From: Candidatus Bathyarchaeota archaeon
GTDB lineage: Archaea; Thermoproteota; Bathyarchaeia; Bathyarchaeales; Bathycorpusculaceae
Direction: 5' to 3'
NCBI GenBank assembly: GCA_963811105.1
Contig: CAWEPZ010000009.1
Location: forward strand, 192,001-256,000
DNA: 64,000 nucleotides
Under the pieces are notes generated by a model, which had not been told where the DNA came from, made no database searches, and saw nothing but the letters and a program-made list of their open reading frames with translations. The position numbers and the translations under genes are program-made. The first letter of the stretch is position 1. Every line of letters starts with the position of its first letter. Positions 1 through 64,000 of the stretch are shown piece after piece.

Positions 1-1359
1 TAGAGTCACGAATCGCAAGGAATAAGCAAATGTGATTGCGGTAGTTGCGTAAATCAAAACTGTCTGCGCTAGACTTCCCGCGTCAGTAACACTAGTAATT
101 ACTAACCCTTTGCTGAAGAAAGCTGCAAATGGAGGTAATCCGCTCGTAGTTATAACCATTATAGCTGCTAAAATGAATGTGACTGGCATAGCTTTACGCA
201 AGCCGCCCATTAACCGCATGTCGCGGGTGCCGAGTGCATGTATGATGCCACCTGCGAGAAGGAATCCGAGGCCTTCGAAGAATGCGTGGCTCATCATATG
301 GAATAGACTTGCAAACCAGCCGACTGATGTAGCGACGACTACAGTTTGTGCCATAGCTGTACCTAATGCAGCCATCATGAAGCCGAGTTGGCTAATAGTT
401 GAGTATGCAAGAACTCCTTTGATGTCATTTGTGGTAAAAGCAAGTGTTGCACCGACAAACGCGGTTAGAACACCTATCCAAGCAACGGTCGGCATCCAAT
501 AAGGTTGCAAAGCGTAAATTATTGCTGGAGCAGCTGCTGCTATTAGAATAAATCTTGCAAGAAGATAAATGCCTGCCTTAACCATTGTTGCAGAATGTAA
601 AAGGGCGCTGACTGATGTTGGTGCTTCCATCGCGCTATAAAGCCAAGTGAATAATGGAAGTTGAGCTGATTTAGCAACAGCACCGCCTAAAACTAAGAAA
701 GCAATCGTGACCATTAGTCCGGTGTTTAATGTTCCGTTGCCTGCCTGTGTTTGGATAGCGCTTATTATTCCATGGAAGCTAAAAGTCTGAAAAGCAAAAT
801 ATAGCAGTCCTATCGCCGCCAGTAAGCACACATCACCTATGCGTGTCATTATGAACACTTTGGTGCCTGCACGTACTGATTCTGGGCGTTTATACCAAAA
901 TGAAATTAAAGAATATGAACATAAGCCCACCATTTCCCAGAAAATGAACATTTGGAGCATGTTGTCTGAGATAACGAGGCCTATCATTGAGCCTATGAAG
1001 AGTAGTATTAGGAAGTAGTATCGTGTTAATCCTTCTTCACCTTTCATGTACCCCAAAGAGTAAATGACAATGATTAATCCAAAGAAAGCTACAAGTACCG
1101 TGAACAACACGCTGAGCGGATCAATGAATACCCCTGCGGTAATGCCTCCAATCCAATCAACCGTTGCTCCGGTAGCTGCTCCAGAGCCGAAAAATACGCC
1201 TGGTACGAGGGAAAGAGCCAAGCCAGCAGTAGCCGCAGAGATTGCTATAACGAAGTAGTTTCGGATTTTGTCGCCTTTTTTAGCGATTAATGGAACAAAC
1301 AAACTTGCAATGAGAGGTAGTGTCCAAACTAGCCATGCAGAGGTAGTGTCAATTGACAT
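1..1359 (-). CDS. nuoL: NuoL/FpoL-like antiporter subunit (3' end runs off window)
   Basis: Not in ORF track. Manual translation from ATG 1359 (TAATG overlap with nuoK): MSIDTTSAWLVW...FWEMVGLCSYSLISFW...TRIGD...KSAQLPLFTWLYSAMEAPTSVSALLHSATMVKAG...YSTISQLGFM...SHAFFEG. Confidence 0.93.
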   Translation of the reverse strand, partial: MSIDTTSAWLVWTLPLIASLFVPLIAKKGDKIRNYFVIAISAATAGLALSLVPGVFFGSGAATGATVDWIGGITAGVFIDPLSVLFTVLVAFFGLIIVIYSLGYMKGEEGLTRYYFLILLFIGSMIGLVISDNMLQMFIFWEMVGLCSYSLISFWYKRPESVRAGTKVFIMTRIGDVCLLAAIGLLYFAFQTFSFHGIISAIQTQAGNGTLNTGLMVTIAFLVLGGAVAKSAQLPLFTWLYSAMEAPTSVSALLHSATMVKAGIYLLARFILIAAAAPAIIYALQPYWMPTVAWIGVLTAFVGATLAFTTNDIKGVLAYSTISQLGFMMAALGTAMAQTVVVATSVGWFASLFHMMSHAFFEGLGFLLAGGIIHALGTRDMRLMGGLRKAMPVTFILAAIMVITTSGLPPFAAFFSKGLVITSVTDAGSLAQTVLIYATTAITFAYSLRFVTL

Positions 1360-1676
1360 TAGATTTCCTCCTCACTTTCGCCTGTCTCTTCACTTATTCT
1401 CACTATTTCGCTTATGTCGCTTGTTCCATATTTTTTAGATACGATAACAAGCAAAGCTAAGATTACTGCACTAACTGCAGTATCAGTAGAAAATGCTAGT
1501 ATTAGGAAAGCTTCTCCCAATCCTTTACCCGCAACGGAAGAAAGCGTAACAAAGTTGAGCGTGGCTCCAGTTGCGATTAACTCCACAGAAATGAATACTT
1601 TCAATAGGTGACGTTTGGTTAATAGACCGTATATGCCAATTGACAGCATTACAAGTGATAGTATCACAAAATCCAT
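1359..1676 (-). CDS. nuoK: NuoK-like membrane subunit
   Basis: 105 aa, 3 TM, IGIYGLLTKRHLLKVFISVELI motif, operon position. Confidence 0.9.
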   Translation of the reverse strand: MDFVILSLVMLSIGIYGLLTKRHLLKVFISVELIATGATLNFVTLSSVAGKGLGEAFLILAFSTDTAVSAVILALLVIVSKKYGTSDISEIVRISEETGESEEEI

Positions 1677-2137
1677 TATTTACCACCACTCCTCTTCTGA
1701 TGCAAAACGATACCAATTCCTAAAGCAACCATTAATATTACTAAACCTTGTAAAATAACGTCAACGCCTCTAAGATTCCACAAAGCATCACCAAAAGTAA
1801 TATCCGAGCTGGCGCCTGCCGAACCGGAAACGGAAAGGAAAAATGCAGGCAATGATAAAATCACGCCAGCACTCATCAATGCAGCAGTGCTTTTTGCCGA
1901 AGTCTTCTTAGTTGGCTTATCACTAAGCATTTCGCCGGAAAGGAATAGGATGGCTAATGTACCCACGCCCACCGCAAACTGGAAAATAGCCACGTAAATC
2001 GCCCCGTTTGCTATATAAATTAATGATGTAAATAGAAAGGTACCAGCCAAAGCTGCAACAGAATAAACTGCTTCGTCTAGAAAAAGAGCAAAACAGGCGG
2101 AAACAATTAAACCGATTGATAGGATCTCAAAAATCAT
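1676..2137 (-). CDS. nuoJ: NuoJ-like membrane subunit
   Basis: Hydrophobic 153 aa, AVYS...AIFQFAVGVG pattern, lies between nuoI and nuoK. Confidence 0.85.
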   Translation of the reverse strand: MIFEILSIGLIVSACFALFLDEAVYSVAALAGTFLFTSLIYIANGAIYVAIFQFAVGVGTLAILFLSGEMLSDKPTKKTSAKSTAALMSAGVILSLPAFFLSVSGSAGASSDITFGDALWNLRGVDVILQGLVILMVALGIGIVLHQKRSGGK

Positions 2138-2517
2138 TGCTTTACCTCCTTCGCACTTTCTGCGTGAGGCTTCATAATTAATGAGGATTTATCGGTGGTA
2201 GCTAACTCATAAAATACTGAGCTTTTTATTGCGTTTCTTGGGCAACTTTCTGCACATTGATAACAGAAAATGCAACTGTCTAACTTGAATTGTGGACGTC
2301 TTTTGCCTTCAACTTCAACCATTTCAATTGCTTTTGCAGGACAATCTCTGCTGCATAGACCGCAACTGACGCATAACTTAATGTCAAATACTTGTTGTCC
2401 ACGGTAATCTTCAGGGAGCGTAGGCTTGACAAACGGGTATTTGGTTGTTGCTGGTTTGGAAAAAATATGTGATACCGCTCTTTTGAACATTGGAGATATA
2501 CGTGCTTTCTTCGCCAT
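2134..2517 (-). CDS. nuoI: NuoI-like 2x[4Fe-4S] subunit
   Basis: TTKYP...YRG, CVSCGLCSRDCP and CIFCYQCAESCP. Confidence 0.93.
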   Translation of the reverse strand: MAKKARISPMFKRAVSHIFSKPATTKYPFVKPTLPEDYRGQQVFDIKLCVSCGLCSRDCPAKAIEMVEVEGKRRPQFKLDSCIFCYQCAESCPRNAIKSSVFYELATTDKSSLIMKPHAESAKEVKQ

Positions 2518-2530
2518 TTTTTCTACACCA

Positions 2531-3520
2531 CTAATGATAAATCCACGTAACCATTGCGACTGTTAGTATAAGCGACAATATCGCTGCGGGCAATAGTATC
2601 TTCCAATTAGCATTTAATACTTGATCAATGCGCAGTCTCGCAAAAACACATGTTATGTACTCGGTAATTACAACTATTACTAGCAGTTTAAGCACAAACC
2701 ACAACGTATACCAAAACGCTGGCAACCCAAAGAATACTGGCCCATTTGGTCCGCCAAGGAATAATTCAACAACTAATGCTGCGCCGAAAACAATTTGCAC
2801 GTCGCGTGTTAAGTGAAGGAAAGCCAATTTACCTCCTGTATATTCAGTTTCTAATCCACCAACAACTTCGCTTTCTGCATGCGGAATGTCAAAAGGATCT
2901 TTTTCCAGCTCTGCCTGCAAAGTTATAACAAACAGCACAAAAGCCCATGGAGCCAAAATAATGAACGGGATAAATGGCGTTACCTGGCTTGAGGTTATGG
3001 CGAATATGCTTAAACTTCCAGCGATATACGCAGGTGTTAAGGCAAGTAAAGTAAGCGGTATATCATAACCTAAAAACTGTGTTAATACTCTTGCCGAACC
3101 GATAGAGCCATACGGGTTACAAGATGCCCATCCTGAGAGGAATAACAAAAAGTTTGCAATTGTAACAAACGCCAAAATAACAATCAAGTCACCGTTAAAT
3201 CCACTAGTTGAAAGCACGCTCGCCCCATCAATGGGCAGGAAACACATAGCAAAAACCATAATTGTAAACGCCACAAGCGGTGCAAACCTGAAAACTAATT
3301 TCTTAACGTCTCTTGGCTCAATATCCTCTTTCGTTAGTAGCTTAATGAAGTCAGCTAAAGGCTGAAGGATTCCACCTGGTCCTGCAACCATTGGACCAAC
3401 ACGGTTTTGTATGCGAGCTTCAATTTTCCGCTCAATCCAATCGCAAAACAAAGTTAACAGTAAGATAAAAGCGAAGCCGGGAAAGATCAAGATGCGCAAG
3501 ATTAGAAAAAAATCAATCAT
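2531..3520 (-). CDS. nuoH: NuoH-like membrane subunit
   Basis: ERKIEARIQNRVGP, GILQPLADFIKLLTKED, PFDIPHAESEVVGG.ETEY.G, ARLRIDQ. Confidence 0.95.
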   Translation of the reverse strand: MIDFFLILRILIFPGFAFILLLTLFCDWIERKIEARIQNRVGPMVAGPGGILQPLADFIKLLTKEDIEPRDVKKLVFRFAPLVAFTIMVFAMCFLPIDGASVLSTSGFNGDLIVILAFVTIANFLLFLSGWASCNPYGSIGSARVLTQFLGYDIPLTLLALTPAYIAGSLSIFAITSSQVTPFIPFIILAPWAFVLFVITLQAELEKDPFDIPHAESEVVGGLETEYTGGKLAFLHLTRDVQIVFGAALVVELFLGGPNGPVFFGLPAFWYTLWFVLKLLVIVVITEYITCVFARLRIDQVLNANWKILLPAAILSLILTVAMVTWIYH

Positions 3521-3531
3521 GCAGGTTCAGG

Positions 3532-5106
3532 TCACCGGTCAGTACATGAGAAGCATGGGTCTAAACTAACGAAATTCGGGGGAACATCAGCTATGTTCTC
3601 GCCTATTGCGGTTTTTAGGAATGCTGGAATGTTAGCGTATGTTGGAGTACGCACTTTAACTCGCTCGGGAAAGGCTGTGCCGTTACTTTTTATGTAACAA
3701 AATAGTTCGCCTCTTGGAGCTTCAACTCGGTTAACGGCTTCGCCTGCAGGGACAACTCTTGGCACTTTAACCCTGAATGGCCCTGCTGGCAGATGATCTA
3801 TTGTGTATTCAATTATGTTGATGCTTTCTTCAACCTCGTCCAAGCGAACGTTCATTCTTGCCCAAGTATCCCCATCAGTGTAGACTATTTCTTTGAACGG
3901 AATCTCAGCGTACGCTTCATAAGGCTCATCCTTGCGAACATCAATGTCCACACCTGATCCACGAGCTACTGGACCAACAACGCCTAATTTTAGCGCGTCT
4001 TCTCTTTTAAGCACCCCAACGTTTTTCATACGTGCTCTAAGCGACGGCTCATTTTCGTAAACTTGCCTGTAGAACGGTAGTTTCTTTCTAAGGTCGACCA
4101 TTGTGGATTTTATTTTGGGTATGTCGGTGTCTTTTAAGTCGCGTCTTACACCGCCAATAGTAATAATTGATGGATAAACTCTGTTACCACTGGTAAGCTC
4201 AATTAAGTCCATGATTGGTTCTCGATCTCTCCAGAAATACTGGAATAATGTTTCATAACCAATTTCTAGTCCCGCATGGCCCAAGGTTAAGAAGTGGCTA
4301 TGCAGCCTGTTGAGTTCTAAAGCTAGAACTCGCAAATACTTTGCTCTCTGTGGAACTTCAGTCTTCAATATTTTTTCAACGGTTTCACAATAATCGCACG
4401 CATGGATCGTAGTGCATATACCGCAAATTCGCTCAACCAAGTAGATATCTTGTAAGTAAGTCCGTGACTCAGAAGCCTTCTCAATGCCTCGATGCACGTA
4501 ACCTATACGTGGCTCCACTTTCGTCACAGTTTCTCCGTCAACAGTAACGGCAAACTTCTCAGGCTCCAAAAGCGCTGGGTGCTGTGGACCAATTATGATT
4601 TTTACAACCCTTTTGTCTTCGGGTTGCTTCTCAACTTCCTGTGATGGAGGATTGAGTTTTACTTCGTTAGCTTTAACATCTTTTCTCAATGGATAAATAC
4701 CTTGAGGCCAATTTTCCGCCAAGACAAAGTGCCCTGGAAGCGGATTTCCCTCGAAGACTACGCCGAAAAGGTCTGTGACTTCTAGTTCATGGAAGGTGGC
4801 GCTTGGAGCAATATCGGTTATTGTTTGAATTTTCGGGTTTTCTTTGGGAACTTCCGTACGTATTGTTAAAAGTGAGTTTGAAGTTCGAACATGGTATAAT
4901 ACGCCCAGGTTTGCTCCAAGGTCTAAGCCTGTGATGGCTACAACGGCAGTATATTCATCGGCCTCTACCATGGCTTTCATTACATCTCTATGTAAGCCAT
5001 TGCTTGTTACTATTGTGGCTTTACCAAGTTGACCTAACTGAATTTGGATTTTATCTTTAAGTTTTGATTCAATTACATTTACAATATCTATATTACTTTG
5101 TGGCAT
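3532..5106 (-). CDS. Group 4 [NiFe]-hydrogenase large subunit fused to NuoC-like domain (NuoCD-like)
   Basis: NuoC domain (ELEVTDLFGVVFEGNP, YPLRKD), then GPQHP, GYVHRGIEK, L1 ERICGIC and L2 DPCFSCTDR-stop. Start set at MPQ (ATG 5106) behind GAGGAGG SD. Confidence 0.93.
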   Translation of the reverse strand: MPQSNIDIVNVIESKLKDKIQIQLGQLGKATIVTSNGLHRDVMKAMVEADEYTAVVAITGLDLGANLGVLYHVRTSNSLLTIRTEVPKENPKIQTITDIAPSATFHELEVTDLFGVVFEGNPLPGHFVLAENWPQGIYPLRKDVKANEVKLNPPSQEVEKQPEDKRVVKIIIGPQHPALLEPEKFAVTVDGETVTKVEPRIGYVHRGIEKASESRTYLQDIYLVERICGICTTIHACDYCETVEKILKTEVPQRAKYLRVLALELNRLHSHFLTLGHAGLEIGYETLFQYFWRDREPIMDLIELTSGNRVYPSIITIGGVRRDLKDTDIPKIKSTMVDLRKKLPFYRQVYENEPSLRARMKNVGVLKREDALKLGVVGPVARGSGVDIDVRKDEPYEAYAEIPFKEIVYTDGDTWARMNVRLDEVEESINIIEYTIDHLPAGPFRVKVPRVVPAGEAVNRVEAPRGELFCYIKSNGTAFPERVKVRTPTYANIPAFLKTAIGENIADVPPNFVSLDPCFSCTDR

Positions 5107-5659
5107 CTGGTTTTTCCTCCTCAATTATAGTTTTAACTTCTTGTGGAACTGGGGCTTCTTGTTTTGGCACTTCTGACGTTTTTGGCTTTTCCTGGAGATC
5201 CTCAAGAGCTTCGTCTTTCTTGGGCTGTTTCTTTGGTTTAGTCGGATTGAGAGCATTTAGTAGTTTAACTACGCCATCCATCAATGCTTCAGGACGTGGC
5301 GGACATCCAGGTATGTAAGCTGTTACCGGAATAACTTTGTCTACTCCGCCCTCTACGCCGTAGCACCCGGAAAAAACTCCGCCTGAACATGCACATGCGC
5401 CAATGGCTACCACAAATTTGGGTTGTGGCATTTGGTCATACACTCTTTTTAGGCGTTCGGTGCATTGTTTTGTAACGGCGCCTGTTACCAGCAATACGTC
5501 GGCATGTCGGGGGGAAGGTTCTAGTTTTACGCCAAAGCGTTCAACATCGTATTTTGGAGTAAGCAACGAGACTATTTCAATGTCGCATCCGTTGCAGGCG
5601 CCTGAATTGAAGTGTAATACCCAAGGGGACTTTACACGTGCCCAAGTAACTGTGTTCAT
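5093..5659 (-). CDS. nuoB: Hydrogenase small subunit / NuoB-like
   Basis: GACNGCDIE, SPRHADVLLVTG, GACACSGG, IPGCPPRPE; charged C-terminal tail. Confidence 0.95.
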   Translation of the reverse strand: MNTVTWARVKSPWVLHFNSGACNGCDIEIVSLLTPKYDVERFGVKLEPSPRHADVLLVTGAVTKQCTERLKRVYDQMPQPKFVVAIGACACSGGVFSGCYGVEGGVDKVIPVTAYIPGCPPRPEALMDGVVKLLNALNPTKPKKQPKKDEALEDLQEKPKTSEVPKQEAPVPQEVKTIIEEEKPDATK

Positions 5660-5661
5660 CT

Positions 5662-5991
5662 TTATTCTTTACCTCCTTCCAAAAGAACTAAACCTGCGGC
5701 AAGAATTATGCCTAGATAAAGAACTAAGTAAATAGGGTTTGTTCCTGCTAACGTGAAAGAAGCAAAAGCCAGTAAAAGAACTGATGAGTCAAAAATTACA
5801 AAGTAAATCAGATATTTGTACAATGATACGTTGACTTTTAAACCGTGGAATGATACTTTTTCTCCACAGGCGTATGAGGCTTGCTCATTTTCACTTATGG
5901 TGGTTTTCGGGGCTGATCTCTTACCCAAAGTGTAGATTGCGAATGTTGATACGAATATTAATACAAGGGCGATGAGAGCTTCAAAAAGCAT
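5662..5991 (-). CDS. nuoA: NuoA-like membrane subunit
   Basis: YACGE, YLIYFVIFD, 3 TM; ATG 5991 preceded by GGTGA SD. Confidence 0.9.
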   Translation of the reverse strand: MLFEALIALVLIFVSTFAIYTLGKRSAPKTTISENEQASYACGEKVSFHGLKVNVSLYKYLIYFVIFDSSVLLLAFASFTLAGTNPIYLVLYLGIILAAGLVLLEGGKE

Positions 5992-6226
5992 GTGATATTT
6001 CACCATTAATGCTTTCATTTTTAGACATTAAAGCTTCCTCACAGGTAGCGTCAGGTTTGCAGTTGTTATAACCAACAGCGTAATTATGAACATATTTAAG
6101 GTTATCTGCATGAATACTGCGCAAACATACAAAGCCAGTATGCTTCAATAGATGAGGATCTTCAATCCCTAAATCAATGTCATCTAGACTGGATACTCTC
6201 TTTCCTACAGCTCTATGTTCTCCCAT
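5981..6226 (-). CDS. Hypothetical 81-aa ORF at head of hydrogenase operon
   Basis: ATG about 25 nt downstream of a TATA-like TTTATAGA; stop overlaps nuoA start; no recognised domain. Confidence 0.4.
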   Translation of the reverse strand: MGEHRAVGKRVSSLDDIDLGIEDPHLLKHTGFVCLRSIHADNLKYVHNYAVGYNNCKPDATCEEALMSKNESINGEISHAF

Positions 6227-6340
6227 ACTACCCCGAGCTAGTTCTCTATAAAATAATCCACTAAGATTTAAGTATTAAGAACAAAAAGGATGCAAACCAC
6301 ATGGACTTTAATTGAGGTATGGTAAACATGGAAAATCGCT

Positions 6341-6841
6341 TTATTCTGTTTCAGCCGTTCCATGCCATCTTCTTTCCAAATAAAGAATCAAACTGAAAAG
6401 TCCCCTGCTAGCGATAACAAGAATGAGCAGTTCAATCTCTGAAGTTCCGACAACTACAGTTCTTATGATTTCTGCACCAATAAAAATCTCTAAACCCAAT
6501 GTTAAATATCCAGCTAAATAACGCGTGGATAAGGATGGCTGGTAAGGATCCTTAAGTTTTCGCTGCAGAAATCTGATAATTACCAGAGATGCGCCAAAAG
6601 CAATCACACCGCCACCGAAAAGGTACAAAACGTCAGTTGTTAAGGTTAGGACCACATAAACTACTTGATAAATCGAACCCCCAAGCTTGTATGTTGTATC
6701 GCCAGGTAATAATGCAAAAACAAAGTTCGGGTCCATTAACGTCGTAACAGTGCCAATGACGGCAGCTATAACAACGATAAAAACAACTGCAACCGTTAAG
6801 GAACTGACTGCTGTGTTGCTTTCAACGGGATTTTCAGCCAT
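6341..6841 (-). CDS. DUF1622-family membrane protein
   Basis: RYLAGYLTLGLEIFIGAEIIRTVV...LILVIASRGLFSLILYLE matches the DUF1622 pattern. Confidence 0.75.
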   Translation of the reverse strand: MAENPVESNTAVSSLTVAVVFIVVIAAVIGTVTTLMDPNFVFALLPGDTTYKLGGSIYQVVYVVLTLTTDVLYLFGGGVIAFGASLVIIRFLQRKLKDPYQPSLSTRYLAGYLTLGLEIFIGAEIIRTVVVGTSEIELLILVIASRGLFSLILYLERRWHGTAETE

Positions 6842-6913
6842 AAAATCAAGGCAGCCTTAATTTAATTTACAAATTAAGGCAGATTACCTTAATAAAGGTG
6901 ATTTAGCGGTCTC

Positions 6914-8419
6914 TTACTGCTTCGTCAATATATGCATCAAGTCATTTTTTGTTACAATGCCCACAAGCTTCTTAGGATCATCCCTATCTAAGACTAGCAC
7001 ACGTCCGATTTCGTTTTCGCTCATTCTCTTAAAGGCCTCCAAAGCGGTTTCATCAGGATAGGCGACAACAACATTGCTTCTTGCAATTTCAGTAACTAAC
7101 GTCTCGTTTCTTTTGCTTTTGTCAACTTTTGAGGCTTCTTCTAAAGTTACCCAGCCAGCAATCTCATTATTCTTATCTATTAGCGGATAAGCTATGTGAT
7201 GACCTTTGGCAATCAAATCCAAAAATTGACGTACAGTGGTGCTCTGTGAAACAGACTTTACATTTTTAGACATAATATCGGCTATTTTTGTGCCTGTAAG
7301 AGCGTCTGTTTCTCTCAGCAAAAGTGCCGGCAAATATCCGCTGGACTCCTCCATTTCTTTAGCTTTCTTAAGACCTGCAGCACGTTTTTGCATAGCTGCA
7401 ATCATTACTCGTTCAATAACTGCCGGTTCTTCTTCCATAACCCAAGTGCTTATAGCACCACTTTCAACTGCTTTATAAAAGAAGTCTTCACCTGCTTTAG
7501 TTCTAATGATAACCGTTGACCAATCGCTTAATGGGAACGCTCCTCCGATTGAAATGTCCGCTAATTCGGCGGTAAAATCTGTGCATTTGCCGCAGCTAGG
7601 TAGAATTTGCTCTGTAACTTCAGATAAAGGAAGCCTAAACTCTGCTTTTTCAGTTTGAAATATCAGTTTCGATGATAACCTTATTTGTTTAATTTCTGAT
7701 GGCTTAACGTTGTATTTGTTTTTTATGTATTCAAGCAAGGCGCTGAGAGATAATGTGCCAAAGCAGAACAAGCCTATTGTTATTTTTAGGTTTCCGCTGA
7801 TCTTGTGTTGCCAAGCCTCTAGTTTACGAAGAGCCAGAACATGACAGGGCACTCCAACGAACGCAATGTTTGTTTTTCCATAACCATAAACTGCACTTCC
7901 ATAAGCTTTTGCAACTGAAGATGGGAAAAACTTGCTTCCTACCGCTGATAGTATGTCATCAGGCACCAAAGCAATTGAAGCCTTTGGTATAGCGGGGTTT
8001 TCAGGTTCACCTTGTGAAACAATGGCACTATCGAAAATATTGTTTTCAATACCAAACTTCAATAGTGAGGTAACAACGCCTCCACCGTGGCTTAACTCTC
8101 GAATTTTGGGGTCAACTGATTGAACTAAGAAGATTTTCCGATAGTAACCTATTGCTTCACTTTTAAGCGGGGTATCGCAAACGAAGCTCAAGCTTCGGAG
8201 CAAGAGTGCTTCTGAATGGGGACAAATTTCATAGCAAATAGGGCACAAATCCATGTCTTTGGAGCAGTCATAGGTGTGCTCAACTTTCTCACCGCTGACG
8301 TGTAAGGCACTTACCGGACATGCAGCTTCGCATGCTCCGCATTGTGTACAAAATCCAGTATCAATAATTCGTTTTTTCAAAACATCGTAAGCCATAAGTG
8401 AATCAGTTTTCTGCCCCAT
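6914..8419 (-). CDS. F420-reactive FrhB/FpoF-like subunit fused to C-terminal CBS pair
   Basis: CTQCGACEAACP and CPICYEICP ferredoxin, GGGVVTSLL, VGVPCHV, IGLFCFG, SCGKCTDFTAELADISIG; tail IADIMSKNV...GIVTKNDL is two CBS domains. Confidence 0.9.
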   Translation of the reverse strand: MGQKTDSLMAYDVLKKRIIDTGFCTQCGACEAACPVSALHVSGEKVEHTYDCSKDMDLCPICYEICPHSEALLLRSLSFVCDTPLKSEAIGYYRKIFLVQSVDPKIRELSHGGGVVTSLLKFGIENNIFDSAIVSQGEPENPAIPKASIALVPDDILSAVGSKFFPSSVAKAYGSAVYGYGKTNIAFVGVPCHVLALRKLEAWQHKISGNLKITIGLFCFGTLSLSALLEYIKNKYNVKPSEIKQIRLSSKLIFQTEKAEFRLPLSEVTEQILPSCGKCTDFTAELADISIGGAFPLSDWSTVIIRTKAGEDFFYKAVESGAISTWVMEEEPAVIERVMIAAMQKRAAGLKKAKEMEESSGYLPALLLRETDALTGTKIADIMSKNVKSVSQSTTVRQFLDLIAKGHHIAYPLIDKNNEIAGWVTLEEASKVDKSKRNETLVTEIARSNVVVAYPDETALEAFKRMSENEIGRVLVLDRDDPKKLVGIVTKNDLMHILTKQ

Positions 8420-8534
8420 CTCGGTACCACTTGTTAATGAAAGACAGTTAGATTCTTAAAAAGTTAATTGAACAAAATCGAGAAAAGAAACCTACCAACT
8501 TAAATGAAGGGAAAAGGGGATTTATGAAAAAGAA

Positions 8535-9632
8535 TCATACGGATATCTCTTCTGTTAACCCTCCCTCAGGATACGTGAATAAATGTGCTTTGTCAAGCGG
8601 GTAAGTTATTGTTACTTCTTGGCCGAAAGAGACCCAATCTTCTGTTAACGAAGTTCTATTTATTATCAAGCGGTCGCCGTTTTCAAGACGAATTTCGTAC
8701 CGAACGAAAGTTCCCTCAAAAGTGATTTTATCGATTTTCCCGAAAAGTGCGTTTTCAGTTGCGTTGCCTCCTGTTTTCATTTCGCAGGTTTCAGGTCGTA
8801 TTGCCAAAACTATTCTCTCGCCTTCTTTTATGCCTGGATTTATGGCTTTGACTTTTAATCCATCTCTCAACTCTATTTCGCAATAACCATTAGTTTTTGT
8901 AATGTAACCCTCTAGCAAGTTGGACTCGCCAATAAAGTGGGCAACAAAAAGGCTGTTTGGATGCATGTAAAGTTCCTGTGGTGTTCCAATTTGAACGATC
9001 TTGCCCTTTTTCATGACTGCGATTCTGTCGGAAATGGACATTGCTTCGGCTTGGTCATGTGTAACATGTATTGCTGTTAGTTTGAGGTCTTTTGCCATTC
9101 TTCGAATTTCATACCTTATTTCGTTTCTAACTTTAGCGTCCAATTGTCCAAGGGGCTCATCTAGAAGCAATGTCTTGGCGCCTGCAGCCAACGCTCGAGC
9201 AACAGCGATTCTTTGCATCATACCACCGCTGAGTTCGCTGGGGTAGGCATCTAAGCGTTCATTAAGTTTCACAAGCTCCAGTACTTCATGCCCAATTGTA
9301 TCAGCCTTTTTCTGGTCGTAATTTTTAACTTTTGGACCATACACAACGTTGCCCCAAGCAGTCATATGGGGAAATAGAGCGAAGGTTTGAAAAACAAAGC
9401 CAACGTCTCTATCTTCAGGAGGGTCTTTGTCAACGCGTCTCTCGCCGATGTAGATTTCTCCGCTGTCAGGTTCAATAAGTCCAGCTATAAGCCGTAGCAA
9501 AGTGGTTTTTCCGCATCCGCTTGGACCCAACAGAGAGAAGTATTCTTGGTCATGTATGCTTAAGCTAACGTTATCTAACGCGTAGATTTTTCCGTATTTC
9601 TTAGTTAAGTTTACAACTCGGATATCAGGCAT
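8535..9632 (-). CDS. ABC importer ATPase with TOBE domain (WtpC/ModC/FbpC-like)
   Basis: GPSGCGKT, LSGGMMQR, LLLDEP, VTHDQ, C-terminal TOBE. Confidence 0.92.
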   Translation of the reverse strand: MPDIRVVNLTKKYGKIYALDNVSLSIHDQEYFSLLGPSGCGKTTLLRLIAGLIEPDSGEIYIGERRVDKDPPEDRDVGFVFQTFALFPHMTAWGNVVYGPKVKNYDQKKADTIGHEVLELVKLNERLDAYPSELSGGMMQRIAVARALAAGAKTLLLDEPLGQLDAKVRNEIRYEIRRMAKDLKLTAIHVTHDQAEAMSISDRIAVMKKGKIVQIGTPQELYMHPNSLFVAHFIGESNLLEGYITKTNGYCEIELRDGLKVKAINPGIKEGERIVLAIRPETCEMKTGGNATENALFGKIDKITFEGTFVRYEIRLENGDRLIINRTSLTEDWVSFGQEVTITYPLDKAHLFTYPEGGLTEEISV

Positions 9633-9682
9633 AAACTAACTCTCCTTCGGAAACAGTTTTATTGCTTTTATAAGTTGCCATT

Positions 9683-11392
9683 CTAAACCTTTCCTTTTCT
9701 AGTTAAAAGTCTTAGAACAAAAAGTATTATGAAGCTCAAGAGTATGAGAATACCGCAAGCTAAACCGACAGTTAAAGCATCTACACCCGGAATACCCGGT
9801 GATATGCCTCTAATGGAATTGACCCAGTTAACAATCAACACAGGCGCAGTTTGAAGCTTGGACGTTACGGCTAAAGTTGCACCTGTCTCACTAACGCTTC
9901 GGGTAAAAACAATTATTGCTCCAGATAGGATCGAGTATTTGGTTAGCGGTAGCACAATTGTGCGGAAAACAGTGAATGGTTTGGCGCCAAGAGTTCTTGC
10001 TGCTTCCTCCATATCAACGTTAATTCGATCCATGGCAGCCGACATGGACCTTACGAAGTACGGATAGGTAATTGCCAAATGTGCAAAGACCAATAGGAGA
10101 AACTCGGGCATTTCAGGGATACCTTGCCAGAAAAACTTTAATGAAACGCCTAAGGCAATGGATGGAACAATTATAGGAACATTGATTAATGTGTCAAGAA
10201 TTGCTGAGGTTGTCTTACCGAATGGTTTTCGAGCAATCAAAATCGCCATTGGTATGCCAAGTATAATCCCCAAAACCGTGACTATGCCAGCTAATCCATA
10301 GGATAAAACGAGACTTTGCCATAAGCTTGCCCATACCCCTGAACCCGTAAAGGCCTGAATTATCGGGGTCCCATTGGCGATTGCTTGGAAAGCGGGCAGG
10401 GCTACGAAAAGCGAAGGAATCAAAACGATTACAATGAATACAAACAAAGCAATGCTGTTTCTAGACCAAGCAGCTTTTTTGTAACTTAGTTTCTTTTCGA
10501 AAACTGGAAAGCCATGACCAAAAGGAAGTTTAATTCTTTGTCCTAATACACGTATGAGTCCAAAAATCGTTAGTGAAACAGCAATTAAAATGAGGCTTGC
10601 AAATACTGTTGCGCCTTGGTAAGTTGCAATGGATATTGTACCTGCCTTAAACTCATTACTGAGAGTTTGGAGGAAGACTGGCCCATTCATGAAAACAGCT
10701 CCTGCAACAATAAAGGTAGCTCCTGTTTCAGAAAGAGATCTTGCAAACGCGAGAGAGAACGCTGCAATTAATGATGGTTTTATAATGGGGAAAGTGACGG
10801 TTCGTGAAGCAGTAAGTGGTGGAGCACCAAGAGTCCTAGATGCACGCTCATACTCCATCTTATAATCAAGCATAGCACCTACCATAATTCTGACAACAAC
10901 TGGGAATGAAAAAGTAAAATGAAGAAGCATGACAAGAAGCCAACCTGGAGAAACCAGCGACCCGCCAAAAAAATACGATATTCCGCCGCCCAAACTCCAA
11001 AAAAGCAAAAGAGAATAGCCCAACGCGGCAGTTGGCACAACGAAGGGAAGATCAGCTAAAGTGTCAAGAACGCTCAGCCACCGTGACTTTCCACGGGTAA
11101 TAAGCCAAGCCAAGGGCACGCCGGCAAGTAAATCCAATGCAGATACAACTAAGCCAATAATGAAAGAGTTTGAGATGGCGCCAAGGGCTGTATTCAATAA
11201 AGTGGTCTGGTTTAAGATGTTTTGGATTGTTGGCGCTTTAATTAAAACTCCGATGATGGGTGGAATTAGGATTATTGCAATGAAAATGATGATTGCCGAG
11301 AGATAGAGAGAGTACTTTAAGGGTTTTTTTGAGGATAGCCCATTAAGTGTGTTCCAGAGTTTGCTAAGCACTGTGCGGCTCCTTTCAGCCAA
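9683..11392 (-). CDS. ABC importer permease with two fused TM domains (possibly tungstate/molybdate)
   Basis: Two EAA loops (ERASRTLGA, EEAARTLGA) and two SETGAT motifs. Confidence 0.88.
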   Translation of the reverse strand: MAERSRTVLSKLWNTLNGLSSKKPLKYSLYLSAIIIFIAIILIPPIIGVLIKAPTIQNILNQTTLLNTALGAISNSFIIGLVVSALDLLAGVPLAWLITRGKSRWLSVLDTLADLPFVVPTAALGYSLLLFWSLGGGISYFFGGSLVSPGWLLVMLLHFTFSFPVVVRIMVGAMLDYKMEYERASRTLGAPPLTASRTVTFPIIKPSLIAAFSLAFARSLSETGATFIVAGAVFMNGPVFLQTLSNEFKAGTISIATYQGATVFASLILIAVSLTIFGLIRVLGQRIKLPFGHGFPVFEKKLSYKKAAWSRNSIALFVFIVIVLIPSLFVALPAFQAIANGTPIIQAFTGSGVWASLWQSLVLSYGLAGIVTVLGIILGIPMAILIARKPFGKTTSAILDTLINVPIIVPSIALGVSLKFFWQGIPEMPEFLLLVFAHLAITYPYFVRSMSAAMDRINVDMEEAARTLGAKPFTVFRTIVLPLTKYSILSGAIIVFTRSVSETGATLAVTSKLQTAPVLIVNWVNSIRGISPGIPGVDALTVGLACGILILLSFIILFVLRLLTRKGKV

Positions 11393-11606
11393 TGTCTTAT
11401 TGAAAACAAAGTTAATTAATTCTTCAGGTATAAAGCTATTACATTAGATTGAAAATTTCACACATAATTTTTCGATAAAATACATAGTCTTCATAAAAAA
11501 ACATAAACTAAATACCTGAGGGCTTCCTCCGAATTAACAGAAGCCTTTATGAGCTTTAAAAACTAGATTTTAGTCGGTGAATTTTTTGGAAGATAAGCAT
11601 AGAATA

Positions 11607-11807
11607 ATGAAGAAGAGCTTTGAAACTGAAATGTATGTTGATGGAAAAAAACTTCCCCTAAACAATTTCGTGCAGGAAACAATTGGCAACATTATGGCTG
11701 GATTTTCAAAATCGCTGAAAGGTTTGGATATTTCTCCAGAAACCATCGAAGTAAAAATTAGGCAGTTGCCAGCGCCAGCCGATGTTGATGCACATGTGTA
11801 TCCTTAG
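11607..11807 (+). CDS. Stand-alone MobB C-terminal-like small protein
   Basis: YVDGKKLPLNNFVQETIGNIMAGFSKSLKG resembles the C-terminal domain of archaeal MobB. Confidence 0.65.
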   Translation: MKKSFETEMYVDGKKLPLNNFVQETIGNIMAGFSKSLKGLDISPETIEVKIRQLPAPADVDAHVYP

Positions 11808-12577
11808 CTGACAACTTTCCTAAATTGGTACAAAGTTGCACTCATTGTTATTAGAGCGACTAACCCAATAACTCCCCAAGCAGGAAGTATCGTACCCCAA
11901 TCATAGCCAGTGATCATTAGCGCTCGGCTGGCGTCAACGGCATAACTTACTGGGTTAAACATTGACACATCCTTCACCCATGTAGGTAGGAAACTAATCG
12001 GGAACAACGCCGAACTTAGGAACAGCAACGGAAAAGTGATGACTCCTCCTATGGCGAAAACCGTTTCGGAACTTCTGGTTTTCATGCCTAGCGCTAAAGA
12101 GATTCCTGACCAAGCAAGTCCAAAAAACGCAAGCGTGAAGAATATGAGCAGAATTCCGACAACTCCAGTGGTGACGTTGGCACCTAAGGCGTATGCTAAG
12201 CCAAGAATTATTGCTGTTTGGATAACTACTCTAAAGGCATCACTGCTTAATCTGCCCAGAAGAATCGCAGGACGACTTACAGGTGTTACTAGCATTTTCT
12301 GCAGGAACCCTGAGTCGATATCCGCGACTATCGAGTTTCCGGACTGTAGGGCACTTCCAAAGGCGTTTTGCATTAGAATTCCAGCGGCTGCAAACTCCAG
12401 ATAACTTACTCCAGTCGGCAATATCCCTGGAAAACTCCCCAATCTGCCCAATAGCTGTGTAAATAATAAGAGAAACAAGAGGGGTTGGAAGAGGGAAAAG
12501 AAAAGAAGGATAGGAGTGCGAACGAGTTTTGTCATATATCTTATGAATATGTAGCGAGTGTCAGAAAGCAAAGTCAT
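11804..12577 (-). CDS. ABC-2 type exporter permease (DrrB-like)
   Basis: 6 TM, GFLQKMLVTPVSR..ILLGR, NPVSYAVDASR. Confidence 0.92.
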   Translation of the reverse strand: MTLLSDTRYIFIRYMTKLVRTPILLFFSLFQPLLFLLLFTQLLGRLGSFPGILPTGVSYLEFAAAGILMQNAFGSALQSGNSIVADIDSGFLQKMLVTPVSRPAILLGRLSSDAFRVVIQTAIILGLAYALGANVTTGVVGILLIFFTLAFFGLAWSGISLALGMKTRSSETVFAIGGVITFPLLFLSSALFPISFLPTWVKDVSMFNPVSYAVDASRALMITGYDWGTILPAWGVIGLVALITMSATLYQFRKVVS

Positions 12578-12579
12578 TC

Positions 12580-13575
12580 TTATCGCCTTCCTCCGAACAT
12601 TCTACTGGGAGCCTTAATGAGTTCTTCTGTTCTTATTCTTCTGCCCGTGTGCTTCATAAAAACGTCATCTAGCGAAGGGGAGGAGAACGTAACCGATGAA
12701 AGCCTAATGTCGCTACTGTCTAACGCCCGTACAATATCAGCGATTAGTAGACCCGCGTTCTTTGCATAGACAGTGAGACATTCTTCTGAATCTATTATTT
12801 CTGTGACGTCAGTCATGGTTCTAATGAGCTCTTTTGCCTTAACGCTGTCTTTCTTGCAGCTTTCAAGAGAAATCCTGATAGAGTCTGCCCCAATTTGGCG
12901 TTTTAGCTCAAGCGGAGAGCCACTTGCAACTATTTTTCCAACATCAATTATTGAAAGTCGTTTGCACAACTTATCGGCTTCTTCCAAATATTGGGTAGTT
13001 AAAAAAATGGTTATGCCTTCTTCTTTGTTTAGTTTTTCCAGATAACTCCAAATAGCGGAACGCGACTGAGGGTCCAAACCAGTTGTGGGTTCATCTAGAA
13101 ATAGGATTTTTGGCTTATGAATCAGAGCAGTAGCTAGATCCAGCCGTTTTTTCATGCCACCGGAGTAGTTTCTAGCTCGTTTTTCTGCCGCTTCTTCAAG
13201 ACCCACGAGACTTAGAAGTTCGTTGACTCGTTTTTTGATCTCATTTCCGTTCATCTGGTGGAAATGGCCTTGAATAGTTATGTTTTCCCTGCCTGTAAGA
13301 TCACCGTCAACGGTTGTTTCTTGGCTTTGCACTCCGATGATTTTGCGGATAAGAGCTGCTTGTTTATCAACGTCGTATCCTGCGATAGTAACGACGCCGG
13401 ATGTTTTTCTGAGAAGTGTCGTAAGAATCTTAATTGTTGTGCTTTTTCCTGCTCCGTTAGGTCCTAGAAAACCGAAGAATTCTCCTTCTTGAACACTAAA
13501 GGAAATGTCGTCTACGGCTTTTGTGCCATCGCCATAAATTTCAACAAGATTCTTTACCGTAATAATGTCTGACAT
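12580..13575 (-). CDS. ABC-2 exporter ATPase (DrrA-like)
   Basis: GPNGAGKST, YSGGMKKR, FLDEPTTGLDP, PSLDDVF; start set at MSDII. Confidence 0.93.
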   Translation of the reverse strand: MSDIITVKNLVEIYGDGTKAVDDISFSVQEGEFFGFLGPNGAGKSTTIKILTTLLRKTSGVVTIAGYDVDKQAALIRKIIGVQSQETTVDGDLTGRENITIQGHFHQMNGNEIKKRVNELLSLVGLEEAAEKRARNYSGGMKKRLDLATALIHKPKILFLDEPTTGLDPQSRSAIWSYLEKLNKEEGITIFLTTQYLEEADKLCKRLSIIDVGKIVASGSPLELKRQIGADSIRISLESCKKDSVKAKELIRTMTDVTEIIDSEECLTVYAKNAGLLIADIVRALDSSDIRLSSVTFSSPSLDDVFMKHTGRRIRTEELIKAPSRMFGGRR

Positions 13576-13731
13576 AAGTTTTACACTATATAGTTTCACG
13601 TTTGGTAAAATAACCCTATGTGACTGTCGCCCTACAGCCACACAAGCGAGCTAAAAGAAGCTAGTTATATTTGCCCTTGCTATTTGCCCAAGTAAGTTAG
13701 CAAACTGAATCCTCGATTCATAAAAAATAAC

Positions 13732-14051
13732 TTGTTAGAAGCTAAATTCCAAATTATTTATAAGCCCAGTGAATCTCAGTTCTTATACAATAACTTATTA
13801 GTAGTTCTTTTTAATCAGAAGAATACTCTCAAACAAAATGAAAATAAAAATCGCAGTACTAAATTAAGATTGGAACTCAAAAAAAAGACAAATGAAATTC
13901 GGGCACTTCTAATTAATGCAAATATAGATTTTGAGTCTGCAGAGAATAGAGCATTAAACGAATATCTTCCTAAAATTTTTCATGGTTGCCCATTTACTGA
14001 AGGCCATGCACAACCAAGCAACGTGTAGATTGCGATGTCTTCAAAACCTGA
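13732..14051 (+). pseudogene. Degraded hypothetical protein with Cys-containing tail
   Basis: ...KIFHGCPFTEG continues in another frame as CTTKQRVDCDVFKT-stop; no clean start. Confidence 0.3.
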
Positions 14052-14830
14052 GAAAATAAATGATTCTGCAAGACGAAGCATGACCGCTGAGTTGTAAGTA
14101 AACATATTGCTGATTTGTTGTTTTATGCCTTGAAAGCTAAATTTTGTGCCTATTTTTTTAACTTCTAGATCACGTTGATCAACAAAAAGCAATCCTAAGC
14201 TTTTGAATGTTAACTTAGTTACTTTTTCAAACAGAGGGCTTCTATGAAAGCAAAGCGAGATTGTATGCTCCTTGAGGATTGTAGAAATTAAGAAGGATTC
14301 TGATCCGAAAACGCATAATCATTTCCCGTCTATAGGTTAAGGCTCAATCTATTTAGCTTTAATAAGAGGAGCAGGGGTGACTGACGGAAAACATTAGGTT
14401 GTTTAGTGAACCTAAGGTAAGCACTATTCTACTTATTTCGTAATTCAATCTCTAGATAAGACTTCTCTAACTACCTGTGAAACAAGGTCATCTTCATAAT
14501 CGTCAATAATTGGACTCGTAATAATGCAACTTTTGTACTTATTTTTTTTCCCCATTTCGCATCTAGAAAGGTAGTGTTTCAATAGATAACTAAGGTTTAT
14601 GAAGCGAGAATCAATATTTCAAAACTGAGGATTTGTAAACACGCCATGAAAATCCATTCAAATTAAGTTTTTTCTCGCATGGTTATACCCTTTATTTGAT
14701 TATATAAGTAATCCACAGAATGCAGCAGTACAGGTTGCTAAAGAAGAAGACTTTGATTTTTCCATACAATTCACCGAAGAAAGTTATGCTCAAGCCATTT
14801 TCGGGGTTTGTTGATCCAGCTTGTCTTCAG

Positions 14831-16508
14831 TCACTTCACACTAATTGTATCTTTATCCAATACAGATTGTGGTTTTTGACTTGTGGGTTTTCTTTGTTTA
14901 ATGGGCAAGTTGATTGTGAACGTTGTTCCCATGTTTGCCGCCGTTTTTACTGTTATTGTGCCTCCGTGTGCCTCTATGAAGCGTTTACATATGGCTAAGC
15001 CGAAACCCATTCCTTGCGCTTTAGTCGTGAACAGAGGCGAGAAAAGCTTTTGCAAAGTTTCTTCTGGTATACCTGCACCTGTGTCAGCGAAAGCGATCTC
15101 CACACAATCTCCTGTTTGCCGGCTAGTGATTTCGAGTTTGCCCCTCTCAGGCATTGCGTCAATTGCATTCTTGATAAGGTTTATGAAAACTCGTAGCATC
15201 TTGTCAGTGTTAACCCAAATCCAAGTTTCTTCATTAACGTGGTTTACAATTTGTATTCGGTCTGGAACTTGAACCATCCCTATAGCCTCTTCCACAAGAG
15301 TACGTGCAGAGTATTTTGTGAGTTCCAGATGCATCTCTCTTGAGTAGTCTAAAAGGTCGTTGATGATTTTATCTGAATGATCGATTGCTTTATCGATGAT
15401 TTCAAGCATTTCTTTAGCCTGAGCTTCAGAAATTGCGCTACCTTTCTTTTTCAAGAAGTATGCAGCATTCTTAATGCCTGCTAACGGATTGCGTAGATCA
15501 TGTCCAATCATACCCGCTAATTCGCCTATAGCTGCTAAACGTTCAGACTTAACAAGTCGTGCATTAGCATCTTTTAGTTGAGCAGTTCTCAAATCAACCA
15601 TGCATTTCAAATGTTTCGAATAGTTATCGACTTTTGTTTCTAGAATCTTTCGAAGATCTTCAGCCTTTTTGCGTTCAGATACGTCTCGCAAAATTCCAAC
15701 AAGACCTTCTGGGTTACCAGCAGTGTCTTTAAAGAGTCCAACCGTGAGTTCTGCAGGGTATTCTTCGCCGTTAAGTTTTAAGCAAGAAATTTCCACTTTG
15801 GGGATAATTCCTTGACTGATTAATTTGTTCATCGCTTCTATGGCTTTTGGCTGGTCTTTCTTTGCGATAGATTCGAACCCGTTTTTGCCGATTATCTGTC
15901 TTCTTGAGCTGTAGCCGCCTTGTTTTAGGGTTGCTTCATTGCAGTCAACAATTTTGGCGTTTAGATCACAGATTGTAATGGCTTCTGGACATGAATCTAG
16001 AATGGTTCTTAGCTTCTTCTCTTTTCGGCATGCTTTTACTTTTGCTTTTGCGTTCTTCCTTTCAACTGATTGGCGGATACCATAAATTAGTTCACCATAG
16101 ACAGTTTCGGGGGGACCTCGCTTATTGTAGTATCCGTCTGCCCCAAGGTTTAGTGCTTTTATGGCTACTTCTTCTTTGCCTTCTTCTGTGAACAATACAA
16201 AGGGGATTTTATTGTTTTGCATTCGCAGCTCCGTAAGAAATTGGAGCCCGTTTTTTTGGGGCATCTCAAAGTCAGAAACGACAATATCATAATGGTCAAT
16301 TGCTATTTTCTTGAAGGCTTCATCAACACAACAAGCGTTGTCAATGCTAAATCTGCCATCCATATCTGTGAGAATCTGCTTTGAGGTCTCTAACATTGAC
16401 AGGTCGTCGTCAACATGCAAAACTCGTAAAACACTCTTTCTATTTGAAGCAGTTAATTCAGATACTTCTACTACTATTGAATTCTGATTGAGGGTTTTTA
16501 TTCACCAT
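14831..16508 (-). CDS. Hybrid sensor kinase REC-PAS-HisKA-HATPase (probable 1-nt indel near 5' end)
   Basis: LRVLHVDDD, SDFEMP, PAS, GHDLRNPL, NLIKNA, DTGAGI, GMGFGL; ATG 16508 is out of frame by one base in an A5 run near 16496-16500. Confidence 0.9.
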
Positions 16509-16788
16509 GCACCAAACAAATAGTTAATGAGTTGTAATAAGACAGTTATGAATTTAGAATACTAAACATAGCCTTTCCCTAATAGAAACAGAATTAGAAA
16601 ACCATCTTTATCGCGCTTGGAATGATATTGCTAAGAGCGCAGGGGTTTTCTTCTAGGTAAGGTAATTGAATTGACGGTGAGGAAGTGACGCGGTTTTCGA
16701 AAGAGGTAGCAGAGCAATTAAGGCAGGGTTGTTGGCCGAGGTTGTTATTCTTATTTTCCTTGCAGATACATCTTTTTCGTCTGCCTTA

Positions 16789-17188
16789 ATGAAATTCATG
16801 CTTCAACCACTCATTCTCCAATTCCTACTTCAACGGGTCTTGCTGACTTCGTTGTGTCGGCCTCGGAGGACCTGGAAGTAATTAGTACTTCTGGAGATCA
16901 GTTTGATTTCCCAGGTTCTTCTTTCACGTTCACTATAACGCCAAATTCAGGATACAAAATTTCAATTGTCATTGTAGACGGAGTACCACTGAGACCAATA
17001 TCAACCTACAGATTTAGCAACATCCAGGAAGCCATGAAGTATTAGCTGCGTTTGCTCTAGAAACAACACCGACCTCATTAGAAATCTTTTTCATAGCCAC
17101 AATAGTTATTCTTGCAGGTTTGTCTATAATTCTTATTGTAGGAAGACATATCAAAAGGAAAAAATTAGCCTACAAACCCTTTGTCTAA
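16789..17188 (+). pseudogene. Frameshifted InlB-B-repeat-like surface protein fragment with C-terminal TM
   Basis: TFTITPNSGYKISIVIVDG...YRFSNIQE, then shifted frame HEVLAAF...IATIVILAGLSIILIVGRHIKRKK. Confidence 0.6.
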
Positions 17189-17751
17189 TTGGTTTGTGAA
17201 TGCTTGCATCTTTGTCTTCAGAGTAACCTGACCCTGAGCGCTAACTATATGCTCGACAAACACATATTTTCTACAAAACTGTAAGGTACATTTCTTAAAT
17301 AGCGTGTCCGAAAAGGATTATTTTCAAGTTCGCTATATGTCCTTGAATGATTTGCGGGATGCTTGTCGAATGTGTGTAGTATTACTTTTAATGCTAATCA
17401 ATTTATGCAATAATCCGAAATGCAAGAATAAAAGGGTGATGGCTCGTCTCTTTGAGACGGGACATTATTAAGGGCTACTAACTAAATTTTTTAAGAGATT
17501 GCTCGAAGAGTGAGTGAACTGAACCCTTAAACGTATGATTACTTTCTCAAAACAGCATAAAAGCTTTGGCAAAAAAACAACATGTAATAGTAAACTATGT
17601 GGAACATGACAGAGTTCTTTGACTTCTCAATCCAGCAAGTACGCGGTACAAAAATTCCGTAATATTCATTGCTTATGTTCAAAGAGATAATGAATATGTG
17701 CAAATCTTAATATTTTTCGGGCAAGCTCTATTACGTAGAAGGAAAACTAAA

Positions 17752-20247
17752 TTGAAAATCTTAAACAAGAAAAGCCTTAACATTGTGATTTCGATTTTGC
17801 TAATCGCTTCTTTTGCGGTCACACTATTTGGAAACCTAAACGTAGCCGCTCAATCTTTAGGCAAAGCTTACCCGTTTATCGAAGCAGTTCCTAACCCAGT
17901 CGGTAAAGGACAAGTAACACTGTTAAACGTCGGCGCTCTCAACTTCCTAAACGCTGAAAACGATGGTTGGAACGTGACGGTCTCAATCACAAAACCAGAT
18001 GGAACCAATGATACCATAGGATCATTCAAGACATTCTCAACCGGCACGTATGGAAAATCTTATGTCCCAGACCAAGTAGGAACATATGTCCTGAAGACAA
18101 ACTTCCTTGAACAAACATACGCGGGCGTGAAATATGCTGCAGTTTCAAGCGATCCATATGAACTAGTCGTTCAGGAACAACCAGTGCCAGCCTATCCAGA
18201 TCAGCCTCTCCCAGCAGAATATTGGTCACGCCCTATCGATTCACAGCTTCGATCCTGGTGGTCAATTGCAGGCAGTTGGTTAACTAAACCAAATAACCTC
18301 TTAGCGCCGTACAATGCAGGTCCAGAAAGTGCACATGTTCTTTGGTCACAACCATTAGGTGACATGAACGGTGGACTCGCAGGCGGCGACACTGGTGAGC
18401 ATGGACATGAAACAGGCGATGCATATGAAGGCAAATTCTCAGGTTCAGTAATTATCGATGGAGTTCTATACTACAACCGATACATTTCAGGCAACCCACA
18501 ACAAACAGTTGTCGCAATGGATTTACACACTGGAAAACAACTTTGGGAAACCAACCTATTGGGCCAAGGCTTACGTTTAAGCTTCGGGCAAACCCTTTGG
18601 TGGGATTCAAGGAACAACCGCGCAGTCTTCTCATACATATATGCTTCTAGCGGAACCAACTTGTTTGCTTTTGACGCACACACAGGAAACTTGCAATTCA
18701 ACTTCACAAACGTACCCTCAGGCACAGTGTACTACGGTGCAAACGGCGAACTCTTAAAATACACACTAACAAACCTTGGCAACACAACGAACCCCAAATA
18801 TTACCTCAATCAATGGAACTCGAGTTGGGTAGTAACCAACGGCAAGACTGGTATGTCTGAAAGCTGGGGCAGCCAAGTCTTAGGAGTTACATACAACGCA
18901 ACACTTAGAGGATATGACAGAAACGTCTCATGTACAGGAATAACTTCAGTTCTTCCAGGCAGCGCTTCAATAGCATACGTCGGCGATAAACTAATCGGCA
19001 CCCGAGTCAACCAAACCGAAGTTGACCTCTGGGGAGTAAGCATAGCACCCGATGCAAGCTTCGGACAATTACTATACAACACAGTATGGGCAGCACCATC
19101 TGAATGGCTTCTAGGCAACATAACCATCGGTGGCATAGGACAATCCGGTTGGTGTGCATGGAGTCCAACAAACCAAGTTGGCGTCTACTTCACAAAAGAG
19201 AACCGTGTACACTACGGTTTCAGTACGTCTAACGGTAGCTTCCTATGGCAAACGGCACCACAAAAATTTGAAGACGCTTGGAGTGACACAGTCACCGCGA
19301 CCTTCGGCCCAGACAGAGTCATTGCCTACAACGAGCTAATCTCTGCCACAGTCGGCGGAACAGTATATGCATATAACATTGCTGATGGCAAACTATCTTG
19401 GACATACAACGCAACAGATCCTTTCCACGAATCATACATCGGCAACGATTGGTGGACAGTACCACTTTTCGTCACAGACGGCAAAATCTACATTGGCAGC
19501 ATGGAACACTCAGCTTTAGACCCCAAGCCAAGAGGCGCTCCGTTCTTCTGTCTTAACGTCACAACAGGCGATTTGCTCTGGAGAGTAAACGGTATGTTCC
19601 GCCAAACAAGATGGGGAGGAAGAGCAATCATCGGTGACAGCATCATCGCAACCCTAGACACATATGACCAGCAAGTCTACGCAGTAGGTAAAGGTCCAAG
19701 CTCAACGACAGTCTCGGCACCTGATATCGCTGCACCATTCGGAAACGCAGTCGTAATTAAGGGCACCGTAATGGATGTTTCACCAGGAACTAGCAGCGAT
19801 GCAATGAAACTACGCTTCCCCAACGGTGTGGCAGCAGTGTCAGACCAGAGCCAAAGCGACTGGATGCTATACGTTTACAAGCAATTTGAACAACCTGGCA
19901 ACATCACTGGAGTACCAGTAAGCATTGACGCAACTGACCCCAACAACAACTACATCCACATTGGTGACACAACAACCGACATTAGCGGTCAATTTAGCTA
20001 TATATATACACCAACACTCTCAGGCAAATACACAGTCTACGCAACGTTCTCAGGTTCAGCAGCATACTATGGTTCATATGCAGAGGCACCCTTAGGTATA
20101 GCCCAACAAGCATCACCAACGCCAAGCCCTTCACCACTAGCAGTCAGTGTCAGTGACACCTACTTAATTCCAGGCATCATTGCAATCATTATAGCAATAA
20201 TCGTAATCGGCGTAATACTTGCACTGCTCATTAGTAGAAAACATTAA
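17752..20247 (+). CDS. PQQ-like beta-propeller repeat surface protein with signal peptide and C-terminal TM anchor
   Basis: Repeats DLHTGKQLW, NIADGKLSW, NVTTGDLLW; PLPAEYWSRPI, SAHVLW and GTVMDVSPGT motifs typical of the Bathyarchaeia family; TTG start behind AGGA. Confidence 0.88.
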   Translation: MKILNKKSLNIVISILLIASFAVTLFGNLNVAAQSLGKAYPFIEAVPNPVGKGQVTLLNVGALNFLNAENDGWNVTVSITKPDGTNDTIGSFKTFSTGTYGKSYVPDQVGTYVLKTNFLEQTYAGVKYAAVSSDPYELVVQEQPVPAYPDQPLPAEYWSRPIDSQLRSWWSIAGSWLTKPNNLLAPYNAGPESAHVLWSQPLGDMNGGLAGGDTGEHGHETGDAYEGKFSGSVIIDGVLYYNRYISGNPQQTVVAMDLHTGKQLWETNLLGQGLRLSFGQTLWWDSRNNRAVFSYIYASSGTNLFAFDAHTGNLQFNFTNVPSGTVYYGANGELLKYTLTNLGNTTNPKYYLNQWNSSWVVTNGKTGMSESWGSQVLGVTYNATLRGYDRNVSCTGITSVLPGSASIAYVGDKLIGTRVNQTEVDLWGVSIAPDASFGQLLYNTVWAAPSEWLLGNITIGGIGQSGWCAWSPTNQVGVYFTKENRVHYGFSTSNGSFLWQTAPQKFEDAWSDTVTATFGPDRVIAYNELISATVGGTVYAYNIADGKLSWTYNATDPFHESYIGNDWWTVPLFVTDGKIYIGSMEHSALDPKPRGAPFFCLNVTTGDLLWRVNGMFRQTRWGGRAIIGDSIIATLDTYDQQVYAVGKGPSSTTVSAPDIAAPFGNAVVIKGTVMDVSPGTSSDAMKLRFPNGVAAVSDQSQSDWMLYVYKQFEQPGNITGVPVSIDATDPNNNYIHIGDTTTDISGQFSYIYTPTLSGKYTVYATFSGSAAYYGSYAEAPLGIAQQASPTPSPSPLAVSVSDTYLIPGIIAIIIAIIVIGVILALLISRKH

Positions 20248-20261
20248 AAACCAAAAGAATC

Positions 20262-20281
20262 AATCACCTTTCTTTTTTTAG
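20262..20281 (+). terminator. Oligo-T archaeal terminator
   Basis: CCTTTCTTTTTTT just after the stop of the PQQ-repeat gene. Confidence 0.6.
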
Positions 20282-20435
20282 ATTCTTAACAAGCGATTTG
20301 TTCATTAGCAGTTGATCTACTACTTAGATTAATGATTGATTTATTCGATTAAGCGGACTTTTTCAATACTTTTATGATGAATTCGTTGTAAATCCAGCAA
20401 AAGAACTAAATATTCTAACCAATTTTTGCTATTTT

Positions 20436-21107
20436 ATGTTCAAGAAAATCTATCTTATAATTGCCGTAATTGTTATCGCTGTTGTTATTAGCATTGCGGC
20501 TGTTCTATCAATACCAAACCAGCCAATACCTTCTATAAAAGCTGTCACAAATTTAGTTCCAGGTGACACTTTTACATACAGCATAAAAGGCTACTCCGAT
20601 TTTCTTGCAGACAACGCCTCGGAGCCTGCAAGTTTCAAGGAGTTAAACCAAACTGACTTCTACAAAGTTGCCATTTGCTCCGTGTTAGGACCAGACATCA
20701 AATTTAACACGACTTGGCGTTTCCTAAACGGGACTGAAATCAATTTACAGGGCAATGGTAACCTTTTGAAAGGTATAGATGACACTCAATTCTGGGCTAT
20801 ATATCGATCAAACCTTACTCTCTATGATCTTGTTCGTCCTTCGGGAGAAGATGGAATGATTGTGAACCAGACAGAAACAAGAACTTATGCAAATGGTCTC
20901 AGACCAGCCAACGTGATGACCTATCAAACCCAATTCCTTGACACCAACGATCCATCACTTAGTCGAGCAGTTGATGAATATATTTACGTTCACTTTGACA
21001 AAGCAACCGGAATGCTTGTCGAGCTTAAAGACATGCAAATCTACAGTGACCAAGTAGTCCTTACCGTCGAGTGGCAATTGGAGCAGACTAATGTTTGGGT
21101 AGTATAG
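20436..21107 (+). CDS. Hypothetical N-terminally anchored/secreted protein
   Basis: 223-aa ORF, N-terminal TM, GDTFTY...FDKATGMLVEL...LEQTNVW. Confidence 0.75.
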   Translation: MFKKIYLIIAVIVIAVVISIAAVLSIPNQPIPSIKAVTNLVPGDTFTYSIKGYSDFLADNASEPASFKELNQTDFYKVAICSVLGPDIKFNTTWRFLNGTEINLQGNGNLLKGIDDTQFWAIYRSNLTLYDLVRPSGEDGMIVNQTETRTYANGLRPANVMTYQTQFLDTNDPSLSRAVDEYIYVHFDKATGMLVELKDMQIYSDQVVLTVEWQLEQTNVWVV

Positions 21108-21645
21108 CACACTGCAAGGATACAGAATTACAACTTCACAGCTGTATAATCCCAAATCTCTAAATGAGTTGCCTCCGTGGAAAGGTTCGGTCATCAAAGA
21201 ACCTGAATCACCCCCCTTTTCCTCTTCAAAACTAGCATTGCATTCAAGCTAACGCTTAAATCTAGCATTAAGCTAAACAACCACTTTGAACAAAAAATAA
21301 TTAACGAACTCTACAACGATAGTCGAATATCTTCTTCAAACAATGGAATAATTGGGCTTCGAACAAGTATTCGGTACAAAGCCATATGTGCTTTCAACAC
21401 TGTTTTACCCTTTTGCTGCAAACTTGCTTAGCTTCGAAAGCTATACAACCCCAACAATCTGCGAAGCAGCCAAAGGACAAAAACAAACGAGTCTTTCATT
21501 CAATGGAGAAAATAAGGTAAAACTTATTACCCTGCTGCAAAAGAGCAAGAGGCAATCTGCATGTTGTAGTATAATATCAGTCACAAGTGTTTTTAAATAA
21601 AACAAATCATAACAAGCAAGTAAGCTATAAGGAGAATAAATAGAA

Positions 21646-22434
21646 ATGCGTAAAAAATCAACTATTTTTATTTCGAGCTTGTTTATTGCAATGCTATTAC
21701 TTTCAACGTCAGCACTTGTATTTTCAAGCGTTCAAGCACAAGGCAACGCCACGGTCACAGTTTCAGATGTAACCGGGGGCACAACAGATAATCCAGGCAC
21801 CAACACTTATGCCGATGGAACCTCTTTTACAATAACCGCCACATCTAATGACGGATATGCCTTTGTAGGTTGGATAGTATCGACTGATTTAAGTTCAACT
21901 AACTACATTGACAATCCATTAATAATTACGTTAACGGGCGGAACGACCTATACAATAGAACCAGACTTCCAGATTTTACTCCCAGCCCCTGGCGGTAATC
22001 TTCCAGCCCCGAATACTAATGCAGCTATCGTCGTAGTCTTAGCAGCAGCAGGAGGAACATCAACACCAGCGCCAGGCACATACGCACTAGCCGACGCAAC
22101 AAATATGAAACTAACGGCAACAGCAAACAGCGGCTGGCAATTCTCGCATTGGACAATTTGCGGTTCAAGCATGAACCATGGCGGCGCTCCCCTAAACTAT
22201 GCTCCATCAGAAAACCCCTACACAGTTGGCCATGGCTACGGATACACATACTATTATCAACCAGTATTCACTCCAGTTGGAAGTCCTCAGTCGTCATCAT
22301 CGGCGTCACCTTCATCTTCACCTGCAGGCATGGGCGGATTATCAACTGAAACATGGATTATCGTCGCTTTAATCATTGTAATCATTGTAATGGTAATTGG
22401 TTTTGCGGCTTATACGCTAAGAAGTAAAAAATAG
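21646..22434 (+). CDS. Surface protein with two divergent InlB-B-type repeats and C-terminal TM
   Basis: Signal peptide, ITATSNDGYAFVGW and LTATANSGWQFSHW, Ser/Pro linker, TM + RSKK; AGGAG SD. Confidence 0.8.
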   Translation: MRKKSTIFISSLFIAMLLLSTSALVFSSVQAQGNATVTVSDVTGGTTDNPGTNTYADGTSFTITATSNDGYAFVGWIVSTDLSSTNYIDNPLIITLTGGTTYTIEPDFQILLPAPGGNLPAPNTNAAIVVVLAAAGGTSTPAPGTYALADATNMKLTATANSGWQFSHWTICGSSMNHGGAPLNYAPSENPYTVGHGYGYTYYYQPVFTPVGSPQSSSSASPSSSPAGMGGLSTETWIIVALIIVIIVMVIGFAAYTLRSKK

Positions 22435-22458
22435 ATTTCCTTTCTTTTTTTCCTTTTA
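22435..22458 (+). terminator. Oligo-T terminator
   Basis: TTTCCTTTCTTTTTTTCCTTTT directly after the stop. Confidence 0.6.
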
Positions 22459-22849
22459 AAGGTCCACTGTTGGAAAAGCAAAATAAGAAAAAATGAACTT
22501 CTGAAGCTATTCTATTCTCTGCTCAAAGATTTAGAAACTAAAGGGAAAATATCGTTTATTAATTGCTAATACTGGCATAGCTGTTAAGGAAAAATTGCTT
22601 GGTCCAGGCTTTATTCGCGAAATCTTTGTATCGGACAACCTTTATGCAGACAATGGAGCAGGAAGTAATCATAATTCCTCCTGATGAGGCATCGGGATAG
22701 CCATTAGTTGAGCTATCATTGGTAAAGTATTACGGCCTGACCGGATAAGCCTTATCAATAATGAAACAAACAAAATCAACTTAAGTAGGGATGCATAAAC
22801 GAGTTTTCCTTGCATCTTAACTTCCTTCATCTTGGCTAAAAACTTGATG

Positions 22850-23330
22850 CCTTTCTCGATTGAAACTGTGTTTTTTACGTAAAATGTAACTCCCAAAGTG
22901 GTAATTACAAAGGTCTTACAAATAGCAATGAGTAAGTTTGATGGAAGATTTTCTTGTGGGTTAGCTTTTATCGTTGCTGGGTTTGAAACCGTGAAAGTGG
23001 TTTAGTCAGCAGCGACGTTTCCTATGCAATCCCACAGGTAAAGCGTCAGGTTGTATGTTCCATAAGATATGTTCCGCATCACTGTGTCTGGGCAACTGTA
23101 AGGTTTAGTTTGCTATCTAGACTCATGCTGCCTGCGAAACGTTCTCATTAGCTTTGAAGCTTAATGGCATTCGTGTTGTTTTGTAGGTGGTGTTTTGTTT
23201 TGAAAGATTAGTTATGGTTGAAGGCGTTGAGTCTATGACTTTACCGCTTACATCTACAGTGACTTATATAGTGTTTACCCAGCCAGCTTCATAATTGTCA
23301 GTAATACCCGTGGGTTTAAAGGGTCCCCAT
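22850..23330 (-). pseudogene. Degraded Ig-like surface protein C-terminus
   Basis: Pieces ITNLSKQNTTYKTTRMPLSFKANE, ISYGTYNLTLYLWDCIGNVAA, TFTVS and a TM, broken by stops and frameshifts. Confidence 0.55.
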
Positions 23331-23490
23331 GTGCGGCACTGCAAAAAGGAAACAATGAATTGAGAAATGGTACGCCGTAATCGACCAATCGTTTCCTTCA
23401 ATATCTAGAGAAAAGGCAATCTATGGAAAAAAGAAACAATTGCTCTAATTGGACTTGAGTTTAAAAACTAATCAATTTTCAGAAAAATAG

Positions 23491-24497
23491 TGCTGTGTTG
23501 AATAACTAAAAGCTATCTTTGAGTTAGGTTTTGAACCATTTCTCTTCACTTAGATTAAAAGCCTAATTCAGGTTCATTTTCATAAACAGGTTGTAAATTG
23601 AAGCCTTTAGCAGCAGTTCCTTAACGATGTGTTGCCACTTCACCGCACAAATAAACTCTCCAAACGTCCGCTTTAAACAAGAAAACGCTGACTCAACCAT
23701 CCAACGATACCCATAACCCTTCTCACGCCTCCATCCATCATTGCCAAGCTGCTTCACCACAGCAAACTTACGCGGCATGCAACCCCCACCCTTAAACGAA
23801 GCGTTCTTGCGCACCCTAATCAAAGGCTCAATATCCAACTCGCTGGCCAAACGGAAGTTAACTTTAGAATCATAAGCGCCATCACCAATCACTTTCACTA
23901 CATTAGCAACGCCACTTGAACCCTTAACCAACCTGCCAAACATGCGTCCATCCCCAACGTCTTCTTTAGTTACCTCAATAGCAAGTATCTGTTTGGTCTT
24001 AGTATCAACGGCAATGTGCACTTTTATGAAGCCGCGTTGCACTCTCCACTTCTTATGAATCCATTCACCGCGATTAGACACTTTAATTCCGCTAGAGTCC
24101 ACAGCGATAGTGACATCTTTGTTTACATCAACGGAAGAGGCTAAATCGATCTTCATCTTGGCGATTCGCCACCAGATAGTTGTGTAGTCTGGCGCTTTTA
24201 GTCCGTTAACGTATTGACTCAAGCCGCGCATGAAGCCTTCCAACTGCCTGTATGGCAAAACGTATGCATGCACTACAGCTAGCAGTTTGATGAATGATTC
24301 TGGGTAGCGGTATCTGCCGCCTTCTTTGCCTTCATTCATGGTTTTGAGTTCTACTAGACCAGCCTGCAACGAAGTCTAAATCAACAAGAATCAAGCCCCG
24401 TTTCACTAACGCTTCATTGTAGCCATTCCAATCTCTCAAATAACTCATAATCAAGCGTTCTGTACACAACTAGTATTTATAGTCATTCAACACAGCA
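23491..24497 (-). mobile_element. IS5-family insertion sequence (IS903/ISH1-like), copy 1
   Basis: TIR TGCTGTGTTGAAT at both ends; 8-bp TSD AAAAATAG (23483-23490 and 24498-24505); 1007 bp. Confidence 0.95.
23563..24448 (-). CDS. IS5-family DDE transposase (1-nt insertion near 24353)
   Basis: WNGYNEALVKRG, VDSSGIK, GDGAYDS, YGYRWMVESAFS; one extra base relative to copy 2. Confidence 0.9.
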
Positions 24498-24558
24498 AAA
24501 AATAGAAAAAACATAAATTCAAAAAGAAAGAAAAATATTGGATTTTTTAGTTCACTGC

Positions 24559-24701
24559 TTATGGATTCTTTCTGAGTATCAAAACTGTGGCGATTGCAAC
24601 TGCGATTATCATTGCTATGCCTGTTCCGATGATGTCAGGGTGTAGTCGGTTGATGCTTGTATTTCTGTTGGAGCTGACGTCGTTGATGATGAGTCTGCCA
24701 T
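24559..24701 (-). pseudogene. Orphan C-terminal membrane anchor of a surface protein
   Basis: SSSTTSAPTEIQASTDYTL/IIGTGIAMIIAVAIATVLILRKNP-stop followed by a T-rich terminator. Confidence 0.55.
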
Positions 24702-24942
24702 ACTTTATGGGGTTTCTGCGTATGATCCCCAATAAGAGGCACCATCATTACGCAACATAAGAATTAACCATGAAATACGAGGTAGGGCTTTAGTCAAACA
24801 ACGCTTAATCGTTACAATGAAATACACAGAAAAGAATAATCAAGAATAACAAGTCAATTTTTTTATTATTAACTCTGGAAAAAACAGTTTTCCCCACACA
24901 TAGTACACTCTATCTCAAATTTCTTCAGATTAAGTCAATGTA

Positions 24943-25107
24943 TACTTTGGCGGATTATCAAAATACATTAGCAAATGGATCAACTCCGACGAAAAAGAAA
25001 TCAATGCTGAAAACGAAGGCTGACAACTATTGAGGGAAGACAAAAAGAATAACCGTTACCTCTACAAAAAACAATTAAGTTCAGCAGCAACAATAGGACA
25101 CGATTAA
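24943..25107 (+). pseudogene. Gene 3'-end remnant A (probable tyrosine integrase tail)
   Basis: YFGGLSKYISKWINSDEKEINAENEG*QLLREDKKNNRYLYKKQLSSA; homologous to 26388-26566. Confidence 0.5.
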
Positions 25108-25170
25108 CAAAACCAAAAAACACATAAATAGCCAAAGAGTCTAAACAGCAACGTCACCAAGACGATATAC

Positions 25171-25247
25171 GCGGTAATAGTACAGCTTGGTTAGTACATA
25201 GGCTTGCCAAGTCTAGGACCCGGGTTCAAATCCCGGTTACCGCACCA
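25171..25247 (+). tRNA. tRNA-Gly(GCC) with encoded CCA
   Basis: Acceptor GCGGTAA/TTACCGC, D stem GTAC/GTAC, anticodon arm TAGGC-TTGCCAA-GTCTA, T arm CCGGG-TTCAAAT-CCCGG, ACCA. Confidence 0.95.
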
Positions 25248-25346
25248 ATCTTCCAGTTCAATTCTTCCATTTAATAGATTATCTATCTATTATCTAAACT
25301 ATGTTTATAATTCGCCATTTTTGTGCTTATAATAGGTGAAAAGTAG

Positions 25347-25513
25347 ATGTCGATAGTCAGAAAGATTAGTCCGACTGGTAACAGTTTAGCATAACGCTCC
25401 CTAAATCATGGTTAACTAATCTCGAAAAAGAAAATGGTCAGAAAATCAGAGTTAGCGATTGAATTTTTTATGTACCGCAAATAGCGCCTGTAATCTCAAG
25501 AAAGTCGGCGTAG
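25347..25513 (+). pseudogene. AbrB/MazE-like DNA-binding protein, frameshifted
   Basis: AGGTGA SD; MSIVRKISPTGNSL/ITLPKSWLTNLEKENG. Confidence 0.65.
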
Positions 25514-25778
25514 AACCTATTACTATTGCGAAGCTATGGGTTCGACTTTGTTGGTGAAAAGACGATTCTTATGGCTTAGGCGATAGCGAATGTGCATTGC
25601 GAAACGGTAGTTTCTTTATTTTTCTAAACAACGCAACTGCCGTTTGGTAGTAAGCGACTTTTCTTGTTGTCTTGCTATCAAGAAGCAAAAGTTTGACTAA
25701 TGCGAAACTGCGTTTTAGCTGCTACGGATTTCGCAACAAACCTTTTAACCGCTTCTGGAAGAACTTGCGTGGTGGTCT

Positions 25779-26309
25779 ATGATGCACGACCCCAAAAACA
25801 TTAAGCCAATGAAATGCCTAATTGATGGCCGATGTAATTGCATAGCGTTCTTTAAAAAACCAGAGTGGGTAGGTTGTAATTGGCTCAAAATCTGTAGGTA
25901 TTGCCCTAAGAAAGGCTATTCTTTGGATGCTGCAAAACAATTAGAGTGTCGCCAGCAATATGAGGAACATAAGAACTTGTATCCCTTCGATTATATGAGA
26001 AATGACATTTCTGTTGAGGATCACATAAGAGGCTTAGGGTTTGAACCAGACTTAGTTCCAGATTTAGTGCGAGAAGAAGAGGCGATTGCAACACTCGTCA
26101 AGAACCTGCATGCAATAATCGGAAGCAAATTGGGAAAAATCGACAACAAACTTCTATTCTTCATCATCGAACTAACCGATTTAATGGTTCGAATGCAGAA
26201 AAACGGATGTAAATTACCCGAAAACGTCATAGACTATTTGCTAAAAATGCCTGAATTTCTGTCAGAAATAGAAAAGTGTAAGAAAGATGGAACTAGACTG
26301 CAAGGCTAG
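25779..26309 (+). CDS. Hypothetical protein with Cys-rich N-terminus
   Basis: 176 aa intact; CLIDGRCNC...CNWLKICRYCP; TATA-like TTTTAA and GGTGG SD upstream. Confidence 0.65.
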   Translation: MMHDPKNIKPMKCLIDGRCNCIAFFKKPEWVGCNWLKICRYCPKKGYSLDAAKQLECRQQYEEHKNLYPFDYMRNDISVEDHIRGLGFEPDLVPDLVREEEAIATLVKNLHAIIGSKLGKIDNKLLFFIIELTDLMVRMQKNGCKLPENVIDYLLKMPEFLSEIEKCKKDGTRLQG

Positions 26310-26387
26310 GTCTCGGTTACCGCATTGTCATAATTCCCAATGTTATTTCAATTCAAATCTCTTTAAGCATCTTAAGACTTCTGGAAA

Positions 26388-26566
26388 TATGTTCAACTCT
26401 CTAAGATCTACTTTAGTAGCTCACCGAAATTCATTAGCAAGTGGCTTCACACTAACAAAAAGGAACTCAAAGCCGTAAACGCTGGTTGGCAACATTGTAA
26501 GAGAAGGAAAAAAATCACCGACATCGCTACAAGAAGCAAGTTAGCTCAGCAACACCAAAATATGAC
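26388..26566 (+). pseudogene. Gene 3'-end remnant B (probable tyrosine integrase tail)
   Basis: YVQLSKIYFSSSPKFISKWLHTNKKELKAVNAGWQ/VREGKK/HRHRYKKQVSSA, preceded by KHLKTS. Confidence 0.5.
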
Positions 26567-26670
26567 CTGGCCAAAAAGCAGATAAATAACAGCTGAGTCT
26601 ATCGCAAAGTCGACTCGACTTAAGGCGAGAATATGTCAAAGGTCGTAGTCCAATAGCAAACTATTGAAAA

Positions 26671-26775
26671 GCGGTAGTCTAGTTTTGGTCTAGGACATCA
26701 AAGTATTTTCCAACCGGCATACTGTTTAAGCCTTCCACGCTGACGACCCGGGTTCAAATCTCGGCGACCGCACCA
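26671..26775 (+). tRNA. tRNA-Gly(TCC) with 29-nt intron at 29/30; 5' acceptor strand lacks 3 nt (pseudo-tRNA or error)
   Basis: Removing 26701-26729 gives TCAGC-CTTCCAC-GCTGA; T arm and CGACCGCACCA end intact; BHB-like junctions; 5' end reads GCGGTAGTCTAG rather than GCGGTCGTAGTCTAG. Confidence 0.8.
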
Positions 26776-26899
26776 TATTCCTGGTTCAAACCCTCAACTT
26801 TTGGTTGTAGGTGACGAAGAAAGTTTCTATGTTCTGATACCTGAATGTGAGGCAGTAATTGCTAAATTATCCAATTTAATTTCCGGTCTTAAGAGTGAT

Positions 26900-27295
26900 G
26901 GTTTTGGGTTGCTGACCTGAAAGAACTCTCACATTTAATATCTTTTCTTTCAACTGAAATTGCCGAATCATTTCACAAAAGGATTAAAATTTTCGGGAGA
27001 TTATTGAGGATTTCAGACCTGATGAATCCTAATAAAACAAGTACAACGCACTTTGAGCGTCAAGTCTGCTATTACCAGGTTTCACTGTCAGCCTCTAAAT
27101 CGATTCGCAGTTTTCTATGGAAGAGAGGCTATGATTTCGACCAATAGAAAAAACATGACTGAAGATACTTCAGCTTTGTGGACAACCGACGCCAACCTCT
27201 TCGGCGTAGTGAGCGGATACTTTGATATGGGTTGGCGTGAATCCGAAAAAGCTAAGCAAATCAACAAGCAACTAATAACAAACTTAGATTCGTAA
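26900..27295 (+). pseudogene. TrmB-family regulator C-terminal fragment
   Basis: RFAVFYGREAMIST...ALWTTDANLFGVVSGYFDMGW; 5' boundary approximate. Confidence 0.55.
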
Positions 27296-27823
27296 ACAAC
27301 AATAGAGCATTGCAGGGCATTGGTAGGTTACGGTCTTTGTATCATTTGACCAATTCGATTTCTTGCAAGGGTCACCAAAATAAACTCGTCGAAAAAAGTG
27401 ATCGTACTTAGTTCTGCTTAGTTAATTAATCGGTTTCGGGATTCAGTTTCATTGATTTGCTAAAAACATGAATTCTAAATTCATAGTAAAATTCATAGCA
27501 CTAATAAGCAAATTAAACCAATTCCTGTGGCAAGCGACGAACCCTGTTAAAACAATTCTGTTTGCCCAACTCCTTTCTCCCCAAACAGGGTTCGTCGCTT
27601 GAGGACAATCACATGGAAAAGTTTTTAAAACTATTTCCGAAATGCAGCAAATAATAGCCTCTAAATTCAGAGCGGTAGGAGAATAGAACGTGAATTGGGA
27701 TCCGCTGTCCAAACAAAAGCAAGCATATTTGAAATTTGAGAGAGAAAGTGCAGATGTTTAAAATTAAAAGTAAGGTATCCCCGAATCTGTGTTCAGGGAT
27801 CGAAATGCATTTCTCAGATTAGA

Positions 27824-28140
27824 TGTATGTTTGCGTAGTTTTGGTACAACTGAAAAATGAATCTAAACTCTATCTACTTTTGCTACAAAAGAACATTTTG
27901 TCGATTTCCAAAATTTCCAAAGAAATGAATGTGCATCCTACCAACATTTATACGGTATATTAGAACTTGATTAAGGGTCTTGTCGAGCATTCATTTGAAA
28001 GACCTGTGCGACTTCGCCCTGTTCAATTGGATCATGCCTTGAATACCCTGATTTCTCATCGTCAAGTCGAGTCATCAACTACTATCAGGAAACTTCAGAA
28101 CATTACGTCATCAACATTCTTGGAGTTGGAACGCTATTAG
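27824..28140 (+). pseudogene. TrmB-family HTH N-terminal fragment
   Basis: ESKLYLLLLQKNILSISKISKEMNVHPTNIY...KGLVE...RPVRLRPV with stop and frameshift. Confidence 0.6.
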
Positions 28141-28536
28141 CTCTGGCGAAAGCGTAAGAAAAGCAAGAACGATAGGCGACTAAGTGATAGACGAAGAGTT
28201 GACGTCAAGCACACTTCGTTTCTAATTCCAAGTTTTTACACACTCTACTTAAGGCTTGAGTTCAAATATTTCTCTTAGGTTTCCAGCTTGCATTTTTTTC
28301 TGGCCACGAAAGCTAAAAAAATAATAACAGTAAAGTTCAAAAAACAAGTGGTGCCTGGAATGGAACCTGAATACTCCCTCCAATGAAGCATTATCAGCAT
28401 ATCTCCTTTTTTCGAAAAATTTGTGTTTATCAAGTATTATCCAGTGATTTTGGGTTAAAATTAACTATGTGTAATTTTGCTTGCATCGTTTTTGAAAGAA
28501 AGATGAGTTCTTAAATTCCCAATGAGCAAAAATTCT

Positions 28537-29015
28537 TTACGTCAAAGTTAGCCGCGAACTTGTATCTATTAACTCGAGGATGATTCCCAGAAGCTGCTTA
28601 GTGTCCATGTAGTAGAAAATATTGTCACCGACCCTGCCATTCATGAGCACATCGACACCCATTTCCTTCAGCGAGGCGAGCGCCACTTTAGGGTCCTTAA
28701 CACTCCACTGGACATGATGAAGACCCTCGCCTCTCTCCTCAAGAAACTCCTTCCAAATGCTGGGGCCATCAAGTGGCTGTATCAGTTCCAGCTGAATGTT
28801 ACCGCTCTGGGCAATTGCGGCCAATATTGAAGCCTCAACAGGTTTCCCACGTAGGCTCACATCCGTGAGGATCGGCGGCTCCATTCTGACAATCTGCCAA
28901 GGACCGATACCCAACGTAGCCCAATAGTCATCCACTGCTTTCTGCAGATCTTGACAACGATTCCGCTATGAATTATCTCGCCTATCTTTATTTTTGGTAC
29001 GACCAAATTACTCAC
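28537..29015 (-). CDS. VOC-family protein (methylmalonyl-CoA epimerase-like), 1-nt deletion near 28950
   Basis: IIHSGIVV(K)/DLQKAVDDYWATLGIGPW, QLELIQP, RGEGLHHV, YMDT...ILEL. Confidence 0.8.
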
Positions 29016-29268
29016 AGTTTTTGTCCTCTAGTTTCAAACTAAACAATTGACTTATTAACCGTTTGTTGTTGCGTGGCAATCACCAAGAACACCCAGTTAC
29101 ATAGCTCAGAAGCGACGTTGTAAAGCTTGAGCGGTGCCCTGGTTAACAGAGTTAGTAACCTCTATATGTGAAAGTTTAGTATATTTCCTGAAAAGGACGA
29201 ATCCTCTTTAAACGTAAACTATTTATTTTTCGCGAATTTAATCAAGAAATAACAAGAGTGCTTTTGTT

Positions 29269-30027
29269 ATGGATATTAAGTTGAAAGATGATTTTATAGT
29301 TGCGTGGAAGCGTTTTTTTGGCGAAGCTGAACTTCCAATCACTTTTTACTACACAAACGAAGAAGGCCACGCAGAACTTGTTAAACCTAGTTCTGGTCAA
29401 AGATGCGTCTTTGCTGATCTTTCCAATGTCAGAAATGGCAAACCAATATGTTTTGATGCTCAGTCAATTGGTTGTTTTGGCGGACGAAAATTCTTAGGTT
29501 TCAGCGAGAAAGTCATACCTAACTTTGAATACTTCCTATCCTGTGGAATTCCAGACAAGCTGGAAGGTGAACGCTACAAAAAAACTCCAGAAATTGCCAC
29601 TGAATTTCTCAAACACGTGCCAAAATTCAAAGCACCGGCAAAGTTCATAGTCTTCAAGAAGTGGGATCAACTGGATGAGTCAGATAAACCAGAAGTCATA
29701 ATTTTCTTTGCCCAACCTGATGTTCTCTCAGGTCTTTTCACGCTAGCTAATTTTGACGAAACAGATCCTAACAGTGTAATAACTCCTTTTGCCCCCGGAT
29801 GCTCATCTATTGTGCAGTACCCTTTATTTGAGAAAGATACGGCCAGACCAAGAGCGGTCACAGGATTATTTGATGTTTCAGCACGCCCATTTGTTCCCGA
29901 GAATACGCTAACTTTTTCGGTACCTATGCACAAGTTCGAGCAAATGGTTCAAAATATGGACCAAAGCTTCTTAATAACAAAGTCATGGAAGGCGGTTCAG
30001 AAAAGGATTCAAGCCACAAAAAAGTAA
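29269..30027 (+). CDS. DUF169-family protein
   Basis: ELPITFYY, IGCFGG, YFLSCGIP..EGERYKKTPE, QPDVLSGLFTLANF, FDVSARP. Confidence 0.85.
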   Translation: MDIKLKDDFIVAWKRFFGEAELPITFYYTNEEGHAELVKPSSGQRCVFADLSNVRNGKPICFDAQSIGCFGGRKFLGFSEKVIPNFEYFLSCGIPDKLEGERYKKTPEIATEFLKHVPKFKAPAKFIVFKKWDQLDESDKPEVIIFFAQPDVLSGLFTLANFDETDPNSVITPFAPGCSSIVQYPLFEKDTARPRAVTGLFDVSARPFVPENTLTFSVPMHKFEQMVQNMDQSFLITKSWKAVQKRIQATKK

Positions 30028-30378
30028 ATTGTCATGCTCAATTTTCTTTTCCAAAATAGTTTAGTGCTGGACCATAACGCCATGCCGCAAACCCGATTAT
30101 AATCAAAAACAAGAATACCCAGATATTACCTGATTAACGAAAGAAGATAAACGGCATTAGGTTTATTTTGGACTCGTTGTATCCCCAATCTAAATTCTAA
30201 AATCTCACGATGCATCATTCAATGATAGGTCTAAATAAAATCTTGTAAATAATTTCGGTTTCTTAATTCGTTGTCCCCTCTAGAAGGGGGCAAACAAACG
30301 AACAAAAAAAATTATTTGCAAGTTCTTACAAAGACATAAGCCCATAGACTGAAGTATCTTAAGATTGAGGAATTTAGA

Positions 30379-30825
30379 ATGAGGACTCAGCAAGTTCAAA
30401 GTAAGCCTACCGCAGCTTGTATTCTTTCATTAACTGGAGGAATATTTGGCATAATTATGTCCTTGATAATAATCGGGTATGCGACATCACATTTAGTTCA
30501 AGAAGGTTCGGTAAGTATCTTTAGGATTTTTTCAATAACTTCAGGCATAGGAATCTGGTTCTTGATATCCGCAATGGTGGTGCTTTTTTCAGCAGTCAAG
30601 CTGAACGCCAACCCAATAGAGCACACGAAGTGGGGCATAATAATACTTGTCTTCCCAACCATTGGCTGGGTCCCACTACTTTTCATAAGCATAGTCTTGG
30701 GGTTTTGGTATAACCCGATAATAATATTCTCAATCGCTTTCCTGAGCACATTTCTTGTTTTTATAGGCGGAATCTCGACATTATTGTATATCCCAAAGTT
30801 CAAACCCACCCTTAAGCCGTCTTAA
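30379..30825 (+). CDS. Hypothetical 4-TM membrane protein
   Basis: GAGGA SD; PTAACILSLTGG...HTKWGIIILV. Confidence 0.7.
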   Translation: MRTQQVQSKPTAACILSLTGGIFGIIMSLIIIGYATSHLVQEGSVSIFRIFSITSGIGIWFLISAMVVLFSAVKLNANPIEHTKWGIIILVFPTIGWVPLLFISIVLGFWYNPIIIFSIAFLSTFLVFIGGISTLLYIPKFKPTLKPS

Positions 30826-31272
30826 TTGTTTAATTCCCTCTTTCTCCGAAAACAACTGAAATAAATTTAGAAGCATAAAATTTGTTTTCACAAATTTAGA
30901 AGATAAACGACTTAATCAAAGAAGAGGACCACCAAAATAACGAAAGTTTATACTCCTCGCTCAAAAACACACCAGCCAACTCCAAAGAAGTTTTAGCAAA
31001 ATAAGATAATAAAAAGACTCCATATGTGGTTAAGGGAAATACCAGTGAGTAGCGTGCAAAAGTCTATGATATCAACATGCTCATCGAAGAATACCGATGG
31101 GCACGACAGCACTTTCTCATCGGTTATTCTCGTTTAATTGATTAATTTTCATTCAGGATTCAAAATAGTCGCAGAGGTACTGTCCTTATTCACATCCAAA
31201 CCAAAAACAACGGCGCTCATAGTATGGCGTGAGCGCTGCCCTTAACACTATCCATATCATCAGTCTGGTTCA

Positions 31273-31297
31273 GGTTCAAATCTCGGCGACCGCACCA
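31273..31297 (+). repeat. tRNA-Gly 3'-end fragment (attR-like)
   Basis: Exact copy of 26751-26775, including the CTCGG variant. Confidence 0.9.
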
Positions 31298-31374
31298 CTA
31301 ACGCCTCCTTAATTTTCAGGTTCTGTTACCTTTTTTAGATAGCTTTCGGTTAACAGAAAGTAAGGTGTTGAAGA

Positions 31375-31638
31375 ATGGCGTCTGAAGGAAAACTTGACCA
31401 ATTAATTAAGCAAAAAAGGGCTTTTTTAGAAGCTTCCGTAAAAGATTACTCTGCCGGCGGGAATGATATGCTTGATGATGTTGAAGCTTTGCTTGAAGAG
31501 GCGAAGGCAGAAATTACTCATCGCTTGGAGCTTGCAAGTTGTTTAAAAGAAGATGCAGGGGATGCGGCTTGGCGCAAAGAGTGCCTTTCAACATTTGAAG
31601 AATGGCTTGAAAAATGGTTTGGAAAAGGCCATCTTTAA
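31375..31638 (+). CDS. Hypothetical 87-aa protein
   Basis: AGGTG SD, helical composition, ends WLEKWFG. Confidence 0.6.
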   Translation: MASEGKLDQLIKQKRAFLEASVKDYSAGGNDMLDDVEALLEEAKAEITHRLELASCLKEDAGDAAWRKECLSTFEEWLEKWFGKGHL

Positions 31639-31701
31639 GTAGTCTCTTTTCTAAGACAAAGCCTGATTAGTGCATTACTTTAAGAAACAAAGAAAAAGAA
31701 A

Positions 31702-32481
31702 CTAGTTTACTTCGTTGCTATCAATCTTTCTAGCCATTTCAGAGACTATCTTCGTGAACGGATGATCGGGTTTGTCCTGAACAAAAATCAAGTTGCCTTC
31801 CGCCCTTAGAATTTCGCAGAAACAAGGTACAATGCCCAACAGAGGTACCTGATAAACCGATTTAACTTTAGCACCTATTTCAGACTTCTTCGCTGTAGCT
31901 GATGGATCAATTACCTTGTTTAAAACTAAACCAGTTTTCTTCTCGAACAAGTTATAAAGCTCTTTTAGCATGCGTTTTGTTCCATCAACATCTGAACGGT
32001 CACTAGTTGTTGCTACAACCACAAAATCAGCTGCAACAATAGCGTTTATAGAAGAGTACTGCAACCCAGGGCTTGTATCAAAGAACAAGTAATCAAAACC
32101 CTCATCTACAAGCAAAGTTTCCCTAAGCGCAAGTAGTCTACCTAAAGCTCGCATTTCCCATTTTCTATCTTTGGATGACATATCCCTTATTGCTTCAGTT
32201 GCAGGATTAGCTAAGCCAGCATAGAACTTGCCACCACCCGTGAGCATACTACTTAAATCTATTAGGGATTCGTTTGCCTCACGTGTGTTATTTAAGTAAT
32301 CGTTAAACCAGACTTCACTATTTTCAGCTTTAAGAATAGCGAACAAACTTGGCGCACGAAAGTCAAGGTCAAAAACAGCCACTTTTTTGCCGCTTTTAGC
32401 GAAAGATGCTGCTAAATTTACTGATAGAAGAGTTTTCCCTGTACCACCTTTGTAGGAATGTACTGCGATTATTTTGCTCAT
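31702..32481 (-). CDS. MinD/ParA-family ATPase
   Basis: SYKGGTGKT deviant Walker A, DLDFRAP, FDTSPG, LNKV. Confidence 0.92.
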   Translation of the reverse strand: MSKIIAVHSYKGGTGKTLLSVNLAASFAKSGKKVAVFDLDFRAPSLFAILKAENSEVWFNDYLNNTREANESLIDLSSMLTGGGKFYAGLANPATEAIRDMSSKDRKWEMRALGRLLALRETLLVDEGFDYLFFDTSPGLQYSSINAIVAADFVVVATTSDRSDVDGTKRMLKELYNLFEKKTGLVLNKVIDPSATAKKSEIGAKVKSVYQVPLLGIVPCFCEILRAEGNLIFVQDKPDHPFTKIVSEMARKIDSNEVN

Positions 32482-32485
32482 ACTT

Positions 32486-32785
32486 TCAACCTTGTGTTTC
32501 CTTTTCAATAAAGAAATATGCTTTTCTTCCTTTTCGTTCCTTCTTAAGGTAACCCATAATCACAAGCTGGTTAAGATATGCACTTTCCACCGCTCTTGCC
32601 CTCTTGGTCTGCCCAGCAATTTCCTCAGCTGTTGCTCTTTCACATCGACAAATCGTCATCGCTGTCTTACGCAAGTGATCCGGCATCGAAAGAAGCGTCA
32701 TAACATCCAAAGATGCATCAGGCAACGCTAAACTGGATTTTTGATTATACCCACTGGTTTTCTGAATTTCCATCATAACTTCCAT
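32486..32785 (-). CDS. Winged-HTH DNA-binding protein (true start possibly about 32866)
   Basis: LLSMPDHLRKT...ATAEEIAGQTKRARAVESAYLNQLV.MGYLKKERKGRKAYF; frame stays open upstream as a coiled coil. Confidence 0.85.
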   Translation of the reverse strand: MEVMMEIQKTSGYNQKSSLALPDASLDVMTLLSMPDHLRKTAMTICRCERATAEEIAGQTKRARAVESAYLNQLVIMGYLKKERKGRKAYFFIEKETQG

Positions 32786-33249
32786 TTTCTGGTTGAGCTT
32801 CTCGAGGCTTTCTTCTATTTTCTCAAGAATAGCAGAAGACTTTTTTGCGTATATTTGATCTTTTATGATTAACGCTCCCCCCGAGTTGTTTTACGTGTAT
32901 GCAGTCAGGAGTGATCCTTCTTTATTAAGTCTTATTATACAGAGATATTTATTTGAAATAAATAAACACCGATTAAAAAAAACAGAAAAGCAACGTTGCT
33001 GACAGTTTTCTATTAAAATGAGAATAAAAAAATTTTCAAAAAATATGAATTGGAGAAATTTGGGAATTAGTGGGGCCAATGATCAGCTCTTACATTGCGC
33101 CCGGAGCTTTTAACATGCATACTGCACCATAGAATAATCTTTCTGTATTGATTTGGGGAGCTACGACTTTTCTATTCAAAATAAGGACATCAAGAGCTCC
33201 GCACGTTTTTTAACTTGTTCTATATTTTAGTGGTGGAGACGTTACGGGT

Positions 33250-33873
33250 TTGGATAGGTCTGCAATAATTTTAGTTGGTTTTACACCAAACAAGTTTGGG
33301 GAAGACAAAGGGCTCCTGAAACTGAACAAAAAACCTTTGTTTAGTTACGTTGTTGACTCTGTCAAAGATATTGTTGAAGAAATAATCATCGTAACAAATT
33401 CACAACAGCGCGCAGATATATACGCAAAAGTTGTTTCAACCAATGCCAAGTTTGCAGTTGACGACGATGAGTCAAAAGGACCTTTAGGCGGTGCGTTGAC
33501 AGGTTTTGAGGCAGCCCAGGGAAAGTATTCGTTGCTTTTGCCTTTTGACGCACCGTTTATTTGCCGAGAGATTATTTCGTTGCTTTTTGATTTATGCATT
33601 GGTAAAACGGCGGTGGTTCCAAGGTGGACAAATTGCGAGATTGAACCTTTGCATGCAGTTTATCGGACAGAGTGTGGGTTGGACGCGGCTAAAAAAGCGT
33701 TGGCAAATAATGAGCTTGAATTGGCTGATATGGTGGGTAAAATGCGGGGAGTGCGCTATGTTTCCACTTTAGTAATAGAACAGTTGGATCCAGAGTTGCG
33801 AACCTTCTTCAATGTAAACGCTCCCCTTGATCTAAAAAAAGCCCTAACTATGATGAAGCAAAGAAAAAAATAG
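33250..33873 (+). CDS. mobA: Molybdenum cofactor guanylyltransferase-like protein
   Basis: FGEDKGLL, GPLGG, PFDAPF, EPLHAVY, FFNVN; LAGG motif degenerate (LVGF). Confidence 0.85.
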   Translation: MDRSAIILVGFTPNKFGEDKGLLKLNKKPLFSYVVDSVKDIVEEIIIVTNSQQRADIYAKVVSTNAKFAVDDDESKGPLGGALTGFEAAQGKYSLLLPFDAPFICREIISLLFDLCIGKTAVVPRWTNCEIEPLHAVYRTECGLDAAKKALANNELELADMVGKMRGVRYVSTLVIEQLDPELRTFFNVNAPLDLKKALTMMKQRKK

Positions 33874-34013
33874 AATTTTTGAGTAATTGTATTAAATGAC
33901 AAGCTTATGAAACTCTATCGTAACGTTCGCTTGATAATGAGGCTATCTTGACACAGCCACATTGGTTAATACCAAAGTCTAGAGCTCTGTTGTAAAAGGA
34001 AGTGAAACAAGTC

Positions 34014-34562
34014 TTGTCCGAAGATAAACATGTACTATTATTATGGAGGCAAAGAGAAGAAAACTGGACAGGTAAAAAAGGAAACTGAAGAAGGATTAGT
34101 TCCTAACTACCAAAGAGACTTTAATAGAATAATGGAGGAGTTTCCAACATGATTTTGATAATTTCTGGGCGATGCTACCAAGATGGAGGAGGTGGATGGG
34201 AGGGAAACCAGGTTTTCCAATGATGATGTCTTTTAAACAGATGATGTCATCAGTTGATGTGGAGGATCGAGGGAAAGATTTCTGCGTAACCGTAAACTTG
34301 CCAGGATTCAACAAGGAGGATGTGAATATCGAGGTCGGTGAAGAATCACTATTGATTCATGCGAAAAAGAACAAAGCAGAAGAAAAAAAGCAGAAAAACT
34401 ATTTTCGCAAGGAGAGAATGGTTCAAACGTTTTACAGAAGGATTGATTTGCCTGAGAAAAATCAAGTCAGATTCTGCCAAAGCAAGAGAAATCAATTGAG
34501 TACTTTGGATTGATTTGCTGAAGAATGAGCCTGAAGAAACCAAAAAACTTACCTTCACATAA
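34014..34562 (+). pseudogene. Hsp20/alpha-crystallin small heat-shock protein, disrupted
   Basis: VDVEDRG...NLPGFNKEDVNI...FYRRIDLPE; frameshifts near 34144 and 34458 plus TGA in the NGVL motif. Confidence 0.8.
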
Positions 34563-34623
34563 TCTTTAGAAATTTTCCTTTTTCTTTGATTTTTATTATT
34601 TTTTGAAATGATTCTTATTGTGA

Positions 34624-35337
34624 TCACGTTTTTTGTTTGCATACTTGCTCTTGATCAGAATATTCTCTTGATTTCCGTTTCCTTGCTAAAGCCGCCATAA
34701 CTACAACTGAAAAAACAACTAGCATAAGTAAAGTTACCGCCGTATAAAGTAAGCTTATCCTAATTGAAAGCACCTCGTACACACCAACCAAGCCAAACAA
34801 AACAAAAATTCCTGCTGAAAGCCACCTAAAAGTCCTCTCAGGAATACGCTTACAAAAAACAACTCCAACAACTATTCCAACTCCATCAGCAACCAACATA
34901 GCAATCGTTGCTCCAACAAAAACGCTGAGCGCATTGTTGTATTGTGCTGTCAAACTGATAGTTGCAAGCTGGGTCTTGTCACCGAACTCAGCGATGAAAA
35001 AAGCTGTGGCTACAGTTCCGACTACCCCAAATCGGGAGGTCTTTTCATTCTTGATTTTGAATTTGTCTCCTCTTACGGTCCACAATCCAAAACCGATGAA
35101 GGAAATAGAAGCTGCCAGAGAAATAACATCTAAAGGAATGAGTGAAGTTAGCAATTGACCAAGTGTTATTGTGACTGCAAAGCTAGCCAGAATAGCCAGG
35201 AAGACCCCTATAATAACCTTGTAAATATTGTGTCGCGCAGCAAAGGACATGGCTAAAAATTGGGTTTTATCCCCCATTTCGGCTAAAACAACTAACACAA
35301 ACGAAGCAGCAAAGGCAGCTAAGCTGAGTTCAATCAA
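34624..35337 (-). CDS. TMEM165/GDT1 (UPF0016) cation transporter
   Basis: Two EMGDKTQ / EFGDKTQ motifs. Confidence 0.93.
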   Translation of the reverse strand: MIELSLAAFAASFVLVVLAEMGDKTQFLAMSFAARHNIYKVIIGVFLAILASFAVTITLGQLLTSLIPLDVISLAASISFIGFGLWTVRGDKFKIKNEKTSRFGVVGTVATAFFIAEFGDKTQLATISLTAQYNNALSVFVGATIAMLVADGVGIVVGVVFCKRIPERTFRWLSAGIFVLFGLVGVYEVLSIRISLLYTAVTLLMLVVFSVVVMAALARKRKSREYSDQEQVCKQKT

Positions 35338-35349
35338 TATCTTTCATCT

Positions 35350-36363
35350 TTAGATTGGGGGTTTAGCTATTTTTTGGTTTTTTAATGTTTTCATCCATTC
35401 CTTAAACTCTGAAGATGGCGGATAGTCACGATATAGTTTTTCGCGCTTAGATTCTAAGAAAAGGTTTTCGTTGCCTGAGTATTCCGCAGCTGTGGTAATA
35501 CTGTGCCCTGATTTGGAAGCTTGCTGGCAAACCCCACTTATTCTTTGTTGCCAAGACTCGTCTCTCAGCGCATGGTGGTCAAAGATGACCATTGGCACCG
35601 ACTCAACAATCTTTTGCATATTCTTTAATCCTTGTTCCAACTGCCGCCCATCAACTCGGCAACCTTCTAGATAAAATGGCGGTCCACCCAACATAATAGC
35701 GGTCGGCCGCTCCCTTAGAATCAAGTCAAGCGTGTGAGTTGACATTGGCCCTTGCACGTCAGGGGCAAACATAAACCGTTCACCCTCATGCTCAAAAACA
35801 GCCATTATGACCCAGCCCAGCATCGAATCCTCCGACCCATGAACCACAGCCTCCGAAAACCGCAACACAGTCTTTCCATAAGAAAACGTTTTGCCATCAG
35901 CAGTCTCAAGGCTCTTTCCGTGCTTGCCACCAGTTTTTTGGAAAAGCCAGGCACGTTGCCTTTGGCTTGCGTTGATTTTTTCCCGCGGATTTTTCACTAG
36001 CACGATTTTGTTTTGGTAAATTTGGCGAGCTGTTTCGTTTGCTTCCGTCCAATTTACTACCCAGTCTTCGTATGATGGGGTATGGTGGTCAAAATGGTAA
36101 TGGCTAATCGTCACCACATCCGCTTTGGTTGCTGCTGACGCAATAAGCTTGCGTATATTAGCGATTGTTTGGAACTCAATAGGATGAGGGGGCAAATTGA
36201 AGCGATACGGACAGAGCGAGACTCCAGCATCTAAAAGCACTTTCACTTCGAGAGTCTCAACAAGTGTGCACATCGAGCGTACACCGAAGCTTTCTGCCGC
36301 CAAAGGAGTAATCTTAATTTTCCCTAATGAACTACTGGGTTCTTTTTCAATTCTTGTAGTCAC
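35350..36363 (-). CDS. Archaeal metallo-beta-lactamase-fold hydrolase (UPF0282-like)
   Basis: LAAESFGVRSM, SHYHFDHHTP, DVQGP, DHHALRD. Confidence 0.85.
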   Translation of the reverse strand: MTTRIEKEPSSSLGKIKITPLAAESFGVRSMCTLVETLEVKVLLDAGVSLCPYRFNLPPHPIEFQTIANIRKLIASAATKADVVTISHYHFDHHTPSYEDWVVNWTEANETARQIYQNKIVLVKNPREKINASQRQRAWLFQKTGGKHGKSLETADGKTFSYGKTVLRFSEAVVHGSEDSMLGWVIMAVFEHEGERFMFAPDVQGPMSTHTLDLILRERPTAIMLGGPPFYLEGCRVDGRQLEQGLKNMQKIVESVPMVIFDHHALRDESWQQRISGVCQQASKSGHSITTAAEYSGNENLFLESKREKLYRDYPPSSEFKEWMKTLKNQKIAKPPI

Positions 36364-36542
36364 GCAGAGAAACCTGTGCTATTGGGCTAATGAAACAGAA
36401 TGTAAAATGCATTACGCTGTTTTGTGTAAATAAATTGCCTTAACCATAGGTTGTTGTACTATGACAGCCACAAACCGTTAAATTCAAAGCTTCTATCCTT
36501 TAAATTGAGTAAGAGTAAAGGAGCTTTTGGAGGAGAAAAAGT

Positions 36543-37109
36543 TTGAGTCAACAAACAAAAGATGACAAGAATCTTGAGGCTGCAACGCTAGCTGCTGGCT
36601 GCTTCTGGTGCACCGAAGCGGCGTTCAATATCATAAAGGGAGTTGAGACAATTGAACCTGGCTACACAGGCGGTAATGTGCCAAACCCATCTTACGAACA
36701 AGTTTCCACAGGCACAACTGGGCATGCGGAGGCAGCGCAGATTTTCTTTGATCCCAAAGTCATCAAATACAAAGAAATCTTAGAGGTTTATTTTGCCATG
36801 CATGATCCAACCTCGCTGAATCGTCAGGGCGCTGATGTGGGAACACAATATAGATCCGCCATTTTTTATCATAGCCCAGAGCAGAAAGCTAATGCAGAGC
36901 AACTGATTGATGAATTAAACCAAGAGGGCATATGGGATAAGCCAATCGTCACCTCAGTTGAACCCCTGAAAGTTTTCTACAAAGCTGAAACCTATCATAA
37001 AGACTATTACAAGAAACACCCAAAAGAGCCCTACTGCCAAGTAGTAATTGCACCTAAAATTGCAAAGTTGCAACAACGATTTTTTGATAAAATCAAGGTT
37101 CCTCCATGA
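36543..37109 (+). CDS. msrA: Peptide-methionine (S)-S-oxide reductase
   Basis: AGCFWC, GHAE, NRQGADVGTQYRS, AETYH..YY. Confidence 0.96.
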   Translation: MSQQTKDDKNLEAATLAAGCFWCTEAAFNIIKGVETIEPGYTGGNVPNPSYEQVSTGTTGHAEAAQIFFDPKVIKYKEILEVYFAMHDPTSLNRQGADVGTQYRSAIFYHSPEQKANAEQLIDELNQEGIWDKPIVTSVEPLKVFYKAETYHKDYYKKHPKEPYCQVVIAPKIAKLQQRFFDKIKVPP

Positions 37110-37681
37110 CAACCAAAACAACTGTAACAAGAGCTAACGAGGTTTTAAGACAGATTGAGGCGGCAGCAGAAAAAAAGTGGTTGCCAATCATCGGACCACA
37201 TAAAGGGAAACTCCTTGCTCAAGAGATTCGGAAAGTTAAGCCGCAGCATGTTTTGGAAGTTGGTACTTTGATCGGTTACTCAACAATCTTAATCGGCAAG
37301 GAACTTAACGAAAGTGCAGAGATCGTAACGATAGAGACTCATAGTGATGAGGCAGAAACCGCTGGAAAAAATGTTCTTAAAGCCAATATTCCCCCAAAAG
37401 TTAAGATTATCGAGGGCAACGCATTGGAAGTTATTCCCACCTTGCAAGGTCCCTTTGACTTTGCATTTATTGATGCCGAAAAAACCGAGTATTTCCAATA
37501 TCTTCGCCTTGCGGAGAATAAAATGCCCAAATTCGCGGTTATTTTTGCTGAGAACGCAGGCATTTTCGCTGACCAAATGAGTGATTATTTGGATTACGTT
37601 AGAAATTCCGGCAATTATAGGAGCCATTATGTGCCGGTCGGCGACGACGGCGTAGAAATAAGTGTTAAACTCAAAGCATAG
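37106..37681 (+). CDS. Class I SAM-dependent O-methyltransferase
   Basis: VLEVGTLIGYST, FDFAFIDAEK. Confidence 0.88.
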   Translation: MTTKTTVTRANEVLRQIEAAAEKKWLPIIGPHKGKLLAQEIRKVKPQHVLEVGTLIGYSTILIGKELNESAEIVTIETHSDEAETAGKNVLKANIPPKVKIIEGNALEVIPTLQGPFDFAFIDAEKTEYFQYLRLAENKMPKFAVIFAENAGIFADQMSDYLDYVRNSGNYRSHYVPVGDDGVEISVKLKA

Positions 37682-37741
37682 CGTTTAGTAGAAAACCTAA
37701 TATTCCAAGTTAATTTAAAGGTAAACTGGCGAATTTTTCAT

Positions 37742-38350
37742 ATGCTATCAAGAAACGTCAAACTAGAACTCTTAACCGACAGGAACAGTGCTTTAGTTTT
37801 GGTAGATTATCAGCCGTCAATGTTCCGAAGCATAGGTTCTGGCGATAAAACCATAATTAGGGCTGCAGCCATCGGTGCTGCCAAAGCCGCTAAAATACTG
37901 GGAATCCCGGTTGTTTTATCATCTATAAATCCTAAAAATAATGGGGAATTTGTTCCAGAAATCGCTCAAATTTTCCCTAACCAAGAAGTTTATGCAAGAA
38001 AACTATCGAGCTTTGATGCATTTGAAGACCAAAACACTTGGGATGCATTTAAGAGGACAGGAAAAAACAAGGTAGTTCTTTCTGGGCTTTGGACAAGCAT
38101 GTGTTTTGCGTTCACCGCCGTTCACGCAATAAAGGAAGAATACGAAGTCTACGGACTAATGGATGCAACAGGAGACTCTACAGTAGATGCGCACAAGTAT
38201 GGAGTTAAGAGGATGTTGCAGGTGGGAGTGGTGCCGCTTACACTTGAGGCATTGGTTTCAGAGTGGATGCATGACTGGAATAATCCTAAAGCTGGCGAGT
38301 TAGTTGCAGAAGTTTATTCTAAATACGGAGCAATGATAGGCCTGCACTGA
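37742..38350 (+). CDS. Isochorismatase-family hydrolase (YcaC-like)
   Basis: LVLVDYQP, GLWTSMC, SEWMHDW. Confidence 0.88.
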   Translation: MLSRNVKLELLTDRNSALVLVDYQPSMFRSIGSGDKTIIRAAAIGAAKAAKILGIPVVLSSINPKNNGEFVPEIAQIFPNQEVYARKLSSFDAFEDQNTWDAFKRTGKNKVVLSGLWTSMCFAFTAVHAIKEEYEVYGLMDATGDSTVDAHKYGVKRMLQVGVVPLTLEALVSEWMHDWNNPKAGELVAEVYSKYGAMIGLH

Positions 38351-38448
38351 ATCGAGTGTACCTGAACGTTTTAATGACTGCGTGGGTGTTTTCTGTTTCG
38401 GGTGGGCGATGACGACTCTGGCCCCGAAGACGTGAGGATGATGAGGAT

Positions 38449-38510
38449 CTTGAGTGTGAGATGGTAAAAATGATAATTTTTCGAGTTCGTTTTTGCCTTC
38501 CAAGAGCTCA
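38449..38510. repeat. Degenerate intergenic repeat, copy 1 (copy 2 at 41433-41503)
   Basis: CTTGAGTGTGAGATG exact in both copies, followed by a similar AAAATnATAAnTTT...TTTGCC...AAGAGC. Confidence 0.6.
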
Positions 38511-38956
38511 CCTTTCAGAGTTTCTTAGATAGCCGGTTAGTATTAGCTAAATTTAGTTAACTAAATAACAATACGTTAACCAAAAAAAAGCCAATTATTT
38601 TTCTTACGCGCTTTGGATTCATTTTTTCAATGAAAAAAGCGATTAATGAATAAGAAGTTTATTCTATTTGCCTACCTCAAACGTCTGAACTATTCAATTT
38701 GGTTTCCAATTTCCGATTGGGAAAAATAGATACATTGGATGCACAGAAACAGATTTTTGAGACTATGGGTGTTTTTCATCTTTAGCATTGGTCATAAACC
38801 AATTTAGTAAAATGCCAAAAAGTTCCTGCCTAAATAAACGGAATCTTCATTTTGCTTCACTTGAAGGCATTGCAGCTTCTTTTCGTTTTCTCCGTAGCAC
38901 CCTATTCGCTTTAATTTCATCAAACACTATTCTGGACGAAGTAGCCCCCTAGTTCC

Positions 38957-39736
38957 TCATGGTTGGAGTTTTTCTACGTAGCGTGCGCTGAACCCAAACC
39001 CAGACGTACGCGAACGCGCGTAAGGTGTTGGTTCGGGTTCTTCGGGTATTGGCATTGGTTCGGGTTCTTCGGGTTCTGGTTCAGGTTCTGGATTTGGCTC
39101 AGGTTCGGGTTCTTCGGGTTCTGGTTCAGGTTCTGGATTTGGCTCAGGTTCGGGTTCTTCGGGTTCTGGTTCAGGTTCTGGATTTGGCTCAGGTTCGGGT
39201 TCTTCGGGTTCTGGTTCAGGTTCTGGATTTGGCTCAGGTTCGGGTTCTTCGGGTTCTGGTTCAGGTTCTGGATTTGGCTCAGGTTCGGGTTCTTCGGGTT
39301 CTGGTTCAGGTTCTGGATTTGGCTCAGGTTCGGGTTCTTCGGGTTCTGGTTCAGGTTCTGGATTTGGCTCAGGTTCGGGTTCTTCGGGTTCTGGTTCAGG
39401 TTCTGGATTTGGCTCAGGTTCTGGATTTGGCTCAGATATTATTATCAAATTTGCCACATTTTTTGTCTCTGTCAACTTGCGCGTGGGCATACTTATTGAC
39501 GCGCTTAATTCGTCAGTTGTTATTTCGCTTCCAGTTGGTCTGAATCTTTTCATGAACCTATTAATTATCTTTGAAACTCTGTCTGCTTCTTCTTTAACGT
39601 CAACTTTAATGAAGATTTTATTATTTGGATAACCAAGTTGATAACCAGCATTATACCCTCTTTTCTGAAGAAACCTTACGATAACCTGTGAAAGCCGCTC
39701 ATTCTCTGGTTTAAACACTTCATAATCCATCGGCAT
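38957..39736 (-). CDS. Hypothetical protein with long Glu-Pro repeat tract
   Basis: About 100-aa non-repetitive N-domain, then ([15 protein letters not shown])x8; SD- and TATA-like sequences upstream. Confidence 0.75.
39057..39434. repeat. Perfect tandem repeat, 45 bp x 8 plus partial unit
   Basis: Unit GGTTCGGGTTCTTCGGGTTCTGGTTCAGGTTCTGGATTTGGCTCA. Confidence 0.97.
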
Positions 39737-39797
39737 AATTCATTCACGCCTCATTTGTCTATTCTACGTTAATCAGATTTAAGACTTATCATCCATG

Positions 39798-40803
39798 TGC
39801 TGTGTTGAATGACTATAAATACTAGTTGTGTACAGAACGCTTGATTATGAGTTATTTGAGAGATTGGAATGGCTACAATGAAGCGTTAGTGAAACGGGGC
39901 TTGATTCTTGTTGATTTAGACTTCGTTGCAGGCTGGTCTAGAGAACTCAAAACCATGAATGAAGGCAAAGAAGGCGGCAGATACCGCTACCCAGAATCAT
40001 TCATCAAACTACTAGCTGTAGTGCATGCATACGTTTTGCCATACAGGCAGTTGGAAGGCTTCATGCGCGGCTTGAGTCAATACGTTAACGGACTAAAAGC
40101 GCCAGACTACACAACTATCTGGTGGCGAATCGCCAAGATGAAGATCGATTTAGCCTCTTCCGTTGATGTAAACAAAGATGTCACTATCGCTGTGGACTCT
40201 AGCGAAATTAAAATGTCTAATCGCGGTGAATGGATTCATAAGAAGTGGAGAGTGCAACGCGGCTTCATAAAAGTGCACATTGCCGTTGATACTAAGACCA
40301 AACAGATACTTGCTATTGAGGTAACTAAAGAAGACGTTGGGGATGGACGCATGTTTGGCAGGTTGGTTAAGGGTTCAAGTGGCGTTGCTAATGTAGTGAA
40401 AGTGATTGGTGATGGCGCTTATGATTCTAAAGTTAACTTCCGTTTGGCCAGCGAGTTGGATATTGAGCCTTTGATTAGGGTGCGCAAGAACGCTTCGTTT
40501 AAGGGTGGGGGTTGCATGCCGCGTAAGTTTGCTGTGGTGAAGCAGCTTGGCAATGATGGATGGAGGCGTGAGAAGGGTTATGGGTATCGTTGGATGGTTG
40601 AGTCAGCGTTTTCTTGTTTAAAGCGGACGTTTGGAGAGTTTATTTGTGCGGTGAAGTGGCAACACATCGTTAAGGAACTGCTGCTAAAGGCTTCAATTTA
40701 CAACCTGTTTATGAAAATGAACCTGAATTAGGCTTTTAATCTAAGTGAAGAGAAATGGTTCAAAACCTAACTCAAAGATAGCTTTTAGTTATTCAACACA
40801 GCA
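39798..40803 (+). mobile_element. IS5-family insertion sequence, copy 2
   Basis: Same TIR; 8-bp TSD CATCCATG (39790-39797 and 40804-40811); 1006 bp. Confidence 0.96.
39847..40731 (+). CDS. IS5-family DDE transposase
   Basis: Open 294-aa frame; DSSE instead of DSSG at the first catalytic Asp motif. Confidence 0.93.
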   Translation: MSYLRDWNGYNEALVKRGLILVDLDFVAGWSRELKTMNEGKEGGRYRYPESFIKLLAVVHAYVLPYRQLEGFMRGLSQYVNGLKAPDYTTIWWRIAKMKIDLASSVDVNKDVTIAVDSSEIKMSNRGEWIHKKWRVQRGFIKVHIAVDTKTKQILAIEVTKEDVGDGRMFGRLVKGSSGVANVVKVIGDGAYDSKVNFRLASELDIEPLIRVRKNASFKGGGCMPRKFAVVKQLGNDGWRREKGYGYRWMVESAFSCLKRTFGEFICAVKWQHIVKELLLKASIYNLFMKMNLN

Positions 40804-41057
40804 CATCCATGAAAACTTGTTAAAAAAATCTCTCCTAGATCCAAATCATAATGAGTGAAATGACTCTAAGTATTGCATTTTAGTAAAACAGTAAATCTAT
40901 GATTTTTCTCTTAATCTATTTCTTACCTATTTCCTATTGATATTTCCTTTATCTGGAAGATTTGTCAAAAGTTAGTTGGGTGTTAGCTGCAATAGTTAAA
41001 ATAAAATGTAAATAAAAATGGAAGTAATCGAAACCATTTAGGTCCCATCAGTACCAA

Positions 41058-41345
41058 TTATTCTTGGCATTCTGAGATTTCTGGGTGTTTGGTTAATTCA
41101 TCAAGAGACTTGTTTAGCAATACATTGTCTCCAACTTTAGCAACTAATGAGGTTGGCATGCATACAGTTGAGTTTCTGAATCTTTTGTTGAATCCAAGAT
41201 CCTCGGATGCTGGCTTTGACAACTTCACATGTAAATGGGTAACTTGCCAGCTGTCAGTGTTCAGTTCTACACCATTAAGTTCCCCGAGATCAAAACCGCC
41301 CGCACAAATAACAAACTTCCCAGAAAGTTTATCAAAACTCACCAA
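41058..41345 (-). CDS. PRC-barrel domain protein
   Basis: LSGKFVI..GG.DLGEL.GVEL....WQVTHL...VAKVGDNVLL. Confidence 0.82.
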   Translation of the reverse strand: MVSFDKLSGKFVICAGGFDLGELNGVELNTDSWQVTHLHVKLSKPASEDLGFNKRFRNSTVCMPTSLVAKVGDNVLLNKSLDELTKHPEISECQE

Positions 41346-41432
41346 AATAAATCACCATTCTAGAATCACAAAAATCTGGAATATAATTCTTTCCCCAATT
41401 ACAGGCTGAGCGTGATGTTTGGTTCATGATAA

Positions 41433-41503
41433 CTTGAGTGTGAGATGTGAAAATAATAACTTTCAGGTTAGCACTTGATAGTTTATTTGCCGTTGAAGAG
41501 CCA
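41433..41503. repeat. Degenerate intergenic repeat, copy 2
   Basis: Shares the 15-bp exact core and downstream similarity with 38449-38510. Confidence 0.6.
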
Positions 41504-41781
41504 ATTCAACCAACAAAGTTCGGATTATCTGTAACATAATTCAGGTCATTAAATATTTGACTTTAATAATTGTTTCTTTCAACGGTCATTTTTGTGATTC
41601 TGAAAATAAACAAGCTATCATTAATCCATTATGTTAGTCGGAAAATGCCAGCGCAAACGTTGCAATAATGTCAATTTCTATTTGGATTGATTCAGTAGTA
41701 ACCCATCACGTATATTGCGAGGTTTAGAATAGTACTTATATAGAAATTCTTTTTAAGTAATATGATAGGAGAAGGAGAATA

Positions 41782-42000
41782 TTGGGAGAAAGCATTAAAC
41801 CAAACAAGGGTCCAACGAATGAAAACGGTAATGCTTCTGACTTGTATGACTCCGAGCCAGAAAGGGAAATAATAAAGGATCTTGAAGCTTTTATTAAAGA
41901 AATAGAACGTGAAAACAAAGATGTAGACTGCAATCTACAAGATTCTTGTTACATTGCCAAAAATAGAATGGGTCAATGCCCCTGTGAACTGTACAGATAA
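41782..42000 (+). CDS. Small acidic protein with C-terminal 4-Cys cluster
   Basis: Strong AGGAG SD, TATA upstream; C-x5-C-x9-C-x-C. Confidence 0.55.
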   Translation: MGESIKPNKGPTNENGNASDLYDSEPEREIIKDLEAFIKEIERENKDVDCNLQDSCYIAKNRMGQCPCELYR

Positions 42001-42480
42001 AAATAGTTAACATAACCTTATGATAATCAAAGTTGAATTAGTTTGTATCCTAAAAATGACACAATACAATTGAGTGTAACTTGTATTGATTTTCAAGTGC
42101 ACGCTTAAGAGCCCACCTATACGTTAACACCAATTCTTTAATTTTAGCCCCAAATACCCTTGTATCTTTGCTTAACGCTTCATACATTTACTTAGTGTTT
42201 ATTGCAATCAGAGCAACCAGATTATTGTCGGTATCAAAGCTGGCGTGTAAAGCGGCATCGTGGTGAACCATACTTACAAAACCTGCGCTACTTCAGGGTA
42301 AAGAAAATTGTGTCCAGGATAATTACATTATCTTTACCTCAAACTGACTCAGTGCTAATAGAAACAAACAAAAAACTATACTTTGCTTCTGAAATGTAAA
42401 AAAAGAAGAGCTGAGGAATCATCCACTGAATTCGTCAGATACACACATGCGACTAACCTTCTGGAGAAATCGCATAAGCC

Positions 42481-43059
42481 TCATTTTTTGCTTCTTGGTT
42501 TTTCCCACAACTCAAACTTTTCCTTTTTAAGCTCAGTTCTCTTCTTCTGCAAATAATTATATACCGTATGGTGTTGGCAGCCTTCAATAATCATTTGCAC
42601 TGCGTTATGAGCGGTATCAACTTGCTCAAAACTGCCGATTAACCCAACTGTATGACCATAAACCACTACATCTGCCTCAGATAGCTCTTCTATTAGCTTT
42701 CTTGTTTTACCTTCTGCGCCAATTATTCTGCCTTTTATGCGTTTAATGTCTGATTCTGAACGGCCAAAAATTACACGTAAATCGATCAGATCAAAGATTT
42801 CGTCTTCGTCTCGAATTAATCGGAAAGCAACTTCGGGGATGAATCCTCTGCCTATAGCTGTAACAACATCTTTAGCTTTTAAAAGTAAAGATGGGTCCGT
42901 GGATTTTTCTGAAAGTGTAATGGTGATACTGCCTTCAGTGTCTATATCAAGCTTAACTTGAAGCTTCTCCTCAATATACTGCTTAACTTTACCTTCCTCA
43001 CCAATTACAATGCCAACGCGCTCTTTTGGAATCTTTACAAACATGTCTAAATTGGGCAT
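42481..43059 (-). CDS. KH-domain RNA-processing protein (Dim2/Pno1)
   Basis: RVGIVIGEEG, AIGRGF, GRIIGAEGKT; downstream of rio1. Confidence 0.93.
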   Translation of the reverse strand: MPNLDMFVKIPKERVGIVIGEEGKVKQYIEEKLQVKLDIDTEGSITITLSEKSTDPSLLLKAKDVVTAIGRGFIPEVAFRLIRDEDEIFDLIDLRVIFGRSESDIKRIKGRIIGAEGKTRKLIEELSEADVVVYGHTVGLIGSFEQVDTAHNAVQMIIEGCQHHTVYNYLQKKRTELKKEKFELWEKPRSKK

Positions 43060-43061
43060 TC

Positions 43062-43844
43062 TTAACCAACAACCATTTTATGAAATTCTTCAACTGGATA
43101 AACCTTAACGTTTAGCCGACTAAAGAACCTATTCAAATTCGTCAAATCTCTATTCAACATGAAGTCAGCCATCGGATGCTCAACAGAAACTGACTGGGAC
43201 ACGTCAAAAATCACTATTTTTCCCTTCCACATCATAATATTATATTCGCTTAAATCTCCGTGAACAAGTTTAGCTTTTCGGTATAGACGCTTAACATAAG
43301 TAACAAGTAAACGATAAGTCCGCTCAGGATTAGCAGGTGACCGCTCTTTCAGCGATGGAGCACTGACACCCTCTTTCCCGATAAATTCCATGACGACAAC
43401 ATTACTTTTGACGGCGATTGGTTTAGGAACAGGAACTTTTGCTTCTGAAGCTTCTCTTAGATTGCGAAATTCTTTCTGCGCCCAAATGGAAATAAGGGAT
43501 CTTGTGTCCCGCTTTATATTTTTGAAACGTGGGTCTCCTTCAATGTATTTAACCATGCCCTTCTTGAACTCGGCAGATGATGTTAAGTAAATTTTGACAG
43601 CCAAATCCTTGCCTTCTCTGTCGGTACCCCAGTAAACCCGCGCTTCCTTGCCCGAACTCACAACCCCATTAAGCTCATAAAGTACACCCGTATTTAGCAA
43701 GTCAAATACAACCATACGGGTAGTTTGGTCAAAAACCTCTTCCACAGTGGCTCGCTCTTTTGTCATGTCATGTGTTAGCATTTTGTCCCTGCGTTCAATT
43801 CTTCTTTCGGTATGCGCGATGCGTTCTTGGGCTTTTCTAGACAT
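43062..43844 (-). CDS. rio1: RIO1 serine kinase
   Basis: SSGKEARVY, AVKIY, WAQKEFRNL, VHGDLSEYN, IFDVSQ. Confidence 0.95.
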   Translation of the reverse strand: MSRKAQERIAHTERRIERRDKMLTHDMTKERATVEEVFDQTTRMVVFDLLNTGVLYELNGVVSSGKEARVYWGTDREGKDLAVKIYLTSSAEFKKGMVKYIEGDPRFKNIKRDTRSLISIWAQKEFRNLREASEAKVPVPKPIAVKSNVVVMEFIGKEGVSAPSLKERSPANPERTYRLLVTYVKRLYRKAKLVHGDLSEYNIMMWKGKIVIFDVSQSVSVEHPMADFMLNRDLTNLNRFFSRLNVKVYPVEEFHKMVVG

Positions 43845-43959
43845 AATATCAAACCATGTTAACAACTATAAAGTATTTAAAACAATTAATCAGCAAACTC
43901 AACAAAACGTATCAGGCAAGCACACTGCCTCGGTGTGTGAATAAGTTAAGAGTTGAAGG

Positions 43960-44265
43960 TTAAAGGGTTAAAATTCCCTTGCGTCTTAACGTATCAGATT
44001 GTGAATGTGTGTAACGCCAGACTACATCGCCGCGCTTGTCACTTTGGAAATCCCAAGGCGCAACAATTACAATATCGCCTTCGCGAATCCAGACACGCCT
44101 TTTCATTTTGCCGCGGATTCTGCACAAACGTTCCGCGCCATCCTGGCATTTTACCATAATACGATCGAACCCAAGAAGTTTAACAACTACACCCAAAACC
44201 TCACCTTGTCCAGGATAAACTAGCTCGCCGATTGCGCCTTCGCTTAACACTTTTTTCTTTCCCAA
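43960..44265 (-). CDS. eif1a: Translation initiation factor aIF-1A
   Basis: LCRIRGKMKRRVWIREGDIVIVAPWDFQ. Confidence 0.96.
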   Translation of the reverse strand: MGKKKVLSEGAIGELVYPGQGEVLGVVVKLLGFDRIMVKCQDGAERLCRIRGKMKRRVWIREGDIVIVAPWDFQSDKRGDVVWRYTHSQSDTLRRKGILTL

Positions 44266-44464
44266 CCAGTAAACCTCGGTTAACTTGAAAAAATATGTCT
44301 AGCTTGCTTAAAAGTGTAGCTTCTACGGCAGATGCTTGATGATTCTTGTGTTGTTTAAACATGTTCCCAACGAGCACATATGGTTGATTAATTCTATCCG
44401 TTCTCACAGTTAAAACTCATATTCTTTAAAAAGGTATGAGCGTTTGATTATGAAGGTTTGAGCC

Positions 44465-45202
44465 ATGAGTATAGTGCGCAAGATTATTAGTCCATTTTAC
44501 AGGGCTTATATGTACATTTTCGAATCCAAAATCATGGCTCACAAGCTGAGAGATTTAGCTGAAAGCTGCGGCAACGACATTGGACGACTGGTTAATCTGA
44601 CATTCAGTTTCGAATACAAGCAAGTCTTTCATAAGTCTTGGGTTAGAAGGTTAAGGCCTTACCAAATTATGTCTGAAATTACTGCGTTGTTGCGAATTGT
44701 ACAAGAATCAAACCCTAAAGTAATCGTTGAAATTGGGACTAGGGGTGGAGGAACGTTGTTTCTCTTTGCTCGCACTACTAATTCTGAAAAAATCATAAGT
44801 ATCGATTTACCTGAAGGACCTTTTGGAGGCGGCTATCCATTTTGGATGGTTCCATTTTTCAAGTCTTTTGGGAGGAAGCAAGTAATCCATCTGATTAGGG
44901 CAGATTCTCACAGTGAAGAGGCTCTTGGAAAATTGAAAACCCAGCTTAAAGGCGGAGAAGTTGATTTCCTGTTCATAGACGGAGACCATACATATCATGG
45001 GGTTAAGCAGGATTTTCATATGTACTCTCCTCTGGTTAGAAAAGGCGGAATTGTGGCTTTCCATGATATTGTTGCGCATGACCTAAAAGATGGTTGCGAA
45101 GTAGATAAGTTCTGGAATGAAGTGAAAGTAGGTTACCGCAACGTTGAGATTGTTGAGAGACAGAATCAAAAATGCGCTGGAATAGGTGTATTATATTTCT
45201 AG
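44465..45202 (+). CDS. Class I SAM methyltransferase (Methyltransf_24-like)
   Basis: VEIGTRGGGT, DFLFIDGDHTY, GGIVAFHD. Confidence 0.88.
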   Translation: MSIVRKIISPFYRAYMYIFESKIMAHKLRDLAESCGNDIGRLVNLTFSFEYKQVFHKSWVRRLRPYQIMSEITALLRIVQESNPKVIVEIGTRGGGTLFLFARTTNSEKIISIDLPEGPFGGGYPFWMVPFFKSFGRKQVIHLIRADSHSEEALGKLKTQLKGGEVDFLFIDGDHTYHGVKQDFHMYSPLVRKGGIVAFHDIVAHDLKDGCEVDKFWNEVKVGYRNVEIVERQNQKCAGIGVLYF

Positions 45203-45545
45203 TTAATCAATTTCATTCCTGATAGAAAGCGCAAACTTTGTGATATCTATAGCGATGTTTGGGATTTAGATAGAAGAGATACACAATTTATCTTATTTGA
45301 GGTCGGACAGTTTAGAGGTTTCTCTGCGAGTAGGCATTATTATCGCGAGCTTAGTTTGCTTAAAAGCGCGTTCATAAAAGCTAACCGATTAATAAGATTC
45401 TGTGTCGTGTTGGACCGATTTCTTTTAAGCATCCAGAAAAGAATTTGCAAGTTCCAGAAAGCGGCAGTGGAATAAAAGCCCCAGAAAATTTAATGTAAGT
45501 TTAAATGTTTTCATCGAATAATCATTTCAATGGTGCAGCGTCCAA

Positions 45546-46361
45546 GTGTCTTATTACTTTAACATACCTTACCGAAACAACCCTAAACTCAAAGCGGTAA
45601 TGGAACGAATAAAAGAAGATAAGAAATTGAAATCCTATTGGAAATGCGCTAATGTCATGGCAATAGAGCGCATGGGCTACACAGATCATGGCCCAACACA
45701 CGTTAAAATTGTTTCTAACCTTGCTTTGAAGCTTCTTCGTATTCTTACAGAAAAAAAACTCATTACTCCAAGCATTGTAGAAAATTACTTTATGCAAAAT
45801 GACGACGCTGAAGTAGTTGTTGTTTTAAGCTCAATTTTTCATGATTTAGGCATGATTGTTCAAAGATACAATCACCAAGTTTTCAGTGGATTTTTAGCTT
45901 TAGAATTTCTTGAAAAATGCTTAAGCCCAACTTACAGCGAAGAAGAGCGAGCAATAATAACTTCAGAAGTTTTGCATGCCATAGTGTCCCACGAACAGCC
46001 CGTAAGCATAGAGGCAACCCACAGGATATTAACCAAGGAAGCAGGCATAGTTGGCATCGCAGACGCCTTAGATATGGAAGCAGGAAGAGCAAGAATACCC
46101 TTTCAAGCAGGAAAAATTGACATACATGCAGTATCAGCACTTTCAATTGAAAAAGTCGAGATAGAAGTGTTGGAAGACGTTGAAGTTGGGAAAAAACCCA
46201 TAAACATTAAAATTAAAATGTCAAATTCAGCAGGCGTTTTCCAAATTGACGAGCTTCTTAAGCCAAGAATCGTTAACTCTGGGCTTGAACAATTCTTCCA
46301 TGTAATTGCCGAAATCACGGGCGAAAAGGAAAACCGAATTATAGAAAAATTCGAAATCTAA
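45546..46361 (+). CDS. HD-superfamily phosphohydrolase
   Basis: DHGPTH, FHDLG, IADALDM..GRAR, IHAVSA. Confidence 0.88.
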   Translation: MSYYFNIPYRNNPKLKAVMERIKEDKKLKSYWKCANVMAIERMGYTDHGPTHVKIVSNLALKLLRILTEKKLITPSIVENYFMQNDDAEVVVVLSSIFHDLGMIVQRYNHQVFSGFLALEFLEKCLSPTYSEEERAIITSEVLHAIVSHEQPVSIEATHRILTKEAGIVGIADALDMEAGRARIPFQAGKIDIHAVSALSIEKVEIEVLEDVEVGKKPINIKIKMSNSAGVFQIDELLKPRIVNSGLEQFFHVIAEITGEKENRIIEKFEI

Positions 46362-46379
46362 ATTTTTGAGGCAACAAGG

Positions 46380-48105
46380 TTGATTCATAATTATGATGTA
46401 GTAATAGTTGGCGGTGGAATCGCAGGATTATACACGGCTTTAACGGCGGCTGAGCAGTGTCGAGTTGCTGTTGTCAGCAAAGTGCATGTTACACGATCTC
46501 ACTCTGTTGCTGCGCAGGGCGGCATTGCTGCAAGTCTTGGCAACGAGGAAGAGGATCATTGGAAATGGCACATGTATGACACGATTAAAGGCAGCGATTA
46601 CCTTGCTGACCAAGATGCTGTGGAGGTTTTAACAAAAGAAGCGCCAAACCAGATAATTGCACTTGAGCACATGGGCGTACCATTTACTCGCAATGCAGAA
46701 GGCAAGATTGAGCAACGCAGGTTCGGCGGTCATACAAGAAACAATGGGCAATCGCCTGTTAAACGGGCTTGTTATGTTTCCGACCGCACAGGTAGGGCGA
46801 TTATGGATACGCTCTTCGACAAGTGTCTATCAAAGGGTGTGGATATGTATCATGAAGTTTTCGTCTTACAACTGCTTTTCTCGGGCAACCACTGCTGCGG
46901 GGTGGCTGGTTACGATATTGCTAACAGCAAGACACATATTTTCCATGTCAAAAGCCGTAGTGTTAGCCACAGGTGGCTGCGGAAAGATCTTTAAAATCAC
47001 ATCCAACGGATTTGCATCCACAGGCGACGGTTTCGCGTTAGCGTTAGATTCTCTCGTTCCGCTTCAGGACATGGAGTTTGTTCAGTTTCACCCTACAGGG
47101 ATTTACGGGCTTGGTATCCTTATTAGCGAAGCTGCCCGAGCAGAAGGAGGAGTATTGCTCAACGGTGTTGGGGAGCGATTTATGGAACGATATGCGCCAA
47201 ATTTGAAGGATCTGGCGCCACGCGATATTATTTCAAGGGCAATACTTACGGAGATAGGTGAGGGCAGAGGCGTCGACGGAAAAGACTACGTACATTTGGA
47301 TCTTCGAGGCATAGGCAAAGAACAATTAAGCCAAAAACTACCTGAAATCTCATCCTTCATCAAAACCTACTTAGGAACTGACCCAAGCGAGAAGCTTATT
47401 CCAGTCGCTCCCACATGCCACTACATAATGGGAGGCATCCCCACCGATAGTGAAGGACACGTCTTTACTACCGAAGCAGATGGCATTCTGTCTGGACTTT
47501 TCGCGGTTGGAGAATGTGCATGTGTTAGCGTTCATGGAGCAAACCGTTTAGGATGCAACTCGCTCATTGACCTTGTTGTTTTTGGACGCAGAACAGGGCT
47601 AAGTGTTGTTAAACATGCGAAAGAAAAAGAGTTGCCTCTTCTTCCCCAACAAGCCGAAAACATCCTGCTTGATAAAATCAACACTTTATTAGACTCTCGG
47701 GGTAGCGAGCGCGTGCCAGCTTTGCGTAGTGAAATGCAGTGTTTGATGGCTGAGAAATGTAGCGTTTTCCGAAATAATGAAGGACTTCAAGAATCACTAA
47801 ATGAAATTTGCCAGCTTCAAAAGCGATATTTAAATGTAGGTTTAGCTAATAAAAGTAAAATTTTCAATTATGATCTGCAGGAAGCTTTTGAGCTTGACAA
47901 TATGCTAAAAACGGCGGAAGCTATAGTTTTCTCAGCTCTTCAGCGGAAGGAAAGCCGTGGTGCGCATTATCGGAGCGACTTTCCTGGGAGAAATGATGAA
48001 GAATGGTTGCGACATACCCTTGTTAGTGTGGTGCCAGAAGGGTTGGTTGCTACCTATAAGCCAATATCTATTACCCGATTTTCTCCCCAAGAAAGGAGGT
48101 ATTAA
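46380..48105 (+). CDS. sdhA: Succinate dehydrogenase/fumarate reductase flavoprotein (1-nt insertion at 46950-46953)
   Basis: GGGIAG, RSHSVAAQGG, EFVQFHPTG, HYIMGG, HGANRLG, ESRGAH; the two ORFs join at HV-K-AVVLATGG when one A is removed. Confidence 0.93.
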
Positions 48106-48106
48106 A

Positions 48107-48832
48107 ATGAAGGTTAAAATGAAAATTCACCGATTCAACCCCGAAACAGACAAGGTGCCATACTACGACGTTTTTGAGGTAGACGCCCAAGCCAACGACC
48201 GCATTCTTGATTGCCTAAACAAAATCCGGTGGGAACAAGATAGCAGCTTATCTTACCGAATGTCTTGTGCTCATGGCGTCTGCGGCTCTGATGCTGTAAG
48301 CATAAACGGCATTCCCGCTTTAGCATGCCAAAAACTCGTCAAAGATTATGACTATTCAAAGGTGCTTGTTATTGAGCCTTTGAGGTATTTTCCAGTAATA
48401 AAAGACCTAATTGTTGACATGAGACTCTTTTTTAGAAGAATAAAGGCTATACAACCAAACACACCTCAGCAACTAACTGATGACCTTCCGGAGAAGGAAC
48501 GGCTGCAAACCGTTGATGAGCGAAGCAGAATTGATGATGCCATCAAATGTATTTTATGCGGTTGCTGCGTCGCAGCTTGCCCAGTTATTTTGGAACAGGA
48601 ACCACAGTTTATAGGCCCAGCCGCCTTATTGAGGGAGCAGAAGTACATTTTTGATTCTCGGGCAACGGATGTAATTGGGCGCATGCGCGTTTTGGAGAAA
48701 CCTTATGGGATTTGGGGTTGCAAAAGCTACTTTATGTGCACGATTGTGTGTCCAAAGAACATTAAAGTGACTGAGGCGATAATTAAGACTAAGAAGAAAA
48801 TAATTCGTGAACTTCACCCCGAAACTGTCTGA
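48107..48832 (+). CDS. sdhB: Succinate dehydrogenase/fumarate reductase Fe-S subunit
   Basis: SCAHGVCGSDA, LAC, CILCGCCVAACP, CKSYFMCTIVCPK; GGAGGT SD. Confidence 0.94.
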   Translation: MKVKMKIHRFNPETDKVPYYDVFEVDAQANDRILDCLNKIRWEQDSSLSYRMSCAHGVCGSDAVSINGIPALACQKLVKDYDYSKVLVIEPLRYFPVIKDLIVDMRLFFRRIKAIQPNTPQQLTDDLPEKERLQTVDERSRIDDAIKCILCGCCVAACPVILEQEPQFIGPAALLREQKYIFDSRATDVIGRMRVLEKPYGIWGCKSYFMCTIVCPKNIKVTEAIIKTKKKIIRELHPETV

Positions 48833-48848
48833 GAGAGGCAACAGCAAC

Positions 48849-50243
48849 ATGGAAACAAGAAAAGAAGTAGACCCATTAGGCGAAAGACTCATCCCTAAAA
48901 ACGTCTATTTTGGTATTCAAACGCTTCGGGCAACCGAGAATTTTCCCGTAAGCGGAATCAAAGAACCCAGCCAGTTCATCAAAGCTTACGTGATTATTAA
49001 AAAAGCAGCAGCAATCGCCAATTACCAAGTCGGCTGTCTAGATGACAAAAAAGCAAAAGCCATCACAGCTGCCTGTGATGAGGTGTTAGCTGGCAAACTC
49101 ATCGACCAATTCGTGGTTGACGTCTTCCAGGCTGGCGCTGGGACTTCTTTTAATATGAATGTTAACGAGGTTTTAGCAAATAGGGCATTAGAAATACTTG
49201 GGGGGCAGAAGGGTGACTACAAAACCGTCAGCCCAAACGATCATGTAAACATGGGACAGTCAACCAACGACACTTTTCCAACAGCGCTCCACGTGTCTGT
49301 TCTCATAGCTTTGCAGCCTTTACTTAGTGCATTAGATGGGCTAGCAGAAGCCTTCAACGATTTGGGAAGAAAATATGCTAACATTTTGAAATCAGGCAGA
49401 ACACATCTGCAAGACGCCGTCCCTGTCACCATCGGGCAAGAGTTTACGGCTTACGGTTCAGCAGTTGCAAACGCCTGCGCTGAACTGCGAAGGAGGCAGG
49501 AAAATCTTTACCCGGTAGCGTTAGGCGGGACAGCAGTTGGAACAGGAGTTAATGCACATCCCAAATACAAGAAGTTGGTAATAGCAGAACTATCGAAAAT
49601 TACAGGGTTTCCGCTTAAACCTGCGGAAAACAATTTTGAGGCACTGCAAAGCCATCGAGCAGCACAGACGGTTTCAAGCGGACTCAAAGAATTAGCCCTT
49701 GAGCTGATACGCATAGCAAATGACCTGCGACTTCTGGCTTCAGGCCCCACAACGGGTCTTAATGAGATTGTGCTGCCGTCTGTGCAACCTGGCTCATCAA
49801 TTATGCCGGGAAAAGTGAACCCGGTGATGGCTGAATGCCTAGATATGGTGGCTTATCAAGTGGTTGGCAACGATTTAGCGACTTCCTATGCGGTTCAAGC
49901 TGGACAACTGGAACTAAACGTCATGACGCCCGCCATAGCCTACAATATGCTGCTCTCCATCAAAATCTTAGCCAATTACATTCCGATCTTTACCCAAAAA
50001 TGCGTCCGAGGCATAACCGTCAACGAAAAGCAATGTAATCAGTACCTCGACAAGAACCCGTCGTTGGCAACACTTTTGGCACCGTACATCGGCTACATGG
50101 AAGCAGCTAAAATCGCCAAACAAGCTCAACTAGAAAATCGCTCTGTAAAAGAAATCGCGCTTGAGAAGAAATTGCTAAAGCCAGAGGAAATTGATGAAGA
50201 TATTCAGCCGAAAAAACCTTTTAAACGAATAGAAATGGGTTAG
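48849..50243 (+). CDS. Aspartate ammonia-lyase / class II fumarase
   Basis: GAGTSFNMN, QSTND, GRTHLQDA, GSSIMPGKVNP; probable indel near 50197 (alternative tail EIFSRKNLLNE-stop at 50232). Confidence 0.92.
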   Translation: METRKEVDPLGERLIPKNVYFGIQTLRATENFPVSGIKEPSQFIKAYVIIKKAAAIANYQVGCLDDKKAKAITAACDEVLAGKLIDQFVVDVFQAGAGTSFNMNVNEVLANRALEILGGQKGDYKTVSPNDHVNMGQSTNDTFPTALHVSVLIALQPLLSALDGLAEAFNDLGRKYANILKSGRTHLQDAVPVTIGQEFTAYGSAVANACAELRRRQENLYPVALGGTAVGTGVNAHPKYKKLVIAELSKITGFPLKPAENNFEALQSHRAAQTVSSGLKELALELIRIANDLRLLASGPTTGLNEIVLPSVQPGSSIMPGKVNPVMAECLDMVAYQVVGNDLATSYAVQAGQLELNVMTPAIAYNMLLSIKILANYIPIFTQKCVRGITVNEKQCNQYLDKNPSLATLLAPYIGYMEAAKIAKQAQLENRSVKEIALEKKLLKPEEIDEDIQPKKPFKRIEMG

Positions 50244-50300
50244 CGTCTGAAAAATGCGGTAGAAAACCTTCAGAAAATTCACCGAAATGAGTGTTATGAC

Positions 50301-51683
50301 TTAACCTGCAGTTCCATAGCCACCAACGGTAACCATAGCGTTTGTTGAGTCTTGGTTTGATTTTGCGTCAACTAAAACTGCCCAAATGATATTTTGTGAA
50401 GGATACAGCGTCATCATGTCGTCATCACTTAGCCAAAGTGCTTGGTTGCCGCTAAATGTTTTTTCCACCCCACCTGAAATCACGTTGTCAACGTATTCAA
50501 AGCGAACCCTAACTGTAATGACTTCGCCACTTGCAAGGTTGCTGACTTCAATTTTCGGCTTGAAACTGTACATTTTCATGGGGGCCGTTTGGATGCTTAT
50601 GCTATCAGTGTACTGGTTGTTTGTTCCTATGGGAACAGTCTGGTTTGCTTTTTCGAAGGCGCTGCCGATGCCTGAAATCCACTTGCTAAAAGGGTTATAA
50701 ATCCGGGCGGTCCAGTTGCCGAGGAAACTTACACCGCCATCCACGATTGGCGCAGGATTGCATGTTTCACCTAAATCAAGCGCATATATGCTGTTGGACT
50801 GGTCAGCGAATGATTCGAACACAACTCCTTGCAGTAGGGTTTGATCCATTGAGCCATTGTTTAGGATACCTATCTGGTTTGTTTTGCCGTCTTGTCCTAG
50901 CCAGAAGCGGACATCTTGCAGTTGGCTATCTGAAAGTTGAGCTAACGATTCAACTATGATGCCAATGCTGTTGTCGCGGATGTTGAAGGAACAGCGGTTG
51001 ATTTCAGAGCTGGCGTATGAACCTGTACCGTTACTTCCTGGAGTTCGGAAAGCTATCCCTTCTGATGCGTTTATGAATTGACAATTATCTATTTTATTAT
51101 ATTCACTCCATGTATTGATGTTTGCGAATTCTATGCCTGTGGATGTATTCTCAAAGATCATGTTTGATATCGTAGTTGTAAAAGAATCTTCGATTCTTAT
51201 GGTCGCGTTTATGAGTGTTAAGCCTGAGATGATTGCGTATTTTGATGCGGTATAGTTGTCGCCGCGAATGATAATTTTGAAGCCGTTTCCTATGATTGTT
51301 GCTCCGTCGCTGACGATTTTAGCGTTTATTTTGTTTGCTACCAAAACGTTTTGTGTTAGCTTGTAGGAGCCAGGATTAATGTATACGGATTTTCCTTCAG
51401 ACATCAAAATATTAATTGCGTAGGACAAGCTTGTCGGCACGGTTGTTGTTGAACCAGTTAACATGTTCTTTAGCAGGCAGCCGCTACCATCTTGAGAAAC
51501 CACATAATCATAATTAACAGCGCTGGTATCTGGTGGGCCACTGGTTCGTTCAAAAATCAAGAAAGTATTGATTGCTGACAGAGCAAACAACACTACAAGA
51601 ATGACAACAAGGAAACGTTTGGAGACAGTTACTTGTGAGTTAACTTTCATCTTGCTGGGGCTCAAGCGGGTTTTAAAGTACAT
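50301..51683 (-). CDS. Membrane-anchored protein with predicted beta-helix (pectin-lyase-like) domain
   Basis: N-terminal TM; VYINPGSY; repeated I.N..F units rich in Asn, Ile and Ser. Confidence 0.65.
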   Translation of the reverse strand: MYFKTRLSPSKMKVNSQVTVSKRFLVVILVVLFALSAINTFLIFERTSGPPDTSAVNYDYVVSQDGSGCLLKNMLTGSTTTVPTSLSYAINILMSEGKSVYINPGSYKLTQNVLVANKINAKIVSDGATIIGNGFKIIIRGDNYTASKYAIISGLTLINATIRIEDSFTTTISNMIFENTSTGIEFANINTWSEYNKIDNCQFINASEGIAFRTPGSNGTGSYASSEINRCSFNIRDNSIGIIVESLAQLSDSQLQDVRFWLGQDGKTNQIGILNNGSMDQTLLQGVVFESFADQSNSIYALDLGETCNPAPIVDGGVSFLGNWTARIYNPFSKWISGIGSAFEKANQTVPIGTNNQYTDSISIQTAPMKMYSFKPKIEVSNLASGEVITVRVRFEYVDNVISGGVEKTFSGNQALWLSDDDMMTLYPSQNIIWAVLVDAKSNQDSTNAMVTVGGYGTAG

Positions 51684-51837
51684 CTAAAGAGTCAACGTTA
51701 ATTAAATTTTGTCTAACAACCGACGAAAACCTAAAATTGCCTAAATTTATCTTTCAGTTAAGGTGCTCCTAAGCAATACAATCTTGCTTTGTGGTAGCGA
51801 TTCTAAGAATAGTTCACTAAGGCAGTTAAATAATTAA

Positions 51838-52134
51838 TCAAAGCTTCACTATTTGAGCGTGAGGGATTCCTTCAATGTTGAGGACAGCGTCGGGGTGAAC
51901 GTAACCCTTGGCTATGGCTTGCTCTACACAACATTTGCCTATCATGTTAACTATGGTTGAATTATCAATCATACCCATAGCTTCCTCAACAGTCGCCTTT
52001 CGACCGTTATAAAACTCTTCTTTAACGTGGAAAACAATTTTTCCTTCCCTAAGAGTACGGCCAAGCAATTCGCAGTCGCAAACTGCCAAGAGAACGTTTC
52101 TGCCTATCTGTTTGAGGTGCACGTAGACTGCCAA
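51838..52134 (-). CDS. DUF424 protein
   Basis: LLAVCDCELLG...FYNG...VNMIG...IEGIPHAQ. Confidence 0.9.
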   Translation of the reverse strand: MAVYVHLKQIGRNVLLAVCDCELLGRTLREGKIVFHVKEEFYNGRKATVEEAMGMIDNSTIVNMIGKCCVEQAIAKGYVHPDAVLNIEGIPHAQIVKL

Positions 52135-52146
52135 TTTTTAGCCTTC

Positions 52147-52557
52147 TCATAGCTGTTTGATTGATGATTTTGCCCCACAAGCATTGCAAACTAGAAAAGA
52201 TAGGCGTTTTTCTTTAACAATTCTGGTATCGGGTCGTTTGCACACAGGACAAACAACATAACTCTCCAGATACCGCTGTAGCAATCGCTCGAAACTATCG
52301 AAACGGAACTTACCTTGAAAGATGGCTCTTGAATCTTGAAATGTCGCCGCCGTGGCCATTTCGCGGGTTAAAAATTTCAGCACATGCTGAGGGTCTCGAT
52401 CCAAAGCATCTGATACTTCTTTAAAATTAGAAATTATAGTTCGCATGCCTACTGTGTTAACCATTAATCTTGGCAGTTCTAAGCGCTCACGTTTTGCTGA
52501 AACTTCAGGCATCTGTGCGCATGCCTTTTTTAGTAAGTCATCATAATTAAAGGACAT
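52147..52557 (-). CDS. eif2b: Translation initiation factor aIF-2 beta subunit
   Basis: RTIISNF, LDRDPQH, CPVCKRPDT...CNACGA. Confidence 0.95.
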   Translation of the reverse strand: MSFNYDDLLKKACAQMPEVSAKRERLELPRLMVNTVGMRTIISNFKEVSDALDRDPQHVLKFLTREMATAATFQDSRAIFQGKFRFDSFERLLQRYLESYVVCPVCKRPDTRIVKEKRLSFLVCNACGAKSSIKQL

Positions 52558-52712
52558 ATTAAACAGCTCATCTAATCATTAATGTACCATATATTTAAAA
52601 ATTATAATTCTACACCGCTATTTTAACATAGGAGAATCATATATTTCTAACAGCAAATCATTAGTAATTCGAAATGACATGAAGAGTAACTCTAACCTGA
52701 GGGGCTAATTAG

Positions 52713-53663
52713 GTGACTAAGGAACAAACCAGCCAAAAAGAAGACATTAAACAGCAACTTCAAAAGTTAAGAGAGCAAGCTAACACAGCTAACGCTCAAA
52801 TCAGCAAACACATCGAAAACAGAAACCAACTAAACGATCAATTTAAGAAAGCTCGTGGCGAAATTGATGAGCTAAAAAAAGAGCGAGACAGCATTAATGG
52901 GAAAGTTAAGGCGCTCAAACAGGAAAGAAACGCAATTAGAGCTCAAACTTCACCCATTACTGAGAAAATAAACCTTGCAAAAGGAAAAATTGATGAACTT
53001 AAAAAGAAATTGCCACGGGTCAGCCAAGGGGAGTTGCAAGAGGAGTTTGATGCAATTGAATGGAAAATCCAGACAACCTCTCTTGATTTAAAAGAGGAAA
53101 AGTTGCTCATAGAAGATGTAAAGCAGCTTGAAATTCAACTTTCAGGATATAAAAAAATTGACGCCCAACACAAGAAAATCAATGATTTAATTGCTCAGCG
53201 AAGAGTCTTTGATAATCAAGCCGATGTAGTTCATAAGGAATTAACTGACTTAGCTAATAATAGTCAAGCCCTACATTCAATCATTGTTGAGAAAGTAAAT
53301 TCAACCAAGATGATTAGAGCCCAAGCAGACGGCGAGCATCAAGCTTTCCTTAAGACAAAAGAAGAAATTTCCTCCTTATACGAGAAAATCACAGAGCTAA
53401 GCATGCAGCTGCGAGGAGTTTATGATTCTTTAAGAGAGGAATATAAAGCCAGAAAAGCCTCAAATGAGCAAACTGCAAAGGACCAGCAACAAGCATTTTT
53501 GGAGAGGCAACAGGCAACCAAGGCAAAAGAGCAGGCCATTAGAGAAAAGCTAGAGACTGAAGCTAAGGAGAAACTTCAGAAGGGCGAAGAATTAAGCTGG
53601 GATGAGTTCAAACTGGTTATGGGCGATGACGCTGAAGATAAGGACTCAGAGACACAAAACTAA
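52713..53663 (+). CDS. Archaeal coiled-coil protein (COG1340-like)
   Basis: IEWKIQTTSLDL.EEK, KLQKGEELSWDEF. Confidence 0.85.
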   Translation: MTKEQTSQKEDIKQQLQKLREQANTANAQISKHIENRNQLNDQFKKARGEIDELKKERDSINGKVKALKQERNAIRAQTSPITEKINLAKGKIDELKKKLPRVSQGELQEEFDAIEWKIQTTSLDLKEEKLLIEDVKQLEIQLSGYKKIDAQHKKINDLIAQRRVFDNQADVVHKELTDLANNSQALHSIIVEKVNSTKMIRAQADGEHQAFLKTKEEISSLYEKITELSMQLRGVYDSLREEYKARKASNEQTAKDQQQAFLERQQATKAKEQAIREKLETEAKEKLQKGEELSWDEFKLVMGDDAEDKDSETQN

Positions 53664-53680
53664 AGTTCATTCAAGGTAAT

Positions 53681-54928
53681 ATGGGAATAGATATAGAGAT
53701 GGCTAAGAAGGAAACGCAAGAACTAACGCAAAAGCGTATCCTAATTTTATGCGTGGATAGAGATGGCGATCTTGAAACAAAGGCTAAAATAAAAACGCCG
53801 CTTCTTGGAAGAACCGCAAATTTAGACGGCGCAACTTCCCTAGCCTTAAATGATCCTGAAGAACCAGACGCCAATGCTATGTTTGAAGCCATCCGGCTCT
53901 ATGACAGGCTGCAAACTGAGAAGCAGCCTGAAGAAGTTTTCGAGGTTGCCACCATTTCTGGTTCTGATTTGGGCGGTGTTAGCGCTGACAGAAAAGTAGT
54001 TGCTGAATTGAACAATTTACTTGAATCATTTAGCGCAAACGAAGTGATCTTGGTTTCAGATGGTTACTCTGATGAGGCAGTGTTGCCGCTAGTTGAATTT
54101 AGAGTGCCTGTTTCATCTGTTCGGAGGATAGTAATAAAACACAGTGAATCAATTGAAGAAACTGCTGCTCTCTTTTCTAAATATGTCAAGATACTATTTG
54201 ATAACCCTAGATATGCGCGTATGGCTCTGGGTTTACCTGGACTACTTGTTTTTATCTTTGGTATTCTTTGGGCTATCAACCAATTTGTATATCCAGGCGC
54301 CATTTACTATTATGGAATTGCATTTGTAATTATTTTAGGAGGTTTTCTGCTCATCAAAGGATTTGGTATTGACCGATCAGCAAAAGGTTTCTATACATGG
54401 GTAAAAGATTATTCTCCGCCTCCTCTTCCCATGCAAATCTCGAATTATACGATTTTCGCTGGAATCTTATGCGTAGCTGTTAGCGTCTACCTTGGGGTAG
54501 CAAACGTCATAACTAATATCGCACCGTTCCCAGTTAATGCTGCCGGGTGGCTTGCGGCAAGTCCAAGAATAGCCACGTTCTTTATCAAAGGAATCATTGA
54601 TCTTTTGGTGGTAGGGTTAATCATAATTCTTTTCGGCCGCAGCGTCCGATTATATATTGAAAGAGACTCAAGATTACTGCGGAATGTAGCGTTAGTTGTT
54701 ACAGTTGGTTGGTCCCGCTGGATACTTGACGGAACTGCAAACATCATCTACAATCCGTTGAATTCCTCGCAGCCAATCGATATAAATAACGCTTTTTTCC
54801 AAAATTTCGTTTTCACAATAATAGTAGGTATGTTAATTGGTATAGCTTCCATATTGTTGATTTACATTATTAACAGGTCAACTAAAGATTTCTTCCAGAA
54901 ACCAGATAGAAATCAAACGGCAAAATGA
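53681..54928 (+). CDS. DUF373 membrane protein
   Basis: LCVDRDGDL, DPEEPDANA, VSDGYSDE, LGLPG plus TMs. Confidence 0.9.
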   Translation: MGIDIEMAKKETQELTQKRILILCVDRDGDLETKAKIKTPLLGRTANLDGATSLALNDPEEPDANAMFEAIRLYDRLQTEKQPEEVFEVATISGSDLGGVSADRKVVAELNNLLESFSANEVILVSDGYSDEAVLPLVEFRVPVSSVRRIVIKHSESIEETAALFSKYVKILFDNPRYARMALGLPGLLVFIFGILWAINQFVYPGAIYYYGIAFVIILGGFLLIKGFGIDRSAKGFYTWVKDYSPPPLPMQISNYTIFAGILCVAVSVYLGVANVITNIAPFPVNAAGWLAASPRIATFFIKGIIDLLVVGLIIILFGRSVRLYIERDSRLLRNVALVVTVGWSRWILDGTANIIYNPLNSSQPIDINNAFFQNFVFTIIVGMLIGIASILLIYIINRSTKDFFQKPDRNQTAK

Positions 54929-55057
54929 ATTCTTTCCCAGCATTTTCGGCAGTGATTAGAGCAAGATTTAATTGAAACTACCAAGATTTTTAATTGTAAT
55001 GCATAATTTCAAGTTAGCCCCAATTCAAGAACGATTTAACCAGCGAGGTCACGTTTA

Positions 55058-55840
55058 ATGCTAAAAAGAATGCTTTCTTTTATTGGCGCTTATAAGTTAT
55101 ATCAGAAATGGCTTTGGCAACAGGTGAAGGATGATGTAAAACCTGAACATATTGCCATAATTTTAGATGGAAATAGGCGCTGGGCTAACGAAATGGAACT
55201 TAATCCATGGTTGGGTCATAAGCATGGAGCTGACACAGTTGAGCTACTTCTAGATTGGTGCCATATGCTTAATGTGAAATACGTGACGCTTTACACTTTT
55301 TCCACTGAAAACTTTACACGCAATTCAGAGGAAGTGGAAAAGATTATGCAGATTGCAGAAGAAAGATTCCGTAAACTTCTAAAAGATGAGCGTTTACATC
55401 GTGACAAAGTTCACGTCAAAGTTATTGGAAGAGCTAATCTTCTACCCAAAAGTTTGCAAGAAAGCATAACAGATATTGAGAAGGCAACAGAAAATTATGA
55501 TAGCTACTTCTGGAACTTTGCTTTCGCGTATGGTGGAAGAGCGGAAATTGTTGATGCCGCCAAAACTATTGCTAGCAAAGTGAAAAGTGGCGAGCTTGAT
55601 TTAGATGATGTATCTGAGAGTACCTTTGAAAAGTACCTTTACACTTCACATATGGATAAGCAAGATCCAGATATAGTTATACGCACTTCTGGTGAAGAAC
55701 GCTTAAGCGGGTTCTTGCTTTGGCAGGCTGCTTACAGTGAACTTCTTTTCTTGGACGTTTTTTGGCCTGAATTTCGTCTGATTGATTTGTTAAGAGCGAT
55801 TAGGACTTTTCAGAGACGTAAGCGACGCTTCGGCAAGTAG
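55058..55840 (+). CDS. uppS: cis-prenyltransferase (polyprenyl diphosphate synthase)
   Basis: HIAIILDGNRRWA, FSTENF, YGGRAEI, IRTSGEERLSGFLLWQ, RRFG. Confidence 0.97.
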   Translation: MLKRMLSFIGAYKLYQKWLWQQVKDDVKPEHIAIILDGNRRWANEMELNPWLGHKHGADTVELLLDWCHMLNVKYVTLYTFSTENFTRNSEEVEKIMQIAEERFRKLLKDERLHRDKVHVKVIGRANLLPKSLQESITDIEKATENYDSYFWNFAFAYGGRAEIVDAAKTIASKVKSGELDLDDVSESTFEKYLYTSHMDKQDPDIVIRTSGEERLSGFLLWQAAYSELLFLDVFWPEFRLIDLLRAIRTFQRRKRRFGK

Positions 55841-55848
55841 ATACTAGA

Positions 55849-57072
55849 TTAAGCTCGTTTTTTTGCGCTGACTATTGAGATAACATCGCGGTCTTTAAGG
55901 ATGGCATCTTCACCAATCTTTCTCTTGTCACGAGCATCAACAGCGTAAATGAAGCTTTCTCCAAGTTCCGTATGAATTATGTAGGCAAACTGATGAGCTG
56001 TTGTTCCTTGCGGTACAAGATAGGTATCTGGCAGCACTCGTCCGTTGTGGTCGGATAGATGCTCCAAGTCTTCAACTGGATAAACGGTTATCATGTTGAG
56101 AAGTTTAAAGTAAGCCATGTTCATTGCTTCTTGAATACCAGTTGAACCGTTTTTAGCGAGTACTTTTTCGTGTATAGCTTCTAACGCTTTAATTTGGCCT
56201 GGAGACAGCTTTTCTGGTTGAGCAATTTTGAAATTGGTGTCACCCGGCTTGTATTCGATTAATTGTTTTTCAGCGGCCCGTCTGAGAGCTAGTTCAGCTT
56301 CTGCGGAGCATGGAATAACAATGTAATTAAGCTTTTTCATTCGCTCCAAGTTAGCTTGAGCCGACGGCAAGTCAATTTTATTGGCCACTATAAGCATGGG
56401 TTTTGAGATGCGCCTTAAATTGTCAATAAACTTGTAAAAGTCTTCATCTGTCCATGTGGCTGGTTTATCTACATTTAAGTTAGATCTTTTGATAGCTTCA
56501 GCGACTTGTTGGCGTCTTATGCCTAAACCGGTTAAACGCTCTTCAAGGGGGATGGCGATACCTTTTTTGTCTGCCTCAGCAGTCCTTGCGATTTTCGGCC
56601 AATCTTTTTTTAGTATTGTGATCATCCACATTGTAATTTCGCGTTCAAGAAATTGCACGTCTTCCAATGGGTCGTGTTCTCCGGGTTTGCAGACTTTTCC
56701 TTCGCAATCTGTTCCGCCTGAAGCATCAACTACATGGATAAGGGCGTCTGCCCTACGTATTTCATCAAGGAACTGGTTGCCTAAGCCGCGTCCTTCCCAC
56801 GCGCCTGGCACAATCCCAGCTATATCAATTAATTCTACAGGAACCAGCCTTGTTCCATCTAGGCAGAGGGAGTTTCTTGGGTTGTCTTTTACTTTAAAAT
56901 CTTTGTGAACGCAAGGCGTTCGGACATAACCGACTCCCCTGTTTGGCTTAATGGTTGTAAAAGGATAATTCGCTATTTCAGCGGCCGCCAAGGTTGCAGC
57001 GCTAAAAAATGTGGATTTCCCTGTATTAGGCTTTCCAACTACACCGAGTAATCTGGAGTAGGATCTTTGCAT
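55849..57072 (-). CDS. ychF: Archaeal YchF/OBG-family NTPase with TGS domain
   Basis: GKPNTGKST, ANYPFTTI, DIAG, GLGNQFL, NKID, TGS domain. Confidence 0.94.
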   Translation of the reverse strand: MQRSYSRLLGVVGKPNTGKSTFFSAATLAAAEIANYPFTTIKPNRGVGYVRTPCVHKDFKVKDNPRNSLCLDGTRLVPVELIDIAGIVPGAWEGRGLGNQFLDEIRRADALIHVVDASGGTDCEGKVCKPGEHDPLEDVQFLEREITMWMITILKKDWPKIARTAEADKKGIAIPLEERLTGLGIRRQQVAEAIKRSNLNVDKPATWTDEDFYKFIDNLRRISKPMLIVANKIDLPSAQANLERMKKLNYIVIPCSAEAELALRRAAEKQLIEYKPGDTNFKIAQPEKLSPGQIKALEAIHEKVLAKNGSTGIQEAMNMAYFKLLNMITVYPVEDLEHLSDHNGRVLPDTYLVPQGTTAHQFAYIIHTELGESFIYAVDARDKRKIGEDAILKDRDVISIVSAKKRA

Positions 57073-57239
57073 TGTTACTTCACGTTACGTATTGTTGCAA
57101 CGTGTGACGCTATATTGTTTATGCTTCATTAAATGAAAAATGTATTTCTGTAATTCTATTCATCTAAAATTGTGATTTAACGATATAATAATAAGCATGA
57201 GGTGATAACGTCAATTCATTCACGAATCACGTAACGGTA

Positions 57240-59705
57240 ATGAATAAGGTGAACCGGAAGATCTCGCCCAAATTTCTCGTATTATTAGCTATTTCGTTGT
57301 TTATTGTAAGCTACGTTCCTGAGCTTGCAAGTACAAGTTTGGCCGCTTCGCCTAGAGATAATTGGGTTGGTCGGCCGATGCACATCGCCACTCTGGTTGA
57401 TCCTTTTGCTTTATCCGGATATTCGCCTAGCCAAATACGTGGTGCTTATGGCTTGCCTTCTTCAGGCGGGGTTGGTGCTACGATTGCAATAATTGACTCT
57501 TTTGATTCCCCAAACATTAGGAATGATTTAGCGGTATTTTCCACTCGATTTGATTTGCCAGCGCCCTCAAACAGTAATTTCGAAGTGCATCCAATGTCTG
57601 CAAACATGGATACAAATAGCAGTTGGACAGAGGAAACTTGTTTGGATGTGGAGTGGGCTCATGCTATTGCGCCAGATGCTAAAATACTGTTAGTTGAGGC
57701 ACAATCCGATGATTCCACTGACCTTTTGGCAGCTATTAATTATACTCAGTATCGATCAGACGTTGTTGCCGTTTCTATGAGTTGGGGCACTCCTGAATAT
57801 CCCCAGGAAGTAATTGATGATTTGACTTTCCTAAACTCTAACAGCATGCAATTTTTTGCTGCCTCAGGCGATAATGGAACGATTATGTGGCCGGCTAGTT
57901 CACCGTTGGTGGTCGCTGTGGGAGGAACATCGCTTAACCTAAACAGTGATGGCTCAGTTAATTCTGAGATTGCTTGGAGTGGAAGCGGAGGCGGAGTAAG
58001 CAGATATGAACGTATATCTAGCGAACAAAAGAATTATGGTTTAACGGGAACTAAACGGTGTGTTCCTGACGTTTCATACGATGCTGATACATCGACAGGT
58101 TTTTTGGCATACTGCAATTCCCAATGGTACAAGATGGGAGGAACAAGCGCAGGAACACCTCAATGGGCAGCCATGTATGCATTAGGCCGCTCTGCAACAA
58201 ACGCTTATCTTTATGCAAAAGCAAAAACGTTCTATTCCTCTTATTTCCGGGACATCACCTCAGGCTCAAACGGTGCATACAATGCAACGGCAGGTTATGA
58301 CTTTGTTACTGGTTTAGGGAGCCCCTTAACCTACAATTTTGCTTTTGGCGTAACAGTTTCGCCTAATTCCGGTCCAGCTCAAGGAGGTATAACGCTTAAC
58401 GGAGATGGATTGACGCCCAGCGGCTCTGTAAACATTTCCTGGCTAAACCCGTTGACTTCCGCATGGGTACTAATAGCAAATAATGTAACTGCAGATTCAT
58501 TAGGTCATTTTACTTATTCTTCTAGTGCTCCTGATTTATTACAAGATAATCCAGCCGGCGATAATCAACCCAACCTTAACAATATTATTTTCCGAGCAAA
58601 GGATAACAGCAATGGAAATCTGTGCAATACGACTATTCCTTACACAGAATGGCGTAGAGGCTTAACTCAAATAGACAGCCAAGCGGCAACAGGATTATAT
58701 GGTAACCGAACAAATCTTGCAACAAAGGCTTTTGTACAAAACGGGCAATTAATAACAACGTCGGGTAAATGGTTCGTACCAGGCACAGCAACGTTATTCT
58801 GGGATAGCACAATCAACTTGGGAACGGCAGCGATTGATGCAACGGGAGCCTTCAGTGCTAACGTTACTGTCCCATCATCAACTTTGGGGCAACATACAGT
58901 TACCATAAATGATGGCGCTTCCAACTTCTGCGTAAATGTAACTCGTTCACCAATTATTGCCAACGATTATATTTATTCTTGGCATACTTCGGACATCCTA
59001 GTGAACTTGACACCAGAGGATAACGTAACGGAAACATACTATTCGATCAATAATGGACCAGTCTGCAACGTTAGCGCATACGGACAACCAACCATATCAA
59101 CTGAAGGCACGAATAACACGCTTGAGTACTGGTGCACATGGAACTTTTATGGAACAGGTAACATGGAACTTCCTCACATAACTTTAACAGACATACAATT
59201 ACAAAAAACATCACCCCAAGGATTAATGCAGATAAACAACGGCGCATCATCTACAAATACAAACACAGTAACACTAACGGTAAGTGCAACCTCGTTATCT
59301 GGCGTTTGCCAAATGAGGTTTAGTAACGACGGCATCTGGGATACTGAATCCTGGGAGACCTTTTCAACACCCAGAGCATGGATGCTTACAAACGGCGATG
59401 GGGTAAAAACTGTTTATTGTCAAGTAAAAGATAACGCAGGCTTAACAGCAAGTTTTGCTAGTTCATTATCTCTTACAGTCCTACAAGCAACGGCGACTCC
59501 CACACCAAGCTACAGCAGTCCACCTCTATCAACTCCCTCGTCATCTCCAAGTGCAACTCCTTCGCCGAGCAAATCCTCGTCACCAGCTCCTTCACCAACG
59601 CCTGAAGCACCAGAATCAAGCATTCAAATGGTTCTTATCCTTCTCGCTTTGGTAACGTTTTCTTTTATGATTAAACAAAAAAGCAAAACGCAAAATCAAA
59701 ACTAG
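57240..59705 (+). CDS. Surface-anchored S53 (sedolisin-family) peptidase
   Basis: EETCLDVEW, AASGDNG, GGTSAGTP, GYDFVTGLGSP; Ig-like domains, Ser/Pro linker, PE-TM-basic tail. Confidence 0.9.
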   Translation: MNKVNRKISPKFLVLLAISLFIVSYVPELASTSLAASPRDNWVGRPMHIATLVDPFALSGYSPSQIRGAYGLPSSGGVGATIAIIDSFDSPNIRNDLAVFSTRFDLPAPSNSNFEVHPMSANMDTNSSWTEETCLDVEWAHAIAPDAKILLVEAQSDDSTDLLAAINYTQYRSDVVAVSMSWGTPEYPQEVIDDLTFLNSNSMQFFAASGDNGTIMWPASSPLVVAVGGTSLNLNSDGSVNSEIAWSGSGGGVSRYERISSEQKNYGLTGTKRCVPDVSYDADTSTGFLAYCNSQWYKMGGTSAGTPQWAAMYALGRSATNAYLYAKAKTFYSSYFRDITSGSNGAYNATAGYDFVTGLGSPLTYNFAFGVTVSPNSGPAQGGITLNGDGLTPSGSVNISWLNPLTSAWVLIANNVTADSLGHFTYSSSAPDLLQDNPAGDNQPNLNNIIFRAKDNSNGNLCNTTIPYTEWRRGLTQIDSQAATGLYGNRTNLATKAFVQNGQLITTSGKWFVPGTATLFWDSTINLGTAAIDATGAFSANVTVPSSTLGQHTVTINDGASNFCVNVTRSPIIANDYIYSWHTSDILVNLTPEDNVTETYYSINNGPVCNVSAYGQPTISTEGTNNTLEYWCTWNFYGTGNMELPHITLTDIQLQKTSPQGLMQINNGASSTNTNTVTLTVSATSLSGVCQMRFSNDGIWDTESWETFSTPRAWMLTNGDGVKTVYCQVKDNAGLTASFASSLSLTVLQATATPTPSYSSPPLSTPSSSPSATPSPSKSSSPAPSPTPEAPESSIQMVLILLALVTFSFMIKQKSKTQNQN

Positions 59706-59777
59706 CAAACAATCCTCTATTTTCAAAAGTGAACTATGTTTTTAAGTCAAAGCATTTTCTATTTTCTTGGTGTTTTC

Positions 59778-60443
59778 GTGAAAATCGCTGAAGGAATCTA
59801 TCAAATAGAAGGAATCAATGGTAACGTTTACTTGGTTGAAGATGGAGAAAAACTAATCTTAATTGATACAGGTTTGCCTCGAAGCGGCAATAAAATAATA
59901 AAATACCTCGAAAAACTGGGGCGCAATCCCACGGATGTCTCCACTATTGTGTTAACTCATTTTCACATTGACCATGTTGGAAGCGCCAAGAAAATGAAGG
60001 AGGCCACAGGCGCAAAAGTCGCGGTTCATGAGCTTGATGCCGACTATGTCGCTGGTAAAAGAGCTCCTCCCAAACCTAAGAACCTGATTTTTAGAGCGTT
60101 TAGTTCTGTCGTTAAGCCTTCAGCAGTTGAGGTTGATTTACCGCTCAATGATGGTGACAAAATTGGAAAGCTGCGGGTTATACATACACCTGGGCATTCT
60201 GAAGGAAGCATCTCGCTATTGGACGCTGAAAGAAAAGCCATGTTTGTAGGCGATGCAATAAGGTTTACAGATGGCAAGATTACTGGTCCGCCAGAACAGT
60301 TCACCTTAGACCCTGCCAGAGCGAAAGAATCCATCGGGAAAATAGGCACTTTTGACTTTGATATTATGCTTAGCGGACATGGTAAACCACTAATGCCAAA
60401 CGCTTCACAGAAAATCAAGGAATTCTATGCTACTCTGAAGTAG
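59778..60443 (+). CDS. Metallo-beta-lactamase-fold hydrolase
   Basis: LIDTG, THFHIDHVG, HTPGHS, VGDA, SGHG. Confidence 0.92.
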   Translation: MKIAEGIYQIEGINGNVYLVEDGEKLILIDTGLPRSGNKIIKYLEKLGRNPTDVSTIVLTHFHIDHVGSAKKMKEATGAKVAVHELDADYVAGKRAPPKPKNLIFRAFSSVVKPSAVEVDLPLNDGDKIGKLRVIHTPGHSEGSISLLDAERKAMFVGDAIRFTDGKITGPPEQFTLDPARAKESIGKIGTFDFDIMLSGHGKPLMPNASQKIKEFYATLK

Positions 60444-60446
60444 TTT

Positions 60447-60790
60447 CGCTCATTGCATTCTGGACTATTCGGTTTTCCTTGCGAACGGATTCTTTGCCTC
60501 TTAGTGCTAAGAAAAACGGCGGTTAAGAAGCAGAATACTGCTGCAAATATGAAAGCTTTAGTTAAGCGCAATCATGAAGGGCGAGGCTATAGCGTTTGGG
60601 AAGAAGGCTTGGCCAGTCAAGATGTTTAATGTATTTTGAGGAAGGCTTGCTGCTACGGTTGGATCCATTACATGCAGCAATGTGACTATTGGGTTATATC
60701 CCAGAAATGCCGCGAAAAGTGTGCCTGAAGACAGGAGTATGACCAAAAGAGGCGGCTTTTGCGTCGGAGCCCCAGTATAGGCTACTGTCG
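60447..60790 (-). pseudogene. MFS transporter C-terminal fragment
   Basis: LFAAFLGYNP...LTGQAFFPNAIASPFM; internal stop; no N-terminus. Confidence 0.6.
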
Positions 60791-60907
60791 TTGAAAGCGC
60801 AACCCTTTTGGTATTGTACCATATGCTCGGTCAGTCTGAAGTCTTCTTTTGCCAAAGTGATGCTTATTATAAAGAGTTGCTCGACAAACCCATTGTATTC
60901 TGAGTTG

Positions 60908-61730
60908 CTAAACAGGATTTTCCTCAAGGTTCTTTTTGACACTTTTGGCGCTTGGTCCCTTCAACTCTAATAGACCTTCCAAAGTTTTATGACATTTGCT
61001 GCACTGCAACATTGAGTTGCCGCATGAAGGACAGAATAACTCTCCATTTTGCAGGCGCTCCAAAAGCTTCAACAATTCTACTTTATTTTGTAATTGAGCG
61101 GGTATATCCTGCTTTAACGCCGGCGGCTCAGCAGCTTTCTTTTGCTCGCTTGTTGTCGAAATGATTTCATTGTAGACTTTAGTTATGCCTAGCTTTGCCT
61201 TCTCGCAGTTTCTGCTTATCATCTTCAGTTGCTTCTTCAATTATTTTCTTACCTCGCTCAAAGGTACGGGTTGAAACCCCGGCTTTTTTGGCGACTACCT
61301 CGGTTGCTTTGCCTTTGACCTCGGGCTCCGCGTCATCTGACGCTACCCCCAATCCTAACTGCATTTTTTGTCCGTCTTTGCCAACTCTGCCTTGTCGCTT
61401 CTTTGCAAGCGCTTTCTCAATCTCAAGCAGTGGCACTGCCAATTCTACAAGTTGAAAATTGTTGAGGTGGCGGCGTCTGAGGTTAGCTTCGATCACGAAT
61501 TTTTTTTCCAACAGCTCATCTTCAAACTTACGCACCTCAAAATCTGGGTCGATGCCAAGCTCGAGGCATGCGCGATAGCGGTGGTGTCCGTCTAAGACTT
61601 CAAGATCCTCGTTCACTATTATGGCGTAGTGCTGCCCTTCTGTTTGTATAGAGGCTTTTAGCTCGGCGAATTCTTCTGAGGACATTTGAGGGAGTAGTTT
61701 TTCGTATTGTGGGTTTAGGTGTAAGCTCAT
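60908..61730 (-). CDS. ParB/Srx-like N-domain + HTH + C-terminal Zn-finger protein (1-nt insertion near 61189)
   Basis: LKASI...IIVN...LDGHHRYRAC, NLRRRHL, HTH VAKKAGVSTRT; joins as GKASITKVYNEI to CPSC...CSKC. Confidence 0.8.
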
Positions 61731-62096
61731 GGTAGTCCCAAGTGTTGGCTTACTTTTGTTTGATTTATTATATAAGGGTGAAGGGTTAAACCTAAAATGG
61801 ATAGGAACTATTTTTGGTTGTTGAGATCACTTCTTAACAGTGGAAAGACATTCAGCTTAGCGCTAAACGCCTGACTTGTTGGCTCCATGATACAACAACA
61901 TACTCTTTTATTTTTTCTTTAACCACATATGTATGCATAGAAAAACTCGCCAGCTCGTTTGGCGAATCACCCCGTTAACCAAAATGCGACGTTCTCTCTC
62001 CTCTCTCTTCCTGAAATTCTTAAAAAGCCGCAAGGTTAACAAAGGCTGGTTCGCCAACCCATACTTTTCCAAAATTAATTTTCGGTTCATGTCTAT

Positions 62097-62937
62097 TTAG
62101 TCCCTTACAGGCAAACGTATTATGAATTTTGCGCCTTTTCCTTCTTGGCTTTCAAATGTAACTGTGCCGCCCAGCGAATCTGCCATGCGCTTAAGTACTA
62201 CTGAGACAAAACCCTGTCCTTTAGACTTTGTTGTAACCAAAGGCGTAAACAGCTTATCCTTTGCCTCTGCAGGAATACCCACGCCTGTATCCGCCACAGT
62301 TATGACAGAATTATCTGCTTCTTTGTAGGCGTTTATTGAAAGTTTTCCGCCTTCAGCATAGCTTGAACTGCGTTGGTAACCAAATTGCCTAGAACTCGCT
62401 TCAGGATATCTGAGTCTGCCATCACAATGTCTGCCTCCTTTCGTATTTTGACTTGCACTTTGACTTTTTTTGGAACACCATTCTTTGTGATCAATTCATC
62501 TATCAGTTTTAGTAAGTTTGTTTCTTTGAGTTAGGTTTAAGAAGTCTAGTATAATCTTGCAGATCCGCCACTATTTTGTAGATGTACAAGATGTTTTTTT
62601 CAATCTCCTCTAAGCTTACTAGATCGTTCTTTCTCCTCGGAACCTGCTGTTGAGGCCAATTCTGTTTTTGCCAAATAAACATCGCCAGTTATAGCCTACA
62701 ATTATTACGAACACCGTGTCCAACCGTACCAACAGTAGCTCCTATAGCAGCCAAACGCTCAGCATCTTTTAACTGTGCTGCCCTTTGATCTGCAAGGGTT
62801 TCAATTTGATTTGCGTATTCTTCAAGACGGACAGGAGATTCTTCAAGCTTAAGTTGCATCTCTATTCGTTGGGTAATATCGACATTCGACTCCAACATTT
62901 CGTACATTTTGAAGTCAGAATCAAATTTGCCTACCAA
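62097..62937 (-). pseudogene. Histidine kinase, multiply frameshifted
   Basis: LKDAERLAAIGAT..GHGVRN, NLVTNA, DTGVGI, FTPLVTTKSKGQG spread over different frames. Confidence 0.8.
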
Positions 62938-63079
62938 TAACTGTGAACAACTATTCTATTGCCATCTTATTTCAGATTCTGTTGAGATTAAGAGAATTGA
63001 AGATTGCCAAAAGTGCTATTATTCTGCTCCAGTCCAAGCCAACCTCAAAATCAACATTTGAAAACTTCCAATTAAATCG

Positions 63080-63586
63080 TCAAAATCCTATGTTTGGAAG
63101 AACATAGTTTCTTCTTCTTCCCAGCACATCACCTATGAATGCACCTGCAAACCAGCACATTATAAGCGTAATAGAAAAGAATCCACCACCTATCGAATTT
63201 ACGATTTGTGCTAAAATCCCACTTACAGCGGAAACAAGCAGTATTACGGCCCAAGCAATGAAGCCAATGACGCATCCGCTCACAAACAGAAATACAGGTC
63301 TGTTGCCGCCAGGAATTGAGGGTTTAAATCTAATGTAGGATACAAAGCCTATCGCTATTATCACTGTAGCCAGCATCATAACTGTTATTCCTAAGGACAT
63401 ATTAAGGGCGAATCCAAAAACCATTGTAAAAACCGCTGCAAGTAACCCTAGAAACAGCCAATAGCTTTTGTACATTGAAATGTTTCTTGGTTTATTTTCA
63501 GTTTTAGGCAAAGACTTCTTTTTCTTTGTGTAAGTCTTTGGCTTAATCTTGGTCTTAGAAGAGGAGCTGCTCTTATCTTTAGGCAT
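63080..63586 (-). CDS. Hypothetical membrane protein (Lys-rich N-terminus, 4 TM)
   Basis: 168-aa ORF with hydrophobic helices. Confidence 0.65.
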   Translation of the reverse strand: MPKDKSSSSSKTKIKPKTYTKKKKSLPKTENKPRNISMYKSYWLFLGLLAAVFTMVFGFALNMSLGITVMMLATVIIAIGFVSYIRFKPSIPGGNRPVFLFVSGCVIGFIAWAVILLVSAVSGILAQIVNSIGGGFFSITLIMCWFAGAFIGDVLGRRRNYVLPNIGF

Positions 63587-64000
63587 AGTTCATACTACGC
63601 TATGTTGTCAACTAAAAAATGTTTGCCAAATCTCCCTTTTTAACTCCTAGACACCATACCAAGAACATAATCGGTCCGAACAACAAATATTTTGGCCTTT
63701 TTACAATGGCACAACCAAAAATCTGAACACTGATCAACATGTTTAAAGTGAATTTTATCATGGAAAAACCAAAATCGGACAAAGCTGTTAAAATCTGCAC
63801 TAGATGCAAGAACTAACTATGGCTCAAAAATGGCAAATCTTCTTTTTTGCTATTTTCTTCCAGTACTAAATTATGATTTTCAAGATATGCTCCTATTTAG
63901 TGGCGGTTGGCATCACCTTCAGACCGCAGCTCATATCTTTTTGGCTTTTTAACTATATAGACAACCAAGTTTTTTGAATCAAATGGATAGCTAGAAACTC

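Follow-up and report, generated by a model that had tools for sequence, protein, structure and literature searches.

The usual view is that a tRNA gene retains its own promoter when mobile DNA inserts. Insertion at the tRNA 5′ end is rare and already known, from pTN3-like integrases and from Caldiarchaeum. According to the accessible parts of two accounts of Thermococcales (PMC5495485; PMC8371274), pTN3-like integrases use the 5′ half of a tRNA gene as attB; the second account, to the same extent, describes a full tRNA that is rebuilt and cut off from its original promoter, with the integrase promoter then expressing it, and a ‘suicidal’ integrase, marked by PF16795, whose gene contains a 41–43 bp site and is split on integration. 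In the accessible text on Caldiarchaeum subterraneum (PMC3293823), a fragment comprising nucleotides 1–27 of tRNA-Thr(GGU) is found, together with upstream DNA, 1.8 kb ahead of the tRNA and separated from it by a recombinase gene, and the rebuilt tRNA has an extra intron at 24/25, beside the edge of the shared segment. A separate case in Caldiarchaeum, CalSub-E1, concerns the 5′-distal region of a tRNA-Ser gene, as given in the available part of its report (PMC6563490). Classical pNOB8-type archaeal integrases, in the portion of PMC8371274 that covers them, have an unsplit gene beside the attachment site and target tRNA 3′ ends.

Two tRNA-Gly genes (tRNA A and tRNA B) in the window, the 64,000-nt stretch of archaeal DNA analysed here, are each preceded by a module that starts with a broken gene tail (Table 1). 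Both modules are probably the dead right-hand ends of integrative elements, from a clade of unsplit tyrosine integrases that integrate at the tRNA 5′ end. The sequence-only reading had described this geometry as a reversal of the usual 3′ replacement, and in kind it is already known (PMC8371274, PMC6563490, PMC3293823); the papers searched contain no description of this unsplit clade, which probably belongs to Bathyarchaeia.

Table 1 Features of the tRNA-Gly locus, in window coordinates.
Feature	Start	End	Strand	Details
Left edge of variable region	13655	13660	.	Homology to the G075 flank stops
IS transposase DDE_Tnp_1, upstream of relic A	23563	24469	-	PF01609, 89 bits
Relic A, decayed integrase C-terminus	24915	25107	+	Ends in ...IGHD and TAA; in-frame TGA at 25021–25023
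Conserved block after integrase stop	25113	25143	+	TATA-like CATAAATAG about 44 nt upstream of tRNA A
tRNA-Gly(GCC) ‘type 1’ (tRNA A)	25171	25247	+	ARAGORN; Rfam 67 bits
Conventional 3′-end insertion, 1,079 nt	25248	26326	+	Bounds TCCCGGTTACCGCA (25231–25244) and TCTCGGTTACCGCA (26313–26326)
Relic B, decayed integrase C-terminus	26327	26565	+	KHLKTSGN, frameshift, YVQLSKIYF...
Leader of rebuilt tRNA B	26571	26670	+	Post-stop block (26571–26601), degenerate tRNA-start copy, spacer
tRNA-Gly ‘type 2’, anticodon TCC (tRNA B)	26671	26775	+	3-nt acceptor deletion; 29-nt insert at about 26700–26728
Conventional 3′-end insertion, 4.5 kb	26776	31297	+	Perfect 25-nt repeats at 26751–26775 and 31273–31297

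Integrase tails upstream of the tRNA-Gly genes

The segment at 24943–25143 is homologous to that at 26406–26601, which bears out the earlier claim of related tails before both tRNA-Gly genes. Local alignment of 24900–25170 with 26370–26671 scored 61, against 11.8 ± 1.6 (maximum 18) for 300 shuffles and a mean of 10.9 for 1,000 random genomic windows, among which a single outlier of 246 is probably self-overlap of the query. The local aligner was required to detect this likeness, as BLAST of relic A and of relic B against their own genome gave no A–B pairing. The blocks that follow the two stop codons, CCAAAAAACACATAAATAGCCAAAGAGTCTA and CCAAAAAGCAGATAAATAACAGCTGAGTCTA, were found as previously quoted and are alike at 24 of 31 positions; the trailers, ATCTTCCAGTTCAATTC and TATTCCTGGTTCAAACC, also resemble each other as had been said, the first string having been slightly misquoted. 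A contig of run X4, at depth 3, joins 25091 to 26559; it may be a one-module relative or a chimera and was left out of account.

Each tail is the broken C-terminus of a tyrosine integrase, as the sequence-only reading had supposed. The paralogue P0001, complete at 479 aa and ending in the same tail, precedes tRNA-Gly(CCC) on contig C6 and passes the cut-off of PF00589 (Phage_integrase; 33.3 bits against 27.1, E 5.1e-8, residues 271–420); PF16795 (Phage_integr_3) is absent among its Pfam matches at E≤1, and a P0001 search of the genome-contig set found no relative. Its candidate catalytic residues, assigned by eye, lie in ARPVEA, YTFRYWRAT and LLGHKSTHYLWLY; relic B retains KH and, after the frameshift, YVQL, and the motif guessed earlier, H..KTS..YVQL, corresponds to LLGHKSTHYLWLYVQL of P0001. 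The tblastn matches of the relics cover just 57 (A) and 37 (B) residues from the final part of this protein. Relic A matches residues 423–479 (40% identity, E 1.4e-6; 11/26 identical by BLASTP, E 1e-6) and comprises only the last ~60 codons of an integrase with an in-frame TGA inside, so that the window contains no intact gene; in metagenome contigs from three runs the region of position 25023 reads TGG, not TGA. Relic B matches residues 415–451 and is broken by frameshifts and stops. Orthologues of relic B are present as relics in five relatives (G075, G016, G010, G020 and G055), and its identity to orthologues of other species, 79–81%, exceeds its likeness to relic A.

Displaced 5′ copies and the proposed integration

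Thirty integrase loci were collected from 41 genomes, mostly draft assemblies, and ARAGORN found a tRNA at 19 of them. The suggestion that homologues would routinely adjoin tRNA genes holds: at 18 of the 19 no more than 127 nt separate the tRNA from the integrase stop, 8 of these pairs being co-directional and 10 convergent, and at the remaining one the tRNA lies upstream of the integrase. A clade with support of 100/99 unites six co-directional integrases, the C6 paralogue among them; two co-directional integrases fall outside it, and the sister clade is convergent on tRNA 3′ ends, with 3′ repeats of 17–47 nt. The leaders of the family contain a degenerate version of the tRNA start, seen upstream of Gly, Pro, His, Arg and Asp genes.

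Both relatives and further loci of this genome (G000) have the first 20–28 nt of a tRNA duplicated on one strand; the distal copy retains the native promoter, and the proximal copy begins the full tRNA after integrase and leader. In G016 the first 20 nt of tRNA-Arg(TCG) occur twice on one strand at a distance of 31,780 nt. The distal copy stands behind a promoter with homology to the native promoter (G000 C10:10972–11025, 83% over 54 nt) and the proximal copy behind the integrase, an intact 499-aa ORF while integrated, and its leader. The 5′ end is likewise duplicated in G011 (Arg) and G001 (Pro), where the distal copy stands behind an older leader, that is, in a stack; the tRNA-Ala locus of G010 had no second 5′ copy, leaving three positives among the four relatives tested. 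In G000, second 5′ copies were found for two of the seven tRNAs sought and for none of the other five: tRNA-Asp (native promoter and ~22 nt at C3:42511, integrase-linked tRNA at C14:14323) and tRNA-Gly(CCC) (native-type promoter and 20 nt at C11:1495613, integrase-linked tRNA at C6:38764). The native promoter block of tRNA-Asp is present at all 24 loci of relatives that have the 5′ part, G023:C9 excepted, and the integrase-linked copies at G000:C14 and G023:C9 (G023 is 86% complete and may mix strains) are without it; upstream of the G023:C9 integrase, a search for this promoter gave only a chance 12-mer in coding DNA.

The same Gly locus shows such copies in two relatives. Two 25-nt copies in G075, 973 nt apart, enclose tRNA-GCC, relic B and the leader, the distal copy standing behind an older integrase tail (EGVSVFRKLK*), and G020 has a 28-nt copy with one mismatch 3.65 kb upstream of the second tRNA-Gly (tRNA 2), again behind an integrase tail. 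The stacking of integrations that had been read from the window is seen in G075 and G020 at this locus, and in G001 at tRNA-Pro; the window itself holds only relics. Within the window, neither tRNA-Gly has a displaced 5′ copy at ≤3 mismatches and the left-end motif of the elements has 0 matches, so that the mechanism is transferred from relatives; for want of a displaced copy, nothing in the window marks the crossover points that the sequence-only reading had planned to map. A 22-nt query at ≤5 mismatches recovered no displaced 5′ copies, being too long for a 20-nt site, and queries of 12–16 nt recovered the displaced Asp copy.

The attachment site would be the first 20–28 nt of the tRNA gene (5′ acceptor strand and D-arm), placed just downstream of the integrase stop. 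Integration would shift the native promoter and a short 5′ piece to the far end of the element, and the tRNA would be rebuilt behind the integrase, a TATA-like box, a degenerate tRNA-start copy and a short spacer of the GCATGGAAAA type. Relic B with its leader would be such a junction at the second tRNA-Gly, the rest of the element having mostly been deleted since, and relic A would be an older one, with orthologous copies in relatives. Another ~65 nt would have been lost from this genome only, which took away the tRNA-GCC promoter and put the TATA-like box of the relic at −44. We infer the use of this promoter, the order of the deletions and the same origin for the window relics. Relic A is separated from tRNA-GCC in G075, G020 and G023 by the genus-wide promoter, an arrangement that simple 5′ integration does not predict.

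In this genome and in five relatives, relic B directly continues, in frame, a copy of the 3′ end of tRNA-GCC, and at first sight an integrase split at a 3′ site would account for this just as well. Relic B would then be the Int(C) half of a ‘suicidal’ integrase of the SSV/pTN3 type, split by integration into the 3′ end of tRNA-Gly(GCC), and would precede the next tRNA-Gly merely because the two tRNA genes stand in tandem. The 3′-end copy at 26313–26326 does run into in-frame integrase codons, the relic does begin directly after tRNA-GCC in G075, G016, G020, G010 and G055, the WRAT codons of P0001 contain GCGACCG as does the 3′ acceptor strand of tRNA-Gly, and the trailers of tRNA A, tRNA B, tRNA-CCC (C6) and tRNA-Asp (C14) have a common TTCCAGTTCAA-like motif. 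We nonetheless consider a split integrase unlikely: no significant tRNA-like stretch was found inside the gene at nine co-directional loci, seven with a full-length integrase (best local scores 7–11), the G016 ORF is unbroken while integrated, P0001 has no match to PF16795, the marker of suicidal integrases in the accessible text of PMC8371274, and the G075 relic lies inside the segment flanked by 5′ copies of tRNA 2. Because the relics after tRNA-GCC are all orthologous, they record a single event, which a deletion across short similarity could explain.

The tRNA-Gly genes and neighbouring insertions

The two anticodons differ as had been reported. tRNA A, confirmed as GCC, is the sole GCC tRNA found in this assembly; the promoter block is present in its orthologues in 19 of 19 relatives, and searches including blastn-short found tRNA A to be without it. 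Relic A lies upstream of that genus-wide promoter in G075, G020 and G023 and touches the tRNA only in this genome, where ~65 nt have been lost. The conserved block after relic A, with a TATA-like box recognised by eye, is proposed as the substitute promoter of tRNA A. The idea that the elements supply both a promoter and the 5′ part of a tRNA agrees with the 5′ recombination, integrase and leader seen in relatives and elsewhere in this genome, and draws its support mainly from outside the window.

tRNA B, which reads TCC, was missed by ARAGORN and by Rfam at E≤1. It differs from the intact G075 orthologue in four ways: its 5′ acceptor strand lacks 3 nt, its D-loop has one T more, 29 nt are inserted at 29/30, and it carries G34T. 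With the 29 nt deleted in silico, ARAGORN at its default calls tRNA-Gly(TCC) for two of the three boundaries tried; the analysis of the insert covered this call and an unconstrained fold, and a search of the genome and of 157 stored loci turned up no convincing copy of it. tRNA B is either an intron-bearing gene or a decaying redundant copy, and an intact tRNA-Gly(TCC) is present at C2:90495. The ‘type 2’ anticodon is GCC in G075, G021 and G002, and TCC here and in G023; tRNA-CCC (C6), counted as a hybrid tRNA in favour of 5′ integration, differs from its G020 orthologue at positions 5 and 7 alone. An exchange of isoacceptors or delivery of an intron by the elements, as had been suggested, does not fit an exchanged segment that spans nucleotides 1 to 20 or 28, the anticodon, position 29/30 and the 29-nt insert all lying outside it. 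The insert begins one or two bases past the longest segment exchanged at tRNA B (28 nt, in G020), and there is a slim chance that it is the footprint, a left-end hairpin, of a later element of the family whose rest was deleted.

The leader of tRNA B contains the degenerate tRNA-start copy GGTCGTAGTCC at 26641–26651 and a spacer ending in CTATTGAAAA up to 26670. This copy is the ‘extra tRNA 5′ fragment’ of the sequence-only reading; it is present as described and is a general feature of family leaders rather than a scar of local stacking. That it might instead be an exon of a multi-intron tRNA B, with 5′ exons GCG (26625–26627) and GTCGTAGTC (26643–26651), is very improbable: GCG and GTCG would pair perfectly with the 3′ acceptor strand CGACCGC and the 5′ end at 26671 is short by 3 nt, but in G075, G023 and G021 the same leader, with a similar fragment, precedes a tRNA that is intact and has no intron, and complete tRNAs for Pro, His, Arg and Asp have the fragment upstream too. 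A simple duplication of a segment with the tail of a housekeeping gene and a tRNA-Gly, without any mobile element, as two similar units 1.5 kb apart on one strand might suggest, is refuted by full-length homologues that are integrases adjoining many different tRNAs, and is further opposed by an A–B likeness below the identity of relic B to its orthologues and too low for BLAST, and by the differing bodies of the two tRNAs.

Other insertions surround these modules. The Cys-rich ORF noted earlier between the two tRNAs exists (25779–26309), lies within the 1,079-nt insertion and has no Pfam match; the supposed AbrB-like remnant, a 26-aa in-frame piece, is not confirmed, having no Pfam match either. 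In one contig of run X4, 15 other letters connect 25245 with 26343, and this insertion is absent. The 4.5-kb insertion contains no integrase, and its cargo comprises Glyoxalase_4, DUF169 and a membrane protein. On the left, the G075 flank matches C9:204284–205655 (window 12284–13655) at 73% over 1,380 nt and ends ~130 nt before the displaced tRNA-Gly 5′ copy of G075; the IS transposase may have cleared away layers of the stack that were older. A 20-nt match at 17950–17969, in an 849-aa surface protein (family D4), was taken from its context as chance.

Significance and comparison with known systems

If integration at the 5′ end is the correct account, one integrase clade in this archaeal genus would often do the opposite of leaving a tRNA gene its promoter. 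The sole tRNA-Asp and the sole tRNA-Gly(GCC) found in this genome are without the promoter of their relatives and stand behind DNA derived from mobile elements, and translation would then rely on relic mobile DNA. The sister clade, in the opposite orientation at tRNA 3′ ends, would make the family a good system for the study of target switching by integrases. The locus bears on the old question of the origin of non-canonical tRNA introns and tRNA fragments. Should the 29-nt insert prove to be an element footprint, 5′-integrating elements would make intron-like disruptions at the edge of the attachment site, a second, independent case for the model of Sugahara 2012, in which mobile elements give rise to tRNA introns and fragments. 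On the same condition, the elements may import whole extra tRNA genes, freeing resident copies for anticodon change; tRNA-GCC ‘type 1’ lies within the segment bounded by 5′ copies in G075.

The clade resembles the pTN3-like system, in the parts of its description available, in its 5′ tRNA target and in a rebuilt tRNA without its original promoter, and differs in an integrase that stays whole (G016), a 20–28 nt site downstream of the stop and a P0001 that matches PF00589 only. The likeness to tRNA-Thr(GGU) of Caldiarchaeum, as far as the accessible account goes, is one of arrangement: a 5′ fragment with a recombinase, and an insert near the segment edge (29 nt at 29/30 in tRNA B). The lineage is another one, and here many tRNA species are hit and the leader has a degenerate second tRNA start. 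A further close system cited in the available part of PMC6563490 is bacterial, unlike the archaeal case here. With the pNOB8-type integrases the family has in common an unsplit gene beside the attachment site, and its sister clade is convergent on tRNA 3′ ends, whereas the clade of the window relics faces the tRNA 5′ end.

Integrase remnants and tRNA genes in the window

Both tRNA-Gly genes of the window, tRNA A (type 1, anticodon GCC) and tRNA B (type 2), are preceded by homologous sequences, as the sequence-only reading had proposed: the two upstream modules, which were not paired by BLAST, align with a local score of 61, against 11.8 ± 1.6 for 300 shuffles, and the post-stop blocks, trailers and GGTCGTAGTCC fragment that it had quoted are all present. 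Its assignment of the preceding gene tails to integrase C-termini is borne out by a third tRNA-Gly gene of the source genome (CCC, on contig C6), where the same upstream module closes an open frame of 479 aa, P0001. With 33.3 bits, this protein exceeds the Pfam cut-off for Phage_integrase (27.1); an N-terminal stretch resembling a zinc ribbon scores below the Pfam threshold. By tblastn, relic A, the decayed tail before tRNA A, is placed at P0001 residues 423–479 (40% identity, E = 1.4e-6; also by BLASTP), and relic B, the tail before tRNA B, at residues 415–451 (46%, E = 3.5e-4), reaching back to KHLKTSGN / YVQLSKIYF, the counterpart of which in P0001 is LLGHKSTHYLWLYVQLSHIYF. Both relics are broken; the in-frame TGA of relic A is TGG (G at 25023) in metagenome contigs of related strains from three runs, and an IS lies shortly before relic A. 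The protein atlas, the sole evidence on taxonomy, places the family mostly in Candidatus Bathyarchaeota.

Within the range containing both modules, ARAGORN and Rfam detected tRNA A as the sole tRNA; tRNA B was detected by neither. Relative to its intact 78-nt orthologue in the related genome G075, tRNA B has four differences in all: it lacks 3 nt of the 5' acceptor strand, has an additional T in the D-loop and a 29-nt insert at position 29/30, and carries G34T, which changes the anticodon from GCC to TCC. With the insert removed by script, ARAGORN calls tRNA-Gly(TCC) for two of the three boundaries tried. The type 2 body has anticodon GCC in G002, G075 and G021, and TCC in G023 and the window (compared at loci L079, L111, L068 and L065 and in the window); the G002 copy, the only tRNA-Gly(GCC)-like match there, has its own promoter-like box. 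An intact tRNA-Gly(TCC) lies elsewhere in the source genome. The inventory of that genome, by ARAGORN with intron search, comprises just 43 tRNA genes, lacking for example tRNA-Tyr, and many tRNAs may contain non-canonical introns that ARAGORN overlooks.

A conserved promoter block (TAGTTTATTAGG...TTTAGATTGTTGCGTT) accompanies tRNA-GCC type 1 in 19 of 19 relatives' orthologues and is absent from the window and from the entire assembly. In G075, G020 and G023 the relic-A block stands upstream of this promoter, an arrangement that 5' integration into tRNA-GCC would leave unexplained; the window lacks about 65 nt here, and CATAAATAG now occupies the position of the native box. Since the source genome yielded no further GCC tRNA, tRNA A would have to be active, with relic DNA as the presumed driver of its expression.

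Features of the window, of other contigs of the source genome (C numbers) and of stored loci (L numbers); bare coordinates are window positions
Feature	Position	Remarks
Flank conserved in G075	12284–13655	homology stops near 13655; then ~11 kb of other DNA
PQQ-like beta-propeller proteins	17698–20247; L019 3072–5561, 9484–12207	large, secreted, Ig-like ends; close to integrase/tRNA loci of C9 and of C6; possible cargo
Upstream module A	24943–25143	200 nt 5' of tRNA A
tRNA A	25171–25247	tRNA-Gly(GCC), type 1
Conventional 3'-end insertion 1	25248–26326	bounded by 14-nt copies of tRNA-GCC 3' end; missing in one contig of metagenome run X4 (25245 joined to 26343)
Upstream module B	26406–26601	
tRNA B	26671–26775	type 2
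Conventional 3'-end insertion 2	26776–31297	perfect 25-nt repeats at ends; cargo, no integrase
Tandem array	38996–39490	45-nt units; copies 97% alike in the middle
Intact tRNA-Gly(TCC)	C2:90495	
tRNA-Gly(CCC)	C6:38764	behind P0001
tRNA-Gly(CCC) start	C11:1495613	native-type promoter + 20 nt of tRNA
tRNA-Asp start	C3:42511	native promoter + ~22 nt of tRNA
Conserved downstream flank of native tRNA-Asp locus	C9:356500–357200	outside window; integrase tail (...QVNFYRKPKRFGVSQ*) ends at expected tRNA-Asp position
Isolated N-terminal piece of C6 integrase	C11:335771–335902	residues 1–44, 86% identical
Integrase facing RNase P RNA gene 3' end	L047 (G015:C1) 1156–1449	~50 nt off
Integrase near 23S rRNA 3' end	L025 (G003:C1) 1–1224	277 nt off

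Recombination with tRNA 5' ends

Comparison of sequences at other loci indicates that a clade of co-directional integrases, which read towards the tRNA 5' end, recombines with the first 20–28 nt of the tRNA. In G016, GGGCTCGTAGCCTAGCACGG is present twice on the same strand, at a distance of 31,780 nt. The distal copy lies behind a homologue of the promoter that natively precedes tRNA-Arg(TCG) in the source genome and G011, and continues into element DNA with a hairpin, a T-run and a winged-helix-like gene, every Pfam match of which falls below cut-off; the proximal copy starts a complete tRNA, preceded by integrase and leader (the DNA between integrase stop and tRNA). G011 has the same arrangement spread over two contigs, and at tRNA-Pro of G001 an older leader precedes the distal copy, forming a stack. 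A second copy was sought at tRNA-Ala of G010 and not found.

The source genome itself contains two displaced starts, for tRNA-Asp and tRNA-Gly(CCC); the sole complete tRNA-Asp detected is preceded by an integrase, on C14, and the complete tRNA-Gly(CCC) differs from its G020 orthologue solely at positions 5 and 7, both within the exchanged segment. The other five tRNAs tested in this genome gave no second 5' copy. Pieces of the tRNA-Asp locus are scattered on C3, C14 and C9. Directly after the 20–28-nt segment, element left ends show a short palindrome (such as GGTGATGTCACC or GGCGATATCGCC) and then a T-run (L124, L121, L119, L130, L061 and both displaced starts), which, as a guess, may terminate transcripts that start at the displaced native promoter.

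The same layout precedes the integrase-linked tRNAs for Gly, Pro, His, Arg and Asp: a TATA-like box lies around -44, a degenerate copy of the start of the cognate tRNA spans about -33 to -17, and a spacer of the GCATGGAAAA type abuts +1. At ordinary tRNAs of the source genome the boxes resemble CTTTAAAT, and these leader features are all absent. The extra 5' fragment reported at 26641 is present, and is the degenerate start copy of the leader. A similar fragment precedes the intact tRNA in G075, G023 and G021; that of the window is therefore neither an exon, a candidate rejected on this ground, nor a local scar. The degenerate copy is, at a guess, a putative accessory integrase-binding site. 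The core of the earlier integration reading is right, and several of its local details are wrong.

Stacking at the Gly locus and 3'-end insertions

On one strand, G075 carries, in order, the conserved flank, the tail of an older integrase (EGVSVFRKLK*) and its leader, a 25-nt repeat of the tRNA B start, an element left end, a short relic-A-like block, promoter and tRNA-GCC type 1, relic B, a leader and the intact tRNA B orthologue, with anticodon GCC. In G020, a 28-nt copy of the same start (one mismatch) lies 3.65 kb before the tRNA B orthologue, behind another integrase tail. At the level of sequence, these copies document stacked 5' integrations at tRNA B in relatives. The stacking proposed for the window is seen in G075 and G020; the window has relics only, and displaced copies of this kind were sought there and not found. 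Older layers of the stack may have been lost in the ~11-kb stretch.

It is unlikely that relic B is instead part of a split integrase with an internal attachment site, integrated at the tRNA-GCC 3' end. Relic B does stand in frame after the second tRNA-GCC 3' copy, and after the tRNA itself in five relatives, but no internal site was found at nine co-directional loci, seven with a full-length integrase; the integrase gene of G016 is whole in its integrated state, PF16795 gives no match and relic B of G075 lies within a segment bounded by 5' copies. The relics after tRNA-GCC, in the window and relatives, all represent one orthologous event, and the relic-B fusion would be accounted for by a deletion between short stretches of similarity, in the acceptor strand of the tRNA and at GCGACCG-type codons.

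The integrase family and known systems

Further family copies and fragments in the source genome lie beside tRNA-Asp, Ile, Pro, His, Leu and Thr. A survey of 30 integrase loci in 41 genomes gave an ARAGORN tRNA at 19, of which 18 have the tRNA at most 127 nt from the integrase stop (8 co-directional and 10 convergent, facing the tRNA 3' end); at the remaining one the integrase is downstream of its tRNA. Among the 11 loci with no tRNA call, one integrase is directed at an RNase P RNA gene and another neighbours 23S rRNA; targets may therefore extend beyond tRNAs. Of the 20 integrases placed in a tree, six co-directional ones, P0001 among them, group into one clade (support 100/99), with convergent integrases and two co-directional ones as sister group; the split by orientation is a pattern only, because the rows are few and related.

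In the portions of open-access papers searched, including a Bathyarchaeia virus paper, no description of the co-directional clade or its leader was found. Recombination at the 5' part of a tRNA gene is already known and, according to PMC6563490, rare. pTN3-like integrases, which likewise use the 5' half of a tRNA gene (PMC5495485, PMC8371274), split their own gene, unlike the integrase of G016. At the Caldiarchaeum tRNA-Thr locus (PMC3293823), a recombinase accompanies a 5' fragment and a tRNA whose additional intron sits at the edge of the segment.
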